DNA of 64,000 bases from IMG/VR virus record IMGVR_UViG_3300010311_000130; one strand, 5' to 3'. The position numbers were made by a program, and so were the translations under genes. Positions 1-64,000 of the stretch are shown in pieces (the first letter of the stretch is position 1; each line of letters begins with the position of its first letter). Origin of the DNA: a virus. Below the pieces are notes generated by a model. The model was not told where the DNA came from, ran no database searches, and worked only from the letters and a program-made list of their open reading frames with translations.

Positions 1-8
1 AGAATACG

Positions 9-749
9 ATGGAAATGAGGAATAAAATGGAACTATTCAATGCAGATGCATATAAAAAGGTTTCCGACTTGATAAAGGAGGGTGTAACCGTTAACCATAT
101 AATTACGGATCCGCCATATAATATATCGAAAGATAATAATTTTACTACTATGAAAAAACCAAGAGCTGGTGTTGATTTTGGCAATTGGGACAGGGGTGAA
201 TTTGATTTATATTCATGGATACCAGAATATGCGAAGATATTAGATAGAAATGGGTCAATGGTTATTTTTTGCTCATATCGATATATAAGCTACATAATTG
301 ATGCCTTAGAGTCAGATGATGCGGGTATGGTAGTTAAAGATGTATTGGTTTGGCAAAAATCAAATCCTATGCCACGAAATATACAAAGGCGTTATGTTCA
401 AGATATGGAATTTGCTGTTTGGGGCGTAAAGAAAAACGCTAAATGGGTATTTAATAAACCCGATGATAAACCATATTTAAGGGCGTTATTTAATACATCA
501 TTAGTTTCGGGAAGTGAAAGATTAGGTCATCCTACTCAAAAGAGTTTAAGGCTGATGGAAGATATAATTTCTATTCATACTAACCCCAATGATGTTATAT
601 TAGACCCGTTTATGGGTAGTGGTTCTACCGGAGAGGCAGCGATACGTCTTGGAAGAAAGTTTATTGGTATAGAATTTGAAACAAAATATTACGAGATGGC
701 AAGAAAGAGATTAGAAAACTTAAAACATTTGGAACTCTATTCAATTTGA
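9..749 (+). CDS. DNA methyltransferase, N6-A/N4-C family (beta-type motif order)
   Basis: Catalytic motif IV ITDPPY near the N-terminus and SAM-binding motif I ILDPFMGSGSTG near the C-terminus; HPTQK conserved segment. Confidence 0.93.
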   Translation: MEMRNKMELFNADAYKKVSDLIKEGVTVNHIITDPPYNISKDNNFTTMKKPRAGVDFGNWDRGEFDLYSWIPEYAKILDRNGSMVIFCSYRYISYIIDALESDDAGMVVKDVLVWQKSNPMPRNIQRRYVQDMEFAVWGVKKNAKWVFNKPDDKPYLRALFNTSLVSGSERLGHPTQKSLRLMEDIISIHTNPNDVILDPFMGSGSTGEAAIRLGRKFIGIEFETKYYEMARKRLENLKHLELYSI

Positions 750-806
750 GATTAAGAATAATAATATCTGAATCTCTGTTCCTGCTTATAAAGAAAGGAT
801 GGCATT

Positions 807-1376
807 ATGAATAGGTATCATCAAATAAACGGCAGATTCTTAATTGATATTGATGATTTAGATAGAGTGCTGGCTTATAAGTGGAGAAAATGGGACGAGT
901 TTTATGTCACAGGCAATGTTGATATTATACAGATTAATAGATTTATTTTAAATCCGCCCGATGATATGGTTGTAGATCATCAAGATGGAGACAGAACGAA
1001 TAATCGCAAATCGAATTTAAGAATTGTCACACAGGCTCAAAATTGTCAAAATAAAGCATTGTTAAGCACCAATCATTCTGAAATTATGGGTGTATGGTTT
1101 GATAAAAAAAGAAATAAGTGGTCGGCTGAAATAAAGATGAATGGAATTAAGTGTTATCTTGGTCGATATAATGAAAAATGTGATGCTGTGTATGCAAGAT
1201 ATAGTGCCGAAATAAAACTATTTGGGGAATATAGAAGTTTTAGAAATGATGAGGCAATAGCCAATCTTTCAAACCAATGTCAAAGCAAAGAAATTATATC
1301 GGATTATGTTAATAAACGCATACAAACAAAGTTTAAAATCGAAAAGGAGTGCGGATATGCTGAAGATAATCCCTAA
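807..1376 (+). CDS. HNH homing endonuclease with AP2 DNA-binding domain
   Basis: HNH core VVDHQDGDRTNNRKSNLRIVTQAQN followed by AP2-like GVWFDKKRNKWSAEIKMNG..YLGRY...A..AR..AE..LFGEY. Confidence 0.88.
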   Translation: MNRYHQINGRFLIDIDDLDRVLAYKWRKWDEFYVTGNVDIIQINRFILNPPDDMVVDHQDGDRTNNRKSNLRIVTQAQNCQNKALLSTNHSEIMGVWFDKKRNKWSAEIKMNGIKCYLGRYNEKCDAVYARYSAEIKLFGEYRSFRNDEAIANLSNQCQSKEIISDYVNKRIQTKFKIEKECGYAEDNP

Positions 1377-1554
1377 CCCAGATAAAGAGATGTATGAAGC
1401 AGTAACTAAGGAAGTCAAAGCAAATGACGGTTATTGTTGTTGTAGACTTGTACGAGACAAAAATACTCGTTGTGTATGTAAAGACTTCAAAGATCAGCAA
1501 ACAGAAGGCTTGTGCTACTGTGAACGCTTCATGAAGGTGAAAACCGATGCTTGA
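1357..1554 (+). CDS. Small Cys-rich protein, ferredoxin-thioredoxin reductase catalytic (beta) subunit-like
   Basis: Start re-assigned to ATG 1357 behind AAGGAG; NPD...V...K.NDGYCCC...CVC...GLCYC..F pattern parallels the FTR CPC/CPC/CHC layout. Confidence 0.65.
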   Translation: MLKIIPNPDKEMYEAVTKEVKANDGYCCCRLVRDKNTRCVCKDFKDQQTEGLCYCERFMKVKTDA

Positions 1555-1743
1555 AACAACGGTAATAGCCAATTCCAGTTCGATAAAAGTCTCATTTTAT
1601 GGCTGACCGCCAAAGGAGAAAGTGGAGCTATCTATTATGTGGTGAGTGACATCTTTCGCAACGAATATCAACTCTGGAAGGGGTCAAAGAAAACAAAATG
1701 GTCGAGTGATAATCCTCTCGATCTAAATAAATATATTAAATAA
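1547..1743 (+). pseudogene. Small hypothetical gene, apparently frameshifted
   Basis: ATG 1547 overlaps the upstream stop; that frame closes after 19 codons, but a neighbouring frame stays open (DKSLILWLTAKGESGAIYYVVSDIFRNEYQLWKG...KYIK) to TAA 1743. Confidence 0.45.
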
Positions 1744-1754
1744 GGAGAGTAAAA

Positions 1755-2012
1755 ATGGAAACAACGGCAGAACAGATTAAGAAACTGGAACAGGAACTTG
1801 CAGCCCTTAAAGAAAAGGAACGCAAAGAAAAGGAAGAAGCTCAGAAGAAAGCCGAGGCTGATAAGGACAAAGAATTAACTGCGATTAAGAACGCTATCAC
1901 GGCTTTTAATGAAAAGCATGATGAAACTTTCAAACTCATGAGGGATGACCTTGATATATGGCACGATAGTTTATTTGGCAAAATTGTTGAACATCGTTTT
2001 ATAGAGGTGTAA
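1755..2012 (+). CDS. Hypothetical coiled-coil protein
   Basis: AAGGAG RBS; E/K/A-rich heptad-like N-terminal half. Confidence 0.7.
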   Translation: METTAEQIKKLEQELAALKEKERKEKEEAQKKAEADKDKELTAIKNAITAFNEKHDETFKLMRDDLDIWHDSLFGKIVEHRFIEV

Positions 2013-2013
2013 T

Positions 2014-2607
2014 ATGAGTCTTAAACTTGCTTTCGACTTAGACTGTGTATGTGTAAATACAGTTGACTGTGTAATTAATTACATTAACGAGAGGTTGCCT
2101 GTCAACCTTAAAATAACAGATATAAAAGACTATAATATTGAATCTGCTTTGCCTGAACAATATCGGTGGATCGTTGAAGAAAGTTTTAACTCAGCAAAGA
2201 TGTGGAAGAACGTAACACTTCTTCCCAGTTGCGCTGAAAAATTAAAACAGTTATATGACGAAGAATATGAGATATGTTTTGCTACATCATCACTTCCGCA
2301 GAATCTACGCAAGAAGATAAATCATCTAACAAGAAACCTACCATTCTTCCCCGATGATTATGTGTGGCTGCACACTATTAATATTCATGACAAATACTTA
2401 CTCAATGTAGATATATTAACAGATGATTGCGTAAAACATATTATACATCCCGAAAGAAAATATTGGTCTTTGGCTTTTGATTATCCGTGGAACAATAAGG
2501 AAGAAGTGGATAGAACCCCATGTGTTACCAGAGTTCATAATTGGGATGAAGTGTATTCAGCTATAAAGATGATAGAGAGTTTGATAAAGGAGAATAACAA
2601 TGAATAA
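2014..2607 (+). CDS. 5'(3')-deoxyribonucleotidase (NT5C-like, HAD superfamily)
   Basis: HAD motif I AFDLDCV, motif II FATSS, C-terminal DILTDD and FDYPWN typical of phage NT5C-like proteins; sits next to dUTPase. Confidence 0.85.
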   Translation: MSLKLAFDLDCVCVNTVDCVINYINERLPVNLKITDIKDYNIESALPEQYRWIVEESFNSAKMWKNVTLLPSCAEKLKQLYDEEYEICFATSSLPQNLRKKINHLTRNLPFFPDDYVWLHTINIHDKYLLNVDILTDDCVKHIIHPERKYWSLAFDYPWNNKEEVDRTPCVTRVHNWDEVYSAIKMIESLIKENNNE

Positions 2608-3118
2608 ATTTGAGAAGATAAGCGAAAGGCAGTTCTTCATTGACTTTGCCGAGTATCTTGATGACGAGTGTTTAGATGTAAGGGACGGCAGAGCAATTTA
2701 TAATATGATTAAACTCCCAAAGAGAGCAACAACAGGCTCGGCTGGCTACGATATCTTTGCTCCATATAATATCACTATTCCACCTAAAGGCACAGTCAAA
2801 GTTCCCACAGGCATAAGAGTAATTCTTGACGAAGATAAATTCCTTGCGATTTATCCAAGATCGGGGCTTGGTTTTAAGTACAAGATGCAGATGTGGAATA
2901 CTATTCCGGTAATAGACGCAGATTATAGTGGCTCAGACAATGAGGGGCATATATGGGTAAAGTTCTATAATGACAGTCCCGATGGCAAGACAATTGCTAT
3001 AAAGCAGGGCGAAGCTATGTGTCAGGGAATCGTTCAGCAGTTCTTTACAACAATAGATGATGTTGCTGACGGCATAAGGAACGGCGGTATGGGCAGCACA
3101 AACTTTGGTGGAAGATAA
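2600..3118 (+). CDS. dut: Trimeric dUTPase
   Basis: Motifs RATTGSAGYDI, IYPRSGLG, VIDADY, QGEAMCQG and RNGGMGST. Confidence 0.95.
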   Translation: MNKFEKISERQFFIDFAEYLDDECLDVRDGRAIYNMIKLPKRATTGSAGYDIFAPYNITIPPKGTVKVPTGIRVILDEDKFLAIYPRSGLGFKYKMQMWNTIPVIDADYSGSDNEGHIWVKFYNDSPDGKTIAIKQGEAMCQGIVQQFFTTIDDVADGIRNGGMGSTNFGGR

Positions 3119-3189
3119 TGATTGAAAAGAATAAAACGAGTGGCGCAATTCCCCTGGCTTTAGACGGTGGGTAAGCCACAAAAAAATAC

Positions 3190-3218
3190 TTGACAACGTT
3201 AGAAATTAGTGTTATAAT
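3190..3218 (+). promoter_or_regulatory. Consensus sigmaA promoter upstream of tnpB
   Basis: TTGACA (3190-3195), 17 nt, TATAAT (3213-3218) with extended TG. Confidence 0.85.
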
Positions 3219-3234
3219 ATAATTAAGAAAAGAG

Positions 3235-4347
3235 GTGATAGTAGTGTTAAAAAGTTACAAGTTTAGACTATATCCCAATAAAGAACAGGAGTTGCTCATA
3301 CAAAAGACGTTTGGTTGCGTGAGATTCGTGTATAATCAATGTTTGGCATATAAGATAGACAAATATAAAACCGAAGAAGTGTCTTTGTCTAGGATAGATG
3401 TAAACAATTATAAGAATCGCACTCTCAAAACTGAATATGAATGGCTCAAAGAAGTTGATAAATTTGCCTTAGATAATGCTGTTATCAATCTTGATTCAGC
3501 ATATCAGAAGTTTTTTAGAGAACGCAAAGGATTCCCTAAATTCAAGAGTAAAAAAGACAATCGCAGGTCTTACAAGACAAATATCACAGGCTCAAATATC
3601 GAGGTTGATTTTGATAGTCGTAAAATCAAACTGCCTAAACTCAAATGGATAAAATCAAGAGGATTAAGATGTTTTGATGGCAAAATCAAATCAGCCACAA
3701 TTAGTCAAACTCCAAGTGGCAAGTATTATTGTTCTGTTCTTGTAGAACAAGAAGATTATAGTCCATTTGCTGAGACTGGTTGCGATGCGGGAATTGACCT
3801 CGGTATTAAAGATTTTGCTATCACATCAAACGGGGACAAAATATCAAATCCAAAATATCTTGCCAAGTCTGAAAAGAAGCTTGTTAAGTTGCAGAAACAA
3901 CTATCACGAAAGTCAAGTGGTAGTAACAACCGCAACAAAGCAAGAATAAAAGTAGCGAGAGTATGGGATAAAATTACTAATCAGCGCACAGACTTTTTGC
4001 AGAAACTTTCTACAGAGTTGATACGCAAATATGATGTAATCTGCTTGGAGGACTTGAACGTGGCGGGAATGGTAAAGAACCATTGCCTTGCAAAGTCAAT
4101 ATCAGATTGCTCATGGAGTGAGTTTGTGAGAATGTTGCAATACAAGGCTGATTGGTATGGTCGGACTATCTCAAAGATAGACAGGTTCTATCCAAGTTCA
4201 CAGACTTGCAGTTGTTGTGGTTATGTAAACCCTGAGACTAAAGACTTGTCTGTGAGAGAGTGGGTCTGTCCTGATTGTGGAGCAACACATGACAGAGATA
4301 TTAACGCCGCCAAGAATATCTTAAAGCAAGGATTATTAGCAGTCTAA
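3235..4347 (+). CDS. tnpB: TnpB RNA-guided endonuclease
   Basis: N-terminal YKFRLYP HTH; RuvC residues in GIDLG, LEDL and DRDINAA all present; Zn finger CSCCG...CPDCG. Confidence 0.95.
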
Positions 4348-4445
4348 TATACCATTAGTACGGTAGGAACTATCGGAATTTACGCTTGTGGAGTCTGAGG
4401 TTACGAGGACGTTGAAGCAAGAAGCCCTTTACAAAGGGTAGTTCA
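4348..4445 (+). ncRNA. Putative TnpB omegaRNA scaffold / IS right end
   Basis: ACGGTAGGAACTATCGGAATTTACGCTTGTGGAG...GAAGCAAGAAGCCC...GGGTAGTTCA resembles right ends of Bacillota IS605-type elements; boundaries approximate. Confidence 0.6.
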
Positions 4446-4676
4446 GTGTTATTATATTACCTGCTCCAAACATCGCTAAAATACCGTCTAAAATGCGTTG
4501 TAATGCCGTTGTATTGTTTTAAGGGTAATTACACCCCTGTTTGCTTGCAAGGGCGTTCTCGGCTCTTGTGGTGCTTGTGGGAGCGTGTTTTAGCAATCAA
4601 GGGCGGCTACGCCTGCGAAGTTACCGTTTAGGGACTTTTCAAAAATTTAACAAAGGCGGTTTGTGGCTTTATATAG

Positions 4677-4844
4677 GTGCAATATCATTCTATCTACAAA
4701 CAGGCATACCTTTGCGCTTTCAAGGTCAATGCTCTGATACTTGTTTTTTATATCGATGCAAGCGTAACATTCACTTACAATACATACGTGCATATTATCA
4801 ACGAGCAGAAGGCACAGGCTGTCAGACTGTTAGAGGATTTATAA
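4677..4844 (+). pseudogene. C-terminal remnant of a tyrosine recombinase (integrase)
   Basis: YHSI (frame A), RHTFA at 4702-4716 (shifted frame) and DASVTFTYNTYVHIINEQKAQAVRLL (frame A) match integrase box II H..RH / LGH.....T...Y.H, broken by indels. Confidence 0.55.
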
Positions 4845-4857
4845 GACGAAAAAAATA

Positions 4858-4895
4858 GGGTGCGTACCAAGTCAATTAAGACCTAATACGCACCC
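4858..4895. terminator. Bidirectional intrinsic terminator between convergent gene blocks
   Basis: 9-bp stem GGGTGCGTA/TACGCACCC with an A-tract upstream and a T-tract shortly downstream. Confidence 0.7.
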
Positions 4896-4943
4896 CATAA
4901 TTATTTTTTGGTGAATATTTTCTTTATCTTCTGCCATAAACTA

Positions 4944-5315
4944 TCACTTGTAGACGTTGATTGTGTTGCTCTTGTTGTTTTCTTTCTCCAATAACGTTTC
5001 TTCTTCTCCGTGTATTTCTGCCCCATTAGTTCTTACCTCTTTTCCATCTGGCAGCATCACGACATTTTGCCCGCCGCAATCCTGTTCTATCTGTATTTCG
5101 GTTTCCTCGACATATTCAAATCCGTCAATGAATTTTTGTGTTCTGATTACTGTGCAGACCAGCACAAAGATGCATATTACCATGACAGTGAATATGAGGA
5201 CGAATGCAATTGTTAGTCTTATTAATACTTTGTCAAATATTTGCTGTGTCATCATATAATGGTCTTTCCACTTTTGGTTTTCGCATACCTTGCAATCGGG
5301 GGACATCAGTATCAC
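4944..5315 (-). CDS. Lysis-module membrane protein (one TM helix)
   Basis: Hydrophobic stretch LTIAFVLIFTVMVICIFVLVC; last gene of the lysis cassette. Confidence 0.65.
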   Translation of the reverse strand: MILMSPDCKVCENQKWKDHYMMTQQIFDKVLIRLTIAFVLIFTVMVICIFVLVCTVIRTQKFIDGFEYVEETEIQIEQDCGGQNVVMLPDGKEVRTNGAEIHGEEETLLEKENNKSNTINVYK

Positions 5316-5316
5316 C

Positions 5317-5538
5317 TCACTTCAAGATAAGCTTCATTATTGCGGCGATTATCGCAGTTCCAACTGCGCCTAATTCAGCAGCATTAATTTTAATCAACAT
5401 ACCGAGTCGTGTGTTGATTTTAGCTTGTGAAATGGTGAGTTCACTGATTTCTCTTGCTGTGTCAGCGTGGCGATCATTACAGTCGTCCTTGCGGACATAG
5501 ATGTTATCAAGTTGAGCCAAATCTTCGGGTGTCAACAT
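5317..5538 (-). CDS. Small holin/hemolysin-like membrane protein
   Basis: AAGGAGG RBS; coiled N-terminus plus C-terminal hydrophobic helix; directly downstream of the endolysin. Confidence 0.55.
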   Translation of the reverse strand: MLTPEDLAQLDNIYVRKDDCNDRHADTAREISELTISQAKINTRLGMLIKINAAELGAVGTAIIAAIMKLILK

Positions 5539-5553
5539 AAAAGCCTCCTTTCT

Positions 5554-6360
5554 TTAGTTGTATAATCTATCCCAAGCTGCATTACAAATAGCTTGAATAG
5601 TCTTATCACCAGCTATGCCATCTTCTGTTCCTGCGTCATAGCCTTTATCATTAAGAATTTTCTGGATAACTTTTATAAACTCTCCCTTTTCGCCTTTCTG
5701 AACATTATGCTTTTTAAGGGCAGAAAGTGTCTTTTCGCCAATCACTCCATCAACCACAAGATTTTCGCCCATTTTATTAAGAACTGTCTGCAATTGTTTT
5801 TCAAGGCTTTCCTCTGCGAGTGGTTCAGCTTTGAAATAATCGCTACGCTTCAAACCATAGTAATCCCAATATGTTTGTGGTTCACGAATGATACTGCCCG
5901 AAGTGCCACCTTTAACCATCTCGTCGCCTAACCATTTCATTCCGCCGTGATTCTCGGGCGTTCCTACGTCGCAATGAATATAAGATGATGTAATTCTTCC
6001 AATGCCTGTAAATCCGATTTCCTGTGCTATGCAAGCTATGAGCCTGGCATCTATTGCTTGATTATCATAAGTTATTTGAAAGTCCATAGCTTTGCCCAAA
6101 GCGTGCATTCCAAACCCGTTGCCCCCGACGTTAACGTCGTGCATTTTACAGCGATTTGCAGAGCTAACATTGATATGCACCTCGTCAGCAGAAACGCCTT
6201 TAATAGCAGCAATTGTGGATATCAACTTCTCAATCTTGTCAATAAGATCAGTGTTGACCGTTATGTTGTGTGTTCCACCACATTTGCACCGTAATTCCTG
6301 TGCGTTAAGATGTGGAGATAATTGCTCTTTTGAGTTGTAAGGTAATACATATACGCTCAT
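5554..6360 (-). CDS. Endolysin: peptidase M15A-type domain plus peptidoglycan-binding domain
   Basis: R..MH...GG....MHALGKAMDF and YIHCDV Zn-peptidase motifs; C-terminal LVVDGVIGEKT / DGIAGDKT PG-binding repeats. Confidence 0.88.
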   Translation of the reverse strand: MSVYVLPYNSKEQLSPHLNAQELRCKCGGTHNITVNTDLIDKIEKLISTIAAIKGVSADEVHINVSSANRCKMHDVNVGGNGFGMHALGKAMDFQITYDNQAIDARLIACIAQEIGFTGIGRITSSYIHCDVGTPENHGGMKWLGDEMVKGGTSGSIIREPQTYWDYYGLKRSDYFKAEPLAEESLEKQLQTVLNKMGENLVVDGVIGEKTLSALKKHNVQKGEKGEFIKVIQKILNDKGYDAGTEDGIAGDKTIQAICNAAWDRLYN

Positions 6361-6381
6361 AATTTACTCCTTTCTATTACA

Positions 6382-6591
6382 CTATTCATCTTTTCCACCT
6401 TGTTTTCCTGTCTCAGTTTTATTGTTTTGATAACTAAAAAAGAATGTGAATGCCATTGTGCATACCGTAAGATAGTCCTTTACCTCTACCTTGCCCATCA
6501 AATAAGAGATAGACAAGCAAACGGCAAATAGCAGACTAATAAGACTTTTTACGTCAATAAGCTTACAAAGTTTTTGCCAAAACATTTTCAT
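6382..6591 (-). CDS. Putative holin
   Basis: 69 aa, two hydrophobic helices, charged C-terminus, immediately upstream of the endolysin. Confidence 0.7.
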   Translation of the reverse strand: MKMFWQKLCKLIDVKSLISLLFAVCLSISYLMGKVEVKDYLTVCTMAFTFFFSYQNNKTETGKQGGKDE

Positions 6592-6701
6592 ACGATCACT
6601 CCTTTCATTTAGTTTTTTATATAAAAGGTAACATCATCTTGTCACCTGAATTTCCGTATTTGAGGGGGGCGATGGCTGTTGCACCACCACCCCTTATTTA
6701 A

Positions 6702-6788
6702 TTACTTCATTTCCATCATGAGTCTTTCAAATTTCTTACGAGTTGCTTCATCGGGAGCTTCATCCATAAGCTCCTCGAATCTATCCAT
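6702..6788 (-). pseudogene. 28-codon ORF, probable C-terminal remnant of a larger phage gene
   Basis: MDRFEELMDEAPDEATRKKFERLMMEMK starts 12 nt after the RT stop without a good RBS; followed by a GC hairpin at 6665-6693. Confidence 0.3.
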
Positions 6789-6800
6789 AAAAATATAATT

Positions 6801-7826
6801 TTATTCAATTGCCTTATTAATCATATCATCAATCTCTTTTATAGCTTTATAAGCATTGCCTTTAGCTAAATGTGCTTTCATAGAATTAATGATTTGCAGA
6901 AGATGTTCTTTTGTTATCTTATTTGTTTTGTATGCTTTTATAAGTCTTTTAATTTTATGCCTACGTTTAGTATATCTTTTCTTGTCAGGTAACATAAGAA
7001 CTTTGCCTGTATCAGTAATTTTATATTTCCAATGCAGATACATGATACCGTGTTTTATCTTCTGTAATACAGTTTTGTTATTTAATTCAAGGTCAATCCC
7101 TGTGAGATATGCTTCTATATACTCTTTAGCTTCAATTAATTGTTCTTTACTTTCGCTTACCAATATAAAATCATCCATATATCTTGTATAGACCTTTATA
7201 TGTAATTTCTCCTTTATAATATGGTCAAGCTCATCGAGATAGAATAAAGCTAATAATTGACTGACCTGACTTCCTAAACCAAGCCCTCTATCACCAAAGC
7301 TATCAATTATCATGTATACCATATATAGGATATGTTCATCGTCAATGCGTTCCGCAAGTTTATCCTTTAATATATCGTGATTGATACTTTCAAAGAAATG
7401 ATGTACGTCACACTTTAGATAATAACCATCATTGCCATGTTTACGGTAATACTTCTGCAATTGTCTTTTAAAATCATTTAATACAAATGTAGTTCCTTTG
7501 CCTTTCTGACAAGCTCCATTGGAGTGTATAAAGGATTTTGTAAGTAAATCATATAGAGTTGTATCACACACACTTCTTTGTATCTGCCTGTCTCTGATTT
7601 TTGTTGCTGTTATATGCCTTAACTTAGGTTCATAAATGGTAAAGTTCTGATACTCAGATAACTTATACTTGCCAGACTTTATATCTCTTAAAGCCTTTGC
7701 AGTATTCTTTAAACCATTCATTTCAAACTGTGTTACAGATGTTTTCCATCTTACATTCTTACAGCACTTCTTCAATCCCTCATACATATTTTTAAAGTCA
7801 AGATATTCTTGTTCCAATATTATCAT
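6801..7826 (-). CDS. DGR reverse transcriptase
   Basis: YMDDF catalytic motif, GLGSQVSQLLA (DGR-type SQ motif), LKCDVHHFFESI, RDRQIQ; start moved to ATG 7826 behind GAGGAAG; adjacent to TR and avd. Confidence 0.95.
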   Translation of the reverse strand: MIILEQEYLDFKNMYEGLKKCCKNVRWKTSVTQFEMNGLKNTAKALRDIKSGKYKLSEYQNFTIYEPKLRHITATKIRDRQIQRSVCDTTLYDLLTKSFIHSNGACQKGKGTTFVLNDFKRQLQKYYRKHGNDGYYLKCDVHHFFESINHDILKDKLAERIDDEHILYMVYMIIDSFGDRGLGLGSQVSQLLALFYLDELDHIIKEKLHIKVYTRYMDDFILVSESKEQLIEAKEYIEAYLTGIDLELNNKTVLQKIKHGIMYLHWKYKITDTGKVLMLPDKKRYTKRRHKIKRLIKAYKTNKITKEHLLQIINSMKAHLAKGNAYKAIKEIDDMINKAIE

Positions 7827-7985
7827 CTTCCTCACTTGTGGATAGCGAAGTATCTCGTAAGAGACACCTCGCATCAAGTGTTAATTTTGTTGGCATTTCT
7901 GCCAAACAGGTTAATCTTTCCTTGCAAAAATGGTACGACTTTCACTTTCGTTACTCGTTCTGACCAAGTTCATTATTTCTGTAAT

Positions 7986-8092
7986 CCGCCGCCGAACCGT
8001 TAGTATTGTTAGCATTGTTGTTGTTCAAAGCACCAGACGTGTTCACGTTGCGTACATTGTTAGCGTTAGTAGGGTTAGGAGTACGCAGCCAC
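7986..8092 (-). repeat. DGR template repeat (TR), 107 nt
   Basis: Aligns without gaps to 8644-8750; contains 13 AAC/AAT codons and 31 adenines; lies between avd and RT. Confidence 0.96.
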
Positions 8093-8129
8093 TGGCTGTT
8101 TTTCAAAGATTAACCTATATAAAACGTGT

Positions 8130-8549
8130 TCAGATTTTAAATTCTTCTGAAAAGCGTTTTGTATCATATCTTCGCCAAGCACTTACTTTGTCCTCGGCAT
8201 CTTGAAGAAGGTTACACCATGTCTCGATTTTATCTGACGGTATACAATATGATTCATATGCCACTGTCATTAATCCCCATAACGCATCAAAATGTAGAAG
8301 CACATCAAATTGCAGTTTCAGTCTGAATTTAGCTTGTTCTTTAGTTTTCGCCTGTATCTTGTTTGCCTGACGTATTTCTGTAAGACTATCAAGGCAATTA
8401 TCAGCTATCTTACTGGCAAGATTCCAACGGCTTTTCTTTGGGAATAGTTTTTCGTTCTCAATCATCTGCATAGTATATTTGACCATAGCCAATGTTTTGA
8501 CGTATGCATCCAATTTGTTTTCTGAACGTTTGTGTAATGGTACTGACAT
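8130..8549 (-). CDS. avd: DGR accessory variability determinant (Avd-like helical protein)
   Basis: 139 aa, basic and helical, MSV...KR....L / FPK..RW.L..I pattern; canonical position between target and TR. Confidence 0.85.
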   Translation of the reverse strand: MSVPLHKRSENKLDAYVKTLAMVKYTMQMIENEKLFPKKSRWNLASKIADNCLDSLTEIRQANKIQAKTKEQAKFRLKLQFDVLLHFDALWGLMTVAYESYCIPSDKIETWCNLLQDAEDKVSAWRRYDTKRFSEEFKI

Positions 8550-8580
8550 ATATACTTCACCTTCTTACTGTTGTGTGTTT

Positions 8581-8623
8581 CGCCGCCCCTTATTCCGCTC
8601 CCTGACGGTCGCAGAGGGCGGCG
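8581..8623 (-). other. GC-rich hairpin just downstream of the VR (DGR target-recognition element)
   Basis: 8-bp stem CGCCGCCC/GGGCGGCG starting 3 nt after the target stop codon. Confidence 0.7.
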
Positions 8624-8626
8624 TGA

Positions 8627-9850
8627 TTACTGGATGATGCAAGCCGCCGCCGAACCGTAAGTATTGGAAGCATTGTCGTAGAACGGAGCACCAGACGTGA
8701 GCACGATGCGCACATGGCGAGCGAGAGTAGGGTAAGGAGTACGCAGCCACCAGTAATAAGCATTTCCATTATCTTTCCTATACTTAATTCTATCTGCATT
8801 CTGAGCATTTGTATAATAAGCCAATACAGAATCAACATTAGGAGTTGATGATAGATTAATTTCTGTATGTGTTACAAGGAACAGTTTGTCCTTTACTGTA
8901 TAAGCGGTCTGTAATGAAAATGTTGTGCCATCTAATGATGGATATTCAAATAGATTATTTGTAATACTCTTAACAGTAGGAGTTGCAAGAACTGCTTTCA
9001 TATTACTGTTAAGAGTATTTAATCTACCTGCCGTATTTCTATTATCATATGGTCTGTCAAAGATATTAGAAGGTGACCACCAATTATCAGCAGTAGCATC
9101 CGCATTAAGCCACTGTCTAAGTCCTGACTGATAATAGTTGTTAGAACCGTATTTTGCTCTATGAATGTGATTGAGTTTACCATATGTGCTATCAGGGTCA
9201 TTCTGTGCAAGTTTAATAGTACCTAAATCTATACAAGCAGTAGTACCATCCCATTCAGCAATATTTACATCAAATAATGCTGTTGTGGATGTTGAAGAAC
9301 TATACCCCTGTACCTTTGTCGGATTGGCTTTATAAGCCCATGTAAGAGTAAGCTGACCACCAACAGGAACATTAGCTGTTGAAGTAAAGATATATGTCTT
9401 GTTACCACCATAGCTGGAATCGTAGTCAGGAATTGTAAATCTATAAGTACCAGCAGGAATAGCAGTTTCAACATATAACCAAGCTTCTTTAGCATCGAAT
9501 ACTCTCAGATAATTCAGTTTTTCTTCCATTAGCATTACACGGTTAGTATACCCCTGTGTTGCTAAGTCAGAATCAATATATCTGTTATCATTAGGATAAT
9601 CAACTACTATCCAAGCATTTGATGTTTCATCTCCCCAGTTTTCATACAGCTTAGTACCGACAGGGTAAAGAGCAGGGGCATCACCTGAACGTACTAAGTC
9701 TCTGAACTCCTGCCAAGAAGATGCAGGAATCCATTTGCCATTATCACGCTCATATACTGTGTTCTGCTCTACCCATACGCCGTTTTTACACACATAATAC
9801 GGTACATCATGCCACTGATTATCGCTTGTACTGAATCGTTTAAAATTCAT
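8627..9850 (-). CDS. DGR target: tail-associated receptor-binding protein with C-terminal C-type lectin-like (DUF6273-like) domain
   Basis: SGLRQWLN, DKLFLVTHTE and YWWLRTP...VRIV..SG motifs; VR occupies the last ~40 codons; located in the distal tail module. Confidence 0.9.
   Translation of the reverse strand: MNFKRFSTSDNQWHDVPYYVCKNGVWVEQNTVYERDNGKWIPASSWQEFRDLVRSGDAPALYPVGTKLYENWGDETSNAWIVVDYPNDNRYIDSDLATQGYTNRVMLMEEKLNYLRVFDAKEAWLYVETAIPAGTYRFTIPDYDSSYGGNKTYIFTSTANVPVGGQLTLTWAYKANPTKVQGYSSSTSTTALFDVNIAEWDGTTACIDLGTIKLAQNDPDSTYGKLNHIHRAKYGSNNYYQSGLRQWLNADATADNWWSPSNIFDRPYDNRNTAGRLNTLNSNMKAVLATPTVKSITNNLFEYPSLDGTTFSLQTAYTVKDKLFLVTHTEINLSSTPNVDSVLAYYTNAQNADRIKYRKDNGNAYYWWLRTPYPTLARHVRIVLTSGAPFYDNASNTYGSAAACIIQ
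8644..8750 (-). repeat. DGR variable repeat (VR), 107 nt
   Basis: 19 mismatches to TR: 17 at TR adenines, 2 T-to-C; ends in GC-rich GGTTCGGCGGCGG. Confidence 0.96.
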
Positions 9851-9858
9851 GTTTTATC

Positions 9859-10413
9859 TCACCACCCAACTCCGACACTTCCGTCAGGAATATTGCCTGT
9901 AGGTGCTGTAGATGATATGTAAAGTCTTACGCCGTTCTTCATCTCAATGTAATTGTTTGCTGTGTGATCTATGCCAGCAATAACGTCTGTGATTTCACTC
10001 ACATCACCAAACTCAATCCACCTTGCGCCTGTATACAAAAATTCCTTGTTGCCACAAATAACAGCATCATTAGGCTGTACCGTGTAAGACTGTCCATCAA
10101 TCACAATTGGATTAGTTGTTGCACCGTCCGTCAAAGCGGTAGTTGTTTCACCTACGAGAATAATACCACCTTCGGGCTTAACTTTATGCCAAGTAGTAGC
10201 GTCAACATCATACATATATGTGTCGCCCGTGTCAATTTCCGTAAAGATAGAGCCGTTAGGTATGCCCATTCTGCCAACTTCTCTGCCGTCGCTACCATAC
10301 TCTATATAAGTCACAGTAGGTTTTGTATCGGTAGAAAGTCCGTCAATACTCAGCACATTGACATTATATTTTTCACCACCAGACAATGCACCATATTTGA
10401 TAAGTGTTACCAT
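9859..10413 (-). CDS. Small distal-tail/fibre-associated protein
   Basis: N-terminal GLSTDTKPT..NGS.F.E.DT module; C-terminal YISSTAPTG...GSVGVGW fibre-type ending. Confidence 0.7.
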   Translation of the reverse strand: MVTLIKYGALSGGEKYNVNVLSIDGLSTDTKPTVTYIEYGSDGREVGRMGIPNGSIFTEIDTGDTYMYDVDATTWHKVKPEGGIILVGETTTALTDGATTNPIVIDGQSYTVQPNDAVICGNKEFLYTGARWIEFGDVSEITDVIAGIDHTANNYIEMKNGVRLYISSTAPTGNIPDGSVGVGW

Positions 10414-10417
10414 TCAA

Positions 10418-10612
10418 TCACCTCTCTATCCATTGCTGATTTTCAGCGTCGTAAGAATATTTTTTGTCCGTGTCCATTTCTATAAACTCAGAACCGTTGG
10501 CTATATTTATACCCTCATATACGCCCGTAGGCTTGGTGTCAGTGCTGAGTCCGCAAAATGTGCAAAAAGTCACATTGTATTTTGCGCCGTATTTTCGTAA
10601 AGTCTCAGCCAT
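10418..10612 (-). CDS. 64-aa distal-tail protein, paralogue of the N-terminus of the next gene
   Basis: Start at ATG 10612 behind AAGGAGG; GLSTDTKPT...NGSEFIEMDT..Y.YD motif. Confidence 0.7.
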   Translation of the reverse strand: MAETLRKYGAKYNVTFCTFCGLSTDTKPTGVYEGINIANGSEFIEMDTDKKYSYDAENQQWIER

Positions 10613-10691
10613 ATTAGCCTCCTTTCTTATATTAAGAACAAGGAGAGACACTAATGCCATATCTCTCCTTGTAATAGATATTTATCTGCAA

Positions 10692-13600
10692 TTATTCAGA
10701 AACATACCCTCTAAAATATTCTCCGATTCTGCCACTATAATACTGTCCCAAAGTTTTATAGAAATCATTTGTCGGATGTAATGTATCAATGAAGATGCTT
10801 CCGTTAGCTGTGTTCTGACGGTTTACAATACTACCCTTTGAATTATCGATGCAAGGTATACCATAATACTCAGCAACCTGAACTTCAGCAGCACATATCT
10901 CTTCCAAAGTTATACCTTGAGTATTTGGTGTATTATAACGATAATTGCCCTGATTCGTCTTAGCACCATCAATCGCATTTAGATTTTTAGCATTAATTGG
11001 CGTTATAATTATCAAACATATTGACGGATTATCTGATAATATTTTCTCTACACAATGCTTCATCGCACCAATTATAGTTGTGGTTCCTGTATCAGACAGC
11101 GTACCCATTGGTATATTACCATACCAGTCGTTCGTACCAAATGCAAGAGTAGCAAGATTATAACCTGAGCAGTCGGTACTATCAACAATTGTAACGGCTG
11201 TTGTTGTACCACTTGGATGAACCCATCCACTTCCGGTTCTTGCTCCATATGTAACATCAAGTCCTAAGCTTCTACCAACTACACTTGGATATGGGTCTGT
11301 TGCTCTTCCACTTCCAGTTCCATCGCCGCTAAGATGTCCCCATGTTATCGAGTCACCAAATGCAATATATTTGTTTCTTGTTAAAGCTGTTTCAAGTGAT
11401 ATTGGAACTTTAATAGATGGTGTATATGTATAATAAGTAAGTCCAGCATCAGTCAAATCAGCATTGACAGGAGTATTCTTGTAATAATACACAAGACGGA
11501 AGTAAGGATGCGAAATAATTAAATCACGATTATCTGCTGCTTGTTGTGACACAAAATTTTTGTTTTCATCATAATAATAAATTGTAAGAGCAGGTATTTC
11601 TGATGCATTTACAACTGCCGGAGGAACTGTAAAATGTATTGCTTTACCTAAAGCTGGAGTTTTTAAGTAACCTACGGTCTTAGCAAATTTATAATTAATT
11701 GTAGGGTTATCCTCACCAGTTGTCATATTTATAAGGCCAGATTTCCATACAATATCATTAAAAGTAAATAAGCCATCCTCAAAAAGACATTTTACAAGTC
11801 TTTCCTGCTCCCAATTCTTAATTTCTGATTTATAAGTAAGTACAGTGGTTTGAGCATCTTCTATTTCTACAAAGGTAGGTGTCTGAAAATAATAATATAC
11901 TAAACGATAATATGGATAAATAATTTGAATACGTTCATGCTCTACAGCCTCTGCTTTGACAAATGTTTTATCATCATCATAATAGTATATAGTCAATTTT
12001 GCAGTTTGAGTAGTATTTTTTACTACCGAATAATCAATTTCGACATATTCAGCATCTTTAGCAGAATAATATCCGATAGTTCTTGCGTACTTTTTATCTC
12101 TATTGGAGCGATCTACGCCAGTAGACATATCTATCAAGCCGTGCTCCCAAGCAAAACTATCTTTCTTGATGCCTGTATCGAATATGGTATTACTGTCTCG
12201 TTCTGCTTGATTTAAAGATAAATCAACATTATTATCCTCAGTAATTATCGTAGTTTCCGCCAGCTTAATTTCAATATTAACCGCTGCTCCTGAATAATAA
12301 CATACTAAACGCATATATCTTCCGTCGGCTTTAAATGTGGCATTTTTAATCGCCATTGCCGAAATGAAGTCGTGATCGTCATTATAGAAGTATGCAGTTA
12401 TTTCCACATCTTGTGAAGGAGGGTAACAATTATATATCTTTCCATCTTGCAAAGGTATATATTCTCTTGTTCTCGCAAAGTTAAGATTAGTAGCCCCATC
12501 CCTTCCCGTGGTTGTATCAATTGAACCATGAGTCCACGTACCACAGTCTAATGCGTTCTGCCCTTTTTGTAAATAACAAGTAGCGGAATGTAGAAAATCA
12601 TAATCGCTTTCCAACCTCTCACTTAAAGATGAAAGGACAGTTCCTTTAATATTTGCTCTTGATTGTAAGACTTCCTCGCTTGAAACCTTCATATCTGGCG
12701 AACAAGTATAATAGGTAAGCTCGGCATCTGTTAAATCAACATCAACAGGAGTGTTTTTATAATAATACACAAGTCTAAAATAAGGAGCATCCACTACAAG
12801 TTTTCTATTATCGGCACCCTTAGTGTCAATATAATTCTTGTTTTCATCGTAGCGATAGATTGAAAGAGCGGGAGTTTGAGTCGTGTTTACAACAGGGGCA
12901 GGAACGGTGAAATATGCACCATCTGCAATCGTAGGCGTTTTTAAATACCCAATAGTTCTTGCGTATCTTAATTGAACAGTTGTAGTATCTTGTCCAGATG
13001 TTGCATTGATTGAACCGTGTTCCCATATGATATCATCAAATTTGTATTCGCCAGAATCGAATAAGAAATTCACAAGATCTTCGCAATTTGTATCTTTTAT
13101 ATTCGACTTATATACTATTTCTGTATTTTTGGCATCTTCGATATTAACATCAGATGAAGTGCCTTGATAATAATACACCAGTCGATAAAAAGGATAAACA
13201 ATTTGCATTCTGCTATGCTCAACCGCAGATGCCTTTACGAAATTCTTATTGTCATCATAATAGTAAATAGTAAGTTTGGCAACTTGCAACGGAGTGTTAT
13301 GTGCCGAATAATCAAACTCTACATATTCAGCATCGATAGCAGAGTAAAAGCCTATGGTTCGAGCATATACACGGCTTTTGCTTGCGTTATCAGCGCCCGT
13401 TGTCATATTGATTAAACCATGCTCCCACTTAAACTGATCTCGACATAATCCAGTATTAAATACAGTATCGATGGTGTTTTTAAACTCTTTGTTTTTCTTG
13501 TTTTGAGTATTAGCTACAACCACCCTTATCATTCTTGCATCTCTAATGTCTAAGTTAACAGGTGTGTTCTTATAATAGCAAACAAATCGAGCATACTTTC

Positions 13601-14180
13601 CATCAGCTTTAAACGTAGCACCTGTTACAGAAGTGGTTGATATATAATTGTAAGATGCGTCATAGAAATATGCGCTAATTTCAATCGTATTAGGAACACC
13701 ATATTTTACATATGGATAACACCTATAAACCGTATCAGTGTCTAATTCCAAATATTCTGTCGTCCTTGCGAATTTAGGATTAACAGTTGATGCAGCTTCG
13801 CCTGTTGTACCATCTATACTGCCAAGCGTCCATCCTACTAATTGTATCGGTATCTCTCCGTAAGAGATATGTTCATTATCAATAGTTATTAAAGTGTTTG
13901 CTACATCAAGTCGTTCTTTGAGCGTGTCGTGGTTATCTCCATTATTGTCCACTCTTGCTTGGACAACCTCATATGATACATCGCCACTCTCCGATGCCTC
14001 TGCCACTATATTATTAATTTGCTCTTGAAGATTCTGTGTTTCTGTTGCATATTCAGAATGATCGACTTTTCTTGACACTTTTGAATTAAGATCAATTACA
14101 TCAACCTCGGCTTTGTTTGCCCTTTTGAGTGCAGCATCTACGGCTTGTGCCGTTGGGAACTCTCTACTTAATCTTCCCAT
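10692..14180 (-). CDS. Large tail protein with six internal repeats and C-terminal SGNH/GDSL hydrolase
   Basis: SGNH blocks FGDSIT, GTND and DTLHP; six W.HG.I...TG.D...ART.GY repeats; EVVQARVD...LKERLD N-terminal motif. Confidence 0.85.
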   Translation of the reverse strand: MGRLSREFPTAQAVDAALKRANKAEVDVIDLNSKVSRKVDHSEYATETQNLQEQINNIVAEASESGDVSYEVVQARVDNNGDNHDTLKERLDVANTLITIDNEHISYGEIPIQLVGWTLGSIDGTTGEAASTVNPKFARTTEYLELDTDTVYRCYPYVKYGVPNTIEISAYFYDASYNYISTTSVTGATFKADGKYARFVCYYKNTPVNLDIRDARMIRVVVANTQNKKNKEFKNTIDTVFNTGLCRDQFKWEHGLINMTTGADNASKSRVYARTIGFYSAIDAEYVEFDYSAHNTPLQVAKLTIYYYDDNKNFVKASAVEHSRMQIVYPFYRLVYYYQGTSSDVNIEDAKNTEIVYKSNIKDTNCEDLVNFLFDSGEYKFDDIIWEHGSINATSGQDTTTVQLRYARTIGYLKTPTIADGAYFTVPAPVVNTTQTPALSIYRYDENKNYIDTKGADNRKLVVDAPYFRLVYYYKNTPVDVDLTDAELTYYTCSPDMKVSSEEVLQSRANIKGTVLSSLSERLESDYDFLHSATCYLQKGQNALDCGTWTHGSIDTTTGRDGATNLNFARTREYIPLQDGKIYNCYPPSQDVEITAYFYNDDHDFISAMAIKNATFKADGRYMRLVCYYSGAAVNIEIKLAETTIITEDNNVDLSLNQAERDSNTIFDTGIKKDSFAWEHGLIDMSTGVDRSNRDKKYARTIGYYSAKDAEYVEIDYSVVKNTTQTAKLTIYYYDDDKTFVKAEAVEHERIQIIYPYYRLVYYYFQTPTFVEIEDAQTTVLTYKSEIKNWEQERLVKCLFEDGLFTFNDIVWKSGLINMTTGEDNPTINYKFAKTVGYLKTPALGKAIHFTVPPAVVNASEIPALTIYYYDENKNFVSQQAADNRDLIISHPYFRLVYYYKNTPVNADLTDAGLTYYTYTPSIKVPISLETALTRNKYIAFGDSITWGHLSGDGTGSGRATDPYPSVVGRSLGLDVTYGARTGSGWVHPSGTTTAVTIVDSTDCSGYNLATLAFGTNDWYGNIPMGTLSDTGTTTIIGAMKHCVEKILSDNPSICLIIITPINAKNLNAIDGAKTNQGNYRYNTPNTQGITLEEICAAEVQVAEYYGIPCIDNSKGSIVNRQNTANGSIFIDTLHPTNDFYKTLGQYYSGRIGEYFRGYVSE

Positions 14181-14196
14181 ACTCGACCTCCTTTCT

Positions 14197-15084
14197 TTAT
14201 TCCAAGGTTGTTATTACTTGTGTGTCGTAAGACTGCAAAACTTCGCCGTTGTGAGTATAAAGTGGTTCATCACCATCAACGCCAGCAGTCACGATCTCGT
14301 ATAATTTATCGTCGCTGCAATAACTGCGACCCAATTCCAAAGTAATAGGAATATTATCTTCTACATTAAAATCCAGTGTGGTGTTTATGTCTGGCGTAGC
14401 GTTTCGTGCCGTGAGCCAGATGGACGAAATCTTGTCGATATTGCAAACGGGAGAAGCAAGCATCAGTATGCGCACCTTCCATGTTTCAGGAATAGTATGA
14501 CTGCTATTAACAATCTCCACGCCTCTGTATGAATCGTACTCGTAAACAATCTCAATCATATCGCCAGTCCCCAAGTTTGTGGGCAACATAAGTTTGTCTC
14601 CATCAACTCGGAATACAGTTTCGTCTACCGCCAGACCTTGATGGAAGATAACAAGTATCGCGTCTGCACCATCTATCTGATGCACCGCAATCTCGCAGAA
14701 GCCATATTGATTTTTGCGAGGCTCGTTTTCAAGCACAATATAGCCATTTTCAATGTCGGCATCAGACAAAGTGTGAATCTCGGCGTGAGGAACATGGATA
14801 GGCTCAATCAGATATGGGTTATCACTTCCGTCAAGCTTGCGTTCTTCTGCGCCCATAACTCCTGTAAGAACATTGAAGTCCCACTCGGCAACTTCAAAAG
14901 ATATTCTTGCGCTTTTATCAGTCATGATCTGAAATATCGTTGCCCCAAGCGCATCTTTTTTGCGGACAGTAGTTCCATCTTGTGTGATTTTAAGCTTGCT
15001 GACATTGCGACACTTCCAGACCGCCTCATTGCTACTGTCAAAAGCCCAAACCGCCACGATTTGCCTTAGAAAAAATTTATCCAT
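14197..15084 (-). CDS. Tail-tube-like protein (paralogue of the major tail protein)
   Basis: Start ATG 15084 overlaps the upstream TAA; collinear similarity to 29499-30332 (ITQDG..K.DA.G..IF; WLT...A.P; EDNI.ITL.L..SYC..DK.YEI). Confidence 0.75.
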   Translation of the reverse strand: MDKFFLRQIVAVWAFDSSNEAVWKCRNVSKLKITQDGTTVRKKDALGATIFQIMTDKSARISFEVAEWDFNVLTGVMGAEERKLDGSDNPYLIEPIHVPHAEIHTLSDADIENGYIVLENEPRKNQYGFCEIAVHQIDGADAILVIFHQGLAVDETVFRVDGDKLMLPTNLGTGDMIEIVYEYDSYRGVEIVNSSHTIPETWKVRILMLASPVCNIDKISSIWLTARNATPDINTTLDFNVEDNIPITLELGRSYCSDDKLYEIVTAGVDGDEPLYTHNGEVLQSYDTQVITTLE

Positions 15085-15776
15085 TAGTTCACCTCCACCG
15101 CTGTCAAGCCCTGACCTGTAACATATGAACAAGCATCTGTGTACCAACCCGCACTTACATGTTGCCCTGACTGTATTGCAAGCCCTGATATTTTAACCTC
15201 CACCAGATGATCCCCCAATTCGATATCAAACGGAAGTGATATTACAGGGCAATAAAGCATACCTGCACGTACACTTATACTGTAATTAAAATCATACACA
15301 TTATTGTCTATGTAAATCTTAATATAAGCAACGCCATTATCTATACCAGTTCTTCCCACTAACATTCCGTTAAAGGTTACTAATACTGTTTGAGGATGTG
15401 TTGATCGAAAACCATATCTTGATATATTTATTTCATCGCTTTGAGGTATCTCTCTTGTATTATATCCATCATCTTTTATAAAATTGCCTTTAACACAACT
15501 CCATAGTCTATTTGTCATGTAAGCTGCTGCTCCAATGTATGCCGTTCTTTCAGATACTATTGAACCCGTATAAAATAAACGCACCTCATCGCCAGATTGC
15601 ACATCACAACCAGACCAATTGGGCACAACAAACTGAGTTCCATTAGCGATAAGATTAACCAGACACATATTGTTGGTCATAACCTTTTCAACTCTCGCAG
15701 GAACAGCCATAATACATTGACTTTCTTCTATTTTCTTTTCTGCAATTTGACCAACATATTCACTAATAGCATCCAA
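15084..15776 (-). CDS. Baseplate/tail-tip protein (function uncertain)
   Basis: Position after the hub-like gene; beta-rich sequence. Confidence 0.6.
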   Translation of the reverse strand: MDAISEYVGQIAEKKIEESQCIMAVPARVEKVMTNNMCLVNLIANGTQFVVPNWSGCDVQSGDEVRLFYTGSIVSERTAYIGAAAYMTNRLWSCVKGNFIKDDGYNTREIPQSDEINISRYGFRSTHPQTVLVTFNGMLVGRTGIDNGVAYIKIYIDNNVYDFNYSISVRAGMLYCPVISLPFDIELGDHLVEVKISGLAIQSGQHVSAGWYTDACSYVTGQGLTAVEVN

Positions 15777-17108
15777 TTAACCCACCCCACTTTCTTCAAT
15801 ATCTAAATCTACAGGCAACCAATTGACATTTGTCGCAGATATTTTCATCGCATTCGCACCCAATGGTATTGTGATACTTTGAACAACAAAAGTTCCGTTA
15901 TCAATATTTTGATATTCGTCCGACAAGCCAATAGTTTTATTCACATCTAAATGCGGGATAATAGGGCAACTAAACGACACGTTCATACCTTTTAAACTCT
16001 CTTTTTGCAATAACATAACCGCATATTGTTGACAACGTATCTCCATGTCGCTTTGGTCAGTATCTATATAATCAATCTCTTGATTTGGCATACGTCTTAT
16101 GCCGATAGCTCCAATTTGGAGAGGAGACTGCGGATTTGTATTATAGGCTGTATATGATATATTTTGAACCCTTTCGGGAATCTCAGTGTCTGGAATACCC
16201 GTTTTGTTTTCTTCCTGTGCATTGGCAAGAGCAATAATATCCGTAGTCAGATTTGTATAAACTGTTACTGCGTTAATGCCATCAAATGCATATTCATAAT
16301 TAACTTCCGAAAAGTCAGCCGATAAGTCGATAAAGTCCCACTGATGCCCCATGCGCCTGTAACCATCAACGTAGAATACGTCTGCCAAAGCCTCTAATCT
16401 CAGATGCCCCTGAGTGTCGTAATAAATATCTGCACCGTAACCATCTGCCATAGATACAAGCAGATCACCTAAGTAGTTATTGGAGTCAAGCGATATATCC
16501 GCTTTTGTTTTCTTCTCATTGTATTGAGGGTCAATCAGAGGCGGTATCGGGTCAACAGACAAGTTTACCGCACCATAAGCAACAGAGTTCATAATTTCCT
16601 CATTGTTGCCTATATTGAGCATGAGAGCATCTTTTACAATGTCCGAAATATTGTTACCAGCTTCGATAACGTATTGTACCTCTGCCATATTTATTTTCAA
16701 AGTACCGTCAAGCGCACCACCCTTGTCAACTCCCTCAATTGAGATTGTATGGGCATTACCAGTTGCAGAACTGACATAATACACGCCCTGCGACCACCAA
16801 TAAATGTCTTTGTTGCTATCTTCTATGCCAATCCACAGCTTAAACTTGCGCTGATACCAAATGGGATTGTTAGGGCTTGGAACATATTTCTTATCCACGT
16901 TTGCAACCGTTAGACTACAAGATCGCCTTGTCATCTGTTTGTAGTTGATGTTTATTTGACCTTGCACATCTATGAGCAAGTCTTTCGTGATATCTCCGAT
17001 TACAGTCTCGTGATAGGTCAGCAACTCAATCTTGATGAGATATCTTATTATCGAGTTATTCTTCAATGCTGTGCGGTAAGCCTTCGTGTTTAAATCGAAA
17101 TATTCCAT
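15777..17108 (-). CDS. Baseplate hub / Tal-like tail protein
   Basis: Second gene after the tape measure; G.ININY...RRSCSL, WSQGVY, YYDTQGHL segments typical of siphophage hub proteins. Confidence 0.65.
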   Translation of the reverse strand: MEYFDLNTKAYRTALKNNSIIRYLIKIELLTYHETVIGDITKDLLIDVQGQININYKQMTRRSCSLTVANVDKKYVPSPNNPIWYQRKFKLWIGIEDSNKDIYWWSQGVYYVSSATGNAHTISIEGVDKGGALDGTLKINMAEVQYVIEAGNNISDIVKDALMLNIGNNEEIMNSVAYGAVNLSVDPIPPLIDPQYNEKKTKADISLDSNNYLGDLLVSMADGYGADIYYDTQGHLRLEALADVFYVDGYRRMGHQWDFIDLSADFSEVNYEYAFDGINAVTVYTNLTTDIIALANAQEENKTGIPDTEIPERVQNISYTAYNTNPQSPLQIGAIGIRRMPNQEIDYIDTDQSDMEIRCQQYAVMLLQKESLKGMNVSFSCPIIPHLDVNKTIGLSDEYQNIDNGTFVVQSITIPLGANAMKISATNVNWLPVDLDIEESGVG

Positions 17109-17124
17109 TTATTCACCCCTTTTC

Positions 17125-19044
17125 TTATATTGGCTTGTCTGGATGTGTGCTTGACTTGTAATCTACCTTTATATCGGATATGTCGCACAACTCTACCCAA
17201 CTAAATGAAAATGTCGTGGGTATTTCCTTGATACTCTCACTGTATGTTGTAGTCGGGTTATCTACTACTCCGACCACAAGTACATCGCCCTTTTGCGTTT
17301 TAAGCATATAGATAGCTTGGCGAGAAACAAATTGTCTCCACGCTCTTACCAAATCAATAGTGTCAGTGTATTTTTTAGTTGTGCAGTCAACATAGCCATT
17401 CATCGCAGAGATTGTTCCAGATAAATAGCAGGTCTTTGTGGATGTAATTTGCGGATATGTGCCATAACCGACATGGGCATATTTGCCCATATTCTGTGTG
17501 ATTGTGGTATCTTGTATGTCGCCCACGAACTTCCACTGGTCGCCTATATAATATCTTTTTCTTGTACCCCATTGATATGCTTCATCATATGGCAACAGCT
17601 CTGTAATTGAACATCCTCTCATCTGAGTGCCGTCTAAAGTTATCTCGTCGGAACTAATACCCTTGACATATCTAATAGTTCCACCCGCATAGAGCCATCG
17701 CAATATCTCATAATACTTAAAATGACCTCTTGTTGGTACTGTTGCATCCGTTACCGATTCAAGCAATCTGATTTCGCCAGTGTCAAGATTTTCCCTGTAG
17801 TATGTGCACTTAGTTCCTTCTGGGAGTGAACCGCCATCGACTATACCGCCAGTTATCTCTACAATATGTTTAAGATTGTGGGTTCTAAGCTGAATTGCAG
17901 CATCTACGCTCTTGGGATAATAAACATCAGGGGCTTCTGTATCTATCGGAGTGACAGCTTGAATCCATGTTTGCGGAACGTCTGTTGTATCATCATAATC
18001 AAAAATTGGACTGCTATAAGCTGTTATTGTTTTACCGTTAGCTGTTACGACTTCTGCAACAGCCCTATACGCAATAACTCCCATCTCCTCAGCCGAAACT
18101 TCTTCGATTTCACCGCGGACTATTCTTTTATATTTTAATATAAAATCGTCAAAGAAATCATATTCGATCTTTTGTGAATAGATTTTCTCTGTCTCGTCCA
18201 AGTCTCTCCATGGTACTAAGTTGTCTTGCAAATCCCAATTCCATTGAAGCTTTAACCGGTAATAGTTTATGAGAGAACCTTCCGACTGCGAGTAAGTGCC
18301 TGTTACATGGAACTTGATTCCCATATCACCAACCGTTCCCACATCAGAAAAGTCTATATTTAAATCAACACTCGGAGTTGAGCGACACTGAAAGTAATAA
18401 GGCTGGGTAACGATGTAATTTGCGTATATTTGATACTTGTCTCCCGCAGATATCGGGTTAGTAAAAGGAGTATTCGGGTCTATCATCAAATGACCATTTG
18501 TTGGATTGTAGGCGACAATCTCTCTTTTTTCTCCGTTAATGACAATTTGCATTATTCCAGCATTGCCACCCCACTCAGAAGGAGAAGGACGACGAGCGCC
18601 ATCAGTTGAAAATGTGTCCCACTCATAAATATTTGGAATGTTGGTTTTTACAACAACATAATCAGTGGTGGAATCATAATCTTCTTGAACATTGCCTCTT
18701 AAAGCAAACATATCGAATAACGGTGCTGAGCCGTCCTGTGTAAATTGAACAAATTGAAGTTGAAACACGTAGTTTCCACCATTTGCCAATGGGTTGTGCT
18801 CTGCATAACCAAAAAGCCCAGCGTCACTCTCTATATCATCGCCATTAAAACCTTGAGGTCTACGGCATTGAAGAAGCATTTCACCGTTTTTGATAAACTC
18901 GCCAGTGTCATAATTGTAAATCTTATAAAGTACGCCTGTATAATAGTCGCCGTTAAAGGTGAACTTGATCTTGTTGTCATCGTTTTGCAACAGCGCATCA
19001 AAAGTCGCACCGTCGGGATAAACATTTGTTGGATATTGGAGCAT
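17125..19044 (-). CDS. Distal tail protein-like, with Ig/FN3-like segments
   Basis: First gene after the tape measure; C-terminal GSISA...LKTQKGDV...FSWVE region resembles Dit-like C-termini. Confidence 0.6.
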   Translation of the reverse strand: MLQYPTNVYPDGATFDALLQNDDNKIKFTFNGDYYTGVLYKIYNYDTGEFIKNGEMLLQCRRPQGFNGDDIESDAGLFGYAEHNPLANGGNYVFQLQFVQFTQDGSAPLFDMFALRGNVQEDYDSTTDYVVVKTNIPNIYEWDTFSTDGARRPSPSEWGGNAGIMQIVINGEKREIVAYNPTNGHLMIDPNTPFTNPISAGDKYQIYANYIVTQPYYFQCRSTPSVDLNIDFSDVGTVGDMGIKFHVTGTYSQSEGSLINYYRLKLQWNWDLQDNLVPWRDLDETEKIYSQKIEYDFFDDFILKYKRIVRGEIEEVSAEEMGVIAYRAVAEVVTANGKTITAYSSPIFDYDDTTDVPQTWIQAVTPIDTEAPDVYYPKSVDAAIQLRTHNLKHIVEITGGIVDGGSLPEGTKCTYYRENLDTGEIRLLESVTDATVPTRGHFKYYEILRWLYAGGTIRYVKGISSDEITLDGTQMRGCSITELLPYDEAYQWGTRKRYYIGDQWKFVGDIQDTTITQNMGKYAHVGYGTYPQITSTKTCYLSGTISAMNGYVDCTTKKYTDTIDLVRAWRQFVSRQAIYMLKTQKGDVLVVGVVDNPTTTYSESIKEIPTTFSFSWVELCDISDIKVDYKSSTHPDKPI

Positions 19045-19071
19045 TTATTCACCTACTTTCCTTATAAAAAT

Positions 19072-19133
19072 CTCCCCTACAAATTTTTTTGGCAAATGAA
19101 CTGAGTTCCAAACCCAGAAAAAATGTAGGGGAG
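19072..19133. other. Long imperfect intergenic hairpin after the tape-measure gene
   Basis: CTCCCCTACA/TGTAGGGGAG closing stem plus TTTTTTGG/CCAGAAAAAA and GAAC/GTTC inner stems. Confidence 0.55.
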
Positions 19134-19139
19134 TGCGTA

Positions 19140-22100
19140 TTACTGAACGTAACTCTCTGTGAGTTTGCGTCTAAAGTATTGGTCAAGTTCTCTGTCAAGA
19201 CCTCGTGTAAACTCTTGCGGATTATTTGCCACAATTTGTCCGATTGAAACGCTAACACTATTTGTGTTATTGTTGTTATTAACAGGACTGAAGCCAGCTA
19301 TCTTATTAGCTTGTTTTGCAACATCGGCAAGCAAATTCGGAGTGCCATGAATCATATCATACAGCTTTTTGCTATCACTTGCGTTAAAGATGACTTCGCC
19401 CTTCTGCTTAGTTCCGTGAAGCATAGCAATGCCTGTAGAAGTATTAACGCCTCCGTCAGCATAACCTGCAAGGCGAGCGTCCCATGCACTGTTTACAATA
19501 CCAAAACCAGTTGGGCTTTCACGAAGCCTGTTTTGCAATTTTTCTGCTGCATCACCAATTTCGGAATACCACCGAATAATCTTGTTGTGATTCTCCCAAG
19601 TGACATTTTCTGTATCTTTCATCCACTGTTGCATCTTTACCGCATTGTTGTATGCGCTATTCTCCATCTCGTTAGATGCACTTATGATTCCTGCCTTAGC
19701 ATCATTCATTCGGTCTTTGGCATCCTCAACAGATTTCGCCATTGCTCCATTATAACTAATTATCTTACTGTTCTTATCCTGAGTTTCACGTTCCACCACG
19801 CCCAACGCATTTGCAATCTCCGTTTTAGCATGATTCATTCGGTCTTTGGCATACTCAATAGATTTCGCCATTGCTCCATTATGACTAATTATCTTACTGT
19901 TCTTATCCTGAGTTTCACGTTCCACCACGCCCAACGCATTTGCAATCTCCGTTTTAGCATGATTCATTCGGTCTTTGGCATACTCAACAGATTTCGCCAT
20001 TGCTTTATTATAACTAATTATCTTACTGTTCTTATCCTGAGTTTCACGTTCCACCACGCCCAACGCATTTGTAATCTCCGTTTTAGCATCATTCATGGAG
20101 TTCTTGTAATTTTCAAGGGCTGTTTTTGCCTCGTTAAGACTCTTCTCCACAGACTTCTTGTACTTGTTATATGCAGCTATTTCGTCGTCAATCTTTTTGA
20201 TTTCCTCATCCTTAGCATCAATCGAAGCCTGTAAAGTTGCAATCTCGTTGTTGGTAAGATTGTTGAGCTGTTCATTGAAGCTTGTGTACTGCGCCCTATA
20301 ATTGGTAAGCAGACTTTCATCTTTTTGCTTAATCTTTTCACGCCAATCAGAGCCGAGTATTTGTGCTGCAAGCAATTCGTTTTCAGCAATCTTAATGTCG
20401 TTAGAAATGCTTGTGTACTTTGAAGCGTAATCCTCATACTCTTTAATCTGAGTCTCGTATTCCTTCTTGCGGTCATCGTAACCAGCAAGTTTGGCATCAC
20501 GCTCATTCTCCAACATTTTTATCTGCTCATTGTTCGCTATCTTTGCAAGTTCATTCTGAGCCTTTAAAATGTCAGCCTTGGATGCCTCGTAGTCCCAACC
20601 ACGGTCGGATGAGTAAACCCTCTTTTTCTGATTCTGAGCATTTGCGAGATTTGCAAGTGCTTCTTCTTTTTCAATAGCGTCGTCACGTTCTTCGTTCTGC
20701 TCTTTAAGTGCGTCAAGCTGTTCCTCGTAGTAATCCTCAATTGACTTGCGTTCTTCTTCGAGGGCATCTATCTGCGCCTGTATACCATCAACTTGCGCTT
20801 TTACAAGCTCATCAACTGCTTCACCAACTCTATCATAAGTGGCGAGAGTATCCTCAATGGTTTTCTTTTGCTCGTTGAGAGCGTCGAGCTGATCTTGTAG
20901 TATACTCTTTTCATCTTGCAGAACTTCCTTGCGGTCGTTGAGAGAATCGATTGTGTTGTCAATTGCATCTACTTCTGCTTCAAACTGCTTGACTGCATTG
21001 TTGAGGTCTGTTTCTACGGCAAGAGACACTGTTCTTGCTTCACCAAGATTTTGAGATAATTCATCTATGAGAAGATTGTTTCTGCTCCATAAATCTCCTA
21101 AGCGTTTGATGGTGCTCTCTGTTTCTGAAATCGCAATCTTCAATATGTTTATATTTTGTATTTCTTTTTGAGTAGCCAAACCTTGAGATGCCTTCAAATT
21201 CAACATTTTCATTGCGAGTTTCAGTTCTTCTTTTTGTCCTTCCAATCTCGCCAATTGAGTTTGTTGATCTTGCTTATATTGCTCATTAGAAGCTTTTAAA
21301 TCTTCTATTGATGCCTTTATTTTAGCATCCTTGAATTTCAAAAGCTCTTTTTGAGAAAGATAATACTCGCCATTCACTAATTTTATGGACTGTAAATATC
21401 CATCAGTGTCAGCCTTTAATAATTTCCACGCCTCAGAATGAGATAGACCTTCACCGTCAGCCAATTTAGAAAGAGCATCTTGTACGCCAGTGACTACTTC
21501 AGAAACTTCTTTAAACGATTCTTCAAGGGTTGTATTAAATTGCTCTACAAATTTTTTCAGATTGTCACCGTTCTCAGCTACACCCTGCTTAAAAGCACCA
21601 AACAAATCAGTAACCTTCTGTTTTGAGGATTCACTATCGCCAGCCATTTTATACAATTCACGCTCAAGATTTTGAACATCATGATAAAGAGTGTCATATT
21701 CACTTATAGTAAGTCCGTCGGGCGTAGCTAATTGACGAAGTTTCTCTTGTGCTTCATCAAGCTTATCATAAAATGGCTGCATAGATATATCTGATGCAAA
21801 TTGATTAACCTCATCAGCAACCCCATCAAACATCCCAGTAAAGAGAGGTTTTGTTTCTATATTTTCTATGTATGGAGCAACTTCCTTTATTTCATTAAGC
21901 GCATCGTTAAGTTCCTTATATCTTTGCGTTAATTTTGAAAGAGTTTCACTATCAACGTCGCTGAGTTTGCTGTAATTATCAATAATTTGTTTTAATTGAT
22001 TTCGTGCATCTTCAAGAGTTCCACTAAGATATATTCCTTTAGCGTCGAAAGTGCCTTGCAAACTTGCGTAAGCTCCATCAATCGTAGTTGTCAGTCTCGC

Positions 22101-25100
22101 AACTCTTTCGTCTATATCACGAATAGTAAATAAGGCTCTTTCACCCTTTTTATCATCGTCACGGCTATATCTAACATATCCGTTTTCTGCAGCACTTGCC
22201 TGAGCTTCATAAATATCGTCAACTCGTAAATTGGCTAAACGTCTTGCTCTTGCAATTTTGTCAGCATTTTCAAGTTCATACTGTTTACGTTGTTCTTCCT
22301 CTAATTTCTGTAATTGCCTGATTTGGTCGGAGTATTTGCCATTAACAAGGTCAATTCCATTTGCTTCTTCTTTGAATTTGTCCGTGAGTTGTCCTTGCAA
22401 TTCCAACAGTTGTGTCTTTCTTTCATTCACATCTCCAACCGTAGTTGCAATTTTTGAATAGCTTTGCGCTATATTCTCTATATCAGCTTGCGACTTTTCA
22501 AGTTCTTCTGTTGCTTTTGCTAAATCACCAACTGCACTTGTTGCTTCCCTTATAGATTCTTCTGTTTCAGCAGCAGTTACAATAAGCTTATCGGCTAAAT
22601 ACGAAATACCAGCAATTATTGCCCCAATCGCAAGACCCGACAAGGCACCTCCCAAGACTTTGACTGCTGTGCTTAATGCACCTGTTGCGGTTATAGCGCC
22701 AGCCTCAGCCGCAATCAAGCCTTTGAAACCATTTATAATGGCGGTAAATATATTGGTTCTTGTTTTAGCACCAAAGTACATTAACAGAGGGGTCAGAACA
22801 ACAACCAAACTACCAACCTTATCCGTAGCTGTAGTGAGAAGCTGAATAAATTGAGTTCCGAATTTTACTAAACCTTTAAGAAAATCGGAATTAATAAAAG
22901 CGTTTGAAAACTCTTGGAAAGCACCCTTAAATGCATCAAGCTGGGCTTGAATACCCTGCATCATTCTATTATATTCTTCGGTTGCTGTTCCAGCAGCGCT
23001 CTGAGCATCCTCAAAGGCAGATTGGATTTGCCCAGACTGAAATGCCTGTATGAGAGCAGAACCAACATTAGCTCTATTCTTACCAGCAATTATTTCCAAC
23101 AATGAGCTGCGGCTTTGAGAATTAAGAGAATCCCACACCTTTGCGATATCTTCTAATATCTGATAAGTGTTTCTAAATTCTCCTGTATTTTGATCTATGA
23201 TATCAACTTGGTTATGCGTAAGATTAAGAATTTGGGTTTGAACCTTGCTAACCTCCATAAGATCATCTACTGGTTCTCCCAATTCTTCTAATTTACCCTT
23301 CATGTTTTGCAACCTCAAAGAAATTATGCGAAGGGCATTTCCCGTATTTTCAAGATTCTGAGTTATTTCACCAGCACCCGTTAGCATAGCCAAAGTTTCT
23401 TCAAGAGTATTTCCAGTCATTGCCATAGCCGAAGCAGAACGTTCAAGACCCTGACCTAAACCAGATGCACTTACAGCATATTCGTTATTCAATTTATCGA
23501 GTTTATCAACTACATCCATAGTTTGACTTGCCCTAAGTCTAAACGCCTTTAAAGACGTAACAAGATTGCTCAAAGCTTGATCCTGTCCAACGTCAGCAAC
23601 TCGTATAAAGATTGTAGATGCCTTAGACAGCTCTAATGCCTCGTTCATTTCATAGCCAAGTTTGCTCCACTGGTAGCTCATTTCCACAAGACTTGCTGTT
23701 GTGGTTTTCATCTGTCGTGCCAGTTTATTGGCATCTTCTAAAAACCTTTGATAACCAGCATCGGTTTCATTCGTAACTCTCCGCAAGTTAGTCATAGCAT
23801 TGTCAAGTTCTTTGACATTATCTATCATTTTGCGGATATAGCCGATTACAGCATACAAAGATATCCAACGCTGAAGAACCATACGAAGCTGAGACTGCAT
23901 ACTCTGAAAGAAACGACTAACTGTCAACCCAGCCGCATCTGCCTCGCCACGGAATACACGAAATTCATCAGATAATCGTCTTAAATCTTCTGCACTCAAA
24001 TTGCCACTATGAATAGCAGCCGTCAATTCTTGCCATTTTGCTACAAAAGTAGTCTCGCCATCACGCATAAGTCGCAGAGATTCTGTAGCTTTGCGATTAG
24101 TATTGGCAAAGATATCCATTTGATTTGTAAGTTTGCTTATGTTTGCATTAAGCTTTGCAACAGATGATTCATCTCTTAAACTTTGATCTAAAGCTTCACT
24201 ATTAAACTTAGCATCTCTCAAAGAGCCACCAAGTTCATTCATCCTTGCGGTTATTCTTGCGATATTCTCAGGCGACTTATCATTTGCCAAAGACTCTTGC
24301 AAGCCACGCAACTGATTAATCAAATCCGCATTTAATCCAGTTTGGCTTACAACAGTAGGATTGCTTGCGTTATTTTTGGCAACAGTGCTATTGTTGAACT
24401 TTTCAAGAGATTTAATGTTGTCGTTTATTAGCTTGTTGACATCTTGCAGATTTTGTTTTTTCGCCTTTTCTGCTTCAACTTCTTCTCTGTGAGCCTGTGT
24501 TGCATCTCGTCTTGACTTAGCAATTAATTCAATCTCTTTGGCTATTGCCTCATAATTCTGAATTTCCTGCTTTAATACGTCATCAAGAAGCCCTTCTGAT
24601 TCAAGGCGTTGCTTGATTTGCTCGATAAGAGCATATTGATTGCCACGATGAGCACCTGCAAGCCCTTTCTCAACGTCAGTCGCAGAAGTAGAGTAAAGAG
24701 TTTTTGTGTACTGATTAATCTCTTTGTACGCAGAAGCAACCTCTCTTAATGCATCAGCTTGCTTTTTGGTGGCAGACGAAGCATCTTGCTGTTCAAGTTT
24801 CTTTGCTAATTTAACATCTTCTGTTGCTTGTTTGATTGCAACACTCAATTCTTGATATTGCTTTATCCAGTTTTCGGTGTAACCCTCATTTTTCTGAATG
24901 TTCTGCAAATTAACAAGTTTTTGTTCTGCGTCTGCAAGAGAACTGAACAGTTTGTCACCCTTAGTAACTGTGCTAAGATTCTCAAATTCAACTTCTAAAG
25001 CCTTTAAGTCGTTAGCAAAGTTTCTTGCTTTAATAGTAGCATTAGTAAACTGATTGAGCGACGAATCGCCACCACGCAACAGAGAACCTAAATTTGATAC

Positions 25101-25919
25101 CGTTCCATCGAGAGCGACAAACTCAGCACGAAGCTCCTCAATACTACCTTTGCCACTTTTCAGTTCTGCTAACTTCTTTTCAAAACTGTCAAATGTGACA
25201 ATTGTTTTGTTGATATCCTCACCAATGGTTGCAGATATATTAGGAGCGAAATTCTCTCCGACTTTTGCCTTTAAAGAATTGAGCTTTGATGTATACTGAT
25301 CTACAAACTTAGTTATTTCTTCGGTTTGCTTGCGAATACCGTCATTATCAAACTTGCCACTAATAAATCTAAAGAGATCATTATCCCCAAGTTCAAAGGT
25401 TAGAGTTCTTAATTCTCCATAAGCTGATTTAACAGTGGCAACCATTTTTTCAAGCTTATTTACACCGTTAGTGTCACCGTAAAAACCCTGAACAGAAACT
25501 TCGCCCAAATCAGATAATTGAGCTTTTAATTTCCGCATGGTTTCTTCAGCTTTAACAAATCCCTCTGTATCTATTACAGCCTTTAGTGGATTAGAATACT
25601 TAGCATCCAAATCCGCAAGACTATTTACTAACTGTTGAACCCTTTGATTAGCGCCATTAACTGTATCAGCAGTTTGCCTTATCGAATTATTTAATCCTTC
25701 AAGATTTGTGTTACCTACATTAAAGGTAACGCCTTGCGACAATTTGCCAAGCTGTGATTGTATTGTTTTTAAAGAATCACTATTTATAGTACAACCAATT
25801 TTTAATCCGCCAGCGTTATTGAATGTATCTTGTATCTTTTTCAAGTCTCCAATTATAGACGCTTCTGAAACTTTATAATTGAGACTCGCCACTATTTCTA
25901 TTCTGTTGTCATCTGCCAT
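19140..25919 (-). CDS. Tail tape measure protein (TP901-like core)
   Basis: 2259 aa helical protein; core ELDNAMTNLRRVT...LDKLNNEYAVS...GNALRIISLRL; C-terminal GYADGG...LHGT...EVIFN. Confidence 0.93.
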   Translation of the reverse strand: MADDNRIEIVASLNYKVSEASIIGDLKKIQDTFNNAGGLKIGCTINSDSLKTIQSQLGKLSQGVTFNVGNTNLEGLNNSIRQTADTVNGANQRVQQLVNSLADLDAKYSNPLKAVIDTEGFVKAEETMRKLKAQLSDLGEVSVQGFYGDTNGVNKLEKMVATVKSAYGELRTLTFELGDNDLFRFISGKFDNDGIRKQTEEITKFVDQYTSKLNSLKAKVGENFAPNISATIGEDINKTIVTFDSFEKKLAELKSGKGSIEELRAEFVALDGTVSNLGSLLRGGDSSLNQFTNATIKARNFANDLKALEVEFENLSTVTKGDKLFSSLADAEQKLVNLQNIQKNEGYTENWIKQYQELSVAIKQATEDVKLAKKLEQQDASSATKKQADALREVASAYKEINQYTKTLYSTSATDVEKGLAGAHRGNQYALIEQIKQRLESEGLLDDVLKQEIQNYEAIAKEIELIAKSRRDATQAHREEVEAEKAKKQNLQDVNKLINDNIKSLEKFNNSTVAKNNASNPTVVSQTGLNADLINQLRGLQESLANDKSPENIARITARMNELGGSLRDAKFNSEALDQSLRDESSVAKLNANISKLTNQMDIFANTNRKATESLRLMRDGETTFVAKWQELTAAIHSGNLSAEDLRRLSDEFRVFRGEADAAGLTVSRFFQSMQSQLRMVLQRWISLYAVIGYIRKMIDNVKELDNAMTNLRRVTNETDAGYQRFLEDANKLARQMKTTTASLVEMSYQWSKLGYEMNEALELSKASTIFIRVADVGQDQALSNLVTSLKAFRLRASQTMDVVDKLDKLNNEYAVSASGLGQGLERSASAMAMTGNTLEETLAMLTGAGEITQNLENTGNALRIISLRLQNMKGKLEELGEPVDDLMEVSKVQTQILNLTHNQVDIIDQNTGEFRNTYQILEDIAKVWDSLNSQSRSSLLEIIAGKNRANVGSALIQAFQSGQIQSAFEDAQSAAGTATEEYNRMMQGIQAQLDAFKGAFQEFSNAFINSDFLKGLVKFGTQFIQLLTTATDKVGSLVVVLTPLLMYFGAKTRTNIFTAIINGFKGLIAAEAGAITATGALSTAVKVLGGALSGLAIGAIIAGISYLADKLIVTAAETEESIREATSAVGDLAKATEELEKSQADIENIAQSYSKIATTVGDVNERKTQLLELQGQLTDKFKEEANGIDLVNGKYSDQIRQLQKLEEEQRKQYELENADKIARARRLANLRVDDIYEAQASAAENGYVRYSRDDDKKGERALFTIRDIDERVARLTTTIDGAYASLQGTFDAKGIYLSGTLEDARNQLKQIIDNYSKLSDVDSETLSKLTQRYKELNDALNEIKEVAPYIENIETKPLFTGMFDGVADEVNQFASDISMQPFYDKLDEAQEKLRQLATPDGLTISEYDTLYHDVQNLERELYKMAGDSESSKQKVTDLFGAFKQGVAENGDNLKKFVEQFNTTLEESFKEVSEVVTGVQDALSKLADGEGLSHSEAWKLLKADTDGYLQSIKLVNGEYYLSQKELLKFKDAKIKASIEDLKASNEQYKQDQQTQLARLEGQKEELKLAMKMLNLKASQGLATQKEIQNINILKIAISETESTIKRLGDLWSRNNLLIDELSQNLGEARTVSLAVETDLNNAVKQFEAEVDAIDNTIDSLNDRKEVLQDEKSILQDQLDALNEQKKTIEDTLATYDRVGEAVDELVKAQVDGIQAQIDALEEERKSIEDYYEEQLDALKEQNEERDDAIEKEEALANLANAQNQKKRVYSSDRGWDYEASKADILKAQNELAKIANNEQIKMLENERDAKLAGYDDRKKEYETQIKEYEDYASKYTSISNDIKIAENELLAAQILGSDWREKIKQKDESLLTNYRAQYTSFNEQLNNLTNNEIATLQASIDAKDEEIKKIDDEIAAYNKYKKSVEKSLNEAKTALENYKNSMNDAKTEITNALGVVERETQDKNSKIISYNKAMAKSVEYAKDRMNHAKTEIANALGVVERETQDKNSKIISHNGAMAKSIEYAKDRMNHAKTEIANALGVVERETQDKNSKIISYNGAMAKSVEDAKDRMNDAKAGIISASNEMENSAYNNAVKMQQWMKDTENVTWENHNKIIRWYSEIGDAAEKLQNRLRESPTGFGIVNSAWDARLAGYADGGVNTSTGIAMLHGTKQKGEVIFNASDSKKLYDMIHGTPNLLADVAKQANKIAGFSPVNNNNNTNSVSVSIGQIVANNPQEFTRGLDRELDQYFRRKLTESYVQ
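19696..20096 (-). repeat. In-frame 129-bp tandem repeat (about 3.1 copies, 43-aa unit) in the tape measure gene
   Basis: TTAGCAT.ATTCAT recurs at 19696, 19825, 19954 and 20083; unit MNDAKTEITNALGVVERETQDKNSKIISYNKAMAKSVEYAKDR. Confidence 0.93.
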
Positions 25920-25938
25920 TCATTCTCACCACACTTCC

Positions 25939-26430
25939 TTAATACCAACTTGTATTATCTATAATCGGAGCATTAATTATTAAACCCCACTTATTATTCT
26001 TATTAAAATTGTCGATTCCTTTGGTTATGTAATCATAACCGTCAAATCTCCTAAATCTATCTTCTTCGCCATTATAATCTTTCCACTTCCAACCATTTAG
26101 CATTAAAATGTTGACTGGACTTTTATGTGTCTTATTGAAGTTCCATGCCCATACATTAGAACTAAATTTAAGAGATATTTGAATAGAATTGCCCACGATA
26201 CGAGCATCTAAAAAATCTTCTACATACAAGGCAGAGCGCAACCCATCATGGTAAGGTCTGCGTTCATATATTTTAGGGGTGTAACTTTCGTACATATTGT
26301 CAATTTCTCTTTGTATACACATATAAAGGTAGTCCACAGCCTCCATTAAGGTTTGTTCAATAGTTATACCCGTTGATGTTTTGCCTTTTTTTGCAGCTAT
26401 CCGCATTAATTGTTCTTTAATCGAAGCCAT
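25939..26430 (-). CDS. Hypothetical tail-morphogenesis protein
   Basis: Start moved to ATG 26430 behind AAAGGTGG; directly upstream of the tape measure. Confidence 0.65.
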   Translation of the reverse strand: MASIKEQLMRIAAKKGKTSTGITIEQTLMEAVDYLYMCIQREIDNMYESYTPKIYERRPYHDGLRSALYVEDFLDARIVGNSIQISLKFSSNVWAWNFNKTHKSPVNILMLNGWKWKDYNGEEDRFRRFDGYDYITKGIDNFNKNNKWGLIINAPIIDNTSWY

Positions 26431-26454
26431 GTTTTCACCACCTTTCAAAAATAC

Positions 26455-26483
26455 TTGACAAATTTGTTTTCTTGTGATATAAT
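26455..26483 (+). promoter_or_regulatory. Consensus sigmaA promoter antisense to the tail operon
   Basis: TTGACA (26455-26460), 17 nt, TATAAT (26478-26483) with extended TG; no + strand gene follows. Confidence 0.7.
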
Positions 26484-26507
26484 ACAATGGGGATGCCTTA
26501 GAAACTC

Positions 26508-27023
26508 TTACTTGTTTACAATAGTCTCAACCACAGCCTTATCATCAAGGTTTGTGAGTTTTTCAGCGATCTCATCAAGCGACTTTGTGTCACCCATTTT
26601 CTCTGCAAATGCGGAGAGGGTTTCACACAGGTCATCGAATGAGGTCTTGCGAGTGAGTAACTTATAGTTGATGATTTCGTCCACAGACTGCTCAAGTTCT
26701 GCCCATACCGGGAGTTTATTCACCTCGTTGATAATAGTGTTGTACCATGCGCCAGACTGCGTAACCTTAAATACTTCACTTGTGTCCATCTCGCCCAAGT
26801 CGAGGTCTGTCATGTACTTCAGCACAACATAGCGACGAGCTATCTCACGGTATTCGGGACGATATGTGCCCGTCTCGTCAAACGAAGAATTTGCAATTGT
26901 ATTGGCTATTTCAGCGTAAGTGTCTGCACTGAGATAGCCTTTTACTGTTACTGCCACTTTGCCAAGTCGCACCGTCTTATTGACGAGTGGGTTCTTGTCA
27001 GTGATTTCAATAATGTTTGCCAT
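26508..27023 (-). CDS. Putative tail assembly chaperone
   Basis: AAGGAG RBS; acidic helical protein in the chaperone position between major tail protein and tape measure. Confidence 0.55.
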   Translation of the reverse strand: MANIIEITDKNPLVNKTVRLGKVAVTVKGYLSADTYAEIANTIANSSFDETGTYRPEYREIARRYVVLKYMTDLDLGEMDTSEVFKVTQSGAWYNTIINEVNKLPVWAELEQSVDEIINYKLLTRKTSFDDLCETLSAFAEKMGDTKSLDEIAEKLTNLDDKAVVETIVNK

Positions 27024-27088
27024 AATTAAATCTCCTTTATAATTAGAATTGCGACTTTCGTGCTTATGCCCGTAATGATATAGGCACG

Positions 27089-27634
27089 TTAGTCGATTTG
27101 AGATTCGACTGCATATCGCCCAATGGCAATAGCGTCGGATATATCATCTATCTTTATATCAAGATTGTAATAATCATTTACTTTCTGTTTTATATCTTCC
27201 TTGCGTTCTGCTCGTTTCACGCCCCTGCCATATTTACCCCATGCCGTTATCCATTTCGATTCCGCTACAATGGTATATTTGATGTTGTGTTTGTGGGCAA
27301 TGTGAGCTATGAAGCCTTGAAGTCTCGCAAGTGACCTGAAGCCCTTCGGATTTGCATTTTCAAATATTTCTTCAAACCATATCTCGTCAGGCTTGAATTG
27401 TTCAATCAACTTTTCAAGCTGATCTGTTATCGCTGTTATGCGGAGTAGGGTAGTGCCATACTCAGATTCGGGCATAATAATACTGATAAGATGGAGTTCT
27501 TCTTCCACCCACAACTCATCAGCCCGTTTACTCATTTTGGGTTTTATTAGGCAATAATCTTCAAGATTGCCATTAATAAAAAAGCCGACTCCTGTTGCGG
27601 AAGTTGACTGATCTATCGACATACATTTTTTCAT
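27089..27634 (-). CDS. RuvC-like Holliday junction resolvase
   Basis: SIDQSTSATG, IWFEEIF and DDISDAIAIG RuvC motifs; start ATG 27634 behind GGAGG. Confidence 0.85.
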   Translation of the reverse strand: MKKCMSIDQSTSATGVGFFINGNLEDYCLIKPKMSKRADELWVEEELHLISIIMPESEYGTTLLRITAITDQLEKLIEQFKPDEIWFEEIFENANPKGFRSLARLQGFIAHIAHKHNIKYTIVAESKWITAWGKYGRGVKRAERKEDIKQKVNDYYNLDIKIDDISDAIAIGRYAVESQID

Positions 27635-27645
27635 AATTCCTCCTA

Positions 27646-27670
27646 TAAAAAAGCACACCCGAAGGTGCGC
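27646..27670 (-). terminator. Intrinsic terminator (C-UUCG-G tetraloop)
   Basis: Minus strand GCGCACC TTCG GGTGTGC followed by TTTTT. Confidence 0.8.
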
Positions 27671-27676
27671 TGTAAA

Positions 27677-29028
27677 TTATTCTGCGCATTTCCAAATGTA
27701 GCCTCTGTAGATGTCTTTCTTTCCACGACAGCAGAGCGAAACCATGTTTCTGCCCCAACCGTCCTTTTCTACGTCGGCAAAACTATCAAACACTTTGACA
27801 AGCTGTCCGTCAGGTGTATACTGAGCTATCTTATTACCTTTAGGTGATGGCTTCTTGTTTTTATAGTATTCCTTGTCTGCATTATACTGATCTTGTGTCT
27901 CGCCTTTAAAACGCCAAACGTACCCATAGGCAAAGTCAAATCTTCTATGACAACAAGCACTAACAGTGCGACTTGAATAGTTAGGGCATTTAAAACCTAT
28001 TTCTTCCAAACTGTTGTATTCGGCTACAATATTCATTTCGTTATCATATTGAACAACTGGTTTATACTTGGAGACAGACCAAATATCTTTTAATTCATCT
28101 ATTGTTAAGTTAACTCTTTCATAACGCCAGATATATCCTCCAACAGGGCCGTACTTACCCTTACACGCCATTCCGATATCACTGTTGTTTACCCCCGCGA
28201 CCTCTTGTGCTTGTATCGCAGTATCGTATTCCGCTACAAACTCGCCTAACATGGAATACTGATAAACTTTCTTTTCCCAAGGATAACTTTCCGTAGCAAT
28301 CTCAATACGACGCTGAAGTTCTTCTTCGCTAAAATCTCTATCATAAATCCATATTTTTCCATCTTGGTAACGATGCGGACGTAGACAATCACTTCTAATA
28401 TTTGTAATACCTCTACCAGTTTGATTAGCTGCATCTTTTGGCGTATCATAATGAGCAATTAAATTGCCATCAATGTTATAAACACTCATAGCATTTTTTG
28501 TGCGTTTATTTTCTATTTCTTCGAGCCTTTGAGAAACAAGATTCTTCTCATCAGAATAAACCCAATGCAATGGATTTCCATTATCATCTTTCCCCGCAAA
28601 ACTACGTTTTCCAGAACAGCAAGCACATATAGTTGAAGCTGGAATCCTGTTTCTCTTTCAGCTATTCTTGTACCTTCATATTCTTTGTCTGTTTCAATAC
28701 AATAAACACCCTTCCAAAAATGATTATTGGTTGAGCCGCCTAAGTCGAGATTGAAACCTTTGTTTCTATTTGTTAAATCCCATTTGGCAATTAACTCCCT
28801 CTCCATCGTTGTAGCTTCTTCTTCGGTAAGATTATCAAATAGCACCTCATGTTCAAGGCTATCCCACCCGTGTTTCTTCACGTAATGCCAGAAATATTTT
28901 TGGTTCTTATATCCGATTCCACCATTACGCCAACGATTTTCAACTCCGACTCTTGTTATGCCAACGTATGCCCGTCCATCAATTTTTGATGTGTGCTTAT
29001 AAACGCAATATTCTCTCTTTTCTTCCAT
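27677..29028 (-). pseudogene. GIY-YIG homing endonuclease with multiple NUMOD1-like repeats, frameshifted near 28645
   Basis: YCVYKHTSKIDGRAYVGIT..R N-terminus; adding one A at GGA^TTCCA gives ETGIPASTICACCSGKR..GNPLHWVY, which runs in frame into the 27677-28570 ORF (repeated VYQY...GEFVAEY.S...A...I..CC.GK...GY.W). Confidence 0.85.
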
Positions 29029-29098
29029 ATAAACCTCTTTTCATTCTCATTAGTTATTTTGATAAGACATAAAAATATCCCAATCTTATTCTAATTAT

Positions 29099-29127
29099 AT
29101 TATATCACTAATTTCGCAAGTTGTCAA
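29099..29127 (-). promoter_or_regulatory. Consensus sigmaA promoter for the GIY-YIG gene
   Basis: Minus strand TTGACA-17 nt-TATAAT with extended TG. Confidence 0.8.
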
Positions 29128-29145
29128 GAGGTTTTATAAAAAATA

Positions 29146-29176
29146 GGGGTAAGTTTCTGTAAAAGTTACTTACCCC
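29146..29176 (-). terminator. Intrinsic terminator after the major tail gene pair
   Basis: 9-bp stem GGGGTAAGT/ACTTACCCC followed on the minus strand by TATTTTTT. Confidence 0.75.
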
Positions 29177-29184
29177 CCTTTCTA

Positions 29185-29496
29185 TCATTCAAATAATTTA
29201 GATTTCTTTGTGATCTTGCTTGTTTTATTTTTTTCACCGATTATTTCACGAACACATTTTTCTACGTTAGGTAGCATCCAAGATAGGTCATCATTAGCGT
29301 GAACTCCACACTTTTCAGCAAATGCTTCGATAGCCTGTTCCTTTGTAAATACGCCACTACGATATTCTTCGATAGTCACATGCACCATATAATGTTCTAT
29401 GGTGTCAGCTACATATTTCCATCCATGGGTTCGACTACAAGTGGGGCAATACTCATGCAATGCCCCACAAACCCAACACTCTGTCATTCTACTCAT
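29185..29496 (-). CDS. Zn-finger hypothetical protein
   Basis: CWVCG..HEYCPTC N-terminus; follows the major tail gene. Confidence 0.75.
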   Translation of the reverse strand: MSRMTECWVCGALHEYCPTCSRTHGWKYVADTIEHYMVHVTIEEYRSGVFTKEQAIEAFAEKCGVHANDDLSWMLPNVEKCVREIIGEKNKTSKITKKSKLFE

Positions 29497-29498
29497 AA

Positions 29499-30332
29499 TC
29501 AGTTATGCCATGCAAAATCTTCGTCTGCCACTGAGATTTCGTAGAAAGATTTATCTTCCTGACAATATGAATAGCAAAGATCGAGAGTAATGCTGATAGT
29601 GTCCTCAAGATTAAAGCCGATTGTATTGCCTGTCTGTGGCTTTGCCGAGGGGCAAGTTAACCAGAGTGCTCTGACCACGCTGTCATTACAGAGGTCTACT
29701 GCAAGCACAAGGAATCTAACCTTAGATGAATCGGGGAATTTGTCAGCCGCATTTGCGACTCTAACACCAGATGTTACAGAATATTCATAGATAATCTCAA
29801 TCTTAGTGCCAGCCTTAAATACAGTAGCATCGGTAGGGAAGTAAACCCTATGATGTGTTGAGTCATAATAGAACTTAGTAGTTGTTGCAGCGGATGAAAC
29901 CTGAGAATAGTTTTTGTCAAGAGAACCATCTGTTGTCAAAGTATGGAATGAAATCTTATATGTTCCGCCTGTTTCAGCAACAGGAATCTTGCTGAGTGTA
30001 ACATAACCGGCTGTTACATCAGCAGCCTTGAGAGTAAATCTTTCAATATAAGGCACTCTAATAGGAGCATCACTTGACGCGTCCTCCTTTTTAACGCCAT
30101 TAAGTGCCGCTACAAGAGAAAGGTCTAACACAGATGAATCGAAACTAACTTGACAAGATTTATTTTTGTTAACAGTAAAGATAACAGATCCGTTAGCATC
30201 ACGTTTCTCTGTTGTCTCCCCGTCCTGAGTAATCTGAAGATTCTCGACATTGCTGCACATCCACGCCAACGTGTCATCTCCACGGAAGCCCCATGCGCCG
30301 ATAATCTGCTTAATAGCAATACTATTTATCAT
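29499..30332 (-). CDS. Major tail (tube) protein
   Basis: Position after the head-tail genes and before chaperone/tape measure; Thr/Ser/Ala-rich beta-structured 277-aa protein; strong RBS. Confidence 0.8.
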   Translation of the reverse strand: MINSIAIKQIIGAWGFRGDDTLAWMCSNVENLQITQDGETTEKRDANGSVIFTVNKNKSCQVSFDSSVLDLSLVAALNGVKKEDASSDAPIRVPYIERFTLKAADVTAGYVTLSKIPVAETGGTYKISFHTLTTDGSLDKNYSQVSSAATTTKFYYDSTHHRVYFPTDATVFKAGTKIEIIYEYSVTSGVRVANAADKFPDSSKVRFLVLAVDLCNDSVVRALWLTCPSAKPQTGNTIGFNLEDTISITLDLCYSYCQEDKSFYEISVADEDFAWHN

Positions 30333-30347
30333 ATTTTACCACCTTTC

Positions 30348-31085
30348 TTAAAGTATTTTAGTTTTAATAGGTCGCATCCAATCCAAATCCTTTTTGTTTA
30401 TATTCTTGTACGAAATCGTACCCGCATACAAACCACGATTCAGATTATCAGCGTTTTGTTTATAACCTAAACGAATGATTGCGTCATTGAACTGACCAAT
30501 CTTTAATTTGAGCACAGCATCATAGCTATGCCATTCCGCCGCCAAAGAAGAAACGAGTGCCGCATATTGAGAATTTTCGCCAAACAATTCAACTTTTCTC
30601 TGTGCTCTGTCGATGTTCTTCTTTTGCTGTCGTATCATCAAATCATGCGTAAACTTATTCTCACATGATGTCAGATTATTTTTAGGCAAACCGTTCATTC
30701 GCCTTACGCAATCAGCCAATCTCTCCCTTGTATGCGAATCAATAATAGCCCCGTTTTCGTGAACCAGTATCAAATCTTCGCCCTGCATTGCGGGTTTGAA
30801 TTTCTCAAAATCCAAGTCGCCAAACAACAGTTTAGAACTGCTTAAAGGGGTTGAAGTAACCAATATGCAAAAAAGTTTAAACGGCTTTATTTTTTCAAAA
30901 TCTATACCCATCTGATCTAAATAGTACGGCATATCAAATGGTTCTGATGTGAAGGAACTAAGCGCCCTAAGATATTCGTCCTCGGCATTAAGCACTTCTT
31001 CAACCGTAGGCTGATAAAGCGTAATGCCAACACCTATATCAAATGGTTTTCCCGTAAGTAAGCGAGCTTCGTCAATCGCAAACAT
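30348..31085 (-). CDS. Conserved virion morphogenesis protein
   Basis: Uninterrupted ORF in the neck/tail block. Confidence 0.65.
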   Translation of the reverse strand: MFAIDEARLLTGKPFDIGVGITLYQPTVEEVLNAEDEYLRALSSFTSEPFDMPYYLDQMGIDFEKIKPFKLFCILVTSTPLSSSKLLFGDLDFEKFKPAMQGEDLILVHENGAIIDSHTRERLADCVRRMNGLPKNNLTSCENKFTHDLMIRQQKKNIDRAQRKVELFGENSQYAALVSSLAAEWHSYDAVLKLKIGQFNDAIIRLGYKQNADNLNRGLYAGTISYKNINKKDLDWMRPIKTKIL

Positions 31086-31089
31086 CTAA

Positions 31090-31581
31090 TCACCCACAAA
31101 CGCCTACAGCATCCACTGCCTCGAAAACGAGTTGTCTGAATCTATAGGTATTATTAATGCTACCTGCCGTGTCCGACTTTAACTGAAGCGTACCGACACC
31201 AAAGTCTTGTCTGCCCTCATACTTATCCTCGATAAGCTCCGCAAGGTAGTCCATACGAGTTCCGCTTTCGCCAGCCATATTCATGCGCATATCCTCTTGA
31301 TGAGTAAGCACATAGAACACAATTGTCGGGTGAACCCAAATGTTACTTTCGCTACTTCCGTAACGTGTGCGCCTTTCGGGAATATCAATCTCGACGAGGA
31401 TATAACTACGCACACTTTCCTCTGTTTGAGGAATAAAATAATGAGGGAATAGCCTATGCCATACAAGATCATCTGGATCTTCGTCAGGATTAAGTCCTAA
31501 TGCATTGATAATCTCATCGTCCTGAGACAGTTCTGCCATAATCTTGTTTTTGAATTGTCGTATACATTTCGATTTAGCCAC
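31090..31581 (-). CDS. Tail terminator-like protein
   Basis: Size and position; R.DYLAELI...F.GR..FG.G.LQL pattern. Confidence 0.5.
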   Translation of the reverse strand: MAKSKCIRQFKNKIMAELSQDDEIINALGLNPDEDPDDLVWHRLFPHYFIPQTEESVRSYILVEIDIPERRTRYGSSESNIWVHPTIVFYVLTHQEDMRMNMAGESGTRMDYLAELIEDKYEGRQDFGVGTLQLKSDTAGSINNTYRFRQLVFEAVDAVGVCG

Positions 31582-31595
31582 GCATTAGCACCTCC

Positions 31596-32579
31596 TTAAA
31601 CCGCCCCAATTACGTCAACAAGCAACACGCTTCTTGCACCGCCACCTGCGACTTCTACCTTAAAAGTTGCCCCAACTAAAGCCGAGTCATTAGCACACTT
31701 GACAACGCATTTGTTGCCAGTCTGCTCCATTGTCAGCTTGCCGTTCAACAATGCGGAATTAATGAGAGAGAACACAACTTCATTCTCAGTCTCCGCCGTA
31801 AAGGTCTTACGACCACCGATACGCATTTCGGGGTTGCCACTATAATGTATGAGGATGGGAGAAGTAGGCTGCGGCACATCTGATGGATCAACGTAATTGC
31901 AAAGCATCAAGTCGATTCTGTCAACATCGGGATTGATTTCTGTTTCAGTAAGAACTAAAAGAATACAACCCTTACCATCATATCTTGGCTCGGCAACTCC
32001 ATCGTAGCCCATAGTAACAGTATCAGTACGTGTAATGTCATAACATTTTGGCGATTCCGTATTAAAGTCAACCATAAGTCGCTTGTCGGATTTCAATTTC
32101 ATAGTTTCCTCGTCTATTGGTAAATAAATCATCAACTGGTTAGAACCCACAACAATGATATTATTATATTTTTCGCCGTTGTTATATTTAGAGGCGCTGA
32201 GTACAACAGCCCAACGCTCAATTACTTCAGCATCTTTATTCTGCCATTTGAGCAAATAATTGCACTGTTGCATCTTACCATAAGTGTATACTTCTTTATC
32301 CCAGTCACACGAAACTATAAGCCACATTGAGTCAGCCCATTCAACCAGATCGCCAGCATTAAAATATTCGTCAGGCAAACTTTTTACATCTTTGTAGTAG
32401 GGAAGTGTGCCATCGTCAATGACAAGACTTTGGTTCATGCCGTTTACTAAACACGATTTACAAGAGAGGGAATTAACAGCAAGATTTTTGAGATAACGCT
32501 TTTGATAATAAAGAGTACGCTCACGCTCAGTATCGCCACGCTGATTAACTCTTGCCACATAAGCATCAAAACTCGCCAC
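31596..32579 (-). CDS. Head-closure/neck protein-like
   Basis: Position after the connector genes; C-terminal Ig-like segment. Confidence 0.5.
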   Translation of the reverse strand: MASFDAYVARVNQRGDTERERTLYYQKRYLKNLAVNSLSCKSCLVNGMNQSLVIDDGTLPYYKDVKSLPDEYFNAGDLVEWADSMWLIVSCDWDKEVYTYGKMQQCNYLLKWQNKDAEVIERWAVVLSASKYNNGEKYNNIIVVGSNQLMIYLPIDEETMKLKSDKRLMVDFNTESPKCYDITRTDTVTMGYDGVAEPRYDGKGCILLVLTETEINPDVDRIDLMLCNYVDPSDVPQPTSPILIHYSGNPEMRIGGRKTFTAETENEVVFSLINSALLNGKLTMEQTGNKCVVKCANDSALVGATFKVEVAGGGARSVLLVDVIGAV

Positions 32580-32580
32580 T

Positions 32581-32901
32581 TCATCCCTCCTCTCTAATAT
32601 TCTTTTTTACGCTTTCTACAAGGTGTATCGCCTTAAAGACTTCCCGCTTACAAACAGCAACGTCACATTCTTCAACAGCAAGAAAATTGACAACATTTAT
32701 GAGAGCGAAGAATTGTGGCTCGTCTGCGAGTTCATCCCACAACTTATAGCAACCCACAAGCTCACTCTCCAAACTACGCAAATACGATGGGAGCGTACTG
32801 CATTGTTCTTCTTTCATTGGCAATATCTTAAACACCTTGTCAATCAGATTTTGCAAATAGCCGTCTAATGCCCTTAAGGGCACCCTTACATCTTTGCTCA
32901 T
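32581..32901 (-). CDS. Hypothetical structural-module protein
   Basis: Translationally coupled to neighbours. Confidence 0.65.
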   Translation of the reverse strand: MSKDVRVPLRALDGYLQNLIDKVFKILPMKEEQCSTLPSYLRSLESELVGCYKLWDELADEPQFFALINVVNFLAVEECDVAVCKREVFKAIHLVESVKKNIREEG

Positions 32902-33323
32902 CTCATCTCTCCTATGTTGTTCATCCTAAAGGAATACTCGTTAATCATAGACCTTGCTCTGCTATGAGCCAACTCATATGACTCACGATTTTCCTTTTGA
33001 AGATTAGCAGGAGAGAATGTTGTAAAATCCTTTGTGCTAAGTTTATTACGCAACAGCTCAGTAAAGTTGAGATGCGGCTTATACCATGCCTCAACCATCA
33101 GCTCTGAGAGGATGTCTATTTCGTAATCGTCAAGATCATCCTCCCAGCCCGACGTTGTTACTGTATGCAAATCCTTTTTACAAGATTCGCTGAATTTCAC
33201 AACAGCTTGTTTGAGCAAATCAGACATAACGCTATTCGCAGCTTCCTCGGTCATATCAGCCAGATCAGAGTCGGTGATTTTGCCGAGAAAACTCTCATAC
33301 ACAACGCTGTAGTCTGTTGCCAT
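32898..33323 (-). CDS. Head-tail connector/adaptor-like protein
   Basis: MAT.YS.VYESFL.KITD N-terminus; position two genes after the capsid. Confidence 0.55.
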   Translation of the reverse strand: MATDYSVVYESFLGKITDSDLADMTEEAANSVMSDLLKQAVVKFSESCKKDLHTVTTSGWEDDLDDYEIDILSELMVEAWYKPHLNFTELLRNKLSTKDFTTFSPANLQKENRESYELAHSRARSMINEYSFRMNNIGEMR

Positions 33324-33325
33324 AT

Positions 33326-33796
33326 TTACACCTCGTTAAAATCGACATCAAGAACTTTTTCAAGAGTGGCGATTTTTGCTTTGGAATCCATGCGTGAATC
33401 ACCGTCCTGATACAATCTTTTCGCATATGAAGTGAATGTACTGCGATAATCCGCACTCATTCCTTTAAGGTAGTCAGCAATTTCCTTTGGCTTCATAGAT
33501 ATAAGAACTTCAACATCCTTAAATTTATCAGCGTCAGGATAATATTCAGACACACCAAGAGCTTCGTAAAGCTGACTTGCTGTATAGTCCTTCGTGGATT
33601 CGAGGATAAGCCAATTCTTCTCGAAAGACTTTCTCCCGTATTTTCGGATATCCTTGACACCACTCCATGGCATATCTACGACATCGCCAATGTGATACCA
33701 CTTTTCATTCCAGCCATTATCGCTAAATGTAAGAGTACCATCAAAATTAGACTTTACAGGAACGATATAATCATCGCTAATAGTTATTCTTTCCAT
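33326..33796 (-). CDS. Hypothetical head-module protein
   Basis: AAGGAG RBS; directly after the capsid gene. Confidence 0.65.
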   Translation of the reverse strand: MERITISDDYIVPVKSNFDGTLTFSDNGWNEKWYHIGDVVDMPWSGVKDIRKYGRKSFEKNWLILESTKDYTASQLYEALGVSEYYPDADKFKDVEVLISMKPKEIADYLKGMSADYRSTFTSYAKRLYQDGDSRMDSKAKIATLEKVLDVDFNEV

Positions 33797-33823
33797 ATGT
33801 TAATCTCCTTTTATTCCTTAAAA

Positions 33824-34789
33824 TTAAAGCTGGTATACGCCAACCTTGCCAGCCATGATAACTTCAACACCGTAAGTGCGCTCAATCATGAGTTCCTGTG
33901 TCTTGTCGGCTGTCTCTGTGAAGTTGTGTGCGATTGTGAGAGTATCGCCCTCATCGAACATCTTGATAAACTTATCGTCAGAGCCGATTACGAAAATCTT
34001 GTCAGTAGGAACGTTCTTGCCAGAGATACGGAATGTATCGTAGCCGTTGAACTTGCCCATATAGCCGAAGTTGTAGTAGTCTCTTCTTACCTCGTCACCA
34101 GCCATAGAAGTAGTGAGGTTGCGGAGAGCCTGAAGTGAACCGAAAATCTTAGGTGTATTGCCATCATTCTCAACAGTTGTGAGAAGGTCGATCATGCTAC
34201 TCTCACTGAAAGTTGTACCAGCAGAACCCTTAGAATAATTGCCAGAAGCGGTAATGCCGTTGAATGCAGTAACTACTGCGTTGAATCTATCATTGTCAAA
34301 TGACTTGCCGATCTTTTCAACAAACTTAGCCCAGTTAATGCGGTTAGCAGCAAGACGTACCATTTCTTCGTAAATCTTGATAGCCTTAGTAGTTGTCTTT
34401 ACTGAGAACTCTCTGCCAAGCATACGCTGTCTGCGAACACCCTGAGTACCGTGTGTGATTACGTCAACATGAAGAAGATCGCTACCTTCTACTGTAAACT
34501 TATTCTTGTCGCCAAGTGCAGCAGACTTGAAATCAACAAAGTTCCAGATTTCAGAGTTCTCCTGTGCTGAAAGATCGAGAGCTACATCAATAAGCTCATT
34601 GATAATCTCGAAGTCAACCTTGTTATAGGCAAGAGCGTTTCTTACTGCTTTAGTGTCATTAAGGTTTGCGCCGTTAAAAGCCTTGCAGAGTGCGTTGCGA
34701 ATCATATCTTCGCCAGTTTCGCCGTTCTCAAACGTTACATCAACGCCGTTGTAAACGTCGATAGCAAGCTGTCTTAAATCCTTACTCAT
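33824..34789 (-). CDS. Major capsid protein
   Basis: Start ATG 34789 behind AAAGGTGG; follows scaffold and decoration genes; G.VRRQR.....V.T....IKIYEE segment. Confidence 0.85.
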   Translation of the reverse strand: MSKDLRQLAIDVYNGVDVTFENGETGEDMIRNALCKAFNGANLNDTKAVRNALAYNKVDFEIINELIDVALDLSAQENSEIWNFVDFKSAALGDKNKFTVEGSDLLHVDVITHGTQGVRRQRMLGREFSVKTTTKAIKIYEEMVRLAANRINWAKFVEKIGKSFDNDRFNAVVTAFNGITASGNYSKGSAGTTFSESSMIDLLTTVENDGNTPKIFGSLQALRNLTTSMAGDEVRRDYYNFGYMGKFNGYDTFRISGKNVPTDKIFVIGSDDKFIKMFDEGDTLTIAHNFTETADKTQELMIERTYGVEVIMAGKVGVYQL

Positions 34790-34814
34790 ATTATTACCAC
34801 CTTTCTTGTCTTGA

Positions 34815-35291
34815 TTAGAGGACTTCAAATCCGTAGAATGTTACGCCGTCCTGAACGTCAGAATTGAGGAACTGTGCAAAAGCTTTTGTGCTTGCGCTTG
34901 ATACAGTCCACGTGCCGTTGCCAGCAGCGATATACTTATTTGTAGTTGTAGGAATAGCAGAAAGAACCTCAGATGTTACTGAGAAAATGTCATACTTTTC
35001 CATTGCTACTGCTCTGCCGATTGCACCAGAAGCGTTTGAAAATTCGCCAAGTGTATACTTTTCATAGTCAAGCTCAGGAGTTGCAACTACAAAAACAGCA
35101 GTTGCTTCTGCACCTGTTGCAGCAGAAGTTGTAAATACTTCTCTTTTGCCAGCATACTTGCCAGTTGTAGCGAGTGCGCCAAGTGTGATAGGAGCGCCGT
35201 TGTCGATTTCACCATATGTTTCAATTGTTCTGATCTTCGCAGGATCGTGTGTATAAGTGCAATTGTCACTTCTAAAAATTCCGTGTGCCAT
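34815..35291 (-). CDS. Head decoration / capsid-stabilising protein
   Basis: Small Ala/Thr-rich protein between scaffold and capsid genes. Confidence 0.6.
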   Translation of the reverse strand: MAHGIFRSDNCTYTHDPAKIRTIETYGEIDNGAPITLGALATTGKYAGKREVFTTSAATGAEATAVFVVATPELDYEKYTLGEFSNASGAIGRAVAMEKYDIFSVTSEVLSAIPTTTNKYIAAGNGTWTVSSASTKAFAQFLNSDVQDGVTFYGFEVL

Positions 35292-35309
35292 ATTTTTACC
35301 TTCCTTTCG

Positions 35310-36731
35310 TTATCTTGTTTTATAATCTTCGTACACATTGCCGTAACGATTTACAAACTTTGATTCAGGTGTTTCGTCAAGTGCAAATGTGATTGTAGCC
35401 TCTGTTTCAGGCTCTACTTCTGCTGTCTTTGTCTCTGTCATGGCAAACTTGCCAACAAGGATAAGACATTCTCTTTCAAGGTCTGCGATAGAATACTCGC
35501 CAGCCTTTGTCTTGAGTTCTACATATTCAGCCATTTCGCCTATGCGAGAATCATACTTTGCAAATACATCGTTTTCAGCATTTTCTCTCTCTGCCTTTTC
35601 AGCCGCAAGCTTGTAGGGCGTAAGAGCTTCAACGCTCTGTGTAAGTTCTGCAACCTGTGCCTGTACAGCAGAATAGTTATTTCTTGCTTCTTCTACAGTA
35701 TCGGCTTCTTCAATAGTGAGCCACATAACTCGCATTTCCTCAAATTCTGAATTGATAGTAGCCTCGTTTTCACCAATACTATAAGCAACCCTACCATACT
35801 TTCTTTCACAAGTATCTTCAGCGTAGTTGTAAACATATCTCTCAATGTAAGCATAATTATCATCGAAATCTTCAAGATAGTACCAAACATCAAAAGAGTC
35901 TGTAACCTTATTTAATCCCCTAACTGCACTACCAATCTTTTCCCATTTCTCATTTGCGGTAAGCTGAAAATCCGAAATTGAATATGTAGGCTCTGGTTCA
36001 GTAACAGGCTCAACTGTCGCTACAGGTTCATTTGTAATGTTGTTGTTCTCCAATTCTCCACCTTCTTTCTGTGAATTAAAGCATTTGTTCATAGCTGTCT
36101 TGAGTTCTTCAAATTTAGCTGTAAACTCATCTGCATTAAAGTTTACAGGTTCAACACGAGCTGACAAGAAACACGGCTCTACGTTTTCTTCTGGTTTATC
36201 CGATTTGTTCAAAAGACAAAGAGCGTCAAATGAAAATTCAAGCAATTCAATATAATTTGAATCCGAATCTAACGGACGATACTGAGAAACATTAAGTTCC
36301 ATTGACTGATTAAAATACACATCATCAGAATATATCGCTTCTTTTAAATCAGGATATCTTCCCGTCCAAAGCACAGCATTTGCCGTAAGATATTCAACAT
36401 CAGTGCCATATTCATTAATAGTTTCCCAACCAAACGAATTTTCCATTACTACGCCAAACGGAGTGCAAAGTGAAACGATATTATAATTTTCGTCAAATGC
36501 ACAATCGTGTCCGCCAAGCCTATAATTGCCGTCATCATCCTTGAACAGATGCCCTACGACTGGAACGTAATTAAGAGTGTTTAACTTTTCCTCTACTCTG
36601 TCTTTGGCTATATAAGACATATTGCGATTCTTACCACAACCCATTACATAAACCTTAACAAGAGTAAATTCGCTATTAAGTTCTTCTATCACAGAAAACT
36701 TAGTGCAAGCATTAACATTAAACTTCTCCAT
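35310..36731 (-). CDS. Prohead protease/scaffold protein
   Basis: N-terminal G.NRN.SYI...PVVGH...GHD and QSME protease-like motifs; acidic coiled C-terminal scaffold. Confidence 0.75.
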   Translation of the reverse strand: MEKFNVNACTKFSVIEELNSEFTLVKVYVMGCGKNRNMSYIAKDRVEEKLNTLNYVPVVGHLFKDDDGNYRLGGHDCAFDENYNIVSLCTPFGVVMENSFGWETINEYGTDVEYLTANAVLWTGRYPDLKEAIYSDDVYFNQSMELNVSQYRPLDSDSNYIELLEFSFDALCLLNKSDKPEENVEPCFLSARVEPVNFNADEFTAKFEELKTAMNKCFNSQKEGGELENNNITNEPVATVEPVTEPEPTYSISDFQLTANEKWEKIGSAVRGLNKVTDSFDVWYYLEDFDDNYAYIERYVYNYAEDTCERKYGRVAYSIGENEATINSEFEEMRVMWLTIEEADTVEEARNNYSAVQAQVAELTQSVEALTPYKLAAEKAERENAENDVFAKYDSRIGEMAEYVELKTKAGEYSIADLERECLILVGKFAMTETKTAEVEPETEATITFALDETPESKFVNRYGNVYEDYKTR

Positions 36732-36767
36732 TGCTTTTACCTCCTTTCCTTTGTTTTCTCTCAAAAC

Positions 36768-36965
36768 TCAGAAGAACAGTTTGTTGCTTCGCATATAATG
36801 CCATTCCTCGTCGCTGTATCTCTCAGTGAGAAACTTCTGCAACTCTGCTGTGTCGGCAAAAGCATAAACCGTTTTACCGCCAATCTCTGTTTTTGTATAA
36901 GTAAAGCCTAAAGCTACCAGTTCTTCCTGCGCTTTAGGCTCAACTACCGTTATAAATTTGTTCAC
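36768..36965 (-). CDS. Small hypothetical protein
   Basis: GTG start behind GAGGTGG; between portal and protease. Confidence 0.6.
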   Translation of the reverse strand: MNKFITVVEPKAQEELVALGFTYTKTEIGGKTVYAFADTAELQKFLTERYSDEEWHYMRSNKLFF

Positions 36966-36975
36966 GATACCCACC

Positions 36976-38457
36976 TCACTTGTAGTCATCGTTATTAGAA
37001 ATATTTAACTCCGTATTCTCGGACGGAGTGTCTGTCTCTGGTCTACCAACCTCACCGTTACTCAAAGTATTGCTACTTATAAGTGGTCTATTATAAATAT
37101 CCACACCGCAACCAAGCACTTCGTTTTCAAGGTAACTTGCCGTATAAGCATCAATAGGTTCTTGACCGAGTGCTGCCGCATAAAGCAGTTTAGACGGAAC
37201 GCCATACATTGCCGCCTTTTGCATACGATTTGCAACTTCATCTTTATTGAAACTGTACTGATCTAAGAAATAAATCTCAAACAGATAATCCTCATGAAGC
37301 GACATTTCACGCTGATACTTGACATTGAACACTCGCTCAATTTGACGAAGTAACTTCATCATCATGGTTGCATCTACTATAAGTGAAAGCTCAATAACCT
37401 TGTAAGTCGGATTTGCACCCACGCCAAACAGTAGTGGAGATGAACCCATATTATCAAACAATGTTCTTGTAGCATCTTCCGTATAATCGTTTGCGGAGTT
37501 CTGTGTATCTTTAAGAGTAATGCTCTCTGCCTTAAACGGATTGACTGCTATACCAATGCCCTCTGGGACTGCGCCAGCGATTTGGCGGTAGTAGCGTTCT
37601 ATTTGCTCGTAGGACAATGCAGGATTGCCGTCAGTATCGGTTTCAACCGTATAGTTAATTAACTTGTAGTTGTCAAGTATTGCACCGTCTTTCTTAATCT
37701 CTTGATAAGTTTCAAGGTCAATAATTGCCTTAAAGCAACCAATAAACGGAGGCATTATAAATGGGTATTCCTCGTCAAACTTAATGCAAATCTGATTTTT
37801 GGGAATGAACCACCTAAGAGTTTTGTCACCCTCAATACCCTTTTCCTTATCACCCTTATATGCGGTATAAGCCTTTACAAACTCAGAACCATGAGAGGGG
37901 AGTAGGAGCTTGGTTTTCTTATCATTGAAGTAACTAAGGTCAAACGCAAATCGCCATACGCCGTTTTCAACTGCGGCAAGCCGGCAGTATTTGTGCATCA
38001 GTGGCTTCAAGAAGAAACTGCGCTTATTCTCAATCATAAGCCCGTAATAAATGCCGTCCACAAGCACTCGTAGCATTATCTGTGGATTGATGTCCTTGAA
38101 CTTGAAACGATTACATTTGATGGCGTAGTTAATATACTGCTCCTCAAATTTATCCTTATCAAGTGTCTTGACGTTTTCAATCGCCCGTATAACATAATTG
38201 TTTGTCAATATGGTTGACAGCATTATGAGTTCTCTGCGATAGTGTGGACTGACCGCAAAATAGAAACGGCTTATGTCCCGCAGAATCTCTTGGTTTCGGG
38301 GACTGGTAGGATCGGACAGTGCGCCGAGGATTACCTTGCGTGGATAGCGTCTAAGAAATACTGAAACTTCGTCCATGTTCTGTTTGAGATCAAGCAGTAT
38401 GTCGGAACGCAATTTCGCAAAGCGTTGCAAGTTATAAAATTCCTGAATATCTTCCAT
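36976..38457 (-). CDS. Portal protein
   Basis: 493 aa directly after the terminase large subunit; S..FYAVS..YRR, PPFIG.F..IIDL segments. Confidence 0.8.
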   Translation of the reverse strand: MEDIQEFYNLQRFAKLRSDILLDLKQNMDEVSVFLRRYPRKVILGALSDPTSPRNQEILRDISRFYFAVSPHYRRELIMLSTILTNNYVIRAIENVKTLDKDKFEEQYINYAIKCNRFKFKDINPQIMLRVLVDGIYYGLMIENKRSFFLKPLMHKYCRLAAVENGVWRFAFDLSYFNDKKTKLLLPSHGSEFVKAYTAYKGDKEKGIEGDKTLRWFIPKNQICIKFDEEYPFIMPPFIGCFKAIIDLETYQEIKKDGAILDNYKLINYTVETDTDGNPALSYEQIERYYRQIAGAVPEGIGIAVNPFKAESITLKDTQNSANDYTEDATRTLFDNMGSSPLLFGVGANPTYKVIELSLIVDATMMMKLLRQIERVFNVKYQREMSLHEDYLFEIYFLDQYSFNKDEVANRMQKAAMYGVPSKLLYAAALGQEPIDAYTASYLENEVLGCGVDIYNRPLISSNTLSNGEVGRPETDTPSENTELNISNNDDYK

Positions 38458-38472
38458 AGTTCACCGTCCTTT

Positions 38473-40326
38473 CTATTTATAGGATTTAGCCGCACGACCA
38501 AAGAAACAGAGTTCTTCTTCGACTGGCTTCGGCTTGTTTATAATATTGCCACGCCTTAATTCATATAGTCTATGAGCTAACATGATTAAAACGTAGAAGC
38601 GGTCATCGTGCATACGGTTTTCTTTCTCTTTTGACAAAGCATAATTAACCGTTGTCCTTTCCGCATTTTCAGTTTTATGAATTGAAGTAACCTCATTTTT
38701 CATAAGGTCAATTTGTATTAATGCCATTTTTTCATCGTCCGACAACTCATGGTTTACCCATATCTCGTTGCCATCATTGTCTATGCCTTCGATAACTTTT
38801 ATAAAGTCTTGCCCTGAATATTCATACGGGAACTTGATTGCCCCTAAATCCATAAGCTCAATCATTTCTTCAACCATCTGGGTACGATATTTCTTAGGAC
38901 TTATAAGGCGCAGTTTGTCGCAAGCATTAGGGTATCGGCTAACATAGGTTTGATACAACTCATTTGTTTTATCAATAAATCCTCTGTGAGTTTTGCCAAA
39001 CTTATCCGAATAGTCGTTAAGCAATCCGTCGGCATAAGCACTAACACCACCACCGCCAGCACCACTATCAATTTCCAAGATGTCCAGAAATTCATAATCG
39101 GGATTTTGACCGTTATAAAGATTGACAAGTTTGCGCAACTCGTCTAATTGTCTGTTAGAATCAAGTTTATATTTTTGTTTAGTGGCATTATCAATCATGT
39201 TCACGCAGTTGATAATATCACCACACCAACCCAACTCTTTATCTTGGTAAATATTCATAACGCCAATAATAGAGTTATCTGCGGTACGCGCAGGATCGAA
39301 AGCTATAGCTATTTTACTGTTAGGTTTCCAATGTAAAGTAGGTAAATGAAAATTTTCATTTCTGCGAATAGTGTCCCACTTGACAATTTGACTACTTCCA
39401 CCGTCCATAGTGGGCTGATTAAAGTATTCTCTCAAAGCCTTATCTTTATTGCTTTTAAGAGCTGCTTCAACCTTGTCTCTTGTTAACAAAGGAGCATAAG
39501 GTTCACCATTCATATAGGTCTGAATTGCAACATCGCAAATCATGTCACAAACAAAATAATCTCTATCTCCGGCAATCATACGCTTTGCAAAGTTTTTATA
39601 ATGCTTGTAAAATAATTTATCCATTTGGTCTTGTGAAGAAGCATAGACTAATTGCGTAGGCACTTTTCTATGTTCTGCTTCTGGATTATAATTTTCTTCA
39701 GTAGATGTGCTAAAATCGCTATTCTGCAAAGCAAAGGCTTCACAAACTGTAATCAATTCATCTGAGCAAAAGGCACTCTCATCAAAAAAAACCAAGCTGG
39801 CGCGTCGACTTCTCGCAGAATTTGGCTTACTATTTAAGGTCTGAATTGAACTACCATTATAAAATTCAACCTCATATCCTGCTGGATTATGACTAAATCC
39901 ACTTTTGTTGGTTGCTGATTTCTTAGTCTCTTTCTCAACTATATCCTTTAAAGAACGTATAGAAGCAGCGGTTTTACCCATACGTGTAACGATTTCTTCG
40001 AGCTTTGAAAACGTTTCTTTTGCCTGATCTCCGACAGATGATACTATGTATATCGCTTGGTTTTCATAGAGAATAGCCTTTAAAATCATAAGTATCGCGC
40101 CTAAAAATGATTTTCCAAAGTTACGACAGCAACACCACACGCTATGAGATGCGTTCCATGTGCTTTGTAATATCCATTTCTGTGCGTCGACTAATTTAAT
40201 GCCCAATAAATCTTCACAAGCAATGCAGACGTTGCGCCTATAATATGCAATAGACTCAGCGTCTAACTCGCATATCTTTCGTTTTATTGGCGTAAGAATG
40301 ATTTTACGTTTCTTCATTGCCATCAC
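38473..40326 (-). CDS. Terminase large subunit
   Basis: Walker A CRNFGKS, Walker B FFDESAF, coupling YASS, nuclease AFDPAR..DNS and HDDRFY. Confidence 0.92.
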   Translation of the reverse strand: MMAMKKRKIILTPIKRKICELDAESIAYYRRNVCIACEDLLGIKLVDAQKWILQSTWNASHSVWCCCRNFGKSFLGAILMILKAILYENQAIYIVSSVGDQAKETFSKLEEIVTRMGKTAASIRSLKDIVEKETKKSATNKSGFSHNPAGYEVEFYNGSSIQTLNSKPNSARSRRASLVFFDESAFCSDELITVCEAFALQNSDFSTSTEENYNPEAEHRKVPTQLVYASSQDQMDKLFYKHYKNFAKRMIAGDRDYFVCDMICDVAIQTYMNGEPYAPLLTRDKVEAALKSNKDKALREYFNQPTMDGGSSQIVKWDTIRRNENFHLPTLHWKPNSKIAIAFDPARTADNSIIGVMNIYQDKELGWCGDIINCVNMIDNATKQKYKLDSNRQLDELRKLVNLYNGQNPDYEFLDILEIDSGAGGGGVSAYADGLLNDYSDKFGKTHRGFIDKTNELYQTYVSRYPNACDKLRLISPKKYRTQMVEEMIELMDLGAIKFPYEYSGQDFIKVIEGIDNDGNEIWVNHELSDDEKMALIQIDLMKNEVTSIHKTENAERTTVNYALSKEKENRMHDDRFYVLIMLAHRLYELRRGNIINKPKPVEEELCFFGRAAKSYK

Positions 40327-41443
40327 CGTTCTTTAGCTTTTGTATCTCGACAAGCAGTTGCCTCTTTTCTTCCATGAGGTCGTCAACTTTTTCTTGAAGT
40401 TCAACAACCATTTGCCGCTTTATGTCGTTAATCTCACGCATATCATTCTCATCAAAGAATGTATTTTTCTGTATGGCGTTCATTGAAACTTCCGCCGCCC
40501 ACCTTGTACCTGCCGATTTGAGTTGGTCGTAGTAATCGGCTTCTGCTCTGTCAAAATCCTTCTCTCTAAGGTCACGCATAAGATATGTCAATGTAGACTT
40601 GCCTATATCTTTGTTAGACCTGTTCTTTACTGAAATTTCATTCTCCTTTGCAATCTTATCATTCGATTGCACAAGTTTTCCTTTCATCTCGTTTAAGACC
40701 TGAATATCTTTACTATCGGTTAAAGGCTTCAACTGCGCAATAAGCAAATCATATTGTCTTATCTGATTATTGTTATTTACAATCTGAATAATTTGCGATA
40801 ACTTATAATTATCATCAACAACTTCTTCATCGTCTAAATATTTTACAAGTTCGCCAAAGAGATAACGTCTATCGCTTGATTGATAGCCAGCAAACGGATC
40901 GTAACCTATAACTTCTATAACAGTGTCCACATTCTTTCGTTCTTCATCTGTCCAGTTTTCTTCCATCATATCATCAGCTTCTTGTTTTGAGCGTAAAAAC
41001 TGCTCGCTATTAATACTTGACATAACATAATCCACAAATGTGAGATTTTTATTCTGTGATAGATTAAGTCTCTTAATATAGTCACCCAATCTAATATCGC
41101 CAGTATTTTTTTCTTTCATTTGCATATATGTCTTTTCGGAGAAAAACCATCCCATTTCTCCGCAAGTTACAAGAAGCGCAATTTTTTCGTCTTGGTACTT
41201 CTCTCTCATTCTGGCAAAGAAATCATCACAGCAATAAGTACATATATTGCTAAATCCATCATTGCCGTTATATAAAGAATTTTGTATAACCTTAAAAAAC
41301 TTCCCCTCTGGTTCTTGAACAATCTTGCCACAGCAAGAGCATTTGTACAGAGGTGGCAAAGTAGTTGTATCTATTTTGCGATATTTAGGCTTTGCCTTTT
41401 TCTCCAAGGCTTGTTTTGAACCTCTTGCTGGCACTCCACTCAC
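40304..41443 (-). CDS. Zn-finger protein upstream of TerL (possible terminase small subunit)
   Basis: CSCCG...C.YC N-terminal finger, coiled C-terminus, overlaps the TerL start. Confidence 0.55.
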   Translation of the reverse strand: MSGVPARGSKQALEKKAKPKYRKIDTTTLPPLYKCSCCGKIVQEPEGKFFKVIQNSLYNGNDGFSNICTYCCDDFFARMREKYQDEKIALLVTCGEMGWFFSEKTYMQMKEKNTGDIRLGDYIKRLNLSQNKNLTFVDYVMSSINSEQFLRSKQEADDMMEENWTDEERKNVDTVIEVIGYDPFAGYQSSDRRYLFGELVKYLDDEEVVDDNYKLSQIIQIVNNNNQIRQYDLLIAQLKPLTDSKDIQVLNEMKGKLVQSNDKIAKENEISVKNRSNKDIGKSTLTYLMRDLREKDFDRAEADYYDQLKSAGTRWAAEVSMNAIQKNTFFDENDMREINDIKRQMVVELQEKVDDLMEEKRQLLVEIQKLKNGDGNEET

Positions 41444-41452
41444 TCCTTTAAA

Positions 41453-42391
41453 TCATGTTCTAATCTCATTTAAAAATTCCATAAATGTCACGCTCGGTAT
41501 CAAACTGCACTGTTGCTTCATTATCGGCAAAAATACTCTCGTGATTTCCTCGTCGCTTACATTTGCTGTATACTTATCAGCCAGTTTCCAATACTCTCTG
41601 CAAGCCGCCAGATAATCGTCCTTATTCTCAGGCGTGTCATCCAGTACGATTTGATAATAGTAATACACCATCACCAAATTTTGCAAAATACGACGCACAA
41701 CCTTTTCACCGCCCATGCCACGCTTTTCGCAGTCACAGATATACTCAGCCGAAGCCACCACAAACTGCTTCTTGTTTTTATAAGGGCTTTCATGTGTCAC
41801 GCTCTTTGCGTTGTCTCGCCACATATAGCCACAAAACGGCACATATGCCACCTTGCCACCCACATCAATGAGTAACTGGTGAAACTCCATATCCTCATTT
41901 ATGCGAAGCTTCTCGTTGAAAAACAAATTGTTATCAATCAAGAATTGTCGCCTATAATATTTGTTGTGACACCAAACTGGCGACTTCTCAATTTTCTTAA
42001 TGGCAATCCCGTTGTCCTGCCGCATTTCGCTTTCAAAGTCTCCTGCGAGCATATCAACCTTCTCAGACTTGATTTTGTTATACATAATTTCTAAGGTGAT
42101 TGGGCTTGTGAACTGATCGTCGGAATCAATAAAAGTTATATAGTCGGCTGTTGCATATCTAATTCCTGAGTTTCTGGCAGCTCCACCCCCACCGTTATGG
42201 TCGCGTTGTACGTATACAATATTCAAGTCATTAAACTTGCGTAATATATCCGAGTAATTGATGTCATCTGCGTCGTTTACTACAAGTATCTCTATATCGC
42301 CAGCAATGCTCTGCATGGCGATAGAATGTAATGTTTTTGCAATTGTCTCTCTTGCTTTGAAGCAAGGTATAATAACACTTAATTTTGGCAT
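41453..42391 (-). CDS. Glycosyltransferase family 2
   Basis: LSVIIPCFK, VNDAD, GGGAARNSG, FIDSDD (DxD) and NEDMEF motifs. Confidence 0.92.
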   Translation of the reverse strand: MPKLSVIIPCFKARETIAKTLHSIAMQSIAGDIEILVVNDADDINYSDILRKFNDLNIVYVQRDHNGGGGAARNSGIRYATADYITFIDSDDQFTSPITLEIMYNKIKSEKVDMLAGDFESEMRQDNGIAIKKIEKSPVWCHNKYYRRQFLIDNNLFFNEKLRINEDMEFHQLLIDVGGKVAYVPFCGYMWRDNAKSVTHESPYKNKKQFVVASAEYICDCEKRGMGGEKVVRRILQNLVMVYYYYQIVLDDTPENKDDYLAACREYWKLADKYTANVSDEEITRVFLPIMKQQCSLIPSVTFMEFLNEIRT

Positions 42392-42448
42392 ATCGCCACT
42401 CCTTTAATTCAAATTGGTGCGCCGTCCAACATCATTGCAGTCGGACAA

Positions 42449-42472
42449 CACAAAAGCCCCGACAATCGGGGC
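42449..42472 (-). terminator. Intrinsic terminator after the recombinase gene
   Basis: Minus strand GCCCCGA TTG TCGGGGC TTTTGT. Confidence 0.7.
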
Positions 42473-42518
42473 ATAATAGGAGGAATTATAAATTGTAGAT
42501 TTCTAATAAAATGTGGGT

Positions 42519-43523
42519 TTAAACAAGACCAAACATCTCGTCGATTTCTTCTTCGTCGTGATTCATCAAATATCCTTGTGTAGTTGATATATCACTATGG
42601 TGAAGTGCTTTTGAAATTTGATCTATTGTAAACACCTTTGGTTTACCATTCTCGTCTAAAAGCCTTGTGTCTGTTCCTTGTTTCAAACACTCAGCACGAG
42701 AATGTCTCATTGTATGACAGAAGATATTACAAGGTTCACCTCTAACCTGTGAAAAGATATTTGAGATAGAAACCATTCTATTGTACAGGCAATCCTTTGT
42801 AATCTCCGTCTTAGTATCTCCAACAATCTTTACCCATAATGATTCAATATCATCATCGCCACGCTGTTCAAGATACTTTGCTATTAAATCTCTTGTATCG
42901 TCAAGATAAACGAGAGGGAATTTCTTGCCGCGTTTGCCGACAACTATATTTGTCTTATTGCCCTCTGTCAGACCTTGCTTCTTCACTTGATATAATTCAT
43001 TCTTACGGGCAGCAGAATCAAAACCGAGACTTAGCAGAACAGCGTCTTGTAATCTGCCTTTCTCTACGAGTATATCTCTCACTTTAATGAACTCATCAAA
43101 TGTAAAGAAGAAGTCATCGTCATTGTCTCTTACTCTTTCTCTTGGGAGTCCTTTGACTTTCTTAGCAAGATTGTTGTCGTATTCATAGTCATCATCTTCT
43201 TCAGCAAAGGTAAGTATAGAATTAATAGTTGCCTTCAAGCGATTAACTCTCGCAGATGACATTTGCTTTTCTTCTGAGAACCACAAACTCATACCACGAA
43301 AATCTTTCTTCTTTAACTCAAGGAGACTGCGATTTCCGAGTTGTTGTAAAACATAAATCAGTATATACCTACCATCTTGAAAATAAGCGTCGATTGTTGA
43401 TTTAGCCTTCTTTCTCTGGCGATACTCCGCTAAGAAATCTTCAAGCAGAGCCTTGTTGTCTGGGTTGACTTGTTCCCATAATTCGGGTGTATAAATCTTA
43501 TTATAGATTCTTCCACGTTTCAC
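42519..43523 (-). CDS. Tyrosine recombinase (XerC/D-like)
   Basis: Catalytic R (SAARKNE), K (GKRGK), H..RH (CHTMRH), H (LHHSD) and Y (TTQGY). Confidence 0.9.
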   Translation of the reverse strand: MKRGRIYNKIYTPELWEQVNPDNKALLEDFLAEYRQRKKAKSTIDAYFQDGRYILIYVLQQLGNRSLLELKKKDFRGMSLWFSEEKQMSSARVNRLKATINSILTFAEEDDDYEYDNNLAKKVKGLPRERVRDNDDDFFFTFDEFIKVRDILVEKGRLQDAVLLSLGFDSAARKNELYQVKKQGLTEGNKTNIVVGKRGKKFPLVYLDDTRDLIAKYLEQRGDDDIESLWVKIVGDTKTEITKDCLYNRMVSISNIFSQVRGEPCNIFCHTMRHSRAECLKQGTDTRLLDENGKPKVFTIDQISKALHHSDISTTQGYLMNHDEEEIDEMFGLV

Positions 43524-43553
43524 ATTGTCATCTCCTTACGCTCATTTTGTTAA

Positions 43554-44598
43554 TTATTTTCCGAAAAGATTATAATTTGAACAAATTTCTTTTGCTACAA
43601 GTTTGTTTTCTGATATTGCATTAAGTATTTTTCGCATATAAGAATAGTTTTCTATATACTCTTGTAACTGCTCAAAAGTATTGTTGTAAGTACCATATAT
43701 ATTATGAAATGAACCTGCAATAAACGGATTATGACAAAGTTCACATAGGGTAATGCCGTTATCTATATCTAACGCCAAATCTTTATGCTGGGCATAATTT
43801 TTTATGCGATGGGCATTAAGGTTTATGTGACCGCCACAACATTGACAAGTATAATTATCTCTTTGTAAAACAGATTTTCTCCACACTTTTAGCGTTTCAG
43901 ACTGTCTGTGTTTATAATTAGGAGATAATGTACGAGGTCTGCGTATATCAAATTGATTAGAAAATAATTTGTTATTAAGGATATAGTAAGATTTTTCACC
44001 TATTTTTTGAATTGAAAATACAGGCTCATTATTGGCAATAAAAGTTTTGTACCGAGCGTGAATATTCCTATCTGCGGTGATTCCAAAAAGAGAAAAAACA
44101 ATCCTTTATCGACAATTCTTGATTGTTCAAAATAAACCTATTTCTTTCAAAATCGTATAAAGGCAAGCATCTAAACATATAAGACATTGTTTTGTGACTG
44201 TGTAAATCAACGGAGAAATACAAATCTCGAAACATATTAATATTTATCAGCATTGCTACTTTATCATTTTCTTTTATATCTCTCGTATCTCTTGAAACAA
44301 GAGAATTAGGCAATTTGATACTTTGAGTTTGTTCATCTATTTCAAAAAGTTTTGCGTCCAAACATTCTTTATAAAAACTTCTAAACGTATCTTCTTTCAA
44401 CTTCAAACGCTCTTTGCACATTTCCTTTGTCATTAAAGCGTTATTTCCGGACTTTAATGTTCCGTCATAACTCAGAAATGTAGCCATATACAAATACCGT
44501 ATATAGTTTGAAGAAGATATTCCCCAATCAACAATTTTATTTCTATCAAAAGACAATCTTATGAATTTCTCCATACACACCATTTCCAATCTCACCAT
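43554..44598 (-). pseudogene. wHTH protein fused to an HNH endonuclease, split by a homopolymer frameshift at 44093-44098
   Basis: Removing one T from the T6 run joins ORF 44068-44598 to an open frame (DCFSLFG...) that continues into WRKSVLQRDNYTCQCCG...AHRI...NGITLC..CH. Confidence 0.8.
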
Positions 44599-44696
44599 TC
44601 AAAGATTATAAAGGCAGAAGTGAATGGTGACACTTGTCAAGAGAATGATCGGTTCTCTCTATCTGCCTTTAATGCTTATAGCGTTGACGACACGCT

Positions 44697-44742
44697 TGGT
44701 CACGGTGGACTGAGTTGCACAGTCACTTAAACTCCTACCGTG
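44697..44742 (-). ncRNA. Armless tRNA-like minihelix ending in ACCA
   Basis: CACGGTA + 11-nt linker + GACTG-TGCAACT-CAGTC + CACCGTG + A-CCA; six acceptor pairs plus one A-C mismatch. Confidence 0.5.
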
Positions 44743-45091
44743 ATAATGCGCACCTTTACATTGTGCTGTAAACGGTATAATGCGCAATATTCAAGCACGA
44801 AAATCAATATGCAAACTGTGCGCACAGCCTACATTATGCAAGAGATGCCTGAAAACTCTTTCCTTGAAAGACCTACCGTGGTACGCTTGCAACAGAGGCA
44901 TGGTAGGTACATTATCTTCTATGAGGTGCAGTTTCGCAAACAGGCGGTCATAAACTCTACCTGAGAGGTACTTGCTACACCCTATTTGGGGCGGACTCTA
45001 AGGAGCGACCTCAGACCAGGCTATCCGCATATAGGCGGCATAATTACTGACTGCCGCCGTGTCAGTGTCGGTTTCCTCCGATAGGAAGGAG

Positions 45092-45167
45092 TGGTGAGCA
45101 ATTCCAGATTTGCACTGAATACTTTGTCATCCTTTGTGACAACGCTTTACTACCAAGCTCATTGCCC
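45092..45167 (-). tRNA. Non-canonical tRNA-like gene, 76 nt, anticodon position AAG
   Basis: Acceptor GGGCAAT/ATTGCTC + A-CCA; D stem GCTT/AAGC; anticodon stem TTGTCA/TGACAA, loop CAAAGGA (A33 instead of U33); T stem TTCAG/CTGGA, loop TGCAAAT. Confidence 0.7.
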
Positions 45168-45249
45168 ATAGGGGACTCTGCCCCTATTACAGATATATTT
45201 TACTTCCCTCTCTTTGGGAAGAATTACAAGCCGACTTGCGGCTATATAA

Positions 45250-45603
45250 TCAATAACAATGCATGAACCAAGACTCGTTATCCAGGAACGAATCGTCCAC
45301 AGTGATAGTGCAACCCACCATATAGCTCTGCATCGGATCAAAATACGGAGTAATAGCAGAACGTGGCACGTAATAACCGTACCAATATTCCGTAGTGTTC
45401 TTATCCGCATTCAGCAGAACGAGAGTGTAGGCTGGCTGTATATTGTAACCATTACTGCAGGTGCCGCACAAATGCTGCCGAAGCACGATGACTTCCGTCT
45501 GCCACCACCAGTGAAATGCCTGTGCCTTACTCGGCTTAACAAATGGAAGAGTGACAAAACACAGTGCGACGCTCATGAAAAGTGCTAAAATCTTATTCTT
45601 CAT
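45250..45603 (-). CDS. Putative secreted protein
   Basis: Sec-type signal peptide MKNKILALFMSVALCFV...KAQA; GAGG RBS. Confidence 0.7.
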   Translation of the reverse strand: MKNKILALFMSVALCFVTLPFVKPSKAQAFHWWWQTEVIVLRQHLCGTCSNGYNIQPAYTLVLLNADKNTTEYWYGYYVPRSAITPYFDPMQSYMVGCTITVDDSFLDNESWFMHCY

Positions 45604-45619
45604 TTTCTACCTCGCTTTC

Positions 45620-45655
45620 GTGAACTACCCGTCGTCTAAAGCCAACGGGCTTCTC
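45620..45655 (-). mobile_element. Orphan IS200/IS605-type right-end hairpin
   Basis: Minus strand GAGAAGCCCGTTGGCTTTAGACGACGGGTAGTTCAC shares GAAGCCC..GGGTAGTTCA with the tnpB right end and GGCTTTAGACG with its left end. Confidence 0.7.
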
Positions 45656-45665
45656 GCTAAATTCT

Positions 45666-46088
45666 TTAAAATACATTTTCAAAAATCTGAGTTTCAATCT
45701 TGAAAGGTATAACCGTTGCGTGTAACGGCAAAGTAAAATTCTTTGCGCTGTACTCCACAAAATACACCCCGTCATCTACATATGCAGACTCGTCATCTAA
45801 AGCCTTTTCACATATGATTTCGCCATTAGCAAACAGAGTGATAAGAGTGTTACCGTCGTATTCTTTAACACACTGAACATCTGCATAAGCTTCATCTGTA
45901 AACTCGCCACGCATAGCAATGCTATTGCCGTTAATGGTAAACGTATTGAGTAACTGGCACACACCCAGCGCATCCTGCCAATTCGCTATAAGGAACGCAA
46001 CTCCATTTTCCATAGCGGAGCGCACAAACTCGGATGTGAAATCCTCATATCTGTCATATCTCTTAAAGGCAGTTTCAGGTATATTCAC
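45666..46088 (-). CDS. Hypothetical protein (paralogue of the next gene)
   Basis: LITLFANGEIICEKA matches LLSYGEEGDIWCQKA of 46089-46436. Confidence 0.7.
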   Translation of the reverse strand: MNIPETAFKRYDRYEDFTSEFVRSAMENGVAFLIANWQDALGVCQLLNTFTINGNSIAMRGEFTDEAYADVQCVKEYDGNTLITLFANGEIICEKALDDESAYVDDGVYFVEYSAKNFTLPLHATVIPFKIETQIFENVF

Positions 46089-46436
46089 TTAGTCCACCAC
46101 CTTTATTGTGCCACCGAGAACAAAATCTTCGGGAACTCTGCTGCCGATAGCAGATATGTCTATGATATATGCGCCTTCACCCTTTGCAACAATGCCACTG
46201 TCGAGAATAGCTTTCTGACACCAGATGTCACCTTCCTCTCCGTAACTGAGAAGCCACGGATCAGCGTAGCCATCCCGATCTTCACGATTGAGCTGAAAGT
46301 TCTCAATATAGGTATCAGGCATAGATATAATAAGCTTTGCTATTTCTTTTGCGTTCTCATAATCAGTGACAAGCGATACGCACTCGCCCTTGCTATGAGC
46401 CTTGAGCATTTTTGCAAATACTTTTGTGGTATTCAT
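46089..46436 (-). CDS. Hypothetical protein
   Basis: Coupled to both neighbours. Confidence 0.7.
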   Translation of the reverse strand: MNTTKVFAKMLKAHSKGECVSLVTDYENAKEIAKLIISMPDTYIENFQLNREDRDGYADPWLLSYGEEGDIWCQKAILDSGIVAKGEGAYIIDISAIGSRVPEDFVLGGTIKVVD

Positions 46437-46437
46437 G

Positions 46438-47634
46438 TTATTCTCTCCTTTGATTCAATTTAATAGTGTGCTTAGTGACAAGCCCGTTTCCTTCTTCAAA
46501 AATGAGCATTGTCGCACTCGCATTAGATGATCTCATAAGGCTGGTACTATAATCATCAATACCAATAATGCTTCCAACTGAAATCCCTTCACAGTCAAAT
46601 CCGTATTCTTCAGCGTGATGTTTGTGTCCACCTATGAGATAATCAACTCTAAGACCATAAAGCCTTGAAAGATTGTCAATGGCGGTCTTGAGAGATTTTA
46701 CTTCTCCATGTATTCCCATAAGATTATATCCAACGACATTAGCGTAGATATAGCCAGTAGGATTCTGAGTGATAGTTACGCAAGGATTGTCCTGCAAGCG
46801 TGTCTTAATCGTATGAATAATTACCTTGCTAAGATTTTCACCCTTAAAGGCATTCTTGGGTGCGGAGCAAAGTCTAAGCTGGTTGTGGTTACTGTCCTCT
46901 ACCATCTGTAAATCTACATTTACAAATTTGCTGACTTCATTTATCCAATTAGCCATGAAATCGGCATAGATAAGGGCAGAGTCAATAACACCCCATCTAA
47001 GCTTAAGCAAATTGTCGGTTAAGCGCAAAAGTCCGTCGTTGTCATCTCCAAGACCAAAGATATGCAGAGATGTTATATTTTCTCTCTCACAAATCTCCTT
47101 GACTTTATCTCTTAGATACCACATACGCTGATAGAATATTTCGGGGCTATAAGAATTAAGAACTTCTCCGAATAAGCCCTTAATCTCAAATTCAGTATTG
47201 AAATGTGCATCAGCCAAGCAAAGAACTGCACCACGATTATTCTCGGCGATACTTCTCGGAGAAGGAACATCAATAGGCGTAAGATTTGCTATACCATCTG
47301 CAATTCTTTCATACACCATTTCTTCTCTGGCATTATCTCTAAGCCAACGATTATATTCCAGTTTATCAGTCTGCAACTTCTTGCGTTCTTTTTCAAGCTC
47401 ACGCTTCTGGATTTCAAGTTCCTTGCCAACAGAATCAGCATTGCCAACACACTTCTTAATGGCACTATCCATGAGATTCCAATACTCGTAAGCTTTTCTA
47501 TAACAAGCCTCAGAATAATCACGATGTAGCCTTTGATTTAATACATTGGCAACTTCCTGCCAACTTCCGTACTGCTCCTTTTTAGAACATACTTCCCAAA
47601 TAACAATGTATTCAGAATCGGTAAACTTCTTCAC
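46438..47634 (-). CDS. Calcineurin-like metallophosphoesterase with N-terminal HTH/coiled region
   Basis: Motifs LADAH, LGDDNDG, DSNH, GIHGE, GGHKHH. Confidence 0.85.
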   Translation of the reverse strand: MKKFTDSEYIVIWEVCSKKEQYGSWQEVANVLNQRLHRDYSEACYRKAYEYWNLMDSAIKKCVGNADSVGKELEIQKRELEKERKKLQTDKLEYNRWLRDNAREEMVYERIADGIANLTPIDVPSPRSIAENNRGAVLCLADAHFNTEFEIKGLFGEVLNSYSPEIFYQRMWYLRDKVKEICERENITSLHIFGLGDDNDGLLRLTDNLLKLRWGVIDSALIYADFMANWINEVSKFVNVDLQMVEDSNHNQLRLCSAPKNAFKGENLSKVIIHTIKTRLQDNPCVTITQNPTGYIYANVVGYNLMGIHGEVKSLKTAIDNLSRLYGLRVDYLIGGHKHHAEEYGFDCEGISVGSIIGIDDYSTSLMRSSNASATMLIFEEGNGLVTKHTIKLNQRRE

Positions 47635-47693
47635 CTCTTTTTATTCCTCCTTATTATTCTCTCGGATTGAATTATCCAAATCTGTCGGATTGA

Positions 47694-47870
47694 TTATGTG
47701 GGTTCTTCGCACGAAACCACAATTGTTACGTCCTTGCCGTTTAGTCTGTCTATACTATCTGCTAACACCACAGGCTCATCATCTCCACGCTCGATGGCAA
47801 TAATGCCGTCATCAAGATTGAGAACGCCTGAGATTGTGAATTTATTATTCCAACCGTCTTTTGTCGCCAT
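47694..47870 (-). CDS. YonK-like small protein
   Basis: Start ATG 47870 behind AAAGGAG; G.L.LD...I....L...LNGK.V.I.V..EE pattern recalls SPbeta YonK. Confidence 0.5.
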   Translation of the reverse strand: MATKDGWNNKFTISGVLNLDDGIIAIERGDDEPVVLADSIDRLNGKDVTIVVSCEEPT

Positions 47871-47986
47871 ACTATCTCCTTTTGCACAAATCGCATTTTT
47901 TGGGAACGTCGTTTTCACAAAATTGCATATTTTTTCTAAAGGTGAGTAGGGAAGTACCCTATAATCTCTGCGCCCACGGGCTACCC

Positions 47987-49411
47987 TTAAAAACTTATAT
48001 TATCTCCCATTACAGGAATATGAACTTTTGCACTCCTGTCTGCCTTGCTCAAACTATCACGCAACAGCTTTGCAAATTCTTCCTTGCCAGATTTCTCACC
48101 ATGCACCAAATAAATCTTATTATATGGCATAGCGATATATCTGTCAAGCAATTCCGACCTACAAGCGTGACTTGAAAATGATGTAAGTTGCATTACATTA
48201 GCTCTGCTTCTCACACGCTCACCGTCTATTGTTACCCATTTCTTGCAATGCTGAATTTGATAAGCAACACTGTTTTCATCGCCTGCGTACCCACAGAGGC
48301 AGATACGAGCGTTTTCATTTGGCAATACGGATTTGAGCCAACTTACCACACGACCTGCTTTAAGGAAGTTGGAAGTCGTTATGACCACCTGCGAAGTCTG
48401 CAACTTCTGCCATTGCTGAGATTCCTCATAGGTGCCAACCCATACGATGTTCTTCCAAGAGATAACTTTCTTCCAAAGGTTATTATCCCTTTCTATAAGT
48501 TTATCCCATATATCAGTAATCTTCCTGCCCAATGGCGCGTCTATTATAATTGGGGTTGCAAATGTTTCATCTTCACCGTATATCTTATACAGTGTAGTTA
48601 ATATATCCTGTAAGCGATTAAGTGAGAATGAACCAAATACAACCTTTTGTGTGTCGTGCTGACAACACTGGTCAACAACACACTTAATTTTTTCAATATC
48701 TTTAAGTCTATCTTTCTGCTTATGTGTCTTGTGGCTTCCACCATAAGTACACTCAGCCAGTAATATATCACAGTAGGGCATAGGCTCATAAGGTAAAAGA
48801 TATTCTTTATCTATGTCACTTCCAATGTCACCAGTAAATCCCAAGACTTTAGTGGCTTCACCAATCTTAAAGCTCAGTCGCACCTGTGCCGCATTAACAA
48901 TATGGCTTGCGTGATAATAATGCAAAGTCAAATCGTCAAATAGAACTATGTCCTCGCCAAACGGTAATTCAACCAAATGTTCAAGTGCAATCTCAATATC
49001 TTCTTGTGTGTATAAAGGTGTTGCGTTCATATCATAACGCTTTTCAAGTTTTACACAGTCGCCCTCAAATATCTTGAGACTATCTTCCCACATTATACGG
49101 GCAAGTAATTTGTTGCCTTTGGGGATATAAACATTGCCACGATAGCCACGAGCAAACAGATAAGGAACTACACCACAATGATCTATATGAAAATGGCTGA
49201 TAATTACAGCGTCAAGGTCGGCAAAAGGGATTTTATAATTCCTATGGTTGACCTTATACTGTTTAAGAATATCATCTCCACTCGTCTGATATAATCCAGC
49301 ATCCAAAAGAATTTGCTTGTCATTATAGGCGATATAGTACATTGAGCCAGTAACACCATCACCAGATTTACCAACAAATTCTATTTTTACCTTTTCTTTA
49401 CTTTTTGCCAT
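47987..49411 (-). CDS. MBL-fold beta-CASP ribonuclease
   Basis: LLDAG, SHFHIDHCG (HxHxDH), ASHI, FTGD, AECTYG, FSSHAC and LVHGE motifs intact. Confidence 0.9.
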   Translation of the reverse strand: MAKSKEKVKIEFVGKSGDGVTGSMYYIAYNDKQILLDAGLYQTSGDDILKQYKVNHRNYKIPFADLDAVIISHFHIDHCGVVPYLFARGYRGNVYIPKGNKLLARIMWEDSLKIFEGDCVKLEKRYDMNATPLYTQEDIEIALEHLVELPFGEDIVLFDDLTLHYYHASHIVNAAQVRLSFKIGEATKVLGFTGDIGSDIDKEYLLPYEPMPYCDILLAECTYGGSHKTHKQKDRLKDIEKIKCVVDQCCQHDTQKVVFGSFSLNRLQDILTTLYKIYGEDETFATPIIIDAPLGRKITDIWDKLIERDNNLWKKVISWKNIVWVGTYEESQQWQKLQTSQVVITTSNFLKAGRVVSWLKSVLPNENARICLCGYAGDENSVAYQIQHCKKWVTIDGERVRSRANVMQLTSFSSHACRSELLDRYIAMPYNKIYLVHGEKSGKEEFAKLLRDSLSKADRSAKVHIPVMGDNISF

Positions 49412-49422
49412 GAGGCGACACC

Positions 49423-50049
49423 TCACAGTATAGAATCAAGGTCTGTAACTACTTCGTCAACCACGCCCAGTTCAATCTGCTCAGAAGTGGGCAAATACCA
49501 ATCTTTAGACTGATTTTTCTTCATCAAGGATTTATCAATCTTAGTCTTGCTTACGATAAACTCCCTCATTTCTTCAATCATCTTTTTATAAGACTTGGTG
49601 CTTTCCTGTATATCCTCATAATTACCACTAATTCCTTGCGCGCTACCACTATGGATGAGTACCTGTGATCTCGGCATACAATATCTCTTGTGTCCTGCCA
49701 TAAGAATAAGCCCAGCTGCACTATATGCACAATTCATATTGACTGTAATTATAGGAGTCTTTGATGTTTCCATAATTGCAATAGTGGCATATGTACTATC
49801 TAAACAACCGCCGCCCGAATTTATAAGTATAACTATCGGAGTGCGCTCATCAACCGACTTGTCCTTATCTTCACGATTATACTCAATAATCTGTCTGCCA
49901 ACCTCACGCAGAAGTGTATCGTCTATATCGTAGTCAATAAATATAAGGCGATTCTTTCTATCGGCGTAAGCGTCAAGCAACATGGGATTTGGCAGTTTGA
50001 GATTTTCAAGTTCCGTAGGTATTTCCAGAAGCATTGTATTTTCGTCCAT
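49423..50049 (-). CDS. ClpP-like serine protease
   Basis: INSGGG, CAYSAAG (catalytic Ser) and LIHSG (catalytic His). Confidence 0.88.
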   Translation of the reverse strand: MDENTMLLEIPTELENLKLPNPMLLDAYADRKNRLIFIDYDIDDTLLREVGRQIIEYNREDKDKSVDERTPIVILINSGGGCLDSTYATIAIMETSKTPIITVNMNCAYSAAGLILMAGHKRYCMPRSQVLIHSGSAQGISGNYEDIQESTKSYKKMIEEMREFIVSKTKIDKSLMKKNQSKDWYLPTSEQIELGVVDEVVTDLDSIL

Positions 50050-50099
50050 AATAAATTCCTCAATTCATAATAAAATCGGTTATCCAACCGCCTGATTGC

Positions 50100-50294
50100 T
50101 CAGGATTTGATATCGCCGTATGTCTCTACGACCTTAACATTCTTATTGAACTCGTCAAGCAGAGCAAGGATATAACGATTCTCTGCACACCAATATGTAT
50201 GCCTGTGGCTACACTGTCTCGAAGTGCGTGTTATGCCTTCCTTGACTCCATTGGCTCTAAGGAACTCTGACTGCTCTTTTGTAATCTGAATCAT
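50100..50294 (-). CDS. Small hypothetical protein
   Basis: First ORF downstream of the RNAP gene; plausible composition. Confidence 0.55.
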   Translation of the reverse strand: MIQITKEQSEFLRANGVKEGITRTSRQCSHRHTYWCAENRYILALLDEFNKNVKVVETYGDIKS

Positions 50295-50380
50295 TAATTT
50301 TCACATCTTTCGTGTTTTTATTTATGAACACTCGTTCAAATGCTCATATTTGCAAAAAAGAGATAAGACAAAAAAAGACA

Positions 50381-50412
50381 AGGGAGTATAAGCGTTCTTC
50401 TTACTACTCCCT
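50381..50412 (-). terminator. Terminator-like hairpin after the RNAP gene
   Basis: AGGGAGTA/TACTCCCT stem followed on the minus strand by TGTCTTTTTTT. Confidence 0.6.
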
Positions 50413-50513
50413 TCAATCTTTAAGAGTGGCGTTGCCGCCTGTGTATCTTCTCTTTCATATAGTCCCAAGTTTTTGAACTTTTTTTGGTAGAAACAACGAT
50501 ATATAGCGGATTG

Positions 50514-53162
50514 TCAAAGATTTTCGGTTGTATGCCCCTTAATGCTATGATGATTTGTCCGTTTATCTTTGCTATTTATATACTTTAATCTATACTTTTT
50601 CTGACACTCAGAGCAACGACATTTACCATTAACTCTCTTTATCTCAACCCCACAATCAACACACACATATCCGTACTTCAACTTATTAGCCTGTATATTT
50701 TCATAGACTATATCGCCATAAACATGGAAGAAAAATTCCTTGCAACGAGAGTCTTTAAAAATATTATGATCCTTAAACATATCCTGAATAAGCATATCGC
50801 ATATCTCATATTGGGCATAATCGAATTGTTGCATAACCGATACAATATCGTTGATAGCCACAGAATTATTTATTTCTTCTTTCCCATGTTTGAGTTTTAC
50901 TGTCGATACGACATCACTATATGCCCTTAAAACACTTTCGTCCACTTCAATATCTGGGTTATTCATTAACATACGATAGTCAAATCTGCATTTATCTGTA
51001 AAACCAAGCTTAAATTCATTTTCGGGATAGAGTGTTTTGATACGATTTACTATGCAATCATTGATAGGTTCAAGTTGCTCTGGTTTTTTATCTTTTGCAT
51101 ATTCAAAGAATGCTGGCAATTTCTTATTTACATATTTAGAAATAGTTTCCTTAACATTCTTCGGCGGTGTGCTTTTGTATAAAGTTTTGGCGAAATCTAT
51201 AATTTCATTATTGACCATTGTACTGAATTTCAAACAATCAATAGCCTCTTGTCTTGTTTCGGGTTTTCTAATTTCTTGACTATTCTTTATTTTACTAATA
51301 TTATTGCTTATCACTCCAATATTACCACCAGTAAACGCAACAGACAGTCCTTTGTATCTGCTTTCACTTGTTATAGGTTCTTTAGCTGCTTTACGCATAT
51401 TATAATACAAAGACACAATGCCAGTTTGATTTCTTTTAGCAACATCAATAATATTCTGGTCTTGCAGAACAAGTGTTCTGTCACCGTCAGTGTCAAACTG
51501 CAAAATTTTACTAATTACATCATGTGTGCTTGTGTAACACCCTTTAGTCAAAAACCATTTTTCTTTTTCTTCATCAGTAACATTTCGACGTATTGCGTGT
51601 TCAAAATATAAGTGAGGACTCCTAAGACAATCTACTTCTTTGCCAAACTCGTGCAATTTACAATATACCTCGCCATCAGCCAATAATCCCGTCGGAACTT
51701 GAATACCCATAAACAACCATTCACTAAATGCATAAAAATCTGGAAGTAAAAATGTGTAATAGCCATTCACTCTAAATTTGGCGGAATATAAATCTTTTAT
51801 AAGTTTTTTTCTAAAATCACGAAGTCGGTCTCTGAAATAACTATCTTTTATTAATCCATTATATTCCATAAGGCATTTTTGCATACCATTATACTTATAA
51901 TAAGGCTTACCTTCTTTAATGCCAAACATTTTAAACTGCACTTCTTTATCAGAACAAATTCCATTAATAAAGCTGACACTATCCGAACACATCTTCTTTA
52001 GTTCAATATCTTTATAATCTATGAAACTTTGAATCATCTGGTAATTGATAGAAGCTCTTTTAAAATAATCTTCCTCTACATTGCACTTGCCAGCACGACA
52101 ACCATACTTTTTAAAACGACTCTTATAATCGTCCCAACTATCATAATAAGCAGCCATTTTAAGTTGACTCTTTGTGAAAATTATTTGTATATTATCTTCA
52201 AAAATATCCCATTCTTTGCCCCACATATCTTTCACTTTTGTAGAACAACCATTTTCCTTTATAAATGCCTTAAAATCAAATACTCCAAGCAATCCTTTTG
52301 TCCACGGCATACGCACCATAAAATTTTTATCACTTAATTCTGGGCTAATCATTCCACAACCATCCGTATGGGAAATGGGAACTGGCATAGTTTGACGAGT
52401 AATACTATAATCCCTATCATCAACATAATCAACTTCTGTAACTACATTAGTCTCAAAATCATCAACTACAATACATCTATCTATATCAAAATCTTTCCAT
52501 TCTTCTGTAGCCGATCCGCAGAGCGCAAGATAAGCATTGTATTTATTGAGATTCATACCGCCTTTACTATTAATTTCCTCTACAGTAAGACCGCAAGCAA
52601 GTCTATTCCAATTCTTATTAAGTAAATCTTCTCGTACAAATACAGCCTTCTTAGTGCGGATTTGACCCGCACTACTTGCAAAGTACACATATTTAACACC
52701 GTTATGATAAAAGCCACTATGTATTAAATGTTCAAGTATTTCAAAGTAGAATACTGATATAACCATCATTTGCTCATTAACTTCTGTGTTTTCTACGGTT
52801 TGACGCACATCGAGATTTAATGGTTTCATATTTAAGCAACGAGTTAATTCACTATCAAAAACCGATATTCTATTGTAAGGATTAAGCTTTGCAGGATTGA
52901 CGCTCCTACGGCGAGACATATTGCATCTCATCATAGAAATAAGTTTTTCTTTCGACAAAGCAAGTTTCTTTGATACTTCATTATATTTGTCTTGCACAAT
53001 AATACGCACAGCATCGTCCAAATCTTTGTTCTTTAAACACTCTCGATAACATCCTTTAACATTGCGGAGTTTGTACATTTTTTGTTCAAGGTTTCGTTCT
53101 TCGTCGAAATAGAACGCGCTGGTGTCCAATCCATATATACAATATTGTCTATCAAGTGCCAA
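50514..53162 (-). CDS. yonO: YonO-like single-subunit double-psi beta-barrel RNA polymerase
   Basis: TTG start behind GGAGGG; SSAGQIRTKKAVF, HTDGCGMI, RMPWTKG, LRSPHLY and the Mg-binding LQFDTDGD motif; 882 aa. Confidence 0.9.
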   Translation of the reverse strand: MALDRQYCIYGLDTSAFYFDEERNLEQKMYKLRNVKGCYRECLKNKDLDDAVRIIVQDKYNEVSKKLALSKEKLISMMRCNMSRRRSVNPAKLNPYNRISVFDSELTRCLNMKPLNLDVRQTVENTEVNEQMMVISVFYFEILEHLIHSGFYHNGVKYVYFASSAGQIRTKKAVFVREDLLNKNWNRLACGLTVEEINSKGGMNLNKYNAYLALCGSATEEWKDFDIDRCIVVDDFETNVVTEVDYVDDRDYSITRQTMPVPISHTDGCGMISPELSDKNFMVRMPWTKGLLGVFDFKAFIKENGCSTKVKDMWGKEWDIFEDNIQIIFTKSQLKMAAYYDSWDDYKSRFKKYGCRAGKCNVEEDYFKRASINYQMIQSFIDYKDIELKKMCSDSVSFINGICSDKEVQFKMFGIKEGKPYYKYNGMQKCLMEYNGLIKDSYFRDRLRDFRKKLIKDLYSAKFRVNGYYTFLLPDFYAFSEWLFMGIQVPTGLLADGEVYCKLHEFGKEVDCLRSPHLYFEHAIRRNVTDEEKEKWFLTKGCYTSTHDVISKILQFDTDGDRTLVLQDQNIIDVAKRNQTGIVSLYYNMRKAAKEPITSESRYKGLSVAFTGGNIGVISNNISKIKNSQEIRKPETRQEAIDCLKFSTMVNNEIIDFAKTLYKSTPPKNVKETISKYVNKKLPAFFEYAKDKKPEQLEPINDCIVNRIKTLYPENEFKLGFTDKCRFDYRMLMNNPDIEVDESVLRAYSDVVSTVKLKHGKEEINNSVAINDIVSVMQQFDYAQYEICDMLIQDMFKDHNIFKDSRCKEFFFHVYGDIVYENIQANKLKYGYVCVDCGVEIKRVNGKCRCSECQKKYRLKYINSKDKRTNHHSIKGHTTENL

Positions 53163-53686
53163 TTTTCAATCCCTCCATTCTCAATCTGCTCCAATTTATC
53201 GGATATGTAATCTCTATACCATTGTTTCGGCATAACCCTTATTTTTGAACATGAAATTGCTATGCGAATTAATTTGATGTGATGTAATCTACAATATTCT
53301 TCCTTTAATCTATCAGACTTGCGCACATTACTATATTTCTTGCTGGCACTCCTATGGCTTTCATCATCAATTTCTAAAAGGTATTTTAAAGAACCGTCTT
53401 TATTAAATATTCCAAAATCAAAGCGATATTTATTATTATCACCACCCAAAAAATCATCAAATGTACACTGTGGCAAAATATCTATGTAGTGTTCCGTATA
53501 CCAATCCCAAACAGCTTTTTCTGATAATTTTAGACTACATACTGGACACCACTTACCCTTTTGTAGATTATTAAGTGATATATCCCATTCAAAATTATGT
53601 TCTAAACACTTAACTTTTACAGGAGTAGAAGCATTTATATATTTACCAATCCTAATTCCATTTCTTGACGTTACAATATTATCCAT
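53033..53686 (-). CDS. Zn-ribbon plus PD-(D/E)XK-like endonuclease (homing-nuclease type)
   Basis: VKCLEHNFEW...GKWCPVC, YRFDF...LLEID..SH, SDRLKEEYC...IKLIRI; frame stays open 32 codons upstream of the ATG with a GIYQIVNRISGK stub. Confidence 0.75.
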   Translation of the reverse strand: MDNIVTSRNGIRIGKYINASTPVKVKCLEHNFEWDISLNNLQKGKWCPVCSLKLSEKAVWDWYTEHYIDILPQCTFDDFLGGDNNKYRFDFGIFNKDGSLKYLLEIDDESHRSASKKYSNVRKSDRLKEEYCRLHHIKLIRIAISCSKIRVMPKQWYRDYISDKLEQIENGGIENWHLIDNIVYMDWTPARSISTKNETLNKKCTNSAMLKDVIESV

Positions 53687-53782
53687 ATCTTTTTCAAAAT
53701 TTCCAGCCCTACCACAACAATATGGACAACCATGTTTGCCACTAATTCTATTAACTATCTGATATATTCCGACGGTAAGCCA

Positions 53783-53908
53783 TCACCTCCAACAAGTCTT
53801 GCACTCAAAGCCAAATGAATCTTTGTGACACATAACGCCCTTACGCTTGCAAAACTTGTAATCTGCGCTGTCACAAACCACCATCGAATACTTATCTGTG
53901 AGTATCAT
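53783..53908 (-). CDS. 41-aa Cys-rich protein
   Basis: GGAGGAG RBS; five cysteines. Confidence 0.5.
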   Translation of the reverse strand: MILTDKYSMVVCDSADYKFCKRKGVMCHKDSFGFECKTCWR

Positions 53909-54021
53909 TCAAAACTCCTCCATTTCTATTATCATCTTTATAGGCTAAAATCGTTTGTAGCAAAAACAATATAAGTTTACCACGAAATCGTCAGAATCAA
54001 TTTTAGCCTATTAACTTCCTA

Positions 54022-54327
54022 TTAGAAACCACCTGTAATAGTCTCTATTCTATCCGACATATTCTTCAGACTGTCAATATAGTCTTTTACACACTTTACC
54101 TTGCCGCTTTCAATGTCTCTAAAGGCTGAATCTTTTACCACAGCTCTCAGAAGCATCTCAAGGGTAGAGTAGTAGCCTATAACATCTGTGAACTCCTTAA
54201 ACTCACCAGTTCCCTTGCCATTCTTGCCAAGCTCCATCTTCTCTCTTGTCTCTGTGTAGTACAGTGTGTGATTGCCATACTTGTCAATATCATACGAATA
54301 TCCAGCCACAATCGGTATTTTTACCAT
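54022..54327 (-). CDS. Hypothetical protein
   Basis: AAGGAG RBS; GYYSTLE.LL segment. Confidence 0.65.
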   Translation of the reverse strand: MVKIPIVAGYSYDIDKYGNHTLYYTETREKMELGKNGKGTGEFKEFTDVIGYYSTLEMLLRAVVKDSAFRDIESGKVKCVKDYIDSLKNMSDRIETITGGF

Positions 54328-54637
54328 TCTTCTTCTCCTTTCTGATTATTACTCCTCGTTTTTTATAGGCAATTCTGTATATTCCTCTCGCAAATGCTTC
54401 AACTCTATCCCCGAATGTCCAAAGCATTACTCCGAGGAACACAACATTTACAATTGGCATCAGCCCCAAAATGCCAACAGACACAAGCCGATCTGTGTAA
54501 TAATCTCTATCAAACTCAGCTTTGCCTTTACCATACAGCAGATTGAGGGCGCATCTATCTATAATGGCATATGTCGCCACGCAGCACAACGCAACAAATA
54601 TGTCCAACCCTAAGTCACACAAGATAATCCTTAACAT
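54290..54637 (-). CDS. Membrane protein
   Basis: Two hydrophobic helices; start moved to ATG 54637. Confidence 0.55.
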   Translation of the reverse strand: MLRIILCDLGLDIFVALCCVATYAIIDRCALNLLYGKGKAEFDRDYYTDRLVSVGILGLMPIVNVVFLGVMLWTFGDRVEAFARGIYRIAYKKRGVIIRKEKKNGKNTDCGWIFV

Positions 54638-54809
54638 TAATCTCACCACTTTCAAGTTTGGCAAGAAACGCAAGCCCCATCTGCTCACTAATCTGCAATA
54701 AACTATTTACACCGTAATAATTCATTAGTGCCAGTAAACTGTCTGCTTGTTCCTTATCATGTGCAAATGCCTTTATCTTCTGTGTTGTTAATGTCGTCAT
54801 TGTTATCAT
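54615..54809 (-). CDS. Small hypothetical protein
   Basis: AAAGGA RBS; weak similarity to the upstream 63-aa ORF. Confidence 0.6.
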   Translation of the reverse strand: MITMTTLTTQKIKAFAHDKEQADSLLALMNYYGVNSLLQISEQMGLAFLAKLESGEINVKDYLV

Positions 54810-54948
54810 TCCTTTCTAAATACATTCGTGCTTGCTCGTCTGACACGTTGCTTAAATCACATATCTTCAACCAAGCCATCATATCTCGTAGCCCCGATCC
54901 GTACTTATCGCCCGTTGCCAATACCGCTTTTATTAGTGGCAGAGTCAT
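54757..54948 (-). CDS. Small hypothetical protein
   Basis: GGAGGAG RBS; ATGA-type coupling. Confidence 0.6.
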   Translation of the reverse strand: MTLPLIKAVLATGDKYGSGLRDMMAWLKICDLSNVSDEQARMYLERNDNNDDINNTEDKGICT

Positions 54949-55187
54949 TTCAACTCCTCCAATCTAATCTTGGCTGCATAAGTGCTCACCTTGCTTGGGC
55001 ATCCGTTGTTTGTAACTATATCATAATATGGGCAGATGCTACAATCAAAATCGTCGCCTGCTATACATTCACAAGCCTTGCGCAACCAGCCTTTCAATTC
55101 TTCTTTATAGGCATCACGTTCCTTGATAAGCTGATTAACGTATGCATTTAATTCGGGTTCAGAATACCATCTATTATTCACGTACAT
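54945..55187 (-). CDS. Small Cys-containing hypothetical protein
   Basis: C..C..CPY...GC pattern; GGGGAG RBS. Confidence 0.6.
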   Translation of the reverse strand: MYVNNRWYSEPELNAYVNQLIKERDAYKEELKGWLRKACECIAGDDFDCSICPYYDIVTNNGCPSKVSTYAAKIRLEELK

Positions 55188-55197
55188 TCTCCCCGCC

Positions 55198-55356
55198 TCA
55201 ATTAAAGAATTTATCCATAGTGATTCCTGCGGTCAGTAACTGCCATATTGCCATTACCATATACACAGTTTGTTCTCTGTGTGTCTTTGCCTTACCGTAC
55301 AGCGTCATGAATGTTGTGCCGCTTGCGACGAGTAGTAATGCTAATAAAAGAAACAT
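55198..55356 (-). CDS. Small membrane protein
   Basis: Start ATG 55356 behind AGAGGTG; two hydrophobic segments. Confidence 0.55.
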   Translation of the reverse strand: MFLLLALLLVASGTTFMTLYGKAKTHREQTVYMVMAIWQLLTAGITMDKFFN

Positions 55357-55357
55357 A

Positions 55358-55843
55358 TTATTCACCTCTTTTGAAAAATATTTCATAAATCGTAGTATCG
55401 TGATATCTGCCATCAAAATATCCCGACTGCCACAAACGTCCCGCAATTCTGCCTACATGAGCTTTTTCTACTAATCGCTCATAGAATTTGTTGACGGGGT
55501 TGTCGCTCCAAGCGCAGAACTCAGCCCTGCGGATTTCTTGTTGCGCCATCTCTTGAATACGGCGTACACAGTCCAACAGAAACATTTTGTTATCATCTGC
55601 GAAACCTATAAGACCAAAGTTATAGAGGCTTTTGGCTTGCCAATCTATCTGATATGAGAAGTAACCGTCTGCCTTGCCATCTTTGTCCAGATGCACAAAG
55701 TCATGACGAGTTTCATTGTTATCAGGAATAGACAATTCATAAGCAGAGCCACTAAAATAATACTTGTACTTTGGGTCATACCACGCAGAGATTAGCTTGC
55801 GCTTCAGTTCTTCTCTATATAACTGTGCTGGGTAAAGCATCAT
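55358..55843 (-). CDS. GNAT-fold (RimJ/RimL-like) acetyltransferase-like protein
   Basis: Start ATG 55843 behind GAGGAGG; DGYFSY, DNPVNKFYERL and DGRYHD..IYEI resemble RimL-type GNAT elements. Confidence 0.55.
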   Translation of the reverse strand: MMLYPAQLYREELKRKLISAWYDPKYKYYFSGSAYELSIPDNNETRHDFVHLDKDGKADGYFSYQIDWQAKSLYNFGLIGFADDNKMFLLDCVRRIQEMAQQEIRRAEFCAWSDNPVNKFYERLVEKAHVGRIAGRLWQSGYFDGRYHDTTIYEIFFKRGE

Positions 55844-56040
55844 TTCGCCTCCTCGTTGAGCCAACGCTGAATGCAACGGTTGCACACTTCCGCATCTTGT
55901 TTGATGTAATTGGTGCAATCCCACTGTTTTCTCATAATGGCATCCACAACGCATTTCTCACCATGCGCCATTGCCAACTGAATGCCAGTCAACATATCAT
56001 ACTCATTGCACTTCAAAATATATTTTTCCCGATTTGTCAT
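55840..56040 (-). CDS. Small hypothetical protein
   Basis: Start ATG 56040 behind GAGGTG; C..CI..WLNEE ending. Confidence 0.6.
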   Translation of the reverse strand: MTNREKYILKCNEYDMLTGIQLAMAHGEKCVVDAIMRKQWDCTNYIKQDAEVCNRCIQRWLNEEAK

Positions 56041-56048
56041 ACTGCACC

Positions 56049-56192
56049 TCAATTCCATTCTCTTTGATATTCGTACCACGCTCGGCAGCCCTGATAAGCG
56101 TCAACGCTGTCGTATTCACTCTGTATATCATCCGTGTACACGTCGTCGCACGGAGCTAAAATCGTCTGCTTGTAAGCTGTGTAATCATCCAC
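56049..56192 (-). CDS. 47-aa acidic hypothetical protein
   Basis: GTG start behind AAGGTG, first ORF after the promoter at 56263-56291; below the ORF-track length cutoff. Confidence 0.45.
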   Translation of the reverse strand: MDDYTAYKQTILAPCDDVYTDDIQSEYDSVDAYQGCRAWYEYQREWN

Positions 56193-56262
56193 TGTTTGCA
56201 CCTTCTTTCTAATTCGTTGTTCTGCGAGGGGATAGAAAGAGATTATCCCCTTTTCTAATTAT

Positions 56263-56291
56263 ATTATAACACTAATTATTTATTTTGTCAA
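56263..56291 (-). promoter_or_regulatory. Consensus sigmaA promoter
   Basis: Minus strand TTGACA-17 nt-TATAAT with extended TG; followed by the AGGGGATA/TATCCCCT hairpin. Confidence 0.8.
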
Positions 56292-57815
56292 GAGTTTTTT
56301 TGAATTTTCATAAGAAATTCTTGAAATTATTTGCGAAGCCTCTAATTTTGCAAGCCAAGAAAAGTTTATATCATCCAGATATTCCTTGCAATTCTTCTTA
56401 ATAAAGGCAATTTGTTTATCTGAAGCGTGTTCTCTTGCCCAGCCTCTTGACGCTCTCGAATCCCAAATATTCTTACTGTCATTATAATTTCGTTCAAGAA
56501 ACTTGCGTGTTTTGCTAAAAGCCTCTTGAATCGGTATCGATCTGCCTGTCGCTTGCGAAACTACATTACCCATCACATCGGGACATGGAATTGTAATTCT
56601 TCTGCCTTGCGGAAGGTTGCAAATAAATGAGCCATCTGGCATACGGCAATAATTGACATCATGTAAGTTATAACCTTGTTCTTCTCCCCAAAGTCGCACA
56701 TTCTCGATACTTTTAATCCAAACCTTTGGAGTATCAGTGAGTCTGTCAATTACATCACCAAGTTTAAGCAAGTCACCCTCAACCTTATTGCGCTTGTTCT
56801 TATCAAGTACACTTATGTCAAGTCCAAGCAAGGAAGGAGCTGTACACAAATCTCTCTTGCCAGTAACACCAACGCAATCAATCAGCCTCAATTTCTCCTT
56901 ACCCTCACAAAGTCGAAGCCCTCTGCCGACCATTTGAGCATACAAGGCATCTGACTGAGTAGGTCTTGCAATAATCACTGTTTCCACCAAAGGCAAATCA
57001 GTCCCCTCGGTAAATATCATACAGTTGACAATGCAAGGTATTTTTCTTTCTGTAAAATCCTTAACTATCTCTGCACGATTATTGGTTTGAGCCGTTACAA
57101 CAACTGCGCCTTTTATTTTCTTTGCAATAGCTTCAGCGTGTTTGACAGATGATGCGAAAATTAATGTAGCTCCTTTGGCATAATTCTTATACACTTCAGC
57201 TATGACATTTTCAGTTCCTTCCATTTCCTTCGCCAATTCATCTTGGGCAAAATCACCTTGTCTCGTATGAACATTGGTAAGATCGTAGCCTATATCCACA
57301 CGTTTGCAATCAATATCGCTCAAATACTTATTTTCAATACCCCAACGTAAATTACGCTCAAAAATAATCTCATCAAACACATCATTGAGTCTGACCTTAT
57401 CCCCACGATTAGGAGTAGCGGTAAAACCAACCACCTGTCTTGCCTTAAAATGATTAAGTATTGTCCGATATGATTTAGCTGCGGCATGATGTGCTTCATC
57501 AACAACAATAGTATCAAATTCATCGCCTTTAAACTTGCCAAGTCTGCGAATAAGAGACTGTACCGAAGCAGACACAACTTCTTCTCCATTCGATTTCTCG
57601 TCAGCCATTTCTACGCCGGTAGGACAATCAAAGTATTTCAAAGGCTGATGAACAAGTTCCTCACGGTGAGACAATATCAACATACGCCCCTGACGCTTCA
57701 TATGAGTGAACACGATGGTTTTACCTAAACCTGTGCTCATCTGCACAAGCCAACGTCCTGAACCTTTCTTCTCAATAACATCAATACACTCCTGCTGATA
57801 ATCACGAAGTTTCAT
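56280..57815 (-). CDS. Superfamily 2 DExH-box helicase
   Basis: Q motif LRDYQ, STGLGKT, DEAHH, TAT, FTEGTD and QMVGRGLR. Confidence 0.92.
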   Translation of the reverse strand: MKLRDYQQECIDVIEKKGSGRWLVQMSTGLGKTIVFTHMKRQGRMLILSHREELVHQPLKYFDCPTGVEMADEKSNGEEVVSASVQSLIRRLGKFKGDEFDTIVVDEAHHAAAKSYRTILNHFKARQVVGFTATPNRGDKVRLNDVFDEIIFERNLRWGIENKYLSDIDCKRVDIGYDLTNVHTRQGDFAQDELAKEMEGTENVIAEVYKNYAKGATLIFASSVKHAEAIAKKIKGAVVVTAQTNNRAEIVKDFTERKIPCIVNCMIFTEGTDLPLVETVIIARPTQSDALYAQMVGRGLRLCEGKEKLRLIDCVGVTGKRDLCTAPSLLGLDISVLDKNKRNKVEGDLLKLGDVIDRLTDTPKVWIKSIENVRLWGEEQGYNLHDVNYCRMPDGSFICNLPQGRRITIPCPDVMGNVVSQATGRSIPIQEAFSKTRKFLERNYNDSKNIWDSRASRGWAREHASDKQIAFIKKNCKEYLDDINFSWLAKLEASQIISRISYENSKKLLTK

Positions 57816-58737
57816 TATCAAACACCTCTCTATCCTCTAATAAGAAATTTTGCATAAGCGTAGTTGCTTCTGCAGGTGTGATACAATATCCTTGATAAAA
57901 CTGAGGGTTGATAGCAATAAACCTACGAGTTTCACCATTCTTTACATCTTGAAGCATCTTTATCACACTTCTACTATCACCATTCTTATCAATAAATGAC
58001 AGCTTAAACAAAGTATTCACTACTCTTGTCTCATTGCACTCATCTAAACCGAGAATCGTACACATCTCTCTCGCTGTCAACCATTTGATTTTACTTCTAT
58101 CTGTTTCCTCTGGGTTAGAGCAAAACACGTTGTAGCTTGCATTAATATAAGGAATGAGCCTGTAAAGATAAGTAAGGTATCTATGCGACTTTGTTGTAGT
58201 ATTCTCATAAAGGTAACGCACACAGTTGTCGAATATTTTCATCGCAGACATATCCTTCTTATCCCTTGTTCCAAGCTTGCCACGTCTAAACCTATCACAA
58301 ACTACAAGCTTGCCATTCTCTTGCTCCGTAATAACGCCTGTTTGCATAAGACTATTCCAGAAATTATCAAACCATCGCCGAGTCAGTCCAAGTACTCTTT
58401 TGGCATCATCTTTTCTCATTGGTCTATATGGCATAGCAACATCTTCCCTTATTACTAAATAATTTTTATCGTAAGGGAGATACGTCATCAGATAAATGAT
58501 TCTCGATAAAACAGCATCCGACACATCCATAAAATAACCTTCTTCCGGATAATACAAACTCCAAAAGAACTTACCGCACTCGCTACGCGCAAAGAACTTT
58601 TGATTAACTTTGCTCTCCGCTATTTCTCGCTTGAGTCTCTTTTGTTCTGGCGTCTCCACTGTAGAGCCAGCGGGGATCTCACCAAGTCGCTCACCTGTTT
58701 CCTCGTCATAGATAGCAAATTTCTTTTCAGCTTTCAA
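57802..58737 (-). CDS. Winged-helix DNA-binding protein (RepL-like C-terminus; possible replication initiator)
   Basis: Two HTH-like segments; C-terminal FIAINPQFYQG; paralogous to the N-terminal part of 43554-44598. Confidence 0.6.
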   Translation of the reverse strand: MKAEKKFAIYDEETGERLGEIPAGSTVETPEQKRLKREIAESKVNQKFFARSECGKFFWSLYYPEEGYFMDVSDAVLSRIIYLMTYLPYDKNYLVIREDVAMPYRPMRKDDAKRVLGLTRRWFDNFWNSLMQTGVITEQENGKLVVCDRFRRGKLGTRDKKDMSAMKIFDNCVRYLYENTTTKSHRYLTYLYRLIPYINASYNVFCSNPEETDRSKIKWLTAREMCTILGLDECNETRVVNTLFKLSFIDKNGDSRSVIKMLQDVKNGETRRFIAINPQFYQGYCITPAEATTLMQNFLLEDREVFDNETS

Positions 58738-59018
58738 TAAACATTACCGCCTTTCAAATTGTTTCACAAAAATGTTTCACAGGTACACTTTAGCCTACTA
58801 AAGAACCCGTTTTTGCCGAAAAACCGTCTCACTAACTTCCAAAATCGCCCCTAAAAATAGTCAGTAACTTCCCACCGTTTTTCCAGTCAAACGCCTATAA
58901 ATCGCCAAACTGGTGTTTTACGTTCCTCTAACTATTACAAAAAGTTGAGATAGCTCATCAAGTAGTTGAAAACGATAATTCCTTATTCTGTGAGAGCATA
59001 AAATCATCTCTCAATCTT

Positions 59019-59047
59019 ATTATATCATATTAATTTCTATTTGTCAA
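59019..59047 (-). promoter_or_regulatory. Consensus sigmaA promoter heading the leftward block
   Basis: Minus strand TTGACA-17 nt-TATAAT with extended TG. Confidence 0.8.
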
Positions 59048-59533
59048 GCCTTTAAAAGAAAAATTTTTTTCTTCGCCGTAAGGCAAAAAAAGCAAAGCCC
59101 CATGATTGGGGCGGTGACGTTGCGTAAGCAACGGCATTGCGTTAGGGGTTGACAAGACAAAGAGTAGCCACAGCTTCTTCGGTAGCCTCTAATAAAAAAT
59201 ATTTATTTTTCTTAGTTATAGCAGCCCCTGCCCTTATTGTAGTGGCGAGATTCGGAGTAGCCCTCACTAAAGAAAAAAGCCCAAAAGACGAGAGAAACTC
59301 CCCATTCGTCCCAAAGCCCCATATTTCGCAAAGAAGTGGCAGTTTTGTTGGGATTTGGTCTGGAAATGTCAGGATTTGCATATTCTCTTAAAGGCTATTT
59401 ATAGGGATTTGTCCGAAATTGGAGACGATGAAAAAGTAGCGTTTTTTAATCGACAGGTCGTAGAAAATGGTGGTGAGTGAAATTGAACACCTTACCCCTA
59501 TCGCTGCGCTGAACCAGGTATCCAAAATGTAAA

Positions 59534-59549
59534 ATATCCCCGGGGATAT
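59534..59549. repeat. Perfect 16-bp palindrome
   Basis: ATATCCCCGGGGATAT. Confidence 0.85.
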
Positions 59550-59691
59550 ACAGCCCGTAAACGGCTATAAATAGCTAAACAATCGTTTTGTTCAAATGCA
59601 ATTGTTTAAATTCTTAATAGAAAATTTAAGAAAAGCCTGTTTTATTAATATCTCTTTAAAGGTTACAAGCTCCGAGATCATCCGCCTAAAG

Positions 59692-59739
59692 TGTAAACTG
59701 TTTTTGCTTTACATGTATGTAAAGTAGTTTTGGTTTACA
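59692..59739. repeat. Nested imperfect palindrome with four TGTAAA/TTTACA boxes
   Basis: TGTAAAC...CTTTACA-TGTA-TGTAAAG...GTTTACA. Confidence 0.7.
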
Positions 59740-59912
59740 GTTCGCAAAAATAGAAGCGTAATAGTAAAGTCAACAAAATCTATTATATTAAATTAAATTG
59801 TATCAAATTGAATTTTACTCAATACATATTACATCTAACATATTGTATTATATTGCATAACACCATAGCACAAAATATCGGTACTGGCTGCGATAAAAAG
59901 TAAAAGATAAAA

Positions 59913-60623
59913 CTAATAGTAAGCTCTGGATCTGAATATATGTATGATCTCAGCTTCTGAGTATGCCTTGTCATTCATGGAAACTACCTTGCCATCTTCG
60001 ATCACGAATGTGGTATCTGTAGCAACTTCGTATCCTGTAGGAGCTGCGATCTCGTGGAGTACATAAGTACCGCCTGTGAGCTCTACTGTTGTAGGAGCTG
60101 AACCTGAGATCCAGATGAGCGAATCGCCGCTGCCCTTAACGAGCTTAGCATCCTCTGCTACATCTACTGAGCCCTCGTTGAAGAATATGGTGTTGCCGTC
60201 CTTATCAGTACCTGTAAGTGTAAGCTGTGCACCTGTAACCTCAACACTGTGAACGTCCTGCTTGCAGATCTGGACATCTGCTGTTACGGGCTGAGTTGTG
60301 GTTGTGGTTGTAGTCGTTGTAGTGGTAGTCGTTGTTGTCGTGGTTGTATATGTTACTGTAGTAGTTGTTGTAGTTGTAGTTGTTGTAGTGGTTGTGGTTG
60401 TTGTGATGATCTCATCGACCATGTCGATCTTCTCAGCACTTGCCTTGCCATCCTTAACTGTGAACTTGATGTCTGTTGCCTTTTCATAACCGTTCGGAGC
60501 TGCTACTTCGTGGAGTACGCAATCGCCGTCTTCAAGTGTTACTACTGTAGGTGCATTTCCTGAGGTCCATACCAGTGCATCGCCTGTGCTGTTCTTAACC
60601 TCAGCGCCTTCGCCTGGCTTCGA
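59913..60623 (-). pseudogene. Captured fragment of a host cell-surface protein gene (SpaA/Cna-B-like domains with a Thr-rich linker)
   Basis: Frame open from 60623 without a start; two repeats W.SG.APT.V.L..G.YVLHE.AAP.GYE.ATD..F.V.DGK flank a ~35-Thr linker; GC content and codon use differ visibly from the phage. Confidence 0.85.
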
Positions 60624-60729
60624 TCATTCGACTAACGCTTGCTTTTTATATTATAATAGCATAGGCGATATATAATTAATATTTATTATTTATTCACAAA
60701 ACAAATACAAAACATTCATAAAATATTCA

Positions 60730-60758
60730 TTGACAATTGCCTGAATGTATGGTATTAT
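60730..60758 (+). promoter_or_regulatory. Early promoter P1
   Basis: TTGACA-17 nt-TATTAT, extended TG, followed by ATAATCACAG. Confidence 0.8.
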
Positions 60759-60845
60759 ATAATCACAGCAAGAGGAACGGCAAAAGCAAAAAACCTCTTG
60801 AAGGTATAGCACAAAAGTTAAAATAAAAAAATATCTGAAAAGGTA

Positions 60846-60874
60846 TTGACAAATCACAAATTTTGTGTTATACT
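60846..60874 (+). promoter_or_regulatory. Early promoter P2
   Basis: TTGACA-17 nt-TATACT, extended TG, followed by ATAATCACAG. Confidence 0.8.
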
Positions 60875-61129
60875 ATAATCACAGAAGGACGAAAGGCAGA
60901 AGCGAAAGCGAAAAGCCGAAAGCCCTTGAAAAGTGCTTAAACCTCTATACGACAGACGGTTAAGAGGGGCGGAGCGAATCCACGGATATTTAACCAGCCA
61001 AAGCACAAAGCAACTTGAAAATTGAAAAACGCAGCGCGGAAGCGTGCTGCATCCACCATCAACAAATCAAGCGCAGGAGCTTGAAAAGTTGACCAATCAT
61101 AAAACAATAATTTTAAAGGAGGTCATATT

Positions 61130-61348
61130 ATGACTAAAAAGGACATAAAAGGCTATATTGCCAACGGTGCAGCGATTGACATAACTAATATATCACTTGA
61201 AAAGGCGTATGAGCTCGCAACACATACCACAACTATTGACACAAGCCATGGCGTTTATGGTATGACTGGAGCACTTTTGAAGGATACAAGAACGGGCGAT
61301 CTTTACGCTATCACTTCAAGAAATTCAATTCTTTTTGCAATGGTTTAA
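61130..61348 (+). CDS. Early hypothetical protein
   Basis: AAGGAGG RBS; first gene after P1/P2. Confidence 0.75.
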   Translation: MTKKDIKGYIANGAAIDITNISLEKAYELATHTTTIDTSHGVYGMTGALLKDTRTGDLYAITSRNSILFAMV

Positions 61349-61434
61349 GCTTTTACAAGTGCGGACGGGCTTTTATAGTCCGCCCGTAGGTGCATAAGCT
61401 TAAAACAAATTTATCACTTTAGGAGGCTGATTTT

Positions 61435-61809
61435 ATGTTAAGAACAAATAGTAAAAAAGCGGTTGAAAATATCCGCGCTTACATCTTCAAATATTTTGAC
61501 GGTACAGACTACGATTTGACCGCGACAAACTTTGAAGAGGCGGCAAAACACATCTATAACACTTTCAAGACTGAAAAGGGCTATGAAATCAAAAGACTTG
61601 GGGAAAATGCAGCCTTTACAGACTGGACTCAAGGTTTACCGTCAATCATTGATACTTGCTATTGGTACAATAGAGAGGCAGTTGACGATCTCGGAGCTAT
61701 TTTAGAAGGGACTGAAGAAGAAAAGGCAAAATATTCCGAGGAAAAAGCGGAAATATTGTTGACCGCTTTAATATTCAGAGAAATTAGAAAAGTAGCATTA
61801 TACAAATAA
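61435..61809 (+). CDS. Early hypothetical protein
   Basis: AGGAGG RBS. Confidence 0.75.
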   Translation: MLRTNSKKAVENIRAYIFKYFDGTDYDLTATNFEEAAKHIYNTFKTEKGYEIKRLGENAAFTDWTQGLPSIIDTCYWYNREAVDDLGAILEGTEEEKAKYSEEKAEILLTALIFREIRKVALYK

Positions 61810-62007
61810 AATTCAAATTCTATGCGGCGGCATAGTCCGCCGTACTCTATCAGATAGCAAGCCTTGACGTGGCGATAGAGCTTTAAACTAATTGCTATAA
61901 CCGTTCTTTTACAATTTTTTCAATACGGACAAATTGAAAAATTACACCGCAATAGCGCGTTGGCAATAGTTGGCGCGTGATTCCCTAACTTTTAAGGAGG
62001 TTATATT

Positions 62008-62184
62008 ATGAATAATTACAAAATGTACATGATTACGGGCGCAAATACTCTTTATTTCTTATGGGCAAATTTACCCGAAAAAGAAATAAAACTGCACATA
62101 AGAGACGGTGAAACAGCTGAAGCGATTGAATACGGAAATTCTATTGCTAATGACAATACAGTAAATGTAATTGAAGTGAAATAA
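62008..62184 (+). CDS. Early small protein (58 aa)
   Basis: AAGGAGG RBS; below the ORF-track cutoff. Confidence 0.65.
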   Translation: MNNYKMYMITGANTLYFLWANLPEKEIKLHIRDGETAEAIEYGNSIANDNTVNVIEVK

Positions 62185-62266
62185 ACCTATATACTATGGG
62201 CTTGACTGGAAAAATTCAAGCCTATAAATATACGCTTATTCACAACAAATTCAAGGAGGGAAAATT

Positions 62267-62425
62267 ATGAAAGCAAACACATATTATCTTTTTGAGAACG
62301 GCAAAAAGTTACATTTTAGCTATTCACTGGAAAAGTTAATCAATTATACAGTGAATACCCATAACGCGGAAATTTACTATAATAATGTGTTAGTATGGGT
62401 ACAAAATCCAAACAACTATATTTAA
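62267..62425 (+). CDS. Early small protein (52 aa)
   Basis: AAGGAGG RBS; below the ORF-track cutoff. Confidence 0.65.
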   Translation: MKANTYYLFENGKKLHFSYSLEKLINYTVNTHNAEIYYNNVLVWVQNPNNYI

Positions 62426-62437
62426 GGAGGTTATTGC

Positions 62438-62800
62438 ATGAATATCAAGGAAATTAATGGAGAAATTGACGTTAAATTGTCTCCATGTAGTATTACAGTA
62501 AAGCGCGACGGAAAAACATTCGGAATTGTGAGAAATGTTTGGAATTTTATGGAATTGCCGCCTAATAAAGCGACTGATTATTTTAAAACTATTCGGAAAT
62601 TTGAAGAAATTCACAAGAGAATAACAAGATCAGACTTTTATATCAGTGACGGGAAATTATACTATATTTGTAAACGTGTACCATTTGTTATAAAGGGCGA
62701 TGAGTCGGAAAACTGGAATAATTATATTCAAGCTGTAAAAAATATGGAGTCGGAAATATCAGTGCTTTATATTGGAGCTGCGGAAACAAAGGATGTATAA
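62438..62800 (+). CDS. Early hypothetical protein
   Basis: AAGGAGG RBS. Confidence 0.7.
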   Translation: MNIKEINGEIDVKLSPCSITVKRDGKTFGIVRNVWNFMELPPNKATDYFKTIRKFEEIHKRITRSDFYISDGKLYYICKRVPFVIKGDESENWNNYIQAVKNMESEISVLYIGAAETKDV

Positions 62801-62892
62801 ACTTTTGCAACATAGTATCAGCGGAAAAATGTTGATACTATGTAACAAGAGTTTATAAACAATAAAACACATATTCTAAAGGAGGAAAAACT

Positions 62893-63120
62893 ATGTATAA
62901 TATAGCACTAACACATGATAGAGCTATGGGAAATGCGTATGCGGTTTATACGCCTTCAATCGGAAAATCAATTATATTATGCGATGGAGGTATAATACGC
63001 ATAGTTAGAGCTTTACGGGAAAAATGTCAAGTCTACACTGATATACAGCATATAAGCAATATGCAAGCGGATCAGATGCAGCGTGAAGGCATACACACTT
63101 ATATTATAGAGGAGGCGTGA
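62893..63120 (+). CDS. Early hypothetical protein
   Basis: AAGGAGG RBS. Confidence 0.7.
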   Translation: MYNIALTHDRAMGNAYAVYTPSIGKSIILCDGGIIRIVRALREKCQVYTDIQHISNMQADQMQREGIHTYIIEEA

Positions 63121-63122
63121 CT

Positions 63123-63311
63123 ATGGAAAAATATTATACTTTTCTATGTGAGACTTACAACGGCGATAAACTGGAAATTTGCGTACTTGCTAATTCAGAA
63201 GATCACGCAAGAGAACGTCTATCAGATTATAAAGTCTCAAAAGGTGAATTGCACTATATATGCAAATTACTTGACATATCGGAAAAAGGGAACGGAAAAA
63301 TATTATCATAG
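63123..63311 (+). CDS. Early hypothetical protein
   Basis: GGAGG RBS, ATG 63123. Confidence 0.6.
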   Translation: MEKYYTFLCETYNGDKLEICVLANSEDHARERLSDYKVSKGELHYICKLLDISEKGNGKILS

Positions 63312-63482
63312 CAATAACAATTCAATCGCACTTGCTATTGCTTTATGCGGTGCAGCTTTAGGAATAGCGCAAACATCACGCTATTATAGCAATGACAACA
63401 GGAAAATTATTGATAGTTTAACCGGCGAGACAATACAGTTAATTAGAGCTTAATTAAATCATTATAAAATATCGGAAAACTA

Positions 63483-63511
63483 TTGGCAAATACGAAAAAT
63501 TGTGCTATACT
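63483..63511 (+). promoter_or_regulatory. Early promoter P3
   Basis: TTGGCA-17 nt-TATACT with extended TG. Confidence 0.6.
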
Positions 63512-63553
63512 TTAATTACAGTAAAGCACTGGAAAATTAAAGGAGGTTATCTT

Positions 63554-63757
63554 ATGAACGCAAAAAAGTATTTTGAAAAGAACGGATTTATTTTCGGAGA
63601 CAGCGCAAAGTGTGTTTTCGGAAAATGGAGTCACAACATAGTTAAATTTACAGACTATGAAGCAGCGGAAAAATGGCTGAATACGGAGCAGTGCGACTTT
63701 AGAGAACGCGAGCTTATCAGCAAAACTACCGCTAAAAGATACGGTTATACAGGCTAA
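63554..63757 (+). CDS. Early hypothetical protein
   Basis: Start ATG 63554 behind AAGGAGG. Confidence 0.65.
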   Translation: MNAKKYFEKNGFIFGDSAKCVFGKWSHNIVKFTDYEAAEKWLNTEQCDFRERELISKTTAKRYGYTG

Positions 63758-63788
63758 TAAAAGTGTATTTTAACAGGAGGAATAAATT

Positions 63789-64000
63789 ATGGGTATCAAA
63801 GGTTATAAAGTTTTTAATCCCGACTGGACTTGCCGAGGCTTTCAGTATGAAGTAGGCAAGACATTTAAACATGAAGGCAATATCGAGATGTGCGGCGCAG
63901 GATTCCACTTCTGCCGTAAGCTTGCCGATTGCTTCAATTACTATGAGTTCGATAGCAACAATAAGGTTGCAGAAGTTGAAGCGATAGGCAACGTTGAAAC
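63789..64000 (+). CDS. Phage protein N-terminal domain often found ahead of pentapeptide repeats; runs off the window
   Basis: KGYKVFNPDWTCRGFQYEVGKTF...CGAGFHFC...DCFNYY.F...KVAEVEA.G; AGGAGG RBS. Confidence 0.75.
   Translation, partial: MGIKGYKVFNPDWTCRGFQYEVGKTFKHEGNIEMCGAGFHFCRKLADCFNYYEFDSNNKVAEVEAIGNVE

Follow-up and report, generated by a model that had tools for sequence, protein, structure and literature searches.

The window, that is, the whole 64,000-nucleotide stretch of viral DNA analysed here, contains on its minus strand an ORF-free gap of about 650 nt between ORF117 and ORF176. As the initial annotation had proposed, this gap (44599-45249) is devoid of a conserved ORF; it carries an RNA structure on the minus strand that is kept across relatives. 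The start of ORF176 is more likely the ATG at 44583 than the one at 44598. The array of elements reaches beyond the gap, down to a terminator and an ACCA minihelix at 42415-42472. In minus-strand order the features are as follows:

45250-45252 to 44598, minus strand: ORF-free gap, from the ORF117 stop (45250-45252) to the first ATG of ORF176 (44598)
45229-45243, 45203-45221 and 45168-45187, minus strand: three leader hairpins (H1, H2 and H3), read from the sequence
45092-45167, minus strand: TL1, a 76-nt non-decoding tRNA-like cloverleaf (alignment A8)
45075-45091, minus strand: small hairpin CTCC...GGAG, immediately 3' of the TL1 ACCA
45034-45066, minus strand: candidate H-type pseudoknot (S1 ACTGAC/GTCAGT, S2 GGCGGC/GCCGCC)
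44987-45028, minus strand: MH2, acceptor/T-arm minihelix (GCGGAT/GTCCGC enclosing CTGAG-GTCGCTC-CTTAG)
44915-44986, minus strand: variable spacer module with a TACCT/AGGTA hairpin (alignment)
44743-44914, minus strand: core RNA (BLAST, RNAalifold, covariation, covariance model [CM])
44697-44742, minus strand: MH3, an 'armless tRNA', read from the sequence
44680-44696, minus strand: hairpin AGCGT-GTCGTCA-ACGCT, directly after the ACCA of MH3
44593-44670, minus strand: element K, a leader structure or second pseudoknot (sequence and relatives)
42519-44598, minus strand: ORF176-HNH-integrase cassette, inside the tRNA-like array (Pfam, PHROGs)
42452-42472 and 42415-42451, minus strand: intrinsic terminator and ACCA minihelix MH4, between the integrase and glycosyltransferase genes

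The three hairpins, the 76-nt tRNA-like element, the nested stems (GCGGAT/GTCCGC enclosing CTGAG/CTTAG, TACCT/AGGTA, TCTTTC/GAAAGA and TTTACA/TGTAAA), the repeats TGCGCATTAT and CACGGTAGG and the ACCA minihelix (44697-44742) that had been described from the letters are all present, and the gap holds palindromes as well. More generally, the picture of a structured, conserved non-coding RNA with tRNA-like elements at its module borders has been borne out, and the proposed check for homologues and covariation revealed conservation and covarying pairs in related phages (for the core, in about 15 contigs).

No reading frame of the core is free of stop codons in every relative, and the frame is shifted by an insertion of 26 nt in a loop; the core is therefore non-coding, and a coding reading was ruled out on these grounds. 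Folding energy lies beyond that of shuffled sequences on either strand (z -3.6 and -4.5) and is thus no guide to strand. The minus strand, as first suggested, is instead assigned by near-invariant G-U pairs and by the orientation of the real tRNAs in relatives. A core CM scored 17-25 bits on the reverse strand vs 136-151 bits on the forward strand, on which the model was built. Counts of sigma-70 promoter and intrinsic terminator signals at the locus do not exceed those in shuffles, and a promoter-like TTGCGA-17-GATAAT (44939-44911) does not exceed chance expectation either; both signals were accordingly discarded as explanations of the locus. The gap had no blastn match among GenBank phages, no relatives of ORF176 were found in IMG/VR, and a 16-mer scan of genome contigs gave chance matches only, none of them aligning to the gap, so that no host or prophage copy was found.

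The locus cannot be placed in any Rfam family, being neither ROOL, GOLLD, tmRNA nor tRNA, in agreement with the earlier view that it could not be assigned to a known family. ROOL (RF03087, threshold 99.1 bits) had no match here, either at the gathering threshold or at E<=10, and was likewise absent from four related phage records (G001-G004). Searches with the Rfam covariance models of GOLLD, tmRNA, RNase P RNA and group I/II introns also gave no match, and all these identities, that of ROOL included, were dropped. So was YrlA (Y RNA-like), which reached 13.9 bits in the related locus L201.

H1 was flagged as terminator-like, and H3, which is GC-rich, immediately precedes the first tRNA(-like) element on the minus strand. 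At the positions of the leader hairpins relatives possess different, compensating stems (CTTCCC/GGGAAG vs CTTGCG/CGCAAG vs CTTGCC/GGCAAG). TL1 has the parts of a cloverleaf, namely a 7-bp acceptor (GGGCAAT/ATTGCTC), a D arm (GCTT-GGTAGTA-AAGC), a T arm (stem TTCAG/CTGGA, loop UGCAAAU) and a 3' NCCA (here ACCA). It lacks those needed for decoding, i.e. a 5-bp anticodon stem, a 7-nt loop with U33, a conserved anticodon and a UUCRANY T loop. Its 'anticodon' stem has 6 bp and its loop, CAAAGGA, is without U33; relatives carry in the place of the anticodon arm a covarying 3-bp stem with an 8-nt loop, GAUAAAAA. T loops in the family read UGCAAAU or CGCACAU, and the T loops of the mimics have G in place of tRNA U55. 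ARAGORN called 0 tRNA genes in the window, neither TL1 nor a tmRNA being reported, and the Rfam tRNA model (RF00005, gathering score 29 bits) had no match at E<=10 in 44200-45700 or 44590-45260. In alignment A8 (n=5) all cells of TL1 are paired (100%) and 10 of its 19 pairs have changed on both sides, a result reached by none of 500 shuffles. The D loop, the T loop and ACCA are conserved in this family, which has further members in L316, L319, L320 and L324.

Among the minihelices, MH2, whose tail is CCCA in the window and ACCA in relatives, shows one-sided changes that retain pairs as G-U on the minus strand, and in L002 and L037 it takes up a 59-nt insert between its arms. MH3 consists of an acceptor (CACGGTA/CACCGTG), an 11-nt linker and a T arm (GACTG-UGCAACU-CAGTC), followed by ACCA. 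MH4, with the loop UGCAAUGAU, belongs to the minihelix family of alignment A5, in which 10 of 12 pairs have changed on both sides while the UGCAAYGAU loop and ACCA tail are invariant; its members also occur in other contigs, and for the combination of terminator and ACCA minihelix the chance expectation in the window is 0.02 occurrences. Taken as a whole, a genome carries mimics at several sites, and they turn up in further phage contigs as well.

Because 10 of 19 TL1 pairs and 10 of 12 minihelix pairs covary while loops and ACCA are kept, the mimics are under selection for structure and not in decay. The alternative, functionless tRNA pseudogenes decaying amid chance hairpins, would agree with a syntenic slot that is a tRNA array and with a tRNA-like TL1 whose degenerate loops are rejected by ARAGORN and Rfam. 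It is very improbable in view of a full turnover of stems that leaves 86-100% pairing, of non-canonical loops invariant across lineages, and of a core that does not descend from a tRNA and keeps 72-90% identity.

Among the smaller elements, the hairpin at 45075-45091 is conserved as CTCCTCCTGACGGGAG in L002, L026, L036, L037, L201 and L205, the one at 44680-44696 is kept in nearly all relatives, and the spacer at 44915-44986 is common to only L029 and L037. The two pseudoknots proposed initially fared less clearly. That at 45034-45066 has pairs in 98.8% of cells (n=7), a value that 30 of 500 shuffles reach; a single pair has changed on both sides, and three changes preserve wobble pairing. Its sequence is nearly invariant, and the alignment is thus compatible with the pseudoknot and supports it weakly. 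In element K, AAAGGCAGA/TCTGCCTTT enclose a hairpin and CACCATTCA pairs with TGAATGGTG across the likely Shine-Dalgarno region of ORF176; of this second candidate one stem, stem 2, covaries, in L029 (CACCATT/AATGGTG vs GTCCTTT/AAAGGAC).

Element K lies upstream of the integrase cassette, a position consistent with Rfam int-alpA (RF02996, GA 35.8); its homologue in L201 matched that family with 26.3 bits (E 0.0035), and the window copy had no match at E<=10. Such a resemblance could point to a role at the DNA level, either as an attP or integrase-regulatory region with tRNA-derived sequence or by way of repeats (TGCGCATTAT) that bind proteins in replication or the control of late genes. So could the direct repeats and palindromes, and an integrase gene that adjoins on the downstream side in the window and in L001, L026 and L028. 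We regard this as quite improbable. Compensatory changes and strand-specific G-U pairs point to RNA; the mimics, in which both strands of the acceptor are present and the T loops are non-canonical, are hence not 3' fragments of host tRNAs; and L002-L004 retain the array without integrase. The mimics were for these reasons rejected as attP or tRNA fragments. An attP site may nevertheless lie nearby. In L002, which has no cassette, some 21 nt from the 3' end of int remain, while int follows the array directly in L001 and L026.

The gap is a derived form of the tRNA island of this phage group. Relatives that encode a YonO-like RNA polymerase (RNAP), ClpP, an exonuclease (exo) and o379/terminase possess real tRNAs in the corresponding slot, or tRNAs together with a full ROOL. 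Indeed, L006-L022 have 3-20 real tRNAs between exo and o379/terL, on the same strand as in the window; real tRNAs in relatives score 41-75 bits with Rfam tRNA. In L010 and L015 a full ROOL follows directly after a tRNA, with 337 and 322 bits under the Rfam model, which served as a positive control. The RNAP and exo of L010 are 64% and 46% identical to those of the window phage. In the clade of the window itself, non-decoding mimics stand in place of the tRNAs and flank the core on either side, and its sister phages have genuine tRNAs (Met, Glu, Trp, Asn) in exactly the mimic slots. The slot of TL1 is filled by tRNA-Asn in L056, L061 and L068; that of MH3, between ...GCGCATTAT and AGCGT..., by tRNA-Met in L028, tRNA-Glu in L029, L036, L056, L061 and L068, tRNA-Trp in L037, and another ACCA minihelix in L002, L004, L026 and L034. 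The identity of this slot extends to the nucleotide, with tRNA position +1 immediately following ...GCGCATTAT in seven loci and the minihelix doing so in the window; the tRNA and minihelix versions alike end in ACCA, followed by the same hairpin AGCGT...ACGCT. In most relatives the 5' end of the core abuts the ACCA of the preceding element.

These exchanges also bear on a further reading, in which the mimics are themselves the effectors, serving as decoys or sponges of host factors active at tRNA acceptor ends or elbows (for instance tRNA-targeting defence nucleases, nucleotidyltransferases, or tRNA-processing and modification enzymes), and the core is an unrelated neighbour. ACCA, the discriminator A and a family-specific loop (UGCAA...) that stay invariant through full stem turnover would suit such a role, as would the recurrence of mimics within genomes and in other contigs, and the conserved non-anticodon loop of TL1 (GAUAAAAA) on its covarying 3-bp stem. 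A pure decoy would not need to stand always at module borders or to be interchangeable with real tRNAs, and we judge this explanation rather unlikely. Effector and punctuation roles of the mimics are not mutually exclusive.

The initial annotation had envisaged a single RNA of about 350 nt (44743-45091). The locus proves to be a mosaic of modules exchangeable among relatives, in which the universally conserved unit, the core, measures about 170 nt (44743-44914). In close relatives modules are shuffled or replaced, or have real tRNAs or even a gene cassette of 2 kb lying between them, which argues against one obligate large fold. The analogy to ROOL and GOLLD drawn at the outset was apt by position, since L010 and L015 carry bona fide ROOL beside tRNAs in the slot. 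One could accordingly imagine a functional analogue, with most of the ~600 nt forming one large RNA that may self-assemble through palindromic loops: slot and similar size are shared with ROOL in L010 and L015, self-complementary motifs are located in loops or apices (UUGCAA for the P1 loop, GCGC for the P4 apex, and three copies of TGCGCA), and both families are known near tRNA islands as homo-oligomeric cages (PMC12286853). This is improbable, because neither family matches even at E<=10 and because the modules are rearranged, replaced and separated as described. The beta-CASP nuclease, earlier suggested as a helper in processing, shows loose synteny only (present in L001, L034, L068, L028, L036 and L201, absent from the core-bearing L002-L004) and was dropped as a dedicated processing enzyme.

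The core shows 72-90% identity in about 15 distinct contigs (BLAST), its 3' 122 nt being the most widespread part. It comprises P1 (44871-44907), which resembles the abiF hairpin, P2 (44857-44871), a long-range helix P3 (44845-44857 with 44786-44798) that encloses the hairpin P4 (44805-44838, apex CTGTGCGCACAG), P5 (44748-44785) and a 3' tail AUUAU. It is 96.7% paired (slid controls, 23-50%), with nine pairs changed on both sides and none of 500 shuffles comparable, and with L001 included 17 of 37 pairs covary, these covariation cells not being independent events since a single phage clade supplied every core sequence. Two versions of P1, P1-A and P1-B, are 100% paired, with three covarying pairs. 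Alignments A2, A5, A7 and A8 are plain MAFFT alignments, while A4 is a CM alignment fitted to the model structure, whose pair counts are somewhat inflated. A CM of the 3' 122 nt (R1) found nothing in distant tRNA-array loci or control loci, so that the core looks clade-restricted.

AbiF/HEPN abortive-infection toxins are the ancestors of Cas13. P1 has the architecture of the Rfam abiF motif (RF03085, a type III antitoxin RNA), i.e. 6 bp, a 1-nt bulge, 3 bp, a loop of ~11 nt and a 6-nt 3' internal loop; P1-A and P1-B both retain the 6-bp stem, bulged A, 3-bp stem and 6-nt internal loop, with covariation. Its scores, 21.4 bits in the window and 28.1-29 bits in G001, G003 and G004, lie under the gathering cut-off of 37, and of the conserved unpaired bases of abiF those in the 5' half only are matched. 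In L191 abiF was matched with an all-family E of 0.0074 within 1.1 kb. No Abi_2 domain (PF07751) was matched in G001-G004 or among the 30 window ORFs scanned. For AbiF, the abiF motif RNA serves as antitoxin (10.1101/2025.04.15.648962), a hairpin of phage sk1 has been reported as an AbiF inhibitor (PMC13064643), and a lytic cyanophage is reported to carry the motif (PMC9964418).

Conservation, covariation, strand, synteny with tRNA arrays and ROOL, and the sharing of slots by mimics and tRNAs are directly supported. The cloverleaf of TL1, the minihelix with UGCAAYGAU loop and ACCA tail, and the core stand as three well-supported new RNA motifs. As the best overall explanation we favour, with slightly better than even confidence, a co-transcribed minus-strand precursor from which tRNA-type punctuation releases the core. 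The gap would be transcribed as a multi-module non-coding precursor in which TL1 and the ACCA minihelices, having lost their decoding features, may serve as punctuation. Such a role is suggested by the parts they keep, which are those read by tRNA end-maturation enzymes: the coaxial acceptor/T-arm helix, a T-loop-like loop, the discriminator A and CCA. An acceptor/T-arm minihelix with RCCA is a known minimal type of RNase P substrate. RNase P, whose dependence on RCCA has been described (PMC12710915), would cleave at the 5' side of each mimic, 3' trimming and CCA upkeep would follow at its 3' side, and the RNAs in between, chiefly the core, would be freed and stabilised. Since P1 shares with the abiF motif its architecture and half of its conserved unpaired bases, the core would most likely act by binding a host HEPN/AbiF-type toxin as a decoy antitoxin, a possible role that we put forward with low confidence. 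It seems doubtful, if conceivable, that the tRNA island of this ~110-kb rumen/digester-type phage clade has become a factory of anti-defence RNA in which mimics excise the core, the abiF-like hairpin silences AbiF/HEPN toxins and the mimics may soak up tRNA-directed defences.

tRNA mimicry at the borders of other RNAs is known from mascRNA at the 3' end of MALAT1 and from mitochondrial tRNA punctuation. The array may be likened to these, as tRNA-shaped elements at RNA borders whose ends are set by tRNA-maturation enzymes; it differs in its phage/bacterial setting, in the several mimic types within one array and in that cleavage is predicted here. If the processing model is true, it would be a bacterial-virus counterpart of such eukaryotic and organellar end-processing. 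Enigmatic large RNAs such as ROOL, GOLLD and T4 RNAC/D have been described from phage tRNA islands, and the sister phages offer three solutions for one slot (real tRNAs; ROOL; covarying mimics with a compact new RNA), a natural series of replacements through which the function of tRNA-island RNAs can be approached. ROOL and GOLLD, large structured phage ncRNAs that form homo-oligomeric cages, likewise adjoin tRNA islands, as the locus does that of its phage, and ROOL occupies this very slot in L010 and L015. They differ in having no sequence or structure match to the locus, which in addition has tRNA mimics and an abiF-like hairpin, and ROOL is one fold of ~580 nt whereas the locus is modular with a conserved unit of ~170 nt. 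T4 RNAC and RNAD, small stable non-tRNA RNAs of unknown role from a phage tRNA cluster (PMC3014915), are comparable by position, as small non-tRNA RNAs within a phage tRNA region, while beside this locus the tRNAs are largely replaced by mimics. With the abiF motif and RCd22, P1 shares the 6-bp stem, bulged A, 3-bp stem, a loop starting with CCUCU and the 6-nt 3' internal loop; the sequence of that internal loop differs from abiF, which lies upstream of its gene and not within a tRNA-island RNA, and RCd22 requires two motifs where the window has one clear copy. A model for the putative decoy role is the pseudo-ToxI of PhiTE, a phage RNA that imitates a type III antitoxin and evades abortive infection (PMC3475682); its target is ToxN, whereas that of the core would be AbiF/HEPN, by a sub-threshold likeness. 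The abiF-like hairpin offers a concrete connection to AbiF-type defence that is open to experiment.

On the minus strand, 650 nt without a credible gene separate the stop codon of a 117-aa ORF (45250) from the start of a 176-aa ORF (ORF176). The latter begins at 44598 or, more likely, at 44583: one stem of the leader element in front of it is predicted to sequester its likely Shine-Dalgarno region, and its start is therefore probably the ATG at 44583. This leader element (44593-44670) has a counterpart upstream of integrase-side genes in a related contig (L201:7832-7906), which scores 26.3 bits on the Rfam int-alpA model (cut-off 35.8). The window itself is a portion of a large phage in which the minus strand carries nearly all genes between ~5 kb and 59 kb, and complete relatives measure 106-113 kb. 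When checked against the sequence, the hairpins, tRNA-like gene, pseudoknots, nested stems, repeats and minihelix that the initial annotation had described for the gap were all found in place.

Features in and around the gap (core helices from RNAalifold)
Upstream of the gap: YonO-like single-subunit RNA polymerase (RNAP; Pfam RdRP), ClpP-like protease, MBL/beta-CASP nuclease, exonuclease
45092-45167, minus: TL1, non-decoding tRNA-like cloverleaf; 95 of 95 cloverleaf cells paired in 5 sequences
44987-45028 and 44697-44742, minus: MH2 and MH3, related acceptor/T-arm minihelices, as read from the sequence
44743-44914, minus: core, with P1 (5' hairpin), P2 (small hairpin tolerating a 26-nt insert in its loop), P3 (long-range helix around P4), P4 (extended hairpin) and P5 (3' hairpin)
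42415-42451, minus: MH4, minihelix between an intrinsic terminator, just 5' of it, and the glycosyltransferase gene
Downstream of the gap: ORF176, HNH protein, integrase, glycosyltransferase, o379, large terminase

ARAGORN predicted no tRNA and no tmRNA over the window, where the sole Rfam match at gathering thresholds was an RT-2 RNA unrelated to the gap (7811-7968, minus strand, 50.6 bits). It adjoins a reverse-transcriptase-sized ORF, in agreement with the DGR proposed initially. The plus-strand arm of the phage carries an IS605-family TnpB (3235-4347) with OrfB_IS605, Cas12f1-like TNB and HTH domains. Folding energies in the gap were better than those of shuffled sequences on both strands (z of -3.6 and -4.5), and are therefore of little use on their own.

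The relatives found via the exonuclease carry 3-20 bona fide tRNAs directly 3' of that gene on the same strand. In the closest of them, L010 (RNAP 64% and exonuclease 46% identical, ClpP and o379 also present), three tRNAs are followed by a full-length ROOL RNA (336.7 bits), while in L015 a single tRNA precedes ROOL (321.5 bits). The ROOL RNAs (L010:8154-8730 and L015:5053-5617) lie directly 3' of tRNA-Met and tRNA-Leu, respectively, and both phages have the YonO-like RNAP and the exonuclease in common with the window. Thus, the tRNA and non-coding RNA island of this phage group lies between the exonuclease module and o379/terminase, where the window has its gap. A large or oligomeric RNA of ROOL type is one rival reading of the gap. 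The YonO-type polymerase recognised initially is consistent with the Pfam RdRP match (59 bits) of an 882-aa protein (50514-53162, minus strand; 64% identical in L010), and may be responsible for transcription of the island and late genes.

Scanning IMG/VR and JGI metagenomes for DNA motifs, together with BLAST, recovered homologous modules in ~20 distinct contigs, shuffled from contig to contig. Their usual order is leader hairpins, a first tRNA or tRNA-like element, a small hairpin with pseudoknot, a minihelix, a variable spacer, the core, a tRNA or minihelix, a hairpin and the leader of the next gene. At fixed borders, real tRNAs and their mimics are interchangeable. Directly after ...GCGCATTAT stands tRNA-Met (L028), tRNA-Glu (L029, L036, L056, L061, L068) or tRNA-Trp (L037); the window and the other loci have an ACCA-ended minihelix instead. 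The same hairpin (AGCGT...ACGCT) follows the CCA whichever of them fills the slot. Likewise, tRNA-Asn takes the slot of TL1 in L056, L061 and L068. The 5' end of the core abuts the ACCA of the preceding element in most relatives. For the first pseudoknot, the alignment is compatible with the candidate pairing but hardly varies in sequence.

The mimics are conserved structures and not products of decay. In TL1, both partners have changed in 10 of 19 pairs, a result that no shuffle reached, while the D arm, the T loop (UGCAAAU or CGCACAU) and the ACCA are constant; the 'anticodon' arm lacks U33 and a conserved anticodon. Further members occur in four more contigs. In a sister of the window type (L316:384-459, plus strand) the acceptor covaries (GAGTGAT/ATCACTC) and the loop reads CAGAGGA, against CAAAGGA in the window; AAG and GAG as anticodons would both specify Leu, yet the arm is 6 bp long, with an A at position 33. 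The second mimic family consists of 12-position helices whose loop (UGCAAYGAU) and tail (ACCA) do not vary, and both partners have changed in 10 of the 12 pairs. When the whole collection was scanned, true copies (10-12 pairs) stood clearly apart from chance matches (1-9, mostly 3-7); L205, L264 and L269 yielded additional copies, all of them with a GC-rich hairpin in front. With its copy MH4 the array reaches past the initial coordinates and encloses the ORF176-HNH-integrase cassette. This cassette was probably deleted in L002-L004 rather than gained in the window, as ~21 nt from the 3' end of the integrase gene remain there, along with the sequence downstream of it (L002:8200-8260 versus window 42500-42540). 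In the pair of segments 42476-42486 and 42398-42404 (minus strand), a conserved UUCCUCC upstream of the terminator and MH4 is complementary to AAGGAG, the glycosyltransferase gene's ribosome-binding site, an arrangement that recurs in L002, L056 and L205.

The core is the most widely conserved unit (72-90% identity in BLAST). In a MAFFT alignment 96.7% of its cells are paired and nine pairs are changed on both sides; the pairing was matched by no shuffle, and slid controls gave 22-45%. With a covariance model of its 3'-terminal 122 nt, a divergent copy was retrieved in L001 (57.7 bits), whose inclusion brings the count to 17 of 37 pairs in a model-fitted alignment. Near-invariant G-U pairs assign the core to the minus strand, and no conserved reading frame was found in it among the relatives. 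Plain pseudogene decay and roles at the DNA level near the integrase are both disfavoured, since covariation speaks against them.

Within the core, P4 (44805-44838, minus strand) followed by AUUGAUUUUC was flagged as terminator-like; as it is enclosed by P3, a switch between termination and read-through is conceivable. UUGCA, the complement of the UGCAA in all mimic T loops (TL1, MH3, MH4), occurs in the loop of P1 (44871-44907) and within the internal loop of P3/P4 (CUCUUGCAU, 44840-44845). Mimics and core might make contact loop to loop.

From this anatomy and the sharing of slots we infer that the mimics set RNA ends. The whole array would be transcribed as one precursor, with the core as main cargo, and the mimics, keeping features that tRNA-maturation enzymes recognise, would set the ends of the RNAs in between, as the real tRNAs of sister phages must likewise do for their intervening RNAs. 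Alternatively, the mimics could themselves act as decoys.

A different decoy has been considered for P1. The only notable Rfam match in the gap at E<=10 was abiF: P1 scores 21.4 bits in the window and 28-29 bits in three related records, and its match in 1.1 kb of L191 has an E-value over all families of 0.0074; all these matches are below the 37-bit cut-off. Its two homologous versions, P1-A and P1-B, are 100% paired with three covarying pairs. The design they share runs from a 6-bp stem through a bulged A to a 3-bp stem, with CCUCUG opening the loop and an internal loop of 6 nt on the 3' side. The abiF motif RNA (RCd22) is a type III antitoxin neutralising the HEPN toxin AbiF (10.1101/2025.04.15.648962), which is reportedly inhibited by a cos-region hairpin of phage sk1 (PMC13064643), and for ToxIN it is established that a phage can mimic the RNA antitoxin (PMC3475682). 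No Abi_2 gene was found in four related phage records or among 30 window ORFs scanned, so a decoy fits better than a self-contained toxin-antitoxin pair. Nevertheless, we regard a decoy antitoxin in P1 or the core as rather unlikely, because the likeness to abiF is partial and the function hypothetical.

The models of tRNA, ROOL, GOLLD, tmRNA, abiF and int-alpA all reject the locus as a member. Its three RNA motifs, new and supported by covariation, belong to a natural replacement series that includes tRNAs and ROOL, and the locus also offers a testable anti-defence hypothesis. Closest to it in kind are the non-coding RNAs of tRNA islands, i.e. ROOL, GOLLD and T4 RNAC/D (PMC12286853, PMC3014915), and tRNA-like end-processing signals.

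Follow-up and report, generated by a model that had tools for sequence, protein, structure and literature searches.

What does the top half of a tRNA, with an encoded CCA end and no anticodon, do in the genome of a bacterial virus? Minihelices that join an acceptor stem to a T arm are laboratory constructs and have been proposed as the ancestor of tRNA. The question is raised by a 46-nt element in a stretch of 64,000 nucleotides of viral DNA (IMG/VR record IMGVR_UViG_3300010311_000130), the whole of which is called the window below.

Geometry and predicted fold of the 46-nt element

The element runs from 44742 to 44697 on the minus strand. Read 5′ to 3′ on that strand, it consists of the acceptor 5′ strand (44742–44736, 7 nt), an 11-nt linker (44735–44725) which replaces the D and anticodon arms, a T stem of five Watson–Crick pairs (44724–44720 with 44712–44708) around the T loop TGCAACT (44719–44713), the acceptor 3′ strand (44707–44701), which forms six Watson–Crick pairs and an A·C mismatch at pair 7, and the encoded 3′ end ACCA (44700–44697); only the top half of a tRNA is kept. 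The armless minihelix and the single mismatch described in the initial annotation are borne out by these coordinates, and the neighbouring tRNA-like gene (45167–45092) does carry the variant T loop TGCAAAT which had been compared with that of the 46-mer.

The strict geometry occurred 0 times in 300 simulated, dinucleotide-matched 64-kb sequences; under a relaxed rule, there are three matches in the region 42400–45250 as compared to a null mean of 0.017. An assembly artefact was ruled out by a contig from an independent sample (run X2), which covers 43841–45018 and has zero differences within the element, and the 46-nt form was seen again in other loci (L004 and L131–133). ARAGORN reports 0 tRNAs and no tmRNA, Rfam has no tRNA match over the element, and none of its covariance models, those of Y RNA, GOLLD, ROOL, 6A and DUF3800-I included, matches 44697–44742 at E values up to 5; blastn of the region versus cultured phages gave no real match. 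RNase P RNA, Y RNA, GOLLD/ROOL and tmRNA were rejected as candidates, having no support from Rfam or ARAGORN. The element is a real and conserved RNA gene overlooked by annotation tools.

The predicted fold deserves a cautious reading. With ViennaRNA the acceptor stem of the 46-mer has a probability of about 1.0, the T stem of only about 0.05, and the minihelix fold (−11.2 kcal/mol) lies above the minimum free energy structure (−13.7 kcal/mol; z −1.4). The T stem is disfavoured since its T-loop side is also open to pairing with the linker, in an energy model that ignores T-loop geometry and coaxial stacking across a large bulge; both predicted folds are hairpins with the ACCA at their end. The proposed T stem is supported by its geometry and by a single compensatory pair within family B, to which the 46-mer belongs.

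A tRNA-derived family with a shrinking lower half

With a covariance model, 13 loci carrying family B were identified at 58–96 bits, the next match having 20 bits. Three forms exist: one of 76 nt (L068, L079), one of 63/64 nt (L002, L041, L045, L047, L048, L082) and the one of 46 nt (the window, L004, L131–133), which is a short allele of this tRNA-derived family; the long forms are commoner (8/13 loci). Acceptor stem, T arm and CCA are constant, while the lower half shrinks from 41 to 28/29 to 11 nt, and in the 76-nt form, known from two near-identical sequences only, the T arm occupies positions 49–65, the standard placement in tRNA. A lack of conservation had been named as an argument against the minihelix; what is found is a family present in 13 loci whose stems covary. 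In nine of its sequences, 97% of the cells are paired and six pairs show two-sided changes (four of them acceptor pairs, one a T-stem pair and one located in the arm of the long forms), as opposed to none in slid controls, a count which is not to be read as a probability because the sequences are related. A further search for arm variants of family B gave zero new members, and the 17-mer of the T arm had 42 matches in metagenomes, 37 or so of them due to chance.

Instead of D and anticodon arms, the long forms have a single irregular arm, which covaries at pair 17–39 and the helix of which (8–11/41–44) is 100% paired; an anticodon loop is absent. A rewired decoding tRNA, with its D arm placed after the anticodon arm, was rejected, as neither the 63- nor the 76-nt form contains a 5-bp stem with a 7-nt U33 loop. 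By alignment, the 46-mer lacks 17 nt of the long form, which hold a 12-nt palindrome flanked by the near-repeats TTCA and TTTA, and the linker (44725–44735, minus strand) is the remnant left after loss of this palindromic arm. The three short variants differ in the repeat copy they retain, and their variant letters are shared with different long forms, a pattern suggestive of either repeated deletion or subsequent recombination; all three retain a perfect T stem, a 6-bp acceptor and ACCA.

Pair 7–66 is an invariant A·C and G55 is invariant throughout family B, pair 3–70 is C3-G70 or A3-U70 but never G3·U70, and acceptor identity varies (C1-G72/A73 versus G1-C72/G73). The top half is closest to the phage tRNA-Glu(UUC) genes of the arrays (19–20/32 letters, versus 15/32 or fewer for the tRNAs for Asn, Met and Trp), although this best match is inflated because the Glu genes are the most varied group sampled. 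The outer acceptor pairs are shared with the tRNA-Glu gene of L061/L063, and the T stem of the 76-nt form is that of the tRNA-Glu gene of L060/L070/L134. A descent of family B from phage tRNA-Glu is suggested by these similarities.

The tRNA-Glu(UUC) genes are peculiar themselves. At least six divergent ones exist in the clade (L060:4237–4314, L070:5174–5251, L079:1971–2048, L134:4257–4334; L061:4337–4412; L108), some with C1-G72 and one type with the T loop AGCRTCG, which suggests a pressure on tRNA-Glu. Several loci also encode a tRNA-Met(CAU) which is initiator-like in having a G·A mismatch at 1–72 (L045:12259–12332, L062:4503–4576, L080:4304–4377).

A fixed slot between structured RNAs

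Directly upstream of the element lies a leader module, a hairpin between two copies of GCGCATTAT (44743–44785, minus strand), which marks the slot and the tail of which gives A(−2) and U(−1) at the predicted RNase P site 44743/44742. In all, 28 slots marked in this way were located, in 26 loci, of which 19 had been reached via neighbouring proteins or another motif and not via the family B motif. All slots (28/28) are filled, exactly at the leader end (GCGCATTAT), 11 with family B, 13 with real tRNAs (Glu, Asn, Met) and 4 with a 35-nt linker-free minihelix; tRNA-Asn is the exception in that it begins 2 nt after the leader end. In L081, the closest relative (97% in the upstream protein), the flanks are identical to those of the window, and the slot holds a different minihelix, of 35 nt. 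A trailer hairpin (44680–44696, minus strand) begins directly after the CCA, and in relatives it lies downstream of other cassettes, namely the minihelix of L081 and the tRNA-Met genes of L062 and L080. Upstream of the cassette, a structured spacer RNA of 121 nt (44743–44863, minus strand) comprises nested stems followed by the leader hairpin, and 7 of its 35 predicted pairs have two-sided changes among eight sequences. Comparison of the relatives shows family B to fill a fixed slot between conserved spacer RNAs of predicted structure. In other samples, contigs join or switch where a cassette ends (44985/6, 45167).

The spacer (44743–44863, minus strand) could also form a pseudoknot between AAGAG and CTCTT and has no Rfam match. 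Spacers between cassettes of relatives do match the Rfam motifs 6A and DUF3800-I (L004:4598–4649, L041:11186–11237, L069:5016–5067; L125:5312–5435, L079:2074–2184); the matches concern these spacers only and not the element of the window, and they give the two orphan motifs a context, phage tRNA arrays. A host chromosomal RNA was dismissed because, among 151 genomes searched, model R1 matched the phage contig alone.

Could the element be the 3′ end of something larger, a tRNA- or tmRNA-like RNA of 184 nt beginning at 44880 or of 365 nt beginning at 45061? Two upstream stretches can indeed pair at 6/7 positions with the acceptor 3′ strand, and one of them, a second CACGGTAGG at 44880–44872 (minus strand), had been proposed in the initial annotation as an alternative 5′ strand. 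This copy is present, but it closes its own hairpin, within a module (44868–44910, minus strand) which is independent of the element: 7 arrays have the module but not family B, and 6 of the 11 arrays with family B lack the module. The probability of pairing with the 3′ strand of the element is 0.0–0.1, covariation involves the adjacent 5′ strand, and neither a tmRNA match in ARAGORN or Rfam nor G3·U70 is found. The 184-nt form is extremely improbable and the 365-nt form was rejected along with it. Two related hairpin modules of this type, with the interior GCCTCT…CAAGC and a TCTTT tail, occur in the window (44868–44910, minus strand) and upstream of family B in L002, L004, L045, L047 and L048.

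The precision with which modules swap, at +1 and after the CCA, also brings to mind a cassette that works as DNA, either as an att site with a tRNA 3′-end core or as an attC-like hairpin, for the integrase-like tyrosine recombinase encoded 1.2 kb downstream of the element (42519–43523); the 3′ 11 nt of the 76-nt form are, moreover, identical to a host tRNA-Pro. Such a role is very unlikely, as the 5′ strand covaries with the 3′ strand, a covariation unneeded for an att core, the T arms are unlike those of host tRNAs, the same cassettes occur in arrays without an adjoining integrase gene, and no duplicated copy flanks the integrase.

Further non-decoding cassettes

Besides the 46-mer the window contains three more CCA-ended non-decoding cassettes, all on the minus strand. 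Family A (45092–45167) is a 76-nt cloverleaf with covarying acceptor and T stems, of which a 54-nt form exists in L068; its acceptor, D and T arms are conserved but its anticodon arm and loop are not, and it is therefore not a decoding tRNA. Family D (44987–45028, 42 nt, CCCA end) is a 48-nt deletion allele of a 90-nt form, and it has 35-nt linker-free relatives; run X2 holds an insert of about 48 nt at 45018, that is, it lacks the deletion. The top five acceptor pairs of family D are those of tRNA-Gly(GCC) of bin G001, and its discriminator is not U. Family C (42415–42451, ACCA end) is a perfect, linker-free minihelix of 37 nt and 12 bp (z −4.0), with 24 distinct sequences in 35 loci, located after a hairpin and TTTT and about 10 nt ahead of the next ribosome-binding site; it is a cleaner case than the 46-mer. 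A search of 401 genomes with a loose family-C pattern gave mostly chance matches.

G55 is found in families A, B, C and E, as compared to TTC in 20/21 real tRNAs of the arrays. Pair 2–71 is a G·U or U·G wobble in most members of families A, C and E, possibly an anti-determinant. The predicted cassettes of the clade measure 35–76 nt, fall into at least five families and swap between slots.

Arm loss has occurred in three unrelated families (A from 76 to 54 nt, B from 76 via 63 to 46 nt, D from 90 to 42 nt), each time leaving the top half intact, and the linker-free minihelices of 35–37 nt in the same arrays are conserved with covariation, so that this clade maintains RNAs consisting of a “top half only”. 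This bears on the idea that the working gene is the one-armed RNA of 63–76 nt and the 46-mer a tolerated, damaged allele arising from recurrent palindrome-driven deletion. A palindrome between near-repeats is a deletion-prone layout, and the deleted 17 nt hold just such a perfect 12-nt palindrome. The arm covaries in the long forms, which are also commoner, the lineage of the window has lost 48 nt of family D as well while a near-identical phage retains them, and the 46-mer is predicted to misfold. That the allele is broken is nevertheless unlikely: a perfect T stem, the 6-bp acceptor and ACCA persist in three different short variants, the cassette is in no case lost entirely, and the even shorter minihelices of the same arrays are conserved with their covariation.

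The phage, its relatives and the host

The window derives from an SPbeta-like phage with a YonO-type polymerase: it encodes homologs of YonO (50514–53162, 43% identity), YonJ (46438–47634) and the terminase (38473–40326), to which the relatives add matches to YonK and YonG and contigs of about 105 kb. The non-coding cassette array sits between the yonK/yonJ and the yonG/terminase homologs, and orthologous arrays contain real genes for tRNA-Glu, Met, Trp and Asn. A phage with YonO has a single late operon (PMC5467207). In the syntenic regions of SPbeta, Geobacillus E3 and one faecal phage the scan found no such cassette; as SPbeta has none there, YonO operons do not need them. One relative was found in a Eubacteriales bin, and the bin holding one such phage encodes a type A RNase P RNA.

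Some features of the surroundings may be added. Upstream of the array, the window encodes a β-CASP metallo-β-lactamase nuclease (47987–49426, minus strand), in place of which some relatives have PhoH; an obligatory role of this nuclease in processing was rejected because L082, L131 and L134 have PhoH there and yet carry arrays. A reverse transcriptase (RVT_1; 6801–7877, minus strand) and a TnpB-like gene (3235–4347, plus strand) are also present. At 44093 (ORF 44068–44598 and HNH ORF 43554–43886) the window has one base more than runs X2 and X3; its 176-aa ORF therefore probably ends early owing to a frameshift in a T run. Protein searches with the 117-aa ORF gave no matches, and neither did a search for the 140-aa gene in GTDB genomes. 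The phage contig of bin G001 carries, on the other strand, a second tRNA cluster (L202; G001:C34 72351–73059), which encodes tRNAs for Lys and Gln as well as an unusual one that is called as Ser(AGA) but ends in a Pro-like C1-G72.

A signal for RNase P?

The best reading, to which we give a probability of about one half, is that the 46-mer serves as a tRNA-derived punctuation signal telling the RNase P of the host where to cut a long late transcript. In a tRNA, the parts contacted by RNase P are the acceptor and T stems and RCCA; the remainder is dispensable, and U−1 and A−2 are optimal for the enzyme (PMC11221534). Among the non-decoding cassettes of the clade, U(−1) is found in 68/69 contexts (28/30 when each distinct 6-nt leader is counted once) and A(−2) in 50/69 contexts; the contexts, like the 28 slots, are not independent because the loci are related and recombine. 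Host tRNAs have the same bias (U(−1) 36/46, A(−2) 32/46), so the leaders say “processed like tRNA” and no more. U(−1) and A(−2) are, furthermore, part of the leader module, which the real tRNAs in the slot could have shaped. The 46-mer begins with C and not with the commoner G at +1, giving C1-G72 where G1-C72 is usual for an RNase P site, and in longer contexts the energy model pairs the leader partly with ACC.

The mechanism would run as follows. The array, placed between the yonK/yonJ and yonG/terminase homologs, would be read as part of a long late transcript, in which RNase P of the host would cut at 44743/44742 and so leave the structured RNA upstream with a defined 3′ end protected by a hairpin. 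A second cut downstream, followed by exonucleolytic trimming to the CCA, would free the 46-nt by-product, which G55 and the missing anticodon might keep out of translation. The selected trait would be a cuttable tRNA top half in the slot, in which case the arm could be lost without cost. That any tRNA top half would suffice may explain why the slot is always filled, why cassettes exchange with real tRNAs and why arms were lost repeatedly. Transcription of the array, cleavage and the purpose of the spacers are inferred. The low T-stem probability predicted for the 46-mer counts against punctuation, and pure punctuation leaves unexplained the covarying arm of the 63–76-nt forms, the coexistence of several families, and two family-B acceptor ends which match tRNA-Pro and tRNA-Asp of the host.

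Acceptor ends and a possible role in trans

In the initial annotation a processing signal had been offered side by side with a decoy against tRNA-targeting defence nucleases. The former suggestion gains from the covariation, the always-filled slot and the RNase P-optimal leaders. The latter fails for anticodon nucleases, because an RNA without an anticodon cannot divert them; only enzymes which read the acceptor end could be decoyed. What may be considered, as possible but not probable, is that the freed CCA-ended RNA acts in trans, either as an acceptor-end decoy for defence toxins which recognise the acceptor stem together with CCA (toxSAS such as FaRel2 or CapRel, MenT nucleotidyltransferases, GNAT toxins) or as a substrate of a non-ribosomal synthetase, RNase P processing then being merely the route to making it. 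FaRel2, from a gut Firmicute, reads pairs 1, 2, 4 and 5 and efficiently modifies a tRNA-Gly minihelix (bioRxiv 10.1101/2024.07.05.602228).

The acceptor ends were compared with the tRNAs of bin G001 as a stand-in, which may not be the host of this phage. One family-B variant matches the Pro(CGG) end (12/13 letters, p 0.004) and another the Asp(GUC) end (13/13, p 0.003), although 31 acceptor ends were tested and both best p values become about 0.1 each after correction; family D resembles Gly(GCC) (11/13, p 0.03–0.07) with a changed discriminator. The variant of the window shares its outer five pairs and ACCA with a phage tRNA-Glu of the same slot, and the quick turnover of cassettes resembles an arms race. 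On the other hand, a host tRNA match is lacking for most cassettes, particularly those of family C, the end of the window itself has no host match in G001 (9/13, p 0.26) and is absent among the tRNA ends of 251 genomes of the class, members of family B differ in acceptor identity, and the host matches could stem from the swapping of acceptor ends with tRNA genes. It is rather doubtful that the clade keeps a swappable library of natural minihelix genes with acceptor ends borrowed from tRNAs as counter-defence decoys.

Significance

The clade naturally encodes minihelices, down to a perfect form of 12 bp and 35–37 nt; reduction in steps from 76 via 63 to 46 nt is visible inside one family, as are exact-end swaps with real tRNAs. 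The cassette system, with natural 35–37-nt minihelices exchanging with tRNAs, is the surprising part, and the single 46-nt allele is modest beside it. Since tRNA finders and Rfam miss all the cassettes, phage tRNA arrays are under-annotated. Punctuation by RNase P, if true, would explain how a single late operon of the YonO type is cut into small RNAs and messages, and would make the cassettes portable RNase P sites of 35–46 nt; a decoy role, if true, would represent a novel type of RNA counter-defence, directed at the acceptor end and not at the anticodon. On either reading, the role of non-decoding RNAs in phage tRNA clusters, such as RNA C and RNA D of T4, becomes testable with very short substrates.

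Comparison with known systems

No description of natural phage minihelix genes or of tRNA-mimic decoys was found in the literature searched, which lay mostly outside subscription journals. Canonical tRNA (RF00005) shares with the 46-mer the acceptor stem, the T arm with G53-C61 and C56/A58, and NCCA; missing are the D and anticodon arms, replaced by the 11-nt linker, and the U54-U55(Ψ)-C56 of the T loop, family B having its invariant G55, while the 76-nt form lacks an anticodon arm of 5 bp with a 7-nt loop. The phage tRNA-Glu(UUC) genes of the same arrays have the D arm and anticodon loop that family B does not have. The alanine identity pair G3·U70 and the distant, tag-enclosing 5′ strand of tmRNA are both absent from the 46-mer. 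Armless mitochondrial tRNAs of nematodes and mites keep the anticodon arm and have lost D and T arms; the 46-mer, with a T arm and no anticodon arm, is the opposite.

Synthetic minihelices, which serve as model substrates for RNase P, synthetases and toxSAS (PMC11221534, bioRxiv 10.1101/2024.07.05.602228), have the same geometry of 7+5 bp with T loop and NCCA, and families C, D35 and E35 are natural copies of them; the 46-mer differs in being natural and gene-encoded, and in its 11-nt linker, its A7·C66 mismatch, C1-G72 and G55. In the eukaryotic mascRNA/MEN-β, a structured RNA receives its 3′ end when RNase P cleaves at a small tRNA mimic located downstream of it. The mimic there is a small cloverleaf to which CCA is added post-transcriptionally, and a triple helix lies upstream. 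This resembles the role proposed for the 46-mer, with no relation in sequence.

The t-elements of plant mitochondria are non-decoding, tRNA-like, equipped with a T arm and found bordering other RNAs, and they have been proposed as cis signals for RNase P (PMC1920247). Common to them and the 46-mer is a conserved, tRNA-like but non-decoding fold, in which the energy model disfavours the T stem of the 46-mer, and the RNase P determinants appear to be present in the 46-mer as well (acceptor helix, RCCA, U(−1), A(−2), and a leader unpaired with the CCA outside the longer contexts). The likeness to t-elements and to tRNA punctuation rests on sequence, the ends of the 46-nt RNA being predicted. Differences are that the 46-mer belongs to a bacterial virus, has an encoded CCA and a body of acceptor and T arm, and alternates with tRNAs.

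A similar setting is found in phage T4, whose RNA C and RNA D are about 120–140 nt long. These small non-decoding RNAs (species 1 and 2) are encoded in the tRNA region of the phage and their role is unknown (PMC3014915). Like the 46-mer they lie in a phage tRNA array; they are proven stable RNAs, whereas the cassettes described here, of 35–76 nt, are known from their sequences.
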